Below are positions 1 to 32,000 of a DNA stretch of 32,000 nt, in pieces. Source of the stretch: Candidatus Nitrosopumilus koreensis AR1 (lineage in GTDB: Archaea; Thermoproteota; Nitrososphaeria; Nitrososphaerales; Nitrosopumilaceae); contig NC_018655.1 of the NCBI RefSeq assembly GCF_000299365.1, positions 600,001-632,000 on the forward strand. The letters are read 5' to 3'. How positions within the stretch are numbered: position 1 is the stretch's first letter; each line of letters starts with the position of its first letter. Both the position numbers and the translations under genes were made by a program. The notes beneath the pieces were generated by a model. It was not told where the DNA came from. It made no database searches and worked only from the letters and a program-made list of their open reading frames with translations.

Positions 1-683
1 TCTCTACTGCTGTCAACTTGCCTTTGGCAAATCTTTTGTCTGATGATTCACCTGAACGTGTTTTAAAATTAGTAAATTCAATGGGAATTGATGATGAGAC
101 TCGTGTTGTTGTTTATGATGATACTTTTGGTGCATTGGCATCTAGAGTTGCATGGACCTTAGAATATCTTGGACATTCAGACGTGAGTTTGCTTGAAACA
201 ACTTACAGTCATTGGAAATCTCTTGGACTTGAAAACGACTCTCAAACCCCTGAAGTGCATAACAAGGAACACTCTTTGAACTTGCAGCCTGATATTTTGG
301 CCACATCTGACTATTTGGACTCTGCAAAACAAAGAGATGATGTGATTCTAATTGATAATAGGGAAAGACTCAATTTCCTTGAACAACATATTCCTGGTGC
401 AATTAGCCTTCCATACAGAACTCTTGCATCAAATGATAAAATTTTACGCTCAAAAGAAGACATGAAACGTTTACTTGATAATCGTGGTATAACTGGTGAT
501 TCTGAAATTATTACATATTGTGGAAGTGTGGGTACTCTATCTGGATTGGCATATTATGCATTAAAAACTGCAGGATTGCCTAATGCCAAATTATATGTTC
601 GTTCTTTTAAAGAATGGAAAAACCTTCAGAAACCTACTGAAAAACAAGAAGATGCAAATTATTGGGATTTATCTGCTGAATAA
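1..683 (+). CDS. Rhodanese-domain sulfurtransferase (thiosulfate/3-mercaptopyruvate type), 5' end cut by window edge
   Basis: ORF 18..683 stays open upstream to nt 3, so the TTG at 18 is probably internal. Tandem rhodanese layout with HIPGAISLP and a catalytic-loop Cys in YCGSVGTLSG. Confidence 0.8.
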   Translation, partial: STAVNLPLANLLSDDSPERVLKLVNSMGIDDETRVVVYDDTFGALASRVAWTLEYLGHSDVSLLETTYSHWKSLGLENDSQTPEVHNKEHSLNLQPDILATSDYLDSAKQRDDVILIDNRERLNFLEQHIPGAISLPYRTLASNDKILRSKEDMKRLLDNRGITGDSEIITYCGSVGTLSGLAYYALKTAGLPNAKLYVRSFKEWKNLQKPTEKQEDANYWDLSAE

Positions 684-1805
684 TTAAGAAATTTCGTTTC
701 TAAGTTTTTTTGTAATTGTAACTTCTACATTATCAAATAACGTCAACATTTTTTCTTTGTTTTCAGCAATATAGTCGTCCCCTCTATCTTTTAATCTGAT
801 TTTCCATAATCTTATTTCTCTGTGTTCATCAAAGAAGTTTTCAATCATAGGCTCTCCTGATTTTTTAGGATCAACAAACTCATCAAATATTTCAATTGCT
901 TTTTCTGCATTTTCTTCTTCAATTGCTTCTTTTGCATCTTGGATTGCTTGACTTAGTTCTTTAAGATTTTTCACTGGTTTTGGCAATCTCTTTCGTGTGA
1001 TTCCAAACAATCCCTTCTTTTCTTTACCCATTTTTTCTGCAACATTTGGAGCAAGATCATAAACAGGAATTTTACTTAGACCGTCTCTTTTTTCATTTTG
1101 AACAATCAATCCCTTTTCTAATAATTTTCTCAATGCACCTTCTGCATCAGCTTTATCTAGAAATGTTGTCCATACAATTGAACCCAGTGTGTGGTATCCT
1201 TGTCTTATTGACTCTAAAACTACAACTTCTTGAATTCTTTTGAATCCTTCTTCAATTCTGACATTAACAAAATCTTTATCTCTGATTGATTTTCTTGCAT
1301 TCTTTACATCAATTTCGATTGAACGTTTCAATGCTTCTAGTGATTCTGGAACCTGATTGAGTAATGATAGAAAACATGCTTTGTTATACCAAGCCATTCC
1401 GTATGTTGGGTCTGTTTCAATTGCTTTCTCAACTGAATCCAGAGCTTTAGAATAATTTTTTTGTTCATAATGTACTAATCCTTTAAGATTCCATGCTTCG
1501 GGATTTGTAACATCGATATCTAGAATTTTATCATAAACTTTCAATGCTTCGTTATGATCATCAAGATGAAATCTTGCATATCCTAATTTCAATAATGTCT
1601 CTACATTGTCTGGATCTATTCTCAAAGCTTGTTCAAAGGCTACGATGGCTTCTTCGAGTTTTTCATCTGCCATCAAATTAACTCCTTTTTTAAATAATTT
1701 CTTGCGATTATAGTCGATATCAACTAGTGATGTCTCTTCTGTTTTTTCTTCTATCTTGAATTCTTCTTCTTTTTCCTTTGATTTTTTCCCAAACGGTTTT
1801 TTCAC
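684..1805 (-). CDS. TPR-repeat protein with non-TPR C-terminal half
   Basis: Consecutive 34-aa TPR units (AIVAFEQALRIDPDN, ALKVYDKILDIDVTNPEAW, ALDSVEKAIETDPTYGMAWYNKA). Start is either GTG at 1805 (K/E-rich leader) or ATG at 1673. Confidence 0.85.
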   Translation of the reverse strand: MKKPFGKKSKEKEEEFKIEEKTEETSLVDIDYNRKKLFKKGVNLMADEKLEEAIVAFEQALRIDPDNVETLLKLGYARFHLDDHNEALKVYDKILDIDVTNPEAWNLKGLVHYEQKNYSKALDSVEKAIETDPTYGMAWYNKACFLSLLNQVPESLEALKRSIEIDVKNARKSIRDKDFVNVRIEEGFKRIQEVVVLESIRQGYHTLGSIVWTTFLDKADAEGALRKLLEKGLIVQNEKRDGLSKIPVYDLAPNVAEKMGKEKKGLFGITRKRLPKPVKNLKELSQAIQDAKEAIEEENAEKAIEIFDEFVDPKKSGEPMIENFFDEHREIRLWKIRLKDRGDDYIAENKEKMLTLFDNVEVTITKKLRNEIS

Positions 1806-1904
1806 TAGCTCAAAATGCGCTTTTATCTAGATAAATACTATCCTCTGCGAGCCTGAAAATAATCTAATTTGGAATCTAATCATGCGATCTAAATACAGAA
1901 ATAC

Positions 1905-3218
1905 TTGAAGTATAAACAAACGATTGTGGCATCTCAGTCTAAATTAGAAATCCAAGGTCAGGCACCATTTAAACAGTCGGGTGTATATGAGGTTCAAATT
2001 GCAATTGTTGGAAGTAGACCTTCTGATGAACAGATTAAATCAAAACAATTTACTTCTCTATGGCGTGGTAATTTCCATCTTAGGGTAAAAGATGGATTCT
2101 TTTCTGAAACTATTGGTTCTGCTGAAAACCCAATTCCATCTTCTGTGTTAGAGCTAGATACAATTTGGATAATTGTGACTGATTTGTTTTCATCATTGCA
2201 TTCTGTCTTTGATGTTCCATTATCAAAACCAAAATCTCAATCTACTCAAACATTTACTGAAACTAAAGATTCTACTGAAATCAAAACAAGTTCTGAAACT
2301 CCTAAACAAAAACGTGTGACTACAACAACTGCTGGAACTTCAGGACCTACAGGTCCTTCCGGTGACAAAGGCCCTACTGGTCCACAAGGTCCACCCGGTG
2401 ACAAAGGTCCACAAGGTCCTCCAGGACAAATGGGTCCACCCGGTGACAAAGGCCCTGAAGGTCCACAAGGTCCACCCGGTGACAAAGGCCCAACAGGAGA
2501 TCGTGGTTCTTCTGGTGACAAAGGAATTACTGGTGATAAAGGACTAACTGGTGACAAAGGAATTACTGGTGATAAAGGTGATAAAGGTGACAAAGGAGTA
2601 CCTGGTCCTCCTGGAGAAAAAGGTGACAAAGGACCAACAGGTCCGATTGGTGACAAAGGCCCAACAGGACTAAAAGGTCCGATTGGTGACAAAGGAGAAA
2701 AAGGCCCAACAGGTCTCCCAGGTGACAAAGGATTAACTGGATTAAGAGGGTCTCCTGGAGATAAAGGTGACAAAGGTCCACAAGGTCCACCCGGTGACAA
2801 AGGATTAACTGGTCCCATTGGTACTCCTGGAGAAAAAGGTCCAACAGGACAAGTAGGTGTTCAAGGAGAAAAAGGAATTCAAGGTAAACCTGGTCCTATT
2901 GGAGAAAAAGGTCCATTAGGTCCACAAGGAGAAAAAGGTCCATTAGGTCCACCTGGTCCACTTGGCGACAAAGGACTTTGGAGCTGCCTTTCTTGTTGCG
3001 GCTTTTCTCTTTGGAGCTGCTTTCTTAGCTGCAGTTTTCTTTTAGCTGCCTTTCTCTTTGGAGCTGCCTTTCTTGTTGCGGCTTTTCTCTTTGGAGCGGC
3101 TTTTCGTTTAGCTGCCATGTCGAATCGACATTTTCATTGTTTTTCAGTGGTTAAACTAAAGAAATTTACACAAATTGATTACAATTTATCAAGCATTTTT
3201 TTTAAAAATGATCCTTGA
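1905..3218 (+). CDS. Collagen-like triple-helix repeat protein (N-terminal globular domain, S/T/K linker, 71 G-X-Y triplets, hydrophobic Cys/Phe/Ala tail)
   Basis: Residues 144-357 are unbroken G-X-Y (GDK, GPP, GPQ, GPT, GEK...). There is no in-frame ATG before the repeat, so the start must be TTG 1905 or GTG 1926. The 3' extent is uncertain (see findings). Confidence 0.75.
2334..2975 (+). repeat. Coding G-X-Y (9-nt-multiple) tandem repeat region, 71 triplets
   Basis: Counted by hand from the translation. Recurrent ggtgacaaagg / ggtccacaaggtccacccggtgacaaagg DNA motifs. Confidence 0.9.
2879..3118 (-). CDS. Alternative reading: small K/R/A/P-rich basic protein ([28 protein letters not shown]...), frame-broken
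   Basis: ATG at 3118 opens an 11-residue basic repeat with ordinary codon usage. The C-terminal half of the tracked frame is antisense-collagen noise. The -1 frame restores the repeat and stops at 2943. Mutually exclusive with the + strand tail unless the genes overlap. Confidence 0.25.
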   Translation of the reverse strand: MAAKRKAAPKRKAATRKAAPKRKAAKRKLQLRKQLQREKPQQERQLQSPLSPSGPGGPNGPFSPCGPNGPFSPIGPGLP

Positions 3219-3229
3219 TCGTGATATTT

Positions 3230-3406
3230 TCAATAAACACTTTCAGCTGATGGCCTTCTACCTTGTAACCAACTAGTTTTTCCACATATTGTGCATTTGT
3301 ATTTTCTTCTACGCTTGTATGTTGCCATTTCTGGCAGAAAAACTAATTGTTGTTTTGTTTTTGTCATGCAAAATTTACACCATCTGTGTTCTGTTTCTTG
3401 ATCCAT
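3230..3406 (-). CDS. 58-aa zinc-ribbon protein (not in ORF track)
   Basis: Hand translation gives MDQETEHRWCKFCMTKTKQQLVFLPEMATYKRRRKYKCTICGKTSWLQGRRPSAESVY. It has CxxC...CxxC and a basic core. The ATG lies 8 nt after the DRG stop on the same strand. Confidence 0.5.
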   Translation of the reverse strand: MDQETEHRWCKFCMTKTKQQLVFLPEMATYKRRRKYKCTICGKTSWLQGRRPSAESVY

Positions 3407-3414
3407 TTTGTATT

Positions 3415-4524
3415 TTATGTTCCGCGAGTTTTGATAATTGTCAATACATCTTCATCTTGTAATATGTGACTTAATCCTACTCTTTGTCCTCCAAACTTAA
3501 CGCTTTTACCCCACACCAATCCGTATCTGAACTCTCTTTTCATTCTTCGATGGAGTTTGTTACAAATATCTTCAACTGAATCTCCTTCTCTGGCAATTAA
3601 TGGTTCTTTGTAATCGGTTTCACCACCTTTTGGGCGCATGTAAATCCTGATGAATTTTAATTTTTCATAAATTTTTTCTTTTAACAAATCAATATTGATA
3701 TCTGAATTTGCTGACACTTCAATGACGTCTGTTTTGATTTTAGTCTTTAGATCTTTCAAAAACTTTTCATCAACTAAATCAATTTTATTCAAAACTGTAA
3801 GCGCTTTTGAATAACTAATGTTTCCTGCAATGTGATCAGCTAATTGTTCTGATGTTATATCTTCTCTTACAACAACTCGTGCACTTACAATTCCGTAAAG
3901 GTGCAGAATGTCTTTTAGATGTTTTTCAGTAATTTTTGTAAGTTTGACTTGTTGTGCAATTGCAATTCCTCCCATTGATGCTTTTTCAATTGTAATGTTT
4001 GGCGGTAATTGATTAAGTCTTATTCCTATGTTTCCTAATTCGGTTATCAATACATCTTCGTGATATGGCTGAAATACATCTAACACTAACAAAACAAGAT
4101 CTGCTGTTCTAGCCACTGACAGAATTCTTTTTCCTAACCCCTTCCCCGTAGATGCTCCTTTAATAATTCCTGGAAGATCTAGAACCTGAATTTTTGCTCC
4201 TCTGTATTCCATCATTCCTGGAACCACCGTAAGTGTAGTAAATTGAAAAGCACCCACAGCTGATTTTGCACCTGTTAATTTGTTGAGCAATGTGGATTTT
4301 CCAACACTTGGCAATCCGATAAATACCACCGTTGCATCTCCACTCCTTCTTACATCGAATCCATCTGATTTCATTCCTGATTTTTTTGCAACATTGTCTT
4401 CTTGCTCTCGCTTGAGCTTTGCAATTTTTGCTTTGAGTAATCCTAAGTGATGCTCTGTAGCTTTATTGATTTGTGTTCTTGCCATTTCATCTTGAATGGC
4501 TTTAATTTTTTCAGGAATTCCCAA
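3415..4524 (-). CDS. DRG-family (Obg-like) GTPase with C-terminal TGS domain
   Basis: G1 GLPSVGKSTLLNKLTG, G3 DLPGII, G4 NKIDL, and a C-terminal TGS-like VKFGGQRVGLSHILQDEDVLTI. Confidence 0.95.
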   Translation of the reverse strand: MGIPEKIKAIQDEMARTQINKATEHHLGLLKAKIAKLKREQEDNVAKKSGMKSDGFDVRRSGDATVVFIGLPSVGKSTLLNKLTGAKSAVGAFQFTTLTVVPGMMEYRGAKIQVLDLPGIIKGASTGKGLGKRILSVARTADLVLLVLDVFQPYHEDVLITELGNIGIRLNQLPPNITIEKASMGGIAIAQQVKLTKITEKHLKDILHLYGIVSARVVVREDITSEQLADHIAGNISYSKALTVLNKIDLVDEKFLKDLKTKIKTDVIEVSANSDINIDLLKEKIYEKLKFIRIYMRPKGGETDYKEPLIAREGDSVEDICNKLHRRMKREFRYGLVWGKSVKFGGQRVGLSHILQDEDVLTIIKTRGT

Positions 4525-4526
4525 CG

Positions 4527-4754
4527 TTATTCACTTTTTACTGATTTCTTTTCAAATAAAACCGTATTATTTTTTTCAATCTTTTGAATTCTGCTTATTG
4601 GTATTATCTGATTGTCATCTGATTGAATCAAAAATTCTGGCAATGTTGTCTCTATTGTTCTGTTAAAATTTCGATAGAAAATTTTGTATGTTTTTGCATC
4701 ATCTGCATACATAGCTTTACTAAAAATTTCTTCTATGATCCCTTTTTTCACCAT
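4527..4754 (-). CDS. Small DUF504/UPF0248-like protein
   Basis: 75 aa. The C-terminal IIPISRIQKIEKNNTVLFEKK resembles the IP-x-HRI...W-x-R signature of UPF0248. Its stop lies 2 nt before the DRG start. Confidence 0.5.
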   Translation of the reverse strand: MVKKGIIEEIFSKAMYADDAKTYKIFYRNFNRTIETTLPEFLIQSDDNQIIPISRIQKIEKNNTVLFEKKSVKSE

Positions 4755-4861
4755 TATGATGGAAATGTCTCATTAACTAACAATATGTATTTGCTTTATG
4801 TCTTGCATATCTTTGTTTTTCCAGTAGTAGCAAATATTATTCAGTGGAAAAAATCACAGAT

Positions 4862-5557
4862 ATGAAAAAAAGAACGTTTGCTGTAGATATTGATGGAACT
4901 ATTACTGAAAATGGTGGGGGGAGAATACATCTTGATGCACTTGAAGCATTAAGACGCCTAACAAATATGGGCCATGATGTAATTTTTGTTACTGGCCGAT
5001 CATCAGTAGAGGGATTTTTACTATCTGTGTTTGGTGGAACCACAAAAGTTGCTGTGGGAGAAAATGGTGGCTGTATTACTTTGGATTCAAACGATCATGT
5101 TTTGTTAGGGAATATTGATGAGTGCAAACATGCATTTAATGTTCTAAAAAATAATCTCAAAAATGTCGAAGAAAAATACGTTTTTCCTAGAATGACTGAG
5201 GTTGTATTGCAGAGAACTTTTGATCTTGATGTCGCACAAAAGATTTTGTCTGAAAACGATCTAGATGTGATATTATCTGATAGTCAATACGCATATCACA
5301 TAAATTCTGCAGGAATAGACAAGGGATCTGGATTTAGGGAAATAATGAAGAGATTTTCAATTACAAGTGATGATGTAATTGCAATTGGAGATAGTGCAAC
5401 TGATGTGCCTTTGTTTAAAGTTGCAAAAACAAGTGTTGCTTTAGGAAATGCTTCTGATGCTGTAAAATCTGAGGCTACAATGACTGTTTCTGCACATGCC
5501 GGTGATGGTGTTCTTGAAGCATTAGATAAATTAGCACCTAGATTATCTGAGATATAG
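4862..5557 (+). CDS. HAD-superfamily hydrolase, archaeal phosphoglycolate phosphatase / SPP-like (subfamily IIB)
   Basis: Motif I FAVDIDGTIT and motif IV GDSATDVPLF. ATG 4862 is preferred over the tracked GTG 4844. Confidence 0.85.
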   Translation: MKKRTFAVDIDGTITENGGGRIHLDALEALRRLTNMGHDVIFVTGRSSVEGFLLSVFGGTTKVAVGENGGCITLDSNDHVLLGNIDECKHAFNVLKNNLKNVEEKYVFPRMTEVVLQRTFDLDVAQKILSENDLDVILSDSQYAYHINSAGIDKGSGFREIMKRFSITSDDVIAIGDSATDVPLFKVAKTSVALGNASDAVKSEATMTVSAHAGDGVLEALDKLAPRLSEI

Positions 5558-5558
5558 T

Positions 5559-7445
5559 ATGACTTTCAAATCTATAATTGATGAAATTGAAAATAATCTA
5601 AACAAGATATTGTCTGAACTTTCTATAATTGATGTAAAATTTTCTGTAGAGCCTGCTAAACCTGGTTTTGGAGATGTTAGTTCAAATGTTTCATTCTTGT
5701 TAGCAAAACAACTCAAAAAAAGTCCTAAAGAAATATCAGAAATGTTATCTGAAAAATATCTTCAATGTGCTAGTACATTAGTTTCAAAATCTGAACCACA
5801 TCCCTCTGGATATCTTAACTTTTATGCCGACTGGAAAAAACTAAATCAATTAATTTTGTCTGAATCAAATCTGCCTGAATTTGGAGATGTTGATATTGGA
5901 AAAAATTCTACCATTGTAGTTGAACATACAAGTGTTAATCCCAACAAAGCATTGCATATTGGTCACATACGTAATATCATAATTGGCGACACTATTTCTA
6001 GAATCTTAAAAAAGGCAAACTATAACGTTAATGTTCTAAATTACATTGATGATTCTGGTCTTCAAGTTGCAGATATCATTGTTGGTTTCAAACATTTTGG
6101 GTTTGAAATAGAACCTCCTAGCGGGAAGAAATTTGATCATTATTGTGGAGATGATGTTTATGTAAAAACAACTGAAAAATATGAACAAGACCCAAGTCTT
6201 GAACAAATCAGAAAAAATGTGCTAAAGGAACTAGAAGATGGAAATTCTGATACTGCTCAATTTGCAGATAAGATCACTCGTCGTGTATTGTCAAATCAAC
6301 TTGAGACCTGTTGGAATCTTGGGGTGTCATATGACTGTCTGAACTTTGAGTCTCAGATAATCCGATCTGGATTGTGGAACCATATTTTTGAAAAACTCAA
6401 AGAAATGCATTTGATAGAATTTGAAAATGATGGAAAAAATGCTGGCTGCTGGGTGATTCGTGGTGAAGGTAAGGAGGAGGATAAAGTGATAGTTAGGAGT
6501 AATGGGACTGCTACGTATATTGCAAAAGACATTCCGTATGCTGCATGGAAATTGGGATTGCTTGATGATCCATTCCATTATGAAAAATATGAAAAAGAAC
6601 AACCAAACGCTCGTGTTTTGTGGCAAACCACATTAAATGAAAGTGCTTCAAAATCTCAGAATTTTTCAGGTGATAAGGTAATTACTGTAATTGATTCTCG
6701 TCAAGCAAGACTGCAAAAAATTATCACATCGCTTATGGGAAAATTCAAATCCATTCCTGATGCATATGTTCATCTTGGATATGAGTCAGTTACTTTGAGC
6801 TCGGATACTGCAAAAATCCTTGGATTAGAAACTGATGGAAAGCAAGCTCAGATGTCTGGTAGGAAGGGATTGTATGTTAATGCAGATTCCGTTTATGACC
6901 TTTTGAAAGAAAAAACAATTGAAGAAACAAAGAAGAGACATTCAGAAATGAGTGATTCTGAAATCAAAATGATTGCTCATAATGTGTCTGTAGCTACACT
7001 GCGTTATGAGATGATCAAACAAGATTTAGACAAAATTATTGCATTTGATTTAACAAAATCTCTAAGCTTGGAAGGGGACACTGCTCCTTACATACAATAT
7101 ACACATGCTCGTGCCTCAAGAATCTTGGAAAAGTCTGGTAAGGCACCTTCTATCGATGTTGATTTCTCTTTACTAAAAGAACCATCTGAAATTGATTTAG
7201 TAAAGACAATTGGTCTTTTTGATTTACAAGTTCGCGATGCTGCAAATAATTTATCCCCAAAAGTAATTTCCAGATATTGTCATGATTTGGCTGTTGCCTT
7301 CAACTCTTTTTATGAAAAATCTAAAGTTCTTGATTTGGGAGATGAGCAACTAGAAAACTCTCGTTTGTGTTTGGTTAATTCGTTTAAGATTGTTATTGAA
7401 AAGGCATTAAATCTTCTAGGTATAACTGCACCTGATAAGATGTAA
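5559..7445 (+). CDS. argS: Arginine--tRNA ligase
   Basis: Class-I HIGH motif in NPNKALHIGHIRN, a C-terminal DALR-type anticodon-binding region, 628 aa. Confidence 0.97.
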   Translation: MTFKSIIDEIENNLNKILSELSIIDVKFSVEPAKPGFGDVSSNVSFLLAKQLKKSPKEISEMLSEKYLQCASTLVSKSEPHPSGYLNFYADWKKLNQLILSESNLPEFGDVDIGKNSTIVVEHTSVNPNKALHIGHIRNIIIGDTISRILKKANYNVNVLNYIDDSGLQVADIIVGFKHFGFEIEPPSGKKFDHYCGDDVYVKTTEKYEQDPSLEQIRKNVLKELEDGNSDTAQFADKITRRVLSNQLETCWNLGVSYDCLNFESQIIRSGLWNHIFEKLKEMHLIEFENDGKNAGCWVIRGEGKEEDKVIVRSNGTATYIAKDIPYAAWKLGLLDDPFHYEKYEKEQPNARVLWQTTLNESASKSQNFSGDKVITVIDSRQARLQKIITSLMGKFKSIPDAYVHLGYESVTLSSDTAKILGLETDGKQAQMSGRKGLYVNADSVYDLLKEKTIEETKKRHSEMSDSEIKMIAHNVSVATLRYEMIKQDLDKIIAFDLTKSLSLEGDTAPYIQYTHARASRILEKSGKAPSIDVDFSLLKEPSEIDLVKTIGLFDLQVRDAANNLSPKVISRYCHDLAVAFNSFYEKSKVLDLGDEQLENSRLCLVNSFKIVIEKALNLLGITAPDKM

Positions 7446-7448
7446 TGT

Positions 7449-7506
7449 CCCAGTGAGTGCACCACTAATACTGGCTGTCTCACTGGGTGTTGGCGTGCAA
7501 ACCAAC
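7449..7506. other. GC-enriched double hairpin between convergent genes (possible 3' structure or small RNA)
   Basis: CCCAGTGAG (7449-7457) pairs perfectly with CTCACTGGG (7479-7487). It is followed by GTTGG (7489-7493) / CCAAC (7502-7506). Confidence 0.3.
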
Positions 7507-7568
7507 CATGTTTGATGTTCTTATCTTAAATCTATTGTTATTTGGAAAATGATTTGATTTCTTTTTAA

Positions 7569-8165
7569 TCAATATACTGTAAGAAATAATTGCATTTCAA
7601 ACATGGTTATCAATTTTGCCTGTTGATATATTATGGAATTCATTATGCTTGGTTTTTCTATTATATGCCCTAATCCTAATGCATGACCTAGTTCGTGTCG
7701 GATCAACATTTTTAATTGTGTTGGAGTAATCTCATCTGAATCATAAATACTCACAAAAGCATTTTGTATTTTCCCGTCTTTGTATGTTAATTCTGTAAAT
7801 CCGTCATATTTTGAATTTATTTCATCTTTTAGGTATATCGTGATGTAATTTTGATTGTTAATGTGTCCAATTTGTAATGTTGGTATTTGTGAGCTAAACT
7901 TTGTGTTTGTATTTTTTATCGCATTATTCCAACTTGTAAATTGAGTTTTTGTTTGTCCACCATTGTTTGATTTTATTACTTCTTCCACAATGTCTATTTT
8001 GTAGGGTTGCACTGCTGCATCTCTCATGATTAGAACTGAAATTGTATCTTCTTGAATGTCCCATGGGGTAATGATGCTTTGTTCATCATATTCCATTCCG
8101 TATGCGTAATTGCTTATAGTAATCATAGCTACCGCTATTACTATTGCCAATGCCCCTACTCTCAC
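7569..8165 (-). CDS. Secreted or membrane-anchored metzincin zinc metalloprotease (matrixin/M10-like)
   Basis: HELGHALGLGH (HExxHxxGxxH) followed by a Met-turn candidate SIMNS. Hydrophobic N-terminal signal/anchor. GTG start. Confidence 0.8.
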   Translation of the reverse strand: MRVGALAIVIAVAMITISNYAYGMEYDEQSIITPWDIQEDTISVLIMRDAAVQPYKIDIVEEVIKSNNGGQTKTQFTSWNNAIKNTNTKFSSQIPTLQIGHINNQNYITIYLKDEINSKYDGFTELTYKDGKIQNAFVSIYDSDEITPTQLKMLIRHELGHALGLGHIIEKPSIMNSIIYQQAKLITMFEMQLFLTVY

Positions 8166-8339
8166 TGTGATAACTTAGTTTGCTCATATATTATTATGAT
8201 CATTCTATATTTTCAATTTTTAGATTTTTTTGGGATTAAAACATACATTTGTATTTTTTATTATATATGTGAATTTACATTTGTACAATTTTTTAATTAA
8301 TTGCCTTTTATTCTTATGACCCCTCCACAACTTGTTCGA

Positions 8340-8423
8340 ATGTGTTATAAGTTACTTATGTTCATAACATATGAGAGGGTGCATATTAGTAGTCCCTAGA
8401 CCCACTATATTACTAATGTACCC
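8340..8423. other. Two adjacent hairpins in the intergenic spacer
   Basis: Hairpin 1 spans 8340-8372 (9 pairs including one G-T). Hairpin 2 spans 8377-8423 (GGGTGCAT/ATGTACCC plus TAGTA/TACTA with a 2-nt bulge). The G-T pairs are only tolerated on the + strand. Confidence 0.25.
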
Positions 8424-8478
8424 TATCTGTTTCTTATTTTCTAAAACTGGGGTTTCTTGTTATATCTCATTTGTAGTT

Positions 8479-8991
8479 CTATCTGTACATTGATTTCTCA
8501 GTTGTTTCATCCATTGGATTTGCTTGTCCTGAAAAACCACTAAAATTAGAACGCAGGATTTTTTGAATATGTGCTGTTACTCTTGCAACATTGTCCCACG
8601 TGTCATGAAATGAGACTCTGTCAAGAATTTGTTCATCAACATGTGAGAATATTGCTAATCCTGCAATGTTTTCTTTATCTTTGACCCATTGGTGCCCAAC
8701 TTTGCAAATTGTACAAATTTCACTAATGTCCATAACTGCTTTTGAAAATGATGGGTTTTTCATTACCAATAATTTTGCATCGTCTTCGGGAAATCTCATA
8801 TTTACATTTAAATGAATTCTGTCTTTTCTGTTTGCATTTTTGCTAATTATGACATTTGTGCCAACTCTAAATTGCCATTCAATTAACTTGCTTTTCTCTC
8901 TGACTTTTTCTGTTTGATCTTCATAATTGATATTGGTTATTTTGATAAATTCTTCAACAAGATTTTTCATTTCTTCTGAAGTCTTTGCCAT
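8479..8991 (-). CDS. Hypothetical protein (170 aa)
   Basis: Long ORF, last gene of a co-oriented run of small genes. No motif I can name with confidence. Confidence 0.6.
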   Translation of the reverse strand: MAKTSEEMKNLVEEFIKITNINYEDQTEKVREKSKLIEWQFRVGTNVIISKNANRKDRIHLNVNMRFPEDDAKLLVMKNPSFSKAVMDISEICTICKVGHQWVKDKENIAGLAIFSHVDEQILDRVSFHDTWDNVARVTAHIQKILRSNFSGFSGQANPMDETTEKSMYR

Positions 8992-9040
8992 GAAACCACT
9001 CGTAATATCTACAATATATGCATATTATAGAAAAAAGAGA

Positions 9041-9178
9041 CTAATGGCTGTGTCCACAACCACAGGAATCATGTCCACCATGACCTTCTGTTTCTTTTCC
9101 TGCGCATTTAGAACATTTGTCTGAACCGGTTGGTGAGAAAAATCCTATGCCGCATGAAACGCATTTTTGATTTGCCAT
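9041..9178 (-). CDS. 45-aa zinc-ribbon peptide with His/Cys-rich C-terminal tail (not in ORF track)
   Basis: Hand translation gives MANQKCVSCGIGFFSPTGSDKCSKCAGKETEGHGGHDSCGCGHSH. It has CxxC...CxxC and a GHGGHDSCGCGHSH tail. Confidence 0.45.
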   Translation of the reverse strand: MANQKCVSCGIGFFSPTGSDKCSKCAGKETEGHGGHDSCGCGHSH

Positions 9179-9227
9179 ATATCTAATCAAAAATTACTAT
9201 ATTTAATGATAGATAGAAAATATCTTG

Positions 9228-9368
9228 TTATTTGAGATATTTGTCAAGTAGTTCATTGATTACTCGTGAGTAACTTACAGAACTGTTTGATTCTCTTATC
9301 ATTTTTGATTGGCGTTGTCTTAGTTTCTTATCTAATTCATCGTCTATCATGATTGTAACTCTTTTCAT
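9228..9368 (-). CDS. 46-aa ribbon-helix-helix (CopG/Arc-like) DNA-binding protein (not in ORF track)
   Basis: Hand translation gives MKRVTIMIDDELDKKLRQRQSKMIRESNSSVSYSRVINELLDKYLK. The pattern is strand (KRVTIMIDDEL), helix, helix. Confidence 0.6.
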   Translation of the reverse strand: MKRVTIMIDDELDKKLRQRQSKMIRESNSSVSYSRVINELLDKYLK

Positions 9369-9385
9369 TGCACTGTTTATTGCAC
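9367..9385 (-). promoter_or_regulatory. Direct repeat ATTGCAC-N5-ATTGCAC (12-nt period) overlapping the RHH start codon; candidate operator
   Basis: Exact 7-mers at 9367-9373 and 9379-9385. On the - strand this reads GTGCAAT-aaaca-GTGCAATG, where the ATG is the RHH start. Confidence 0.25.
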
Positions 9386-9441
9386 AATTATGAACTTAAG
9401 AAGTATGGACATTTTCTAATTGATCTTGTTCCATTGTGGAA

Positions 9442-9783
9442 TTATTCTGATGGTCTTGCATTTCCAATTTCACCTTTCTTTTGGAATTCTCTATATTCGC
9501 CAATTATTGAATTGCATTTTTCACAGACGTATTGACCTCTTTCAATTAAGATCAGATTGTCTGCAACCTCCTCATTGGGGCTCTCCTCTAACTGAATTTT
9601 TGGGGGATTGTCAAACTCTGTCTCGCAATTATTGCAATAATGTTTGAGCATTTTTTCAGTTTCAATTTTTCCTATTGGGGCTAGAAATAATTTCCCCACT
9701 CCTAAATCTGCTTTTTTTGCTTGCTCATCAGTAAGGTCTGCTATCACGTATCCGCCAGAGCCTTGAACTTTTAATTCTGTCAT
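9442..9783 (-). CDS. Zinc-ribbon protein (113 aa), function unknown
   Basis: CNNC...CEKC pairs. First gene of the co-oriented 9783->8479 run. Confidence 0.65.
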   Translation of the reverse strand: MTELKVQGSGGYVIADLTDEQAKKADLGVGKLFLAPIGKIETEKMLKHYCNNCETEFDNPPKIQLEESPNEEVADNLILIERGQYVCEKCNSIIGEYREFQKKGEIGNARPSE

Positions 9784-9847
9784 TTCATATTGCTCTTGAT
9801 TTTGGTATTAAAATACTATTTGTGTTGGGATGGATTGTTTAGAATAC

Positions 9848-9947
9848 AACGAGACACACGGAAAGCATGTTTTTTCTAGGACGTTGACCTAACATGAGAT
9901 GCTTTCCATACCGTTATTCTACGACGCAGAATAACAGTTTTCTCGTT
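9848..9947. ncRNA. Candidate structured RNA, three-way junction (~100 nt)
   Basis: Closing stem AACGAGA (9848-9854) / TCTCGTT (9941-9947). Hairpin 1 GGAAAGCAT (9860-9868) / ATGCTTTCC (9899-9907). Hairpin 2 GTTATTCT (9913-9920) / AGAATAAC (9928-9935). All pairs are Watson-Crick, so the strand is unresolved. Confidence 0.35.
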
Positions 9948-10155
9948 ACATATTATACGTCAAAATGATATTTAACCATATCTTGATTCTCACCTAATGC
10001 CAACCTTGAATTAAAAAATTTATTGAGATGTAAATTGATGAATACTTTGGACATACACTAAATTGCTTGTCCTTTGAATAGACACACTTGAAATCATTGT
10101 TGTTTTATTATGTGAAAATCAGTAGATTCTTATCTAAAATTTTTCAGCAAATCCT

Positions 10156-10992
10156 ATGGATAAAATAAAACAAAATTCTCCTGTGTTATTCTACTTTAAT
10201 CACTCAAAAAAATGGCTTGTAAAGATTACAAAAAAAGAGTCCCTTCATACTCATATTGGTGTCATCAAACATTCTGATGCTATAGGAAAAGAGTATGGCT
10301 CACGACTTGTTACAAATAAAGACAAGTATGTCTACCTGCTCAAACCCACGATGTATGACTATGTTATGAAAATACAACATGGTACTCAGATAGTTTATCC
10401 AAAGGATATTGGATATATTATTGCAAGAGCAGGAATTGAGAGTGGGCAAAAGATTCTTGAAATTGGAACTGGAAGTGGTTCCTTAACTTCTTGTGTGGCA
10501 AGTATTGTAAAACCACGAGGACATGTTTACACTTTTGATGTTGATGAAAATTTTATGAAAATTGCAGAAAAAAATATTCAAAAAGCTGGCGTTTCAAAAT
10601 ATGTGACACAGCATAATTTAGATTTGAAAACCGCAAAAAAGATGCCTCTTGATGATATGGATGTTGCTTTAATTGATCTTGGCGATCCTTGGTTGGTAAT
10701 TCCTCAAGTGCGAAAAATGCTTAAGGGAAGTGGTGCCATATTTGCGATTTGTCCTACAATGAATCAACTAGAAAAACTAACTACAAGTTTAGTTGAAAAT
10801 GAGTTCACGGATATTGAATCAACTGAGCATATTTTACGTACTATAGAGGCACGAGAAGGAAAAACTAGACATTCTTTTCAAGGAATTGGCCATACAACCT
10901 ATCTATGCTATGCAAGAAAAGCGTTTTTTGGTAGAGAAACAAAAAAATCAACAAAACCCAAGGCTACCAAAACTACCAAAAAGTCTTCTTAA
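10156..10992 (+). CDS. trmI: tRNA (adenine-N1)-methyltransferase, TrmI/GCD14 family
   Basis: IVYPKDIGYII followed by SAM motif LEIGTGSGSLT and DLGDPW. Lys-rich C-terminal tail. Confidence 0.85.
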   Translation: MDKIKQNSPVLFYFNHSKKWLVKITKKESLHTHIGVIKHSDAIGKEYGSRLVTNKDKYVYLLKPTMYDYVMKIQHGTQIVYPKDIGYIIARAGIESGQKILEIGTGSGSLTSCVASIVKPRGHVYTFDVDENFMKIAEKNIQKAGVSKYVTQHNLDLKTAKKMPLDDMDVALIDLGDPWLVIPQVRKMLKGSGAIFAICPTMNQLEKLTTSLVENEFTDIESTEHILRTIEAREGKTRHSFQGIGHTTYLCYARKAFFGRETKKSTKPKATKTTKKSS

Positions 10993-11037
10993 AAATTTAA
11001 GACAAGATTTATTCTGGTATTTTTTAGAATATTGTAT

Positions 11038-11901
11038 ATGGTTACAAAAAACCTTACACCTTCTATGGTAAAGAAATACATCCCTTCTAGAAAAGCAAAA
11101 TCCAGAAAAGGCGATAATGGAACTGTTCTGATAGTTGGCGGAAGTTACATTTACCACGGTGCTCCTATTTTATCTTCAATTGCCGCATTACGATGTGGGA
11201 CTGATCTAGTTTACACATGTGTTCCAAAAATCAATGTGTCTGCAACTCGTTCTGTTTCGCCCAATCTCATTGTGCTTCCACTAGTTGATCAAAAATTAAC
11301 TCGTGGTGCTGTCAATAAATTACTTGGTATGCTTCCCCATAATCTTGATTCTGCAACAATTGGGATGGGTCTTGCCATTCAAGAAAAAAATTCGTTATTA
11401 CATCTTGTAAAATCCCTTTTGTCTCAAGATGTAAGACTGTCTCTGGATGCAAGTGCATTAATTCCAGAGGTATTACCTCTTTTAGCAAACAAAAATGTCG
11501 TAGTGACTCCTCATGCTGGAGAATTTAAGAGATTGTTTGGTGAATCTCCGTCAAACATAAAAAAAGAACGAATTAAAACTGTGGAAAATTATGCAAAAAA
11601 ATTTGGTATAACTGTATTGTTAAAAGGTGCTACGGATGTGATTTCAAATGGCTCTACAACATATCTTTATGAGAAAAAAACTCCTGGCATGACTGTTGGA
11701 GGAACTGGTGATGTTTTGTCTGGTTTAGTGGCAGGGCTATTATCTAAGAATAGAAATACCTTAGAATCTGCAGCAGCTGCAACTCTCATTAATGGATTGG
11801 CAGGAAAGGCAACTCAAAAAAAATTGGGGTTGCATATGACCTCTATGGACTTGTTAGAAGAACTACCATATGTGATGAAACAGTTTGATAAGATAGTGTG
11901 A
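11038..11901 (+). CDS. nnrD: ADP-dependent NAD(P)H-hydrate dehydratase (YjeF C-terminal/carbohydrate-kinase fold)
   Basis: KGDNGTVLIVGGS, HGAPILSSIAALRCGTDLV and GGTGDVLSG motifs. ATG 11038 is preferred to the tracked TTG 11032. Confidence 0.9.
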   Translation: MVTKNLTPSMVKKYIPSRKAKSRKGDNGTVLIVGGSYIYHGAPILSSIAALRCGTDLVYTCVPKINVSATRSVSPNLIVLPLVDQKLTRGAVNKLLGMLPHNLDSATIGMGLAIQEKNSLLHLVKSLLSQDVRLSLDASALIPEVLPLLANKNVVVTPHAGEFKRLFGESPSNIKKERIKTVENYAKKFGITVLLKGATDVISNGSTTYLYEKKTPGMTVGGTGDVLSGLVAGLLSKNRNTLESAAAATLINGLAGKATQKKLGLHMTSMDLLEELPYVMKQFDKIV

Positions 11902-11905
11902 TTTC

Positions 11906-13261
11906 ATGAATGTCCTAAAACATGTAGATTCCAACATGGATGGTTTGATTTCGGATCTGCAAACCTTAATTAGACAACCAAGTGTCTCTGCAAAAAATGA
12001 AGGCATTACTGAATGCTCCAAACTTGTTCAAAAATTATTACAAAAATCCGATATTAAATCTGAACTTTTACGCTTGAAAAAAGGAGTTGCACCTATTGTT
12101 TATGGTGAGGTCACATCAAAACAAAACCCAAACAAGACTTTGCTGTTTTACAATCATTATGATGTGCAACCTGCAGAGCCATTTGATTTGTGGGATGATC
12201 CTCCATTTAGTGGAAAAAGAAAAGGAAACAAAATCTTTGGACGAGGTGCAACAGACGATAAAGGCGAATTGATTACAAGAATAAAATCCGTTGAAGCGTA
12301 CCTGAAAACAACCGGTGATGTGCCTTGTAACATAAAATTTGTTATTGAAGGCGAAGAAGAAACTGGCAGTGCACACATTGAAGATTATTTGAAAAAATAC
12401 AAAAAAAAATTTTCTTGTGATGGGGTGATCTGGGAGTTTGGATATGTTGATTCAAAAAATCGGCCGATAATTGGTCTTGGGATGAAAGGATTGTTATTTG
12501 TTGAGTTGTCTGTAAAAGAATCAATCAGAGATGCTCATTCCAGCCTGGCAGTGTTGATAAAAAATCCTGCATGGAGATTGATTGAGGCTGTAAACACATT
12601 ACGAAACACTGATGGAAAAATACTCATCAAAGATTGGTATAAGGAAGTAACTCCATTTTCAAAAAATGATTTAGATTTAATTCGTAAAGAACCATTTGAT
12701 GCAAATACCTTCAAAAAAGAATTTGGGATAAAATCCTTTGTTGGCTCTAAAAATGGATTGGATGCAAAAAAAGCTCTAGTTGGTGATGCCACATGTAATA
12801 TTGCAGGATTTGTTTCTGGATATACTGGAGATGGTGCAAAAACTGTTCTTCCTGGAGAAGCACTAGTCAAAATAGATTTTAGATTGATACCAAAAATGGA
12901 TCCTCGCAAACAAGTTGTGAGACTAAAAAATCATTTAAAATCCAAAGGATTTGGAGATATCAAAATCAAAGTATTTCATGGAGAGGCAGCTGCCCGAACT
13001 AATTCCTCTGATCCTTTTGTCAGTCAGGTAAAACAAGCAGCTGACAAATCTTTTGGAAAATCAATCCTGAATGTTTCTAATGCTGGAACAGGCCCGATGT
13101 ATTCGTTTGTCAATGTCTTAAAAGCTCCTTGTATTGCTATTGGAAGCACATACATGTTTGCTAGAATTCACTCTCCAAATGAATTTGCTAGAATTGATTT
13201 GCTAAAGAAAACAACAAAGTGTATGTGTCTAATTATGGATAATTTTGGAAAGAATCAGTGA
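11906..13261 (+). CDS. M20-family metallopeptidase (ArgE/DapE/ACY1/CPG2 group)
   Basis: YNHYDVQP, GRGATDDKG and EGEEETGS metal-ligand motifs, 451 aa. Confidence 0.9.
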   Translation: MNVLKHVDSNMDGLISDLQTLIRQPSVSAKNEGITECSKLVQKLLQKSDIKSELLRLKKGVAPIVYGEVTSKQNPNKTLLFYNHYDVQPAEPFDLWDDPPFSGKRKGNKIFGRGATDDKGELITRIKSVEAYLKTTGDVPCNIKFVIEGEEETGSAHIEDYLKKYKKKFSCDGVIWEFGYVDSKNRPIIGLGMKGLLFVELSVKESIRDAHSSLAVLIKNPAWRLIEAVNTLRNTDGKILIKDWYKEVTPFSKNDLDLIRKEPFDANTFKKEFGIKSFVGSKNGLDAKKALVGDATCNIAGFVSGYTGDGAKTVLPGEALVKIDFRLIPKMDPRKQVVRLKNHLKSKGFGDIKIKVFHGEAAARTNSSDPFVSQVKQAADKSFGKSILNVSNAGTGPMYSFVNVLKAPCIAIGSTYMFARIHSPNEFARIDLLKKTTKCMCLIMDNFGKNQ

Positions 13262-13674
13262 ATGAATCTTGGTAATTTCTTGACTATGTGAGACAGTGAC
13301 ACTCTTCCAGGACCTGCTGCAACAATTACTAGACATGATGCTAGCAAAATCAAATCAATACGATAACCACCATCTCCTGTCAAGCTTTGAGCTTCCTTGA
13401 CTAGGAAAATTGCCCCTAGCATAATTATTGATAGTAATGATGCAGAAATTCTACTCAATACTCCTATGATCAAAAGAATTCCTGGAATTGTTTCTGCCAA
13501 TCCAATAGGAATTTGCATTTCTGGTGGTAATCCTAAACTACTCAAAAACCCTCCAAATCCTGGATTGCCTAGTTTGGATGTACCTGCAACAATAAAGATC
13601 ACACCAACTGCTGATCTTAAACCCATAAACGAAATGTCTACTAGATTTTTTTTACTAATCTCGCTAGTAGCCAT
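13255..13674 (-). CDS. DoxX-family integral membrane protein
   Basis: About 4 TM segments. N-terminal GLRSAVGVIFIVAGTSKL is typical of DoxX. Converges with the M20 gene and overlaps it by 7 nt. Confidence 0.75.
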   Translation of the reverse strand: MATSEISKKNLVDISFMGLRSAVGVIFIVAGTSKLGNPGFGGFLSSLGLPPEMQIPIGLAETIPGILLIIGVLSRISASLLSIIMLGAIFLVKEAQSLTGDGGYRIDLILLASCLVIVAAGPGRVSLSHIVKKLPRFIH

Positions 13675-13770
13675 GTTATCTGTTTGATTTTTTTTTAGTA
13701 TAACTATTTTGCTTATTTTTTGCCGTAAGATGTAGAAAGCCCTTTATTATGCTCTAAAATTATTTGAAAT

Positions 13771-14367
13771 ATGTCCATGTATATGCCCGGAGCAACTGCT
13801 GTTGGGATTACTTTTGATGGCGGTGTAGTTTTTGCCAGTGAAAAAAGGATCGCATTTGGAAATTTTCTAGTAAGTAAAACAACAAAAAAGACATTTCCTA
13901 TCACTCCTAAAGTTGGAGCAACATGTGCCGGACTCGTAGCCGACATGCAAATACTATCATTACAAATTGCCGCTCTTGCAAAAATAAGAAAAATGGAGCT
14001 CAAAAGAGACGTTCCACCAAATACAGTTGCTAAAATGATGTCAAATATGATGTATGAAAGAAGATACTTTCCATTATTGACTCAGGTAATCGTTGGAGGT
14101 GTTGTTGATAAACCAATTATGTACACTCTTGATCCATTGGGTTCTGTTTTGCCTGATGAATATGCTGCAGTTGGAACTGGAGCTGAAATGGCATTGGGTG
14201 TACTTGATCCTCAATTCAAACCAAACATGACCAAAGATGAGGCAATTGATTTGGCAAAACGTGCAGTACGCGCAGCATCTCTTAGGGATTCTGCAAGTGG
14301 TGACGGTTTGGATATTCTTGTTATTACCAAAGACGGTACTGAAGAATTCACAGAAGCCATCAAGTAA
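13771..14367 (+). CDS. psmB: Proteasome subunit beta
   Basis: Short propeptide MSMYMPGA followed by the catalytic Thr in TAVGITFDGGVVFASEKR. Confidence 0.97.
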   Translation: MSMYMPGATAVGITFDGGVVFASEKRIAFGNFLVSKTTKKTFPITPKVGATCAGLVADMQILSLQIAALAKIRKMELKRDVPPNTVAKMMSNMMYERRYFPLLTQVIVGGVVDKPIMYTLDPLGSVLPDEYAAVGTGAEMALGVLDPQFKPNMTKDEAIDLAKRAVRAASLRDSASGDGLDILVITKDGTEEFTEAIK

Positions 14368-14370
14368 ATT

Positions 14371-14847
14371 TTAATCGTAAATCGTTTTCCCAGTTTCCCA
14401 GAATTTGTCTGAGATGTAGTGAAGATTTTTTATAACTTCACCTTTATCCATTGCCTCTGCTTCTGAACTTGACACTACTGATTTACCTACTGCTAAAAAT
14501 TTGTGTTGAGATTCTTCGACAATACAAACCAGTTTATCTTTTTCAAATTCTGTAAATGATTTAATTCCTGGCCTCATCAAATTTGCTCCTTTACACATGA
14601 ATTTTACTGCGCCCATATCCACTGTTACATTTGGAAATTTTTCCAAGGTTTCAGTTTCTGATAAAAATGGTAAATAGTCATCATTGATTTTCAGAATTTT
14701 AATTCCTTTACCTGTAATGATTTGGGCATCATCTAAAATTTGATGAACTTTGAGATTTTTTATTTTTGGAAGATCCATTTCCCATTGTTCTGAAACTGTT
14801 TTTAAGAGTGCAGATGTCTCACTCTTTGAAATTAAATTTGACTTCAA
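14371..14847 (-). CDS. PUA-domain RNA-binding protein (pre-PUA + PUA)
   Basis: KFMCKGANLMRPGI PUA core. The TTG start overlaps the hom stop (TTGA on the - strand). Confidence 0.8.
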   Translation of the reverse strand: MKSNLISKSETSALLKTVSEQWEMDLPKIKNLKVHQILDDAQIITGKGIKILKINDDYLPFLSETETLEKFPNVTVDMGAVKFMCKGANLMRPGIKSFTEFEKDKLVCIVEESQHKFLAVGKSVVSSSEAEAMDKGEVIKNLHYISDKFWETGKTIYD

Positions 14848-15854
14848 GTTCTTGCAATCTCTTGTCTGATGTCTAGCAAATCTCTTAGTATGGAACTTGC
14901 AGTTTCCATGCCTCCCGCACCTCTTCCAATTATTGTCTGTGTGCCTGAATGTTCTGATGTAAATGCAATTGCATTAAGTGTTCCATTTACACAAAGCGGG
15001 TCATCATTTGGAACTTCTTTTGGTGCAACAATGAGTTCTTTGTTACATGATGCAATCAATTTCACTGCACAATTATTTTTAGCAGCTTTTTTAATATCCT
15101 CTGTTGTTACATTGCGAATCCCTGTGCAATTAATGTCTGGCATTGTAACTTTCATTCCCATAATCCAATTTGCAAGAATTACTAATTTGGCTGCAGCATC
15201 TAATCCATCTAAATCCAAAGATTCATCAGCTTCAACATACCCTTTATCTTTTGCATCTTTGAGGGCTTCCTCGTATGATATTCCTGTTGCCATGTTTGAT
15301 AAAATGTAATTTGTTGTACCATTTAGTATGCCTGCAAATGATATGATTCTTTCCCCACTCAGGCTGTTTTTAGCATAATCTAAAATTGGTGTTCCTCCTC
15401 CAACTGTGCCGCTGAATTTGAATATTACTTGATTGTATGTGGCAAGTTCCAATAATGAAGGAAATGCTAACGCGAGAGGTCCTTTGTTTACTGATATGAC
15501 ATGCATTCCTTTTTTCATAGCTGTTGTAATGTGTGTCATTCCAGGCTCTGCATCTTTGTAATTGCTAGCAGTAGTTTCAATTAATACATCTGCTTCTATG
15601 TTTTTGAGCATGTCGATACCTGACATTGTATTTTTTGTATTAGCATAATTTTTTACGGTTCCAAACTTCTTTTTGACCTCGATGAGCTTGTTTAATTCCA
15701 ATCCTGAAGAACTAACTGCACTGCCTTTGCTATCAAAAACTCCTACCACTCTGGGCTTGAGTCCATATTTTGCATACAAGTCCTCTGATCTTGAATCAAA
15801 TAATTTCACTAAACTTTGGCCCACAACGCCAAATCCGCACAGTATTATTCTCAA
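14844..15854 (-). CDS. hom: Homoserine dehydrogenase
   Basis: N-terminal Rossmann segment ILCGFGVVGQ and GILNGTTNYIL motif. Obligate TTG start. Confidence 0.95.
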   Translation of the reverse strand: MRIILCGFGVVGQSLVKLFDSRSEDLYAKYGLKPRVVGVFDSKGSAVSSSGLELNKLIEVKKKFGTVKNYANTKNTMSGIDMLKNIEADVLIETTASNYKDAEPGMTHITTAMKKGMHVISVNKGPLALAFPSLLELATYNQVIFKFSGTVGGGTPILDYAKNSLSGERIISFAGILNGTTNYILSNMATGISYEEALKDAKDKGYVEADESLDLDGLDAAAKLVILANWIMGMKVTMPDINCTGIRNVTTEDIKKAAKNNCAVKLIASCNKELIVAPKEVPNDDPLCVNGTLNAIAFTSEHSGTQTIIGRGAGGMETASSILRDLLDIRQEIART

Positions 15855-15976
15855 ATTTTTTCAGCCCTTTTGAATGTGTGTTTTTTCGTCATTTTGATTC
15901 TCTTTGATTTTCTTACCATTGATTGCGTTTTATTAATAATTTTTGAATTGCATTGATGAAAATATTTTATTTATGA

Positions 15977-16387
15977 CTATGATTGATTTTCTGTGTCTTT
16001 TTCATGTTGTAATGAAACTGAATTGATACAATACCTTTGATTTGTTGGCTTGGGCCCATCATCAAAAACATGTCCTAAATGTGCTCCACACTTGTTACAA
16101 TTGACTTCTGTTCTAACCATGCCATATGATGTGTCTGATATGTATTCGATTTTATCTTCAGAAATTGGTTCCCAAAAACTTGGCCATCCTGAACCTGAAT
16201 CAAATTTTGCATCTGATGAGAACAAATCTTCCCCGCAACAGGTACACTTGAACTTTCCTTCTAGTTTTGAATCATTGTATTTTCCAGAAAATGGAGGTTC
16301 AGTTCCATGATTAATACAAATTTCATATTGATCGGGAGTTAACTTTTCTTTCCATTCTTCGGGTGTTTTTCTAATTTTTTCTGACAT
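15977..16387 (-). CDS. msrB: Peptide-methionine (R)-S-oxide reductase
   Basis: Two CxxC zinc pairs (CTCC, CNKC), GHVFDDGP and RYCINS catalytic Cys motifs. Confidence 0.97.
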   Translation of the reverse strand: MSEKIRKTPEEWKEKLTPDQYEICINHGTEPPFSGKYNDSKLEGKFKCTCCGEDLFSSDAKFDSGSGWPSFWEPISEDKIEYISDTSYGMVRTEVNCNKCGAHLGHVFDDGPKPTNQRYCINSVSLQHEKDTENQS

Positions 16388-16423
16388 GTTTTATTTCATT
16401 TTTTAAAATATTTGAATTTTATT

Positions 16424-18058
16424 CTATTTCATCTTCTTTCTTTTTTCTTCTGTTCTTTTTTCTGATTCAAATCTTTCCAAATCATATTCTTTCATATCTA
16501 CAAATTTCATGATCCTGCTTAATCTTGGGTGTACTTTGTTAATTTGTTTGAACATTTGCTGTGCCACTCTTCTATAATCGACATGTCCTTGTGGAACTGT
16601 TCTTAATTCAATCAGATGGCATGCCTCTCGTAAATTAAATTTCATAAAGTAAGGATAGTTGTATGCAAAGTTTACCACATATTGTCCTTGTTCTGGATAT
16701 CTTTTTCTAATTTTGTCAAATGTTTCTTTAGTTTTATTCATACAATCTTTAAAGTCCTTGTCAATTCCAAGAATTTTGATTTCATTGGGAATGTTGTATC
16801 CATGATCTGTTGTAAGTAATTGTCGTTCTAATGTTAATGCTCTGTGTCTGTGAAAATCTCTGAACATCCCAAAATTATTGTACAAATCAAATGTGTAATA
16901 GACACTTTCAAATGCTCGTGAAGGCCTGTGTCTTCTATTTGTTCGGAGTTTTGCAAATTCATCAATAATCTTTGTTTTATTTTTGATTGGCATTTTTTTT
17001 ACTTGCTGTAAAATATCATGATAAGAAGTACTTGGGGATTGCTCATACATTATACTTGTAATAATTTTATCAATTGCTGTTTTTTCTGATTCATAATCTA
17101 CTAGTTTTGTTCGGGTTCCTTTTTTTGGTCTTGGCTTGATTTCTTTAGATGTTGTTTTTGATTTGTTTTTTACATCTCGAAGATATTTTTGAAATGCTTT
17201 TCCATATTTGTCATCTGCTCTTCGAACAAACGATTTGATGGTTTTATCAAGTTCTTTTTTGATTTTTGAGGCTAAATCTTGTTCTTCTTTGAGATCAGAT
17301 GCACCTAAAACTGTAAGGAGATATTCAAATGCTCTTCCGTTACCTGTTATTCCAACATTTGTTAGGGTTGAAGCTGGCAGTAACCCTCTCAAAATATCTA
17401 ATGCTTTAGCTTTTGTTGAACCTCTGTAAATCATATTGGCAGATTTTATGTCGTTTTCATCTTTTAATTTGGAAAATGATTTCTCCTTTCCGTCTTTGGA
17501 ATCTTTAAAATTATATTTTTCAATTGGATATTTTTCTCTTACATAATTTATCATCGGTTCAATGTTTTTTGAATACACATCAAATGAAAAATTACATGTT
17601 TCTTCATACATGTCTGCAAATTTTGATTTCATAATTTCTGGGTCTCTGTAAAATCTGTATTTTCCATTTTCTTTTTTATTCCATGCAACATATCTTGATG
17701 ATTTTTCTAAATATGACAATCCGATTCGTCTATCTTCGATTTTTTTTACTGCAATGTTTGATAATCCTTCAATTGCAATTTGTGCTTCGCCAAGTTCTGC
17801 AACCGAATCGTCTCCGTATTCTAGCAGAACCCTGTTGTAAAATTCTTCACCTCTGTTTTTATTTTTTAGAAATTCATCCAGAAATATACGTCTCATGCTT
17901 TTGTCTGTTCTACTATATCTTGACATCAGAGCTCCACGATCAACTTGTTGCGGAGTAATTATTGCAAACACATTGCCGTCAGTGTTGGAAAAATGTTCTG
18001 ATAAAATCTTTTTTTCCTTAGTTGAAAATTCTGACAACACTGGTGTCCTGTTTTTCAA
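16424..18058 (-). CDS. thyX: Long-form ThyX-like (Thy1 domain) FAD-dependent thymidylate synthase-like protein
   Basis: The C-terminal half has [20 protein letters not shown] (ThyX RHR core). The N-terminal half has [10 protein letters not shown]. At 544 aa it is about twice canonical ThyX. TTG start. Confidence 0.7.
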
Positions 18059-18069
18059 TTATTAATAGT

Positions 18070-18363
18070 CTATTTCTTTTTTCCAATTTGAATTAGATCG
18101 GGACCTTTGTCTTTGTCACCGTCTTGACCTTTAGCTTGCCATCTGAGCAAAACTTCTTTGAATGCAGCTGCATCAGCTTCATTTTCAGTATACATCAAAG
18201 TGGTTACCCAAAAACCATTGTTGGCAGTTTTACCACCAACTGAATTCATCCAAAAATTACTTGGTAGATTTTCCATGATTTTACTGTCTTTTTCCTTGGT
18301 GACTTCGACCCATCGATTTGATACAAAATTCAAAATCTGTTCAAGTTCTTCTTTTTGAATCAT
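18070..18363 (-). CDS. Hypothetical protein (97 aa), 11 nt upstream of the thyX-like gene
   Basis: ATG-initiated ORF co-oriented with the thyX-like gene. No recognisable motif. Confidence 0.6.
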   Translation of the reverse strand: MIQKEELEQILNFVSNRWVEVTKEKDSKIMENLPSNFWMNSVGGKTANNGFWVTTLMYTENEADAAAFKEVLLRWQAKGQDGDKDKGPDLIQIGKKK

Positions 18364-18496
18364 GAGTCTGTTATATGCCCTCTAAATTTTAAAATTACTA
18401 CAAAATACGTGATTTTGAGTTTGTGAAAATAATCTTACCAAAACAAAAAAGATTCCTTACCCTTTGTCGGTTATACAAATCCCTAAAGTTACTCAC

Positions 18497-19381
18497 ATGA
18501 CCCAAGACGATATCGAGATAATCGGTAAAAACGTCAAAGACATGTACGGAACATTCATGGGCAAAGTCGCAGGAACTATAACTGACATCGATGGTAGTAT
18601 TCAATCCGTCGGCATTGACTGCGGTTCTCAAGGATTACAGCAAATCCAATATGAGCAACTAGTAGTTCAAGGTGATGTTGTTATATTCATTCCAAAATGG
18701 AGACTCGACTCTCAAAGACTCATTAGAGAAAAACAACTAACTCTACGTCGTCTAAAGGCCTTGATTGACATTGTTTCAGAAAATGATGACATGAAAGAAG
18801 ATGCTGAAATAATTCATGAAAAATACAAGTCAAAACTTGTATCATTAGATGAAACAGAAAGTAAAATCAAAGCCAAACTTGAGGCAAGACTGACTGAGTT
18901 AGATGAACAAATGAAGTCTGCAAAAATGTTATTGTTTGATGCAAAAGTACAATTCAAGAGTAATGAAATCTCTGAAACAACATTTGAAACTGTGAAATCA
19001 TGCACAAATGAGGTAATTGAGCATGTGACTCACGAAACAGCAGAAATTACAAATGTTAAGAGCAGAATTTCAGACTTGGGATTGGAAGTGCAAGAGATAA
19101 CATCTCCTCCAAAACCAGACATCCAAGAATCAGCCGTTTCATATCTGGAGACAAATGAGCAACAATCACAACAAGTTGTTCAAACAAGTCTTCCGGAAGC
19201 ACCAACAGAACCCGTTACAACACCTTCAGAACACGTTGAAGTTGAGGCAACCCCTATACCTGAACCTCCAACAGAATCTGAAGTAACATTTGCATTTCCA
19301 GAACCACCCCAACAGGTGACAGCAGAAACTCCAAAAGACGACAACGATAATGATTGGCTTGCTAGAATGGAAGCACAATAA
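18497..19381 (+). CDS. cdvA: CdvA-like cell-division protein (PRC-barrel, coiled coil, P/E/T-rich linker, short conserved C-terminus)
   Basis: The N-terminus IIGKNVKDMYGTFMGKVAGTITDIDGSIQSVGID...QGDVVIFIPKW fits the CdvA PRC-barrel pattern. It is followed by a heptad-rich region and a terminal DWLARMEAQ. ATG 18497 is preferred to the tracked TTG 18464. Confidence 0.7.
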   Translation: MTQDDIEIIGKNVKDMYGTFMGKVAGTITDIDGSIQSVGIDCGSQGLQQIQYEQLVVQGDVVIFIPKWRLDSQRLIREKQLTLRRLKALIDIVSENDDMKEDAEIIHEKYKSKLVSLDETESKIKAKLEARLTELDEQMKSAKMLLFDAKVQFKSNEISETTFETVKSCTNEVIEHVTHETAEITNVKSRISDLGLEVQEITSPPKPDIQESAVSYLETNEQQSQQVVQTSLPEAPTEPVTTPSEHVEVEATPIPEPPTESEVTFAFPEPPQQVTAETPKDDNDNDWLARMEAQ

Positions 19382-19400
19382 TTTTTTTAATTATTTTTTT
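19382..19400 (+). terminator. Oligo-T tracts immediately after the cdvA stop (archaeal intrinsic terminator candidate)
   Basis: T7 (19382-19388) and T7 (19394-19400) directly follow the TAA. Confidence 0.35.
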
Positions 19401-19435
19401 AACATTTAGAAAGATCCTAGTCCATACATTTTCTA

Positions 19436-21352
19436 ATGTCTGATACCTATGATATTGGTCTTGGAAATCATGACGTTGAAACTAGAAAAAAGGCTTCTTC
19501 TAATTTTGTTTCTTTTTGGGATGAACAGGCAAAGAATCTGACCTGGTTTTCTCCTTGGAGTAAAACATTGGATTGGAACCCTCCTTTTGCAAAATGGTTT
19601 GTTGGAGGCACGATTAATGCCTCGTATAATGCTCTGGATGTACATCAGGAATCAAAATCTCAAAAACCTGCGATACTTTGGGAGGGAGAAAATGGGGATT
19701 CTAGGATTCTTACATACAGTGAGCTGTTATCTCAGGTTCAAAAATTTGCAAATGTACTCAAATCTTTAGGGGTGCAAAAAGGCGATCGTGTAACTCTGTA
19801 TCTTCCAATGATTCCTGAATTACCTATCGCAATGTTAGCTTGTGCTAGAATTGGGGCGCCTCACACTGTTATCTTTTCAGGATTTAGTGCAACTTCTATT
19901 AGGGACAGAGTCGATGATTCAAAATCCAAAATTATAATCACTGCAGATGGGGGATATAGACGTGGAAAAATTGTGCCTCTCAAAGAAGTAGTTGATGAGG
20001 CAATACAAGATTTTGATTTTGTGAAAAATGTTGTAGTTGTACAAAGAACAAAAAATGAAATTTTGATGACACCTAAAGACAAACTGTGGAATGAATTGAT
20101 GGATGATGCATCAGAAAGTTGTATTCCTGAAAAGCTAGACAGCACACATCCTCTTTACATTTTGTATACTTCGGGAACCACTGGAAAACCAAAAGGTGTT
20201 TTGCATGGAACAGGCGGGTATCTTACTCATCTTTATTCCACTTTCAAGTGGGCATTTGACATTAAAGACTATGATGTGTTTTTTTGCACTGCTGACATTG
20301 GATGGGTTACAGGACACAGTTATGTTGTTTATGCACCGTTATTGCATGGTGCAACTGAAATTATGTATGAAGGTGCACCTGATTTTCCAGATGCATCTAG
20401 GATGTGGGATATCTTGCAAAAATACAAAGCAACTATCTTTTACACAACACCTACCGCACTCAGAATGTTTATGAAATTTGGAGATGATATTCCAAATTCA
20501 TTTGATCTTTCTTCTCTGAGATTACTTGGAACAGTGGGCGAGCCAATTAATCCTGAAGTTTGGAAATGGTACTTCAAAACTATTGGTAAAGAAAAATGTC
20601 CAATCATTGATACTTGGTGGCAGACTGAAACTGGCGGGATGTTGATTTCTCCTTTGCCTGGGCTGGAGACTATTCCTCTAAAGCCTGGTTCTGGAACTCT
20701 TCCTATTCCAGGTGTGAATATCTCTGTTGTAGATGAAAATGGCAAAGATGTTGCCTCTAACACAAAGGGCTATCTTGTAGTCAAAAATCCGTGGCCTGGA
20801 ATGCTTTTGACATTGTGGGGTAATGATGAAAAATACAAAACTGTGTACTGGTCAAAATATGAAAATTGTTACTATCCTGGTGATTATGCACTAAAGGATT
20901 CTGATGGATATCTCTGGTTGCTTGGACGAGCTGATGATGTGCTCAAAGTAGCGGGTCATAGAATTGGCACTGCAGAACTTGAAAGTTGTATTGTGTCTCA
21001 TGAGGATGTTGCAGAATCTGCTGTATGCGGTATTCCTGATGAGGTTAAAGGTGAAGTAATAATTGCATTTGTTGTACTTAAACAAAATGTCACTACCGAT
21101 AGAAAAATTTTAGAAAAAAAATTGATAGAAAAAATCAGAGCTGATATTGGTGCAATTGCAACCCCTAAGCAAATCTATTTTGTAACCAAATTGCCAAAGA
21201 CGCGTAGTGGAAAAATTATGAGACGGCTGTTAAAAGCAATTGGAAATAATGAAAAGATTGGTGATATCAGCACATTGGAAGACGGTGCTGCTGTGACTGA
21301 AGTACAAACTGCTTTTGATGAGATTCAAAAAACAATTCAAGAATCAAAATAA
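19436..21352 (+). CDS. acs: Acetyl-CoA synthetase (AMP-forming acyl-CoA ligase)
   Basis: [15 protein letters not shown]-binding motif, WWQTETGG, and the C-terminal [11 protein letters not shown] lysine motif, 638 aa. Confidence 0.95.
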
Positions 21353-21355
21353 CTG

Positions 21356-21880
21356 TTAAAGTTTTTTCAAATTAACAGTAGATAGAATTTCAAACATCTC
21401 TTTTAATCCATCATACTCTGATTTTGATTCTTCATCTAACCTGTTGTATTCTTTTTCTTTAATCTCGTCTAGTTTGTCATTTGCATCTTTGAAAAATTTC
21501 TCATACTCTACAATGTTTTCATCTGTCATTTGTGTCAGATCAAAAATCACTGTATTGCTGCCAAGGAGATTCTTGTTTTCATCATATAAGCTGGTTGCCT
21601 GTAACAGTCCTGGAAATGTGCTGCCATCTTGTCTCTTGAATGTAATTTTTCTATCTGTGACTGTTCCTGTCTCAAACCATGTTCTTAGAGAATTATTCAT
21701 TGCCTCCCACTCTTCTTTAGGTACGTGCTCAAAGATTGTTTTACCTAAAACCTCTGATTTTGCGTAACCCAGATTTGCAGCATACGTTGAGTTACAGTCC
21801 AATATTACACCAATAGAGTTGATTCTTCTCCACATAACTGGTGCGTCTTTGAGAACCTTTCTTGCTTCTGTTTGAGGCAT
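21356..21880 (-). CDS. Stand-alone PAS-domain protein with C-terminal helical tail
   Basis: PAS-like core GVILDCNSTYAANLGYAKSEVLGKTIFEHVP...ITFKRQDGSTFPGLLQATSLYDEN. Confidence 0.8.
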   Translation of the reverse strand: MPQTEARKVLKDAPVMWRRINSIGVILDCNSTYAANLGYAKSEVLGKTIFEHVPKEEWEAMNNSLRTWFETGTVTDRKITFKRQDGSTFPGLLQATSLYDENKNLLGSNTVIFDLTQMTDENIVEYEKFFKDANDKLDEIKEKEYNRLDEESKSEYDGLKEMFEILSTVNLKKL

Positions 21881-21921
21881 TTTTTAAAATTGTATTCACT
21901 AGTTATTAAACTGAAATCTTG

Positions 21922-22944
21922 TTAAAACCACTGATCTAGATTTTGGCTTTTTCTCTCTAGTGCTTTTTTTAATCTGTTTAATGTTGAACTAACTCTGTCT
22001 TCAGAAAAACTACGTTCCTTTACAAGGTAGTCTGTTATGCCTTTGTAATCTACATCTTTGAAAATAATTTCTTTTACATCTGCAACTTCGGGATTCAAAA
22101 ATATTTTTCTGATTTGCTGAAAATCAATTTCTTGTAATTGCTCTTGAATTTGTGGTATGTCTTCCAATCTCGAATGTTGTTTGATCATCTTGAGTGCAGT
22201 CTTTGGGCCTATTCTTTCAAAACCATTTGGATTAAAATCAGTTCCAATTAGAATTCCAACATCGATGAGTTCTTCTCGTGTTAGTTCCAATGAATCCAAT
22301 GTTTTTTGTGTTTCAATAATTTCTGGAACAATATCGATGTATGTGTTTTTGTTTGGTATTTTTCGTCTTCCACTATTTGTAAAATTTCTAACTAGTCTTT
22401 TTGCACCACACAAAATTGAATCAAAATCCTGACTTGCAGATGCATATGCTTGTCCTGTGTTTGTTAGATGTGCTGCAGTAGCTTCTCCCTCAGATGGGGC
22501 TTCAATGTATGGTATGCCAAAACAGGCTAAGAGATGTTTTGATTCTTTGACCATGCCATCCTTCATGCTTGTTGTTTGCTGAGCATATTTTCTTGCATCT
22601 TCCATGTTTCCATCTGCAATGGCTTTTTCGTATTTTATTGTGGCATCCATTTTGATTTGTTTTCTACGCTCAATTTCTGCAGTTTTTAGAGATGGTGGCT
22701 TTCCATCAAAGACATACACTGGTTTTATTCCTAATGATAGAAAATTTACATTTCTATAAAGCAGTCCACTAAGGTGACTGGTTATTCTGCCTTCTGCATC
22801 TGATAATTGTAATCCGTCTGGGCCTCTGATACTTGCTAAGAATTGGTAAATTGCATTGTATGCATCAATTGCAATCACTTTATTTGAAAATGACTCTAAT
22901 GTTGTTTTTTCTCTGACCACCAAATCTTTTAGATTTAATCCCAT
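21922..22944 (-). CDS. fen: Flap endonuclease 1
   Basis: MGLNLKDLV...[14 protein letters not shown]-domain, an I-domain with [14 protein letters not shown]3TH, and a C-terminal PIP-like QNLDQWF. Confidence 0.97.
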
Positions 22945-23045
22945 GAATTTTGTTGAGATTTTGTGCTATTTTGTGTTTATCCTTTTTTGTTGATCGGTAT
23001 TTTTGGTAAAATCGATTTTAATATTGATGTCTTTTCTAATTTATT

Positions 23046-23309
23046 ATGGTAAAACTAGTACTTCCTCCTCATCTCCAAGACAAAATATTTGAAATAAAGT
23101 ACGTTGATGATGGCGTCTCAAAGATAACCTCGTATTTTCCTTTAACTTCATCTGAAAAACAAGAGATTATATCAATTATGAATATGGATTTTTCTGGATT
23201 TCATTCTATTTTTACTGACACTGTTTCTGAGGAAGAATGGAATCAAACTAAAGAACAAATCAAAAAAAGATTCAACGATGAACTTTTTGACATTGATAAA
23301 AAACTCTAG
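23046..23309 (+). CDS. Hypothetical protein (87 aa)
   Basis: ATG-initiated ORF with no recognisable motif. Confidence 0.5.
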   Translation: MVKLVLPPHLQDKIFEIKYVDDGVSKITSYFPLTSSEKQEIISIMNMDFSGFHSIFTDTVSEEEWNQTKEQIKKRFNDELFDIDKKL

Positions 23310-23320
23310 TTCTGATTTGC

Positions 23321-23328
23321 TTTATTAT
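23321..23328 (+). promoter_or_regulatory. TATA-box candidate for tRNA-Ser
   Basis: TTTATTAT lies 22-29 nt upstream of the mature tRNA 5' end, the typical archaeal spacing. Confidence 0.35.
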
Positions 23329-23349
23329 GGAGAAAATCTGAGATCTTTT

Positions 23350-23431
23350 GCCGGGATAGCCAAGTGGTAAGGCGGCCGTCTCGAAAACGGCTACGCGCAA
23401 GCGTGCAGGGGTTCGAATCCCTTTCCCGGCG
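23350..23431 (+). tRNA. tRNA-Ser (anticodon CGA), type II with long variable arm, no encoded CCA
   Basis: Acceptor GCCGGGA/TCCCGGC with discriminator G. Anticodon stem GCCGT/ACGGC with loop CTCGAAA. Variable-arm hairpin ACGC-GCAA-GCGT. T-loop TTCGAAT. Confidence 0.95.
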
Positions 23432-23469
23432 TGTTCATAATTATTAAGACCCATCAAGAGATAATCCAT

Positions 23470-23655
23470 ATGGTCAAAGGAATTGAATCAAAAATTCAGC
23501 AATCAGAAATTTCAACTGCAGAACTAATTCTGCATTTCCGTGAAAAATGTAAAATCTGCGGTCATCATAGAATCATGCATGATGCAGAAGGAAAATGTGA
23601 GGGTGTAATGAACAAACCATGTACTTCTGGTTGTGACAAATTTGAAGCAGAATAA
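23470..23655 (+). CDS. Small Cys/His-rich metal-binding protein (61 aa)
   Basis: CKICGHHRIMHDAEGKCEGVMNKPCTSGCDKF. ATG 23470 is chosen because the tracked GTG 23431 overlaps the tRNA. Confidence 0.5.
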   Translation: MVKGIESKIQQSEISTAELILHFREKCKICGHHRIMHDAEGKCEGVMNKPCTSGCDKFEAE

Positions 23656-23678
23656 CTTCAAATTCTTTAATACTAATT

Positions 23679-24341
23679 TTGTTTACTTGTTTTGTGCCAC
23701 CAGACATCAAAGAAGAAAAAACATATCCTTTGGGTTATGAACCAGAAATTGTTCCAGAATCATCTGATCCTAATGTGAGAAATCAATTAATTGATTTTAT
23801 TTTAAAATCCGGTCCTACTGAGGTTGTTGATACTGACTTGTTTGCTGTAATGGCAAAGAGGCGTTCTACAAGAAAATTTTTGGACAAACCAGTTGAGACA
23901 ACAAAAATTGATAAAATTATTGCAGCAGCTGATACTGCCCCTACTGCAGGCAACTATCAAGGATTTGAAATTTTTTACGTAAAAGGTCCTGAGAAGAAAA
24001 AACAATTAGTTGAAGCATGTAATAATCAACCTTATGTTGATGCCCCTGTAGTTTTGGTTTTTTGCAAGAACCCTTCTAGGGTAAAATTTGATTTTCCTGA
24101 ATATGTTCTAAAGAAATTTGCCATTCAAGATGCAACGTTGGCTGCTGGATATTCACAATTAGCTGCGCAAGCTTTAGGGTTGAGTTCTATTTGGATTGGC
24201 ATGTTTGATGAACAAAAAGTAATGGATGTTATTGGCACTGACTTGGTACCATCATCTGTATTGTGTATCGGGTATCCAAAACAAACTAAATTTCCAAAAC
24301 CCAGACGAAATCTCAAAGACTTGGTTCATGTTGCATGGTAA
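23679..24341 (+). CDS. Nitroreductase-family flavoprotein
   Basis: RRSTRKF signature and a later P-x-TAGN-like APTAGNYQ. Start is uncertain (TTG 23679, GTG, or ATG 23850). Confidence 0.85.
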   Translation: MFTCFVPPDIKEEKTYPLGYEPEIVPESSDPNVRNQLIDFILKSGPTEVVDTDLFAVMAKRRSTRKFLDKPVETTKIDKIIAAADTAPTAGNYQGFEIFYVKGPEKKKQLVEACNNQPYVDAPVVLVFCKNPSRVKFDFPEYVLKKFAIQDATLAAGYSQLAAQALGLSSIWIGMFDEQKVMDVIGTDLVPSSVLCIGYPKQTKFPKPRRNLKDLVHVAW

Positions 24342-24393
24342 GCTGTCCCTAAAATCATCCATCTTTAAATAATCAAAAATATTTGTTAGATTC

Positions 24394-24627
24394 ATGACTG
24401 ATGCCTATGTTATGTTAAATTGTGAGTTGGGTGCAGAGGCTGAAATTATTGAAAAACTCAAAGAGATTGAACAAGTCGTAGATGTCTTTGAAACTATTGG
24501 AACTCATGATATGCTAGTTAGATTGCAGGCAGAAAATTTTGAGAAGATCCGAGAGATTGTTTCATGGAATATCCAAAAATTGGATAAGGTTCGATCTACT
24601 GCCACACTCATAAAAAAGGATAATTAA
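24394..24627 (+). CDS. Stand-alone Lrp/AsnC ligand-binding (RAM) domain protein
   Basis: 77 aa. The AYVMLNCELGAEAEIIEKLKEIEQVVDVFETIGTHDMLVRL pattern is typical of the AsnC C-terminal domain. No HTH. Confidence 0.7.
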   Translation: MTDAYVMLNCELGAEAEIIEKLKEIEQVVDVFETIGTHDMLVRLQAENFEKIREIVSWNIQKLDKVRSTATLIKKDN

Positions 24628-24647
24628 GATTAATTTTATCTTAATTT

Positions 24648-24824
24648 ATGCCTGATGAAAAAAATGAGATAGACAAACTCATTGATAATATGATTTCCAG
24701 TGGTGATGAATTAGTAGATAATCTAAAAACAGTCTTGCCAAATTCTCTTGCAGAATCAATGGTGATGTTTCATGAATCAAATGTCAAAAACCTGAAAAAA
24801 ATTAAAGAGTTTCTCAACAAATAG
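24648..24824 (+). CDS. 58-aa helical small ORF (not in ORF track)
   Basis: Hand translation gives MPDEKNEIDKLIDNMISSGDELVDNLKTVLPNSLAESMVMFHESNVKNLKKIKEFLNK. It fills an otherwise empty 244-nt spacer. Confidence 0.3.
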   Translation: MPDEKNEIDKLIDNMISSGDELVDNLKTVLPNSLAESMVMFHESNVKNLKKIKEFLNK

Positions 24825-24871
24825 CCTTAAACATAATCATATCATTACTACTATATCCTTTTTAATTATTA

Positions 24872-25264
24872 ATGGAATCTGAAGACGTGTCAAGATCTAG
24901 AACTCTTAGCATAACAGTGAAGAAAAAAACCGGTGATGCATTTGATACAATCTTGCAAATTCCACCTAAAATGATGCCTGATGCAAAAATTAATGATAAC
25001 GGATGGTGGTCCTTCACTGGCCCTCGTGGACAATCAAAACTAAAATTCAGTGAAAACAAATCCCTTGGAATTTTAGATCATAAATTTGTCGACAAAGAAG
25101 CAGTATGGGATGTTCCTATGAGGATTGTCTCTAGTGGTGATTTCTCTGAAATTTTGATTACTCTTAACAAACCCGATGAATTGACTGATGAGCAATTCAA
25201 CCAAAGAGTAGATGAGGTAGGGGAAATGTTTGACCGTATGAAACAAATCATCGAGTCTTCCTAA
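24872..25264 (+). CDS. Hypothetical protein, possibly SRPBCC/START-like fold
   Basis: 130-aa ORF. The fold guess rests only on size and a beta-rich pattern with a C-terminal helix. Confidence 0.5.
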   Translation: MESEDVSRSRTLSITVKKKTGDAFDTILQIPPKMMPDAKINDNGWWSFTGPRGQSKLKFSENKSLGILDHKFVDKEAVWDVPMRIVSSGDFSEILITLNKPDELTDEQFNQRVDEVGEMFDRMKQIIESS

Positions 25265-25415
25265 CTGAGCCCAGAAAGTACAAATCATCCCTTAAGCTTA
25301 AATGTAAATTTGGTAATTCTATATTGATAAAAATGCCATATGAAGAAGTCTATTTTCAAAGATTGGAAGAAGATAATCCTGAAGACTATGAGAAGGTAAA
25401 ATCTAAAAAAAATTC

Positions 25416-25757
25416 TTAATCCTGTTTTCCGTCTGAATCTTTATTCTGTGTGTTTCCTGGCCCAACAATGTCTTCTGGTTTTACTTTGCTGTCCCAGTCT
25501 CCTCTTACACCTTTGATCAAAGCAATCCCTCCTGATACAAGTAATCCCATCACTAATGCAAAGAACACTGTTTGGTCCATTATCTTAAATGAACAATTGA
25601 TTTCCTGTGGTGGTTTATCTTCAAAATATTCGTAACACGTACCAAATTCATTTGATTCAAAGGTTGCAGCTTGGTACTGACTTCCCATTACTCCCAAAAC
25701 AAGAAATCCTGCAAAAGTAAGGCCTATTCCAATGAGAATAAAGCGCATATCGCTCAT
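25416..25757 (-). CDS. Two-TM membrane protein with Cys-containing loop
   Basis: Hydrophobic segments FILIGIGLTFAGFLVLGVMG and VFFALVMGLLVSGGIALI. Confidence 0.65.
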   Translation of the reverse strand: MSDMRFILIGIGLTFAGFLVLGVMGSQYQAATFESNEFGTCYEYFEDKPPQEINCSFKIMDQTVFFALVMGLLVSGGIALIKGVRGDWDSKVKPEDIVGPGNTQNKDSDGKQD

Positions 25758-25810
25758 GATTTTTTTTACTGTTCACAGTATTTACATTTTAACCTGAAAA
25801 TTCTCTAGTG

Positions 25811-26284
25811 TTATTTTTGTAATAATGATTTGAGATTTTCAAGTGATGCCTCATAAAATGATCCCATAAATGCGAGAAACTCTGTGAATTGTTTTTCAGA
25901 CATTTTTTTACTGTTGATATATGACTGCCATGTCAACTCTACAAGATTTTTTGACTTTGGTTTAATTGATATTGTTGCAACATACGCTCTTAATGGTAAT
26001 CCATCTGTTGCAACATATGTGAAATATTCTCCAGTTTTCCATGCAACTATGTGTTCTTCAATTTGATTCCCGTCTGCAAATGTGATTAATCTAACTGCTC
26101 CCACATCCTTTTTCTTTTTAGAAAGGTACACTGTTTTCTTTACATCTACTACCCATGTAGGGAGGCCCGCAATATTGCTAATTTTTCTCCAGACTTTGTC
26201 TTTTGATGCTTTAATCTTTATTGTTTTTTTACGGTGCCTGTGTGAAATGATTTTTTTGAAGTTTTTGCCATGTGACTCCTTCAA
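25811..26284 (-). CDS. SRPBCC-superfamily (polyketide cyclase/Bet v1-like) protein
   Basis: IKASKDKVWRKISNIAGLPTWV start-of-fold pattern and a long C-terminal helix. Confidence 0.65.
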   Translation of the reverse strand: MKESHGKNFKKIISHRHRKKTIKIKASKDKVWRKISNIAGLPTWVVDVKKTVYLSKKKKDVGAVRLITFADGNQIEEHIVAWKTGEYFTYVATDGLPLRAYVATISIKPKSKNLVELTWQSYINSKKMSEKQFTEFLAFMGSFYEASLENLKSLLQK

Positions 26285-26344
26285 ATATTGTGAGTTTTAA
26301 ATTTTGTACAACCATTTTTAATCCCCCTGAGTAAATATTATCAA

Positions 26345-27625
26345 ATGGTCTTTGGATGGGGAAAAAAGAAACAAGAAGAAAAACCCGTAGAGGAAATTCC
26401 TCAAACTAAGGAGGTTGCCTTGTCTGATGTGGGAGATATTGTGGCTGATTTGGAAAAATTAAGAGAATCACAAACTGTCTCTGAAGTAAAACGTCTCAGA
26501 AATAACACTGCCCCATTAATTGATGACTTGATCAAAGTTGGAAATATGCTTGAAAAAGATACTCTAAATGTTGATGATATTGATAAACATCTTGCAATAA
26601 TTGTAGTTCGAGGAAAAAAACAGGTGATCAACATGATAAAGAAGGGTGTTGTGTCTCTACCTGAAATCTCTTCTATTGATGATGCAAAAAAACTCGATAT
26701 GTCTTTGAACCAACTGCTCAAAAAAGTCGGTGATGTTTTAGGGCGTCAAACTAGGGTCATCCATATTTTTGCCAAAAAATATGCTGCTCAACTAAAAGAT
26801 AATCTTGAAGTGATGAATCAAAACCATTCTGATATACATAACATTCTTCAAAATTTTGAGAACACAAAATCCAATTCTGAAGAAATTTCCAATGCCTTGA
26901 AAAAAATTAACACTCTCAAATCTACTAAAATAGAAAAAATCCAAAAAATTACTGACACAAATAATGAATTGGAATCTGCAAAGGAGCGTCTAGCCTCTTT
27001 AGAAAAATCAATTGAAGAAATAAAATCATCTGATAATTACAAAAAATATGTTGAATCAAAAAACGCTCTTAAGTTATTTGAAAATGAAAAATCAAAAATC
27101 AAAGATGAAATCAACACCCAGTTTACAAAAATATCAAGACCGCTTGGACGATATGAGTATGCTTCCTCTTTAGACAAAGAACAAAAAACTATTTTGACAA
27201 AGTTATTGGAAAGTCCATTCGATGTCCTAATTCCTGAAAACCGGGACTCGATAATTGTAATTTTGGAAAATGTTCGAAAAGGCATTGTTTCAGATTCCAT
27301 ATCTGTAAAAGATGTTGATAAGACGCTGTCTCAAATTACTGAAATTGAAGAATCTCTGGATGGATTTATCTCTCAAGTTTCAGGATATTTTCAAAAACAT
27401 CAAAAAATGCAAGATGAATTAAATTTACTGCGCTCTGAAAAACTAATCTCTTTGGAAACAGAATTAGAAAAAGTGTCTGATTCTAAGGATGATCTAGAGC
27501 TAAAATCTGAAACATTTCAAGGCGAAGTTGATGAGATAGATTCTACTATTCCACAACTTGTGTCTGAAATAGAGAAAAAATTACGTTCATTTTCTAATAC
27601 AAAGTACACTGTTTTGATGTCTTAA
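26345..27625 (+). CDS. Coiled-coil protein (426 aa), function unknown
   Basis: Long K/E/L/I-rich helical sequence throughout. N-terminus MVFGWGKKKQEEKP. No nucleotide-binding motifs. Confidence 0.75.
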   Translation: MVFGWGKKKQEEKPVEEIPQTKEVALSDVGDIVADLEKLRESQTVSEVKRLRNNTAPLIDDLIKVGNMLEKDTLNVDDIDKHLAIIVVRGKKQVINMIKKGVVSLPEISSIDDAKKLDMSLNQLLKKVGDVLGRQTRVIHIFAKKYAAQLKDNLEVMNQNHSDIHNILQNFENTKSNSEEISNALKKINTLKSTKIEKIQKITDTNNELESAKERLASLEKSIEEIKSSDNYKKYVESKNALKLFENEKSKIKDEINTQFTKISRPLGRYEYASSLDKEQKTILTKLLESPFDVLIPENRDSIIVILENVRKGIVSDSISVKDVDKTLSQITEIEESLDGFISQVSGYFQKHQKMQDELNLLRSEKLISLETELEKVSDSKDDLELKSETFQGEVDEIDSTIPQLVSEIEKKLRSFSNTKYTVLMS

Positions 27626-27656
27626 AATTAAATTAGTTCAAAACTCCAGAGACATC

Positions 27657-28055
27657 ATGTTATTCAAAAAGAAGAAATTTGAACGTAAGGTGATACTTCA
27701 AAAAGATGTACTTGATAGCATTTTGTCTTACTGCCAAATGAAGCACCCTAATGAAGGAATTTTAATTCTAAAAGGAAAATCAAAAAACGGAGAAATTAAC
27801 ATTGATGGACTAGTAATTCCACCATTTAATTACACTGGACCTACTTTTGCAGGATTCCCGCATTCCTTCTTGCCATTTGATATGAGCTATGTTGGAATTG
27901 TTCACTCACATCCCAGCGGTTCTGCAGAACCATCTGTTACTGATTTACATAATTTCTTTGGACTAGTTTCAATAATTGTAAAATCTCCGTATTCTGATGA
28001 TTCTGTTTTTGCATGGGACAGTGGTGGTAATGCAATCCCAATTTCAATAAAATGA
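27657..28055 (+). CDS. Minimal JAMM/MPN+ metalloprotease (132 aa)
   Basis: Complete JAMM motif: the upstream Glu in PNEGILIL, then HSHPSGSAEPSVTD (HxH-x7-S-xx-D). Confidence 0.9.
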   Translation: MLFKKKKFERKVILQKDVLDSILSYCQMKHPNEGILILKGKSKNGEINIDGLVIPPFNYTGPTFAGFPHSFLPFDMSYVGIVHSHPSGSAEPSVTDLHNFFGLVSIIVKSPYSDDSVFAWDSGGNAIPISIK

Positions 28056-28128
28056 TGTTTTGAAATTCAAATGAGGTGTCACAATACTGACAAAACTTTA
28101 TAAGGTTTTTGAAGGTACTTTCATTGAA

Positions 28129-28455
28129 TTGTTTAATTACAAGACTTATTTGATATTCTTATTTGCATCACTTGCAATCAGCATTGGATTGCAGATGGTC
28201 TTGCCATTTCCATATGGCTTGGGGGCTGCACTTGCAATATTTATCGCATTTCCACTAATCTTGAGAAGACGATACATGAACCGTATGAGAGGTTATGGTG
28301 GCAGTGATTCTGGCACTGGCGGTGGTGGATTCTTTGGAATGGGTTCACAAGGCGGTTCTGGTGGTGTTCGTTACGTTTGTCTTGTGTGTAACAACAAACA
28401 CAAAGGTGGATCTTGTCCACGATGTGGCTCCAAGATGCAACGTGCGGACTTTTAG
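28129..28455 (+). CDS. Membrane-anchored zinc-ribbon protein (2 TM, Gly-rich linker, CxxC...CxxC)
   Basis: Two hydrophobic helices, GYGGSDSGTGGGGFFGMGSQGGSGG, then CLVCNNKHKGGSCPRCG. TTG start. Confidence 0.65.
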   Translation: MFNYKTYLIFLFASLAISIGLQMVLPFPYGLGAALAIFIAFPLILRRRYMNRMRGYGGSDSGTGGGGFFGMGSQGGSGGVRYVCLVCNNKHKGGSCPRCGSKMQRADF

Positions 28456-28460
28456 AAAAA

Positions 28461-28772
28461 ATGTCCCTTAATGAAATTTCTCAAAAAGTAATCTTTCATA
28501 ATTCTGTTGATGTCTGGATTTCTGCATGTAATGAAAAAAACAAAGATTGGACAAATCCTGAAGAATATAAAAAATTCATAGCGTATTTGCTAAAAAATAA
28601 TCTTAATCTCAAAGCTTTCAACCTTTGTACTCATGAAGCAGGTGCAACTGAAGAAGAGAAAACAAAATTCACTGAAATACTGGCACAAACAAAAGAAACT
28701 GATCCAAACTCCAAAACATATACCATTAAACTAAATGATTCTGCAATAGATGTTATCAGAAATTATTTCTGA
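28461..28772 (+). CDS. Hypothetical protein (103 aa)
   Basis: ATG 28461 lies 5 nt after the upstream stop. The tracked start 28413 would overlap the previous gene. Confidence 0.55.
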   Translation: MSLNEISQKVIFHNSVDVWISACNEKNKDWTNPEEYKKFIAYLLKNNLNLKAFNLCTHEAGATEEEKTKFTEILAQTKETDPNSKTYTIKLNDSAIDVIRNYF

Positions 28773-30140
28773 TTATCTTTTTAATTTCGGGTTGACAATT
28801 GCATCTAGTGCATTTCCTATAAAGACAAATGCCAGCCCTGCTATTGCAATCATTATTCCTGGTGGCATAATCCACCACCACAACCCTCTTGCTGCTGCGC
28901 CAAACGTATTTGCATCATGAAGAATATGTCCCCACGTTGGAAATGATGGGTCTCCCAATCCTAGGAAACTAAGGCCAGCTTCTGTGGTGATTGCAGCTGG
29001 CACTGATATTGCGATACTGGCAAACGCATACGGAAGTAATTGGGGCAAGATATGTTTGAATACTATTTTGGAGTTTTTTTGTCCCATCATGTTGGCTGCA
29101 TCAACATATCCTCTGGTTTTAATCTGCAAAGACATGCTTCTTGCAACTTTTGCAATGCCTACCCATCCAAAAATCATTAAAAATCCAACTAGCACAAATA
29201 TGCTATTGCTGATTGTGACTGACAAAATAATAAGAAACGGAAGTGCTGGTAATGCATAGATTACGTCATTAAAACGCATCATGACTTCATCTGTTTTTTT
29301 ACCCTTGAATCCCGCATAGACTCCATACAGCAAACCCATTATCACTGATGCAATAGATACTACTAAACCGATGAATAATGCAAGAGGTGTTCCCCATAAC
29401 AATCCTATTGTAAGGTCTCGTCTTAATTCATCAGTACCCATCATTCCAAATGCCTTTCCACCGATGATTAATTTTGATTCATGAGTTTTAATCTCAGAGT
29501 TGACAGAATATGTGTCCACTGAGAAAATATAGTTTCCTTTGAGTGGTTCATTTGTATTTGTTTTTGAAAATACAATGTCTTCAGCTGACAATCCATCTAA
29601 ATCAAAATCAAAATTCTCTGATTGCAATACTAAATTCTTCTTTATTGCACTATCCGTTGAAAAAATTCTTTCACTGTGAATTGTTTTTGTATCTGAATAC
29701 GGTAATGACGTTGATAGTAATTCTAGTTTAATTCCATCTGGTCTAGTCACTGACATTTTCAATAATACTGATTCAGAATACTCTGATGAGAAAACATAGA
29801 TAAAGTCATTTGGAAAAGACTTGTAGTCAAAATTTACTCCAAACTTGTGCGATGATAACATGATCTCGCCTTGTGAGTTTGTTTGAATTGTTGGTGTTTC
29901 AAGAATTTTGTGTTCTGGAATTTTTTCAGTCATGAAGATATTTACCCAAACAGGAATTGCAACTTTTGGATACAGTATCCAGTTTCCTGGATTGTTCCAT
30001 TCTTGAAATGTCTCTACTGGAATGGCAATTATTGCAATAATTGATGTTGCAACAAGAATGATTAGAATAGAAATTCCGGCAATTCCTATTTTGCTTCTAA
30101 GAAACTCTTCTTTGATTTCTTGTGGGGTGATACTGCTCAT
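28773..30140 (-). CDS. ABC transporter permease, DppC/OppC type, with ~200-aa extracytoplasmic insert after TM1
   Basis: GTDELRRDL motif and the EAA-loop region TEAGLSFLGLGDP. Confidence 0.9.
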   Translation of the reverse strand: MSSITPQEIKEEFLRSKIGIAGISILIILVATSIIAIIAIPVETFQEWNNPGNWILYPKVAIPVWVNIFMTEKIPEHKILETPTIQTNSQGEIMLSSHKFGVNFDYKSFPNDFIYVFSSEYSESVLLKMSVTRPDGIKLELLSTSLPYSDTKTIHSERIFSTDSAIKKNLVLQSENFDFDLDGLSAEDIVFSKTNTNEPLKGNYIFSVDTYSVNSEIKTHESKLIIGGKAFGMMGTDELRRDLTIGLLWGTPLALFIGLVVSIASVIMGLLYGVYAGFKGKKTDEVMMRFNDVIYALPALPFLIILSVTISNSIFVLVGFLMIFGWVGIAKVARSMSLQIKTRGYVDAANMMGQKNSKIVFKHILPQLLPYAFASIAISVPAAITTEAGLSFLGLGDPSFPTWGHILHDANTFGAAARGLWWWIMPPGIMIAIAGLAFVFIGNALDAIVNPKLKR

Positions 30141-31192
30141 GAACCTGTTCTCACCCTTGGATCAAAGTATCCGTACAGCAAGTCTGCAATGAATATGCTC
30201 ACTAGGAAAAATACTGTTAGAATGTATGTTGCTCCAATAATTACAGGCAAGTCCATGACTGTTATTGCCTCAAAGTACAATCTTCCCATTCCTGGCCAGT
30301 CAAATACAGCTTCAGTAATAATTGCCCCTCCTAGAGAACCTGAAAGACTCAGAGCTAAAATCGTAACAATTGGTGGTGCTGCATTTTTTAATGCATGTGT
30401 GTAGATTATCTTTTTTTGTTTAATACCAATTGTCTTTTTTGCCATTATGAAGTCTTCTTGCATTATTCCCACCATGAAGTTTCTTACAAGATATGCCCAG
30501 GACCCAAATCCTATCATTACAATTGTGATTAACGGCAATGCCATGTGGTACAACAATGAACCAATGTATCCTGGATCTGATGATGGAATGTCTGGTGTTG
30601 CCCTTGCTGGAAATATCTGGTATGTAAAGGCAAACAAAAATATCATTAGCATTCCTATCCACCAAACAGGAAAACTGGAACTGATAATTGCAAAACTTGA
30701 TGTGATTCTGTCTATGACAGAGCCAACCTTGTTTGCAGATAATGCTCCTATGAATATCCCAATTATTGAAATTATTATTGTAGCTGTTGTAAATAGAAGA
30801 ATTGTTCGTGGAAGTTTCTCAAATATGATGTCCTTTACATCTGATGATCCTTCGTCACTGGTAAGAAAAGTGGCATGACCAAAATCAAGCAATAAAATTT
30901 TGTACATTGTAATTCCTATTCTTTGAGGTGAATACCACGGCTCATCTAACCCTAAAATTTTGATTCTTTGGTCGATTTGACTTTGTATGAATCCTTCAAA
31001 CTCATCAACTGATGAAAAACTTTCTGCAATGGCAGGATTCTCTGTTATCTCTGATCTGACCTGAAACACTATTCCCTGTTTGAGGATGGTGTCCATGTTT
31101 GAGCCAACTAGTGCAATTGTGATTAGCAGTGTAATCATTAAAACTCCAAACATTGTTGCCAACCGTGTTGCAACATATCTTTTCATGCTCAA
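30137..31192 (-). CDS. ABC transporter permease, DppB/OppB type
   Basis: N-terminus KRYVATRLATM and ITEAVFDWPGMGRL, typical of DppB. ATGA overlap with the downstream permease. Confidence 0.92.
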   Translation of the reverse strand: MSMKRYVATRLATMFGVLMITLLITIALVGSNMDTILKQGIVFQVRSEITENPAIAESFSSVDEFEGFIQSQIDQRIKILGLDEPWYSPQRIGITMYKILLLDFGHATFLTSDEGSSDVKDIIFEKLPRTILLFTTATIIISIIGIFIGALSANKVGSVIDRITSSFAIISSSFPVWWIGMLMIFLFAFTYQIFPARATPDIPSSDPGYIGSLLYHMALPLITIVMIGFGSWAYLVRNFMVGIMQEDFIMAKKTIGIKQKKIIYTHALKNAAPPIVTILALSLSGSLGGAIITEAVFDWPGMGRLYFEAITVMDLPVIIGATYILTVFFLVSIFIADLLYGYFDPRVRTGS

Positions 31193-31245
31193 TAAGACAA
31201 AATACGAAAATCAGTTTATAATCATTTGAAATGAGTAAAATAGTT

Positions 31246-31303
31246 TGACGAGAGTGAAACGAACTCTAGGCACAATTCCGGGCAGAAAAGCAGTCTCTCG
31301 TCA
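31246..31303. other. 9-bp perfect inverted repeat with 40-nt GC-enriched loop in a divergent spacer
   Basis: TGACGAGAG (31246-31254) / CTCTCGTCA (31295-31303). Confidence 0.25.
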
Positions 31304-31386
31304 TTATAGTATAGTAGTAAAGTTATTTAAGAATTTATGAACATATTATTCTAAAAAATTATAATTTGGAACCCTGCTGGTAAAAT

Positions 31387-31686
31387 ATGGTAAATAGCGG
31401 CAAGAATCATTTCTTTGATCCTGATGAACTGGCACTGACAAAACCTGAAATTCTGGAATTTTGTGATAAGGTTATTAAAAAATGGAGCAAAAACCCTTCA
31501 AAAAACGCCAAGAACATCATTGCAATGAATGCAGTAAAGGCTAGCGTCTTGTGGACTGACGATGAATCTCTCAAAGCTATTTGGAGTGAAATTATTTTGT
31601 GGACATCTGAGCTTCTTTATGAGAATGCATTGGCACAAGATAACGAGTGGGCAAACATGCTAAAAAAATTAAAGAATAAAAAATGA
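31387..31686 (+). CDS. Hypothetical protein (99 aa)
   Basis: ATG-initiated ORF, helical, W-rich, no motif recognised. Confidence 0.5.
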   Translation: MVNSGKNHFFDPDELALTKPEILEFCDKVIKKWSKNPSKNAKNIIAMNAVKASVLWTDDESLKAIWSEIILWTSELLYENALAQDNEWANMLKKLKNKK

Positions 31687-31705
31687 CTTTGATCATACTA
31701 TTACA

Positions 31706-31948
31706 ATGAGCGCAAATACAATTAGAAAAGCCAAAAAACTAGTTGAAAGTGGTGGTGTTTCAAAGATTGACGATGATCTTTTTCAAATAAAATCTTCATC
31801 TGATCCCGACAAATCCTATTTTGTTACATCTGATACTTGTGAATGTCCTGGTTTCAAAAATTTTTACAAATTCCATCATGGAAAGGGACTAAAAGCAAAT
31901 TGCTCTCACTTGGAAGCAATACGAATATTCAAAAAAGAAAACTCTTAA
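31706..31948 (+). CDS. Small SWIM-type zinc-finger protein
   Basis: CxC-x(n)-CxH pattern: TCECPGF...NCSHLEA. Confidence 0.7.
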   Translation: MSANTIRKAKKLVESGGVSKIDDDLFQIKSSSDPDKSYFVTSDTCECPGFKNFYKFHHGKGLKANCSHLEAIRIFKKENS

Positions 31949-32000
31949 AATTATTTTATTTTAGATGCATCAACTTTTCCAACATATGCCTTGTTTTTTG

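Follow-up and report, generated by a model that had tools for sequence, protein, structure and literature searches.

The window analysed here, a 32,000-nt stretch of Candidatus Nitrosopumilus koreensis AR1 (NC_018655.1, positions 600,001 to 632,000), carries an open reading frame of 437 aa (1905..3218, plus strand) whose central part is a collagen-like G-X-Y repeat. The neighbouring genes code for rhodanese, TPR, DRG GTPase, HAD and ArgRS proteins. These are Nitrosopumilus core genes, in line with the archaeal core-gene neighbourhood noticed in the preliminary description of this DNA. The DRG protein is identical to AFS80598.1, encoded by the complete Ca. Nitrosopumilus koreensis AR1 chromosome. 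The gene directly upstream is divergent and encodes a 373-aa TPR protein (684..1805, minus strand; Pfam TPR_1, E=1.2e-26). Rfam and tRNA scans gave nothing near the locus, their sole find being a tRNA-Ser at 23349-23432. Coding of the repeat region on the minus strand, where antisense ORFs 2246-2818 and 2879-3118 give X-P-X repeats, was also considered. It was rejected because the N-terminal domain, the Pfam match and the C-terminal domain all lie on the plus strand.

The collagen-like gene is found in at least 152 species genomes of Nitrosopumilaceae, marine ammonia-oxidising archaea, as confirmed by tblastn. Eighty loci were fetched, among which 61 genes are complete and 77 loci have enough upstream DNA for comparison. 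The complete genes code for 441-612 aa, and the closest relatives of the window gene have 88-92% identity. The divergent TPR gene lies directly upstream, at a distance of 109-218 nt, in 72/77 loci. The window gene has the N-terminal domain, the linker, the G-X-Y run and the divergent TPR gene that characterise this family, which is uncurated and whose members in MAGs are named 'collagen-like protein' by NCBI.

Comparison across the family places the gene start at GTG 1926, not at TTG 1905. The preliminary description had left the choice between these two codons, having seen no in-frame ATG ahead of the repeat, in which the sequence agrees. The equivalent of position 1926 is GTG in 65/77 loci and ATG in the other 12. 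TTG 1905 fails as a family start: its frame is lost through a 1-nt indel in 6/77 loci, and an in-frame TAA separates it from the start in three (L012, L045 and L080). The 30 nt ahead of the start are near-identical across the 77 loci. An 18-species alignment of the divergent intergenic region (1806..1925) reveals two invariant blocks, TTTATCTAGATAAATAC (1821-1838) and GCGATCTAAATACAGAAATACTTGAA (1884-1910), which are presumed to be promoter or regulatory elements. TTG 1905 sits within the second.

No gene corresponds to the 437-aa ORF, which is a chimera read across a spacer-less join between two draft contigs. In an exact identity test, the last 2975 nt of AJVJ01000023.1 equal window 1-2975 and the first 7549 nt of AJVJ01000024.1 equal window 2976-10524, both with 0 mismatches. 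The two belong to assembly GCA_000328925.1 of a Nitrosopumilus koreensis-like strain, and no spacer separates them in the window. Identity and contig ranges thus set the artificial junction at 2975..2976, inside the G-X-Y repeat, where the window lacks some 0.9-1.0 kb of genome. Alignment to L001, a complete chromosome, puts window 3-2978 at 3077-6049 and window 2976-6322 at 6959-10305, with 909 nt absent from the window. Contig AJVI01000011.1 of a sister assembly runs 693 nt further past window position 2975. It is identical to the window up to that point (2975/2975 nt; 350/350 aa of the gene) and goes on with 54 further triplets and the conserved C-terminal domain, giving a full gene of 545 aa with 125 uninterrupted triplets. 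The genuine gene of the window is 3'-truncated: its first 350 codons (1926..2975, plus strand) run from the GTG start to the end of AJVJ01000023.1, exactly where NCBI annotates a 350-residue partial gene. The 71 triplets that had been taken as the size of the gene's repeat are the first 71 of 125.

Residues 358-437 of the 437-aa ORF (2976..3218, plus strand) form a spurious tail that comes from the other contig and is non-coding on this strand. It results from reading in antisense a minus-strand ORF that starts at ATG 3118, the 5' end of a lysine/alanine-rich neighbour. This fragment (2976..3118, minus strand), cut by the contig start and convergent to the collagen-like gene, belongs to a conserved K/R/A/P-repeat basic protein gene, of which NCBI annotates 47 aa as a partial gene extending past the contig start. 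In L001 the gene is complete and codes for 114 aa ending ...AAAKRRR, and it is found downstream of the collagen-like gene in at least 35/60 loci. The tail contains 6 Cys and reaches a Kyte-Doolittle maximum over 19 aa of 2.65, versus at most 1.53 in the 61 genuine family members. It has no counterpart in these 61 complete homologues, every one of which ends ...EEQIKLMSYLY. The ORF owes its hydrophobic end to the joining of two draft contigs in mid-repeat, and the unusual topology that the preliminary description read from it is an artefact of this join; the real C-terminal domain is soluble, helical and 34 aa long.

The converse view, that the ORF is genuine and that a deletion of about 0.9 kb in this strain fused the repeat to a hydrophobic C-terminal anchor, yielding a tail-anchored fibre, is very improbable and close to refuted. 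The frame is open throughout 1905-3218, the tail is strongly hydrophobic, and the overlap of only about 3 nt (CTT) at the breakpoint relative to L001 is compatible with a deletion by illegitimate recombination. Yet one deposited contig stops and the next begins at precisely the nucleotide of the breakpoint, the sister assembly continues the repeat, and the tail is antisense to a conserved ATG-initiated gene. Its internal DNA repeats lie 80 nt apart and are hence mutually out of frame. None of the 437-, 430-, 350- and 545-aa products had an exact match on look-up, which for the 437- and 430-aa forms covered about 15 billion proteins. A real deletion with 3-nt microhomology was dropped as the origin of the breakpoint, both halves being separate deposited contigs. 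ORFs across spacer-less contig joins can mimic exotic fusion proteins, and repeats are where assemblies break; public copies of the collagen-like gene are nearly all 'partial'.

The collagen triple-helix repeat of the window gene (2334..2975, plus strand) spans residues 144-357 of the ORF, that is 71 full triplets and the Gly of the next, all without interruption as first described. When the residues of this protein are shuffled 20,000 times, G-X-Y runs reach 9 triplets at most. The Pfam search proposed in the preliminary description gives PF01391 (Collagen) a score of 123.5 bits on the window ORF, above the gathering cut-off of 27.2 (E=2.9e-36), and of 207.7 bits on the full-length sister protein. 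Repeat number, whose variation it had also suggested to follow together with synteny, ranges from 91 to 146 triplets in the 61 complete genes (median 123), totalling 7372 triplets with zero interruptions. Proline makes up 20% of the residues and, among Y-Gly-X triplets, KGD and KGE together account for 4.7%, QGP for 6.7% and TGP for 6.3%. Tryptic peptides from the repeat are very short.

Non-collagenous segments flank the repeat on both sides. The N-terminal domain and the S/T/K-rich linker ahead of it, both noticed initially, are confirmed, and the domain has 81 homologues at E<=8e-26. This conserved domain of about 100 aa (1926..2240, plus strand) has a mean column identity of 79% (alignment A1), and its AlphaFold2 monomer is predicted with good confidence as a seven-strand beta-sandwich (pLDDT 90.2, pTM 0.82). 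It is covered by no Pfam or NCBIfam family and a fold search finds no PDB or BFVD match at E<=1e-3, the best, weak matches being Ig-like adhesin or carbohydrate-enzyme domains (5fce SgrA, TMq 0.55). The same domain heads another protein, P0105, where it is followed by TPR, DUF4011, an AAA_11/AAA_12 helicase and an MTES_1575 nuclease (E=1.5e-25). A second context, P0109, is weak evidence, its putative transmembrane segment scoring below KD 1.6. The linker (2241..2333, plus strand), read from the sequence as variable and rich in S/T/K/P/E, has 23-47 aa between residue 101 and the G-X-Y start in the 61 complete homologues and is poorly conserved.

The sister protein gives the complete layout: an N-terminal domain of about 100 aa, an S/T/K-rich linker of about 35 aa, 125 triplets and a 34-aa C-terminal domain. 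The latter is a helix-turn-helix in the sense of a helical hairpin, GMSSEQKALFKELLEILTEKNVISTEEQIKLMSYLY, whose helices (24-39 and 45-53 of the AlphaFold monomer) have pLDDT >90. All complete family members end ...MSYLY, and the C-terminal pattern ...EQKALFKELLEILT.KN.I.TEEQIKLMSYLY is present in the sister assembly and missing in the window. This absence is an assembly gap, not a biological difference, because the contig ends at 2975. The hairpin is seen only in the Nitrosopumilaceae collagen-like family and is adjoined by a conserved segment containing GPPGPP.

In collagens, nucleation and zipping from the C- to the N-terminus and K-G-D/E salt bridges are established, and they have been reported for archaeal collagen-like proteins (PMC11923368). 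We privilege the hypothesis, with a probability of roughly 70%, that the family is an uncharacterised prokaryotic collagen-like protein that assembles from its C-terminus into a homotrimeric rod of about 107 nm, probably cytoplasmic, and of which the window ORF is a chimeric reading. Three chains would join through the C-terminal hairpin, possibly as a six-helix bundle, as far as AlphaFold monomers allow one to suggest. The conserved GPPGPP segment beside the hairpin would nucleate the triple helix, which would then zip toward the N-terminus into a rigid rod stabilised, in place of hydroxyproline, by proline, Lys/Asp/Glu pairs and Thr/Gln. At the opposite end, the three N-terminal domains would make up a head for binding a partner, and the adjacent TPR protein is the most plausible candidate. 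Binding to the TPR protein rests on gene adjacency and a single fusion protein, which are not proof.

The G-X-Y region might instead form no triple helix in vivo and serve as an extended, charged, disordered or polyproline-II spacer. The low proportions of proline and of KGD and KGE triplets go in this direction, and we know of no prolyl hydroxylase in these organisms. However, bacterial collagens of similar composition, such as Scl2, fold stably without hydroxyproline. The absence of any Gly interruption throughout the repeats of 61 species implies selection for triple-helix packing and not for disorder, and the GPPGPP nucleation segment lies against a conserved domain of oligomerisation type. 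We regard a spacer devoid of triple helix as improbable.

Sec, Tat and class-III signals, transmembrane segments, LPXTG and PGF-CTERM are found in 0/61 complete homologues. The lack of a signal peptide noted at the outset agrees with the first 30 residues not being hydrophobic (mean KD 0.09), and no PGF occurs in the last 40 residues of the 61 homologues, as an archaeosortase-type anchor would have. Since export and anchor signals are lacking and the N-terminal domain also heads the TPR-helicase-nuclease protein, we lean somewhat towards the full-length protein being a cytoplasmic strut, tether or spacer over a surface fibre. A more elaborate version of this proposal is that of an intracellular collagen, in which the rod and the TPR protein together would serve the cytoskeleton as a strut, spacer or tether, linking for instance the envelope to the nucleoid in cells some 200 nm across. 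It is offered tentatively. If true, we would know of no earlier case of a structural collagen-like protein in the cytoplasm of a prokaryote, and collagen biology would gain a new compartment and a new domain of life.

An extracellular fibre, either a BclA-type hair-like nap or an adhesin, could also be built by the full-length protein through non-classical export or S-layer attachment, with the N-terminal domain as anchor or as distal ligand-binding head. To our knowledge, the characterised prokaryotic collagen-like proteins (Scl1/2, BclA, Lcl) are all on cell or spore surfaces, and BclA too has no signal peptide. The S/T-rich linker is typical of extracellular glycosylated stalks, the weak fold matches of the N-terminal domain point to adhesins or carbohydrate enzymes, and a collagen-like 'adhesin' is reported among hypo-osmotically induced cell-surface genes in a member of the Nitrosopumilaceae (PMC13037477). 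Against this stand the missing export signals, transmembrane segments and anchors in all complete homologues, the occurrence of the N-terminal domain at the head of a helicase-nuclease, and the lack of a signal peptide in the partner TPR protein as well. In addition, the signal-less assembly of BclA needs a mother-cell compartment, which these archaea lack. A surface fibre is possible and the less favoured of the two locations; it would represent an envelope component so far overlooked in a nitrifier of global importance.

Collagen-like repeats are common in phage tail fibres and giant-virus fibrils, and the GC content of the repeat (0.50) departs from that of the window (0.35), two points that would suit fibre material derived from a virus or provirus, as the preliminary description had proposed. 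The GC shift is the one expected from GGN and CCN codons. A viral origin is highly unlikely, since the N-terminal domain has no relative in 2.9 million IMG/VR contigs, in 50,697 GenBank phage records (tblastn) or, by fold, in BFVD (E<=1e-3), the gene keeps the same place between the same housekeeping genes in 72/77 loci, and no integrase or virion genes are nearby.

The family is best read as prokaryotic collagen-like proteins that are so far uncharacterised and have two family-specific terminal domains. It shares with Scl1 and Scl2 of Streptococcus pyogenes (NF038330 and NF038329) a hydroxyproline-free, uninterrupted, charged G-X-Y rod and a flanking non-collagenous trimerising domain, trimerisation being predicted here. 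The V domain of Scl2 is a helical hairpin that assembles into a six-helix bundle, and the archaeal C-terminal hairpin is plausibly analogous to it. The archaeal family differs by scores below the curated cut-offs, with repeat-only matches (210.7 vs 325 for NF038329; 202.7 vs 400 for NF038330), and by the lack of a signal peptide and of LP.TG (0/61). Its helical domain is C-terminal and 34 aa long, unlike the N-terminal V domain, it has an additional beta-sandwich N-terminal domain and its host is an archaeon.

The C-terminal domain of BclA is a TNF/C1q-like beta-jelly-roll of about 134 aa, whereas the archaeal C-terminus is a 34-aa two-helix hairpin with no TNF/C1q-like fold. BclA of the Bacillus anthracis exosporium (PDB 1WCK) otherwise has the same three-part arrangement, in which a collagen-like region stands between a domain for targeting or another role and a trimerising domain at the C-terminus. 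It too has no signal peptide, and its triplet number varies between strains and species. The archaeal sequence matches 1wck over the repeat alone (E=1.2e-7), and spores and mother-cell compartments are absent from these archaea. Lcl of Legionella pneumophila (NF046116) is likewise a collagen-like protein of variable repeat number. Lcl is secreted, in contrast to the signal-less archaeal protein, which scores 199.8 bits against a cut-off of 500. Animal fibrillar collagens have a long uninterrupted triple-helix region matched by phmmer over the repeat only (collagen alpha-2(I), E=5e-102), and their C-terminal nucleation at a GPP-rich segment with C-to-N zipping (PMC11923368) is what we propose for the archaeal protein. 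The latter lacks the NC1/C-propeptide, the hydroxylation machinery and the secretion signal, and has 375 helical residues versus about 1000.

The literature searched contains no experimental study of the Nitrosopumilaceae family or of any archaeal collagen-like protein. Archaeal examples appear in bulk sequence statistics only (PMC11923368), an MG-II 'collagen-like' report proved unrelated, and PDB 8zxl is a recombinant collagen of no relevance here. A study of Ca. Nitrosotenuis chungbukensis MY2 (PMC13037477), whose supplements gave no hit for 'collagen', counts an 'LPXTG-anchored collagen-like adhesin' among the components of the cell surface, reporting it in the proteome and as induced when salinity is low. 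This protein may be an orthologue of the family. Its name repeats the description of the NCBIfam entry that gives the archaeal proteins their highest score, albeit one under the cut-off. If orthologous, the MY2 name would be an over-annotation, because the archaeal family is devoid of LPXTG.

The ORF 1905..3218(+) holds an unbroken G-X-Y run of 71 triplets at ORF residues 144-357 (nt 2334-2975), in agreement with the preliminary description. Its match to Pfam PF01391 reaches 123.5 bits for a cut-off of 27.2 (E=2.9e-36), and chance does not account for the run since shuffling the residues of the ORF product 20,000 times gave no run longer than 9 triplets. The repeat lifts the GC content, with 0.50 against 0.35 for the window. 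Tandem Repeats Finder detects only degenerate 9/18/27/36/72-nt periodicities in it, showing that this is no recently expanded perfect array.

The hydrophobic C-terminus, from which an unusual topology had been deduced, is by contrast an artefact of read-through across a contig join. Direct comparison gives 0 mismatches between positions 1-2975 and the tail of AJVJ01000023.1, and 0 between positions 2976-10524 and the head of AJVJ01000024.1. Here the window therefore runs through two records that follow one another in assembly GCA_000328925.1, with no spacer between them. AJVJ01000023.1 (6670 nt) carries the TPR gene and ends at position 2975, with a partial gene of 350 residues running off its end; AJVJ01000024.1 has its first base at position 2976 and carries the gene of the DRG GTPase, whose protein sequence is that of Ca. 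Nitrosopumilus koreensis AR1 AFS80598.1. From residue 358 to its end at 437, the "437-aa protein" comes from the other contig, read on the wrong strand, and past residue 357 the ORF frame overlaps an ATG-initiated ORF of the opposite strand (3118..2879). This origin explains the six cysteines of the tail (family median zero), its Kyte-Doolittle 19-aa maximum of 2.65 (family, ≤1.53) and its internal DNA repeats, which have 80 nt spacing and are mutually out of frame. Neither the 437-aa product nor the 430-aa one starting at GTG 1926 is found in the public gene index. Locus L001, taken from a close relative whose chromosome is complete and whose amino-terminal domain (N-domain) is 92% identical, is collinear with the window yet 909 nt longer (window 3-2978 aligns to L001 3077-6049 and window 2976-6322 to L001 6959-10305). 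A real deletion relative to L001, with ~3 nt microhomology, was dropped as an explanation after exact look-ups of the flanking genes. The junction 2975|2976 is not marked by Ns; ~0.9-1.0 kb of real genome is absent there and any feature spanning it is suspect.

The complete gene is present in AJVI01000011.1 of the sister assembly GCA_000328945.1, which is identical at all 2975 shared nt and runs on beyond the break. It codes for 545 residues with 125 unbroken triplets at residues 137-511. The L001 gene has 123 triplets in a product 551-long from TTG or 544-long from the conserved GTG. The codon at the position of GTG 1926 is GTG in 65 and ATG in 12 of 77 loci, and the 350-aa partial call of NCBI likewise begins at 1926. 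The 30 nt 5' of this start are nearly invariant at the DNA level (AGAAATACTTGAAATATACACAAACGATT). They are not consistently coding, because the equivalent of TTG 1905 is out of frame through a 1-nt indel in 6 of the 77 loci and is separated from the start by an in-frame TAA in 3.

At E≤8e-26 the amino-terminal ~100 residues retrieve 81 proteins, almost every one of which is "partial" and bears a Nitrosopumilus, Nitrosarchaeum or Nitrosopumilaceae name; assembly breaks inside the collagen repeat are, as a rule, found in public genomes. Called products P0051 (on a 579-kb contig) and P0060 shift frame within the collagen DNA (VHLVTKVTKVQPV...), a sign that other assemblies too have frameshift errors in this repeat, or pseudogenes. 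With each GTDB species represented by a single genome, a scan recovered the gene in 152 species, and the best 80 of these loci, many on complete long-read chromosomes, were fetched. Sixty complete copies among them and the AJVI copy share one architecture and the same carboxyl-terminal 34 residues (C-domain). These 61 homologues have 91-146 triplets (median 123) with 0 Gly interruptions in 7372 triplets. The counts cluster at 109-112, 119-126 and 141-146, with a lone outlier of 91, which suggests discrete length classes and not free drift. The absolute Gly periodicity and the bounded triplet number argue that selection maintains the integrity and length of a rod. X positions are occupied by P (38%), D (16%) and E (13%), and Y positions by K (29%), Q (15%), T (14%) and P (12%). 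KGD and KGE together make up 4.7% of Y-Gly-X triplets, QGP and TGP 6-7% each; these motifs are reported to be over-represented in archaeal collagen-like proteins, and KGD/KGE to act as salt-bridge stabilisers (PMC11923368).

A profile search with the N-domain against 1.84 billion representatives yields only 70 clusters at E≤1e-3, defining a narrow lineage-specific family. The domain has no model in Pfam or NCBIfam. AlphaFold2 (32-sequence alignment) predicts a seven-strand β-sandwich (pLDDT 90.2, pTM 0.82) for which Foldseek finds no match at E≤1e-3 in PDB (best 5fce, TMq 0.55) or BFVD. The C-domain is predicted to form a two-helix hairpin (pLDDT >90), preceded directly by a conserved collagen segment, and its 22 matches all lie within the Nitrosopumilaceae collagen-like family. 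NCBIfam models of SclB (210.7, cut-off 325), SclA (202.7, cut-off 400) and Lcl (199.8, cut-off 500) match the repeat only, as do PDB sequences. The gene, whose product is already named "collagen-like protein" in NCBI MAG annotations, belongs to the prokaryotic collagen-like proteins as a lineage-specific and so far uncharacterised member outside the Scl, BclA and Lcl families. The virus-derived origin that had been considered is not borne out, as no relative is present in IMG/VR or GenBank phages. The literature searched contains no experimental work on this Nitrosopumilaceae gene.

The C-terminal hairpin could set three chains in register and the GPP-rich segment beside it nucleate the helix, with zipping running C-to-N as described for collagens (PMC11923368). 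With a rise of 0.286 nm per residue, the 125 triplets would give a rod of ~107 nm, and the three N-domains would form a head whose likeliest binding partner is the TPR protein. The missing signal peptide of the preliminary description holds family-wide: none of the 61 complete homologues has a signal peptide, a TM-grade hydrophobic segment, LPXTG or PGF-CTERM. In P0105 (1767 aa; L084 4001-9304, on a 2.47-Mb contig with transposase genes on both flanks) the N-domain is amino-terminal and is followed by TPR, DUF4011, an AAA_11/AAA_12 superfamily-1 helicase and an MTES_1575 nuclease. This fusion gives the N-domain a cytoplasmic context and ties it to TPR repeats, a parallel to the conserved TPR gene next door. 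In P0109 (982 aa; L085 4001-6949) the N-domain lies in the carboxyl-terminal part (residues 687-784), after a signal peptide, an InlB-B-repeat-like ectodomain and a weakly hydrophobic segment. As export and anchor signals are missing and the N-domain has a cytoplasmic context in P0105, we favor a cytoplasmic location of the full-length protein (probability about 0.55). A surface fibre is the less likely alternative. In its favor are a linker rich in S/T, the precedent that every characterised collagen-like protein of bacteria sets, and the report of a collagen-like "adhesin", possibly an orthologue, among hypo-osmotically induced surface genes of Nitrosotenuis MY2 (PMC13037477). The gene is of moderate interest, which would be high only if its product is an intracellular rod.

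Synteny is kept across relatives. Of the 77 loci whose upstream DNA is long enough, 72 have the divergent TPR gene (373 aa; 684-1805 (-)) as immediate upstream neighbour, 109-218 nt off. In the 120-nt intergenic region (1806-1925), the sequences of 18 species agree throughout two blocks, the palindrome TTTATCTAGATAAATAC (1821-1838) and GCGATCTAAATACAGAAATACTTGAA (1884-1910). Both are presumably promoter or regulatory elements; the second could serve as TATA box of a leaderless mRNA or be an element of a 5' UTR. Three copies of the motif AAATAC lie in this region. Residues ~190-260 of the TPR protein (...GYHTLGSIVWTTFLDKADAEGALRKLLEKGLIVQNEKRDGLSKIPVYDL...) look winged-helix-like by eye; if such a fold is present, the protein could regulate the divergent gene besides or instead of acting as binding partner.

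Downstream, the DRG GTPase gene is found in 45 loci, and a convergent gene for a K/R/A/P-repeat basic protein in at least 35 of 60. The latter, 114-aa long in L001 (6761-7105 (-)), is cut by the contig start in the window (2976-3118 (-)), where comparison with L001 and L002 shows a gap of 1 nt near 3035/3036 that shifts its frame, by contig-end error or in reality. This small, extremely basic, conserved protein (30-140 aa in relatives) has no Pfam or NCBIfam family and recalls histone-H1 tails and bacterial AKP-repeat nucleoid proteins. Between its gene and that of the DRG GTPase, a zinc-ribbon-like 58-aa CxxC...CxxC protein (3230-3406 (-)), without Pfam or NCBIfam family, is kept in 20 fetched loci. 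The gene of a 198-aa matrixin-like protease (7569-8165 (-)), with a hydrophobic amino terminus, the metzincin motif HELGHALGLGH and a weak Peptidase_M10/matrixin match, is separated from the collagen-like gene by 4.4 kb; this proximity may be coincidence. A tRNA-Ser (CGA) at 23349-23432 (+) is the sole Rfam or ARAGORN match in the window.
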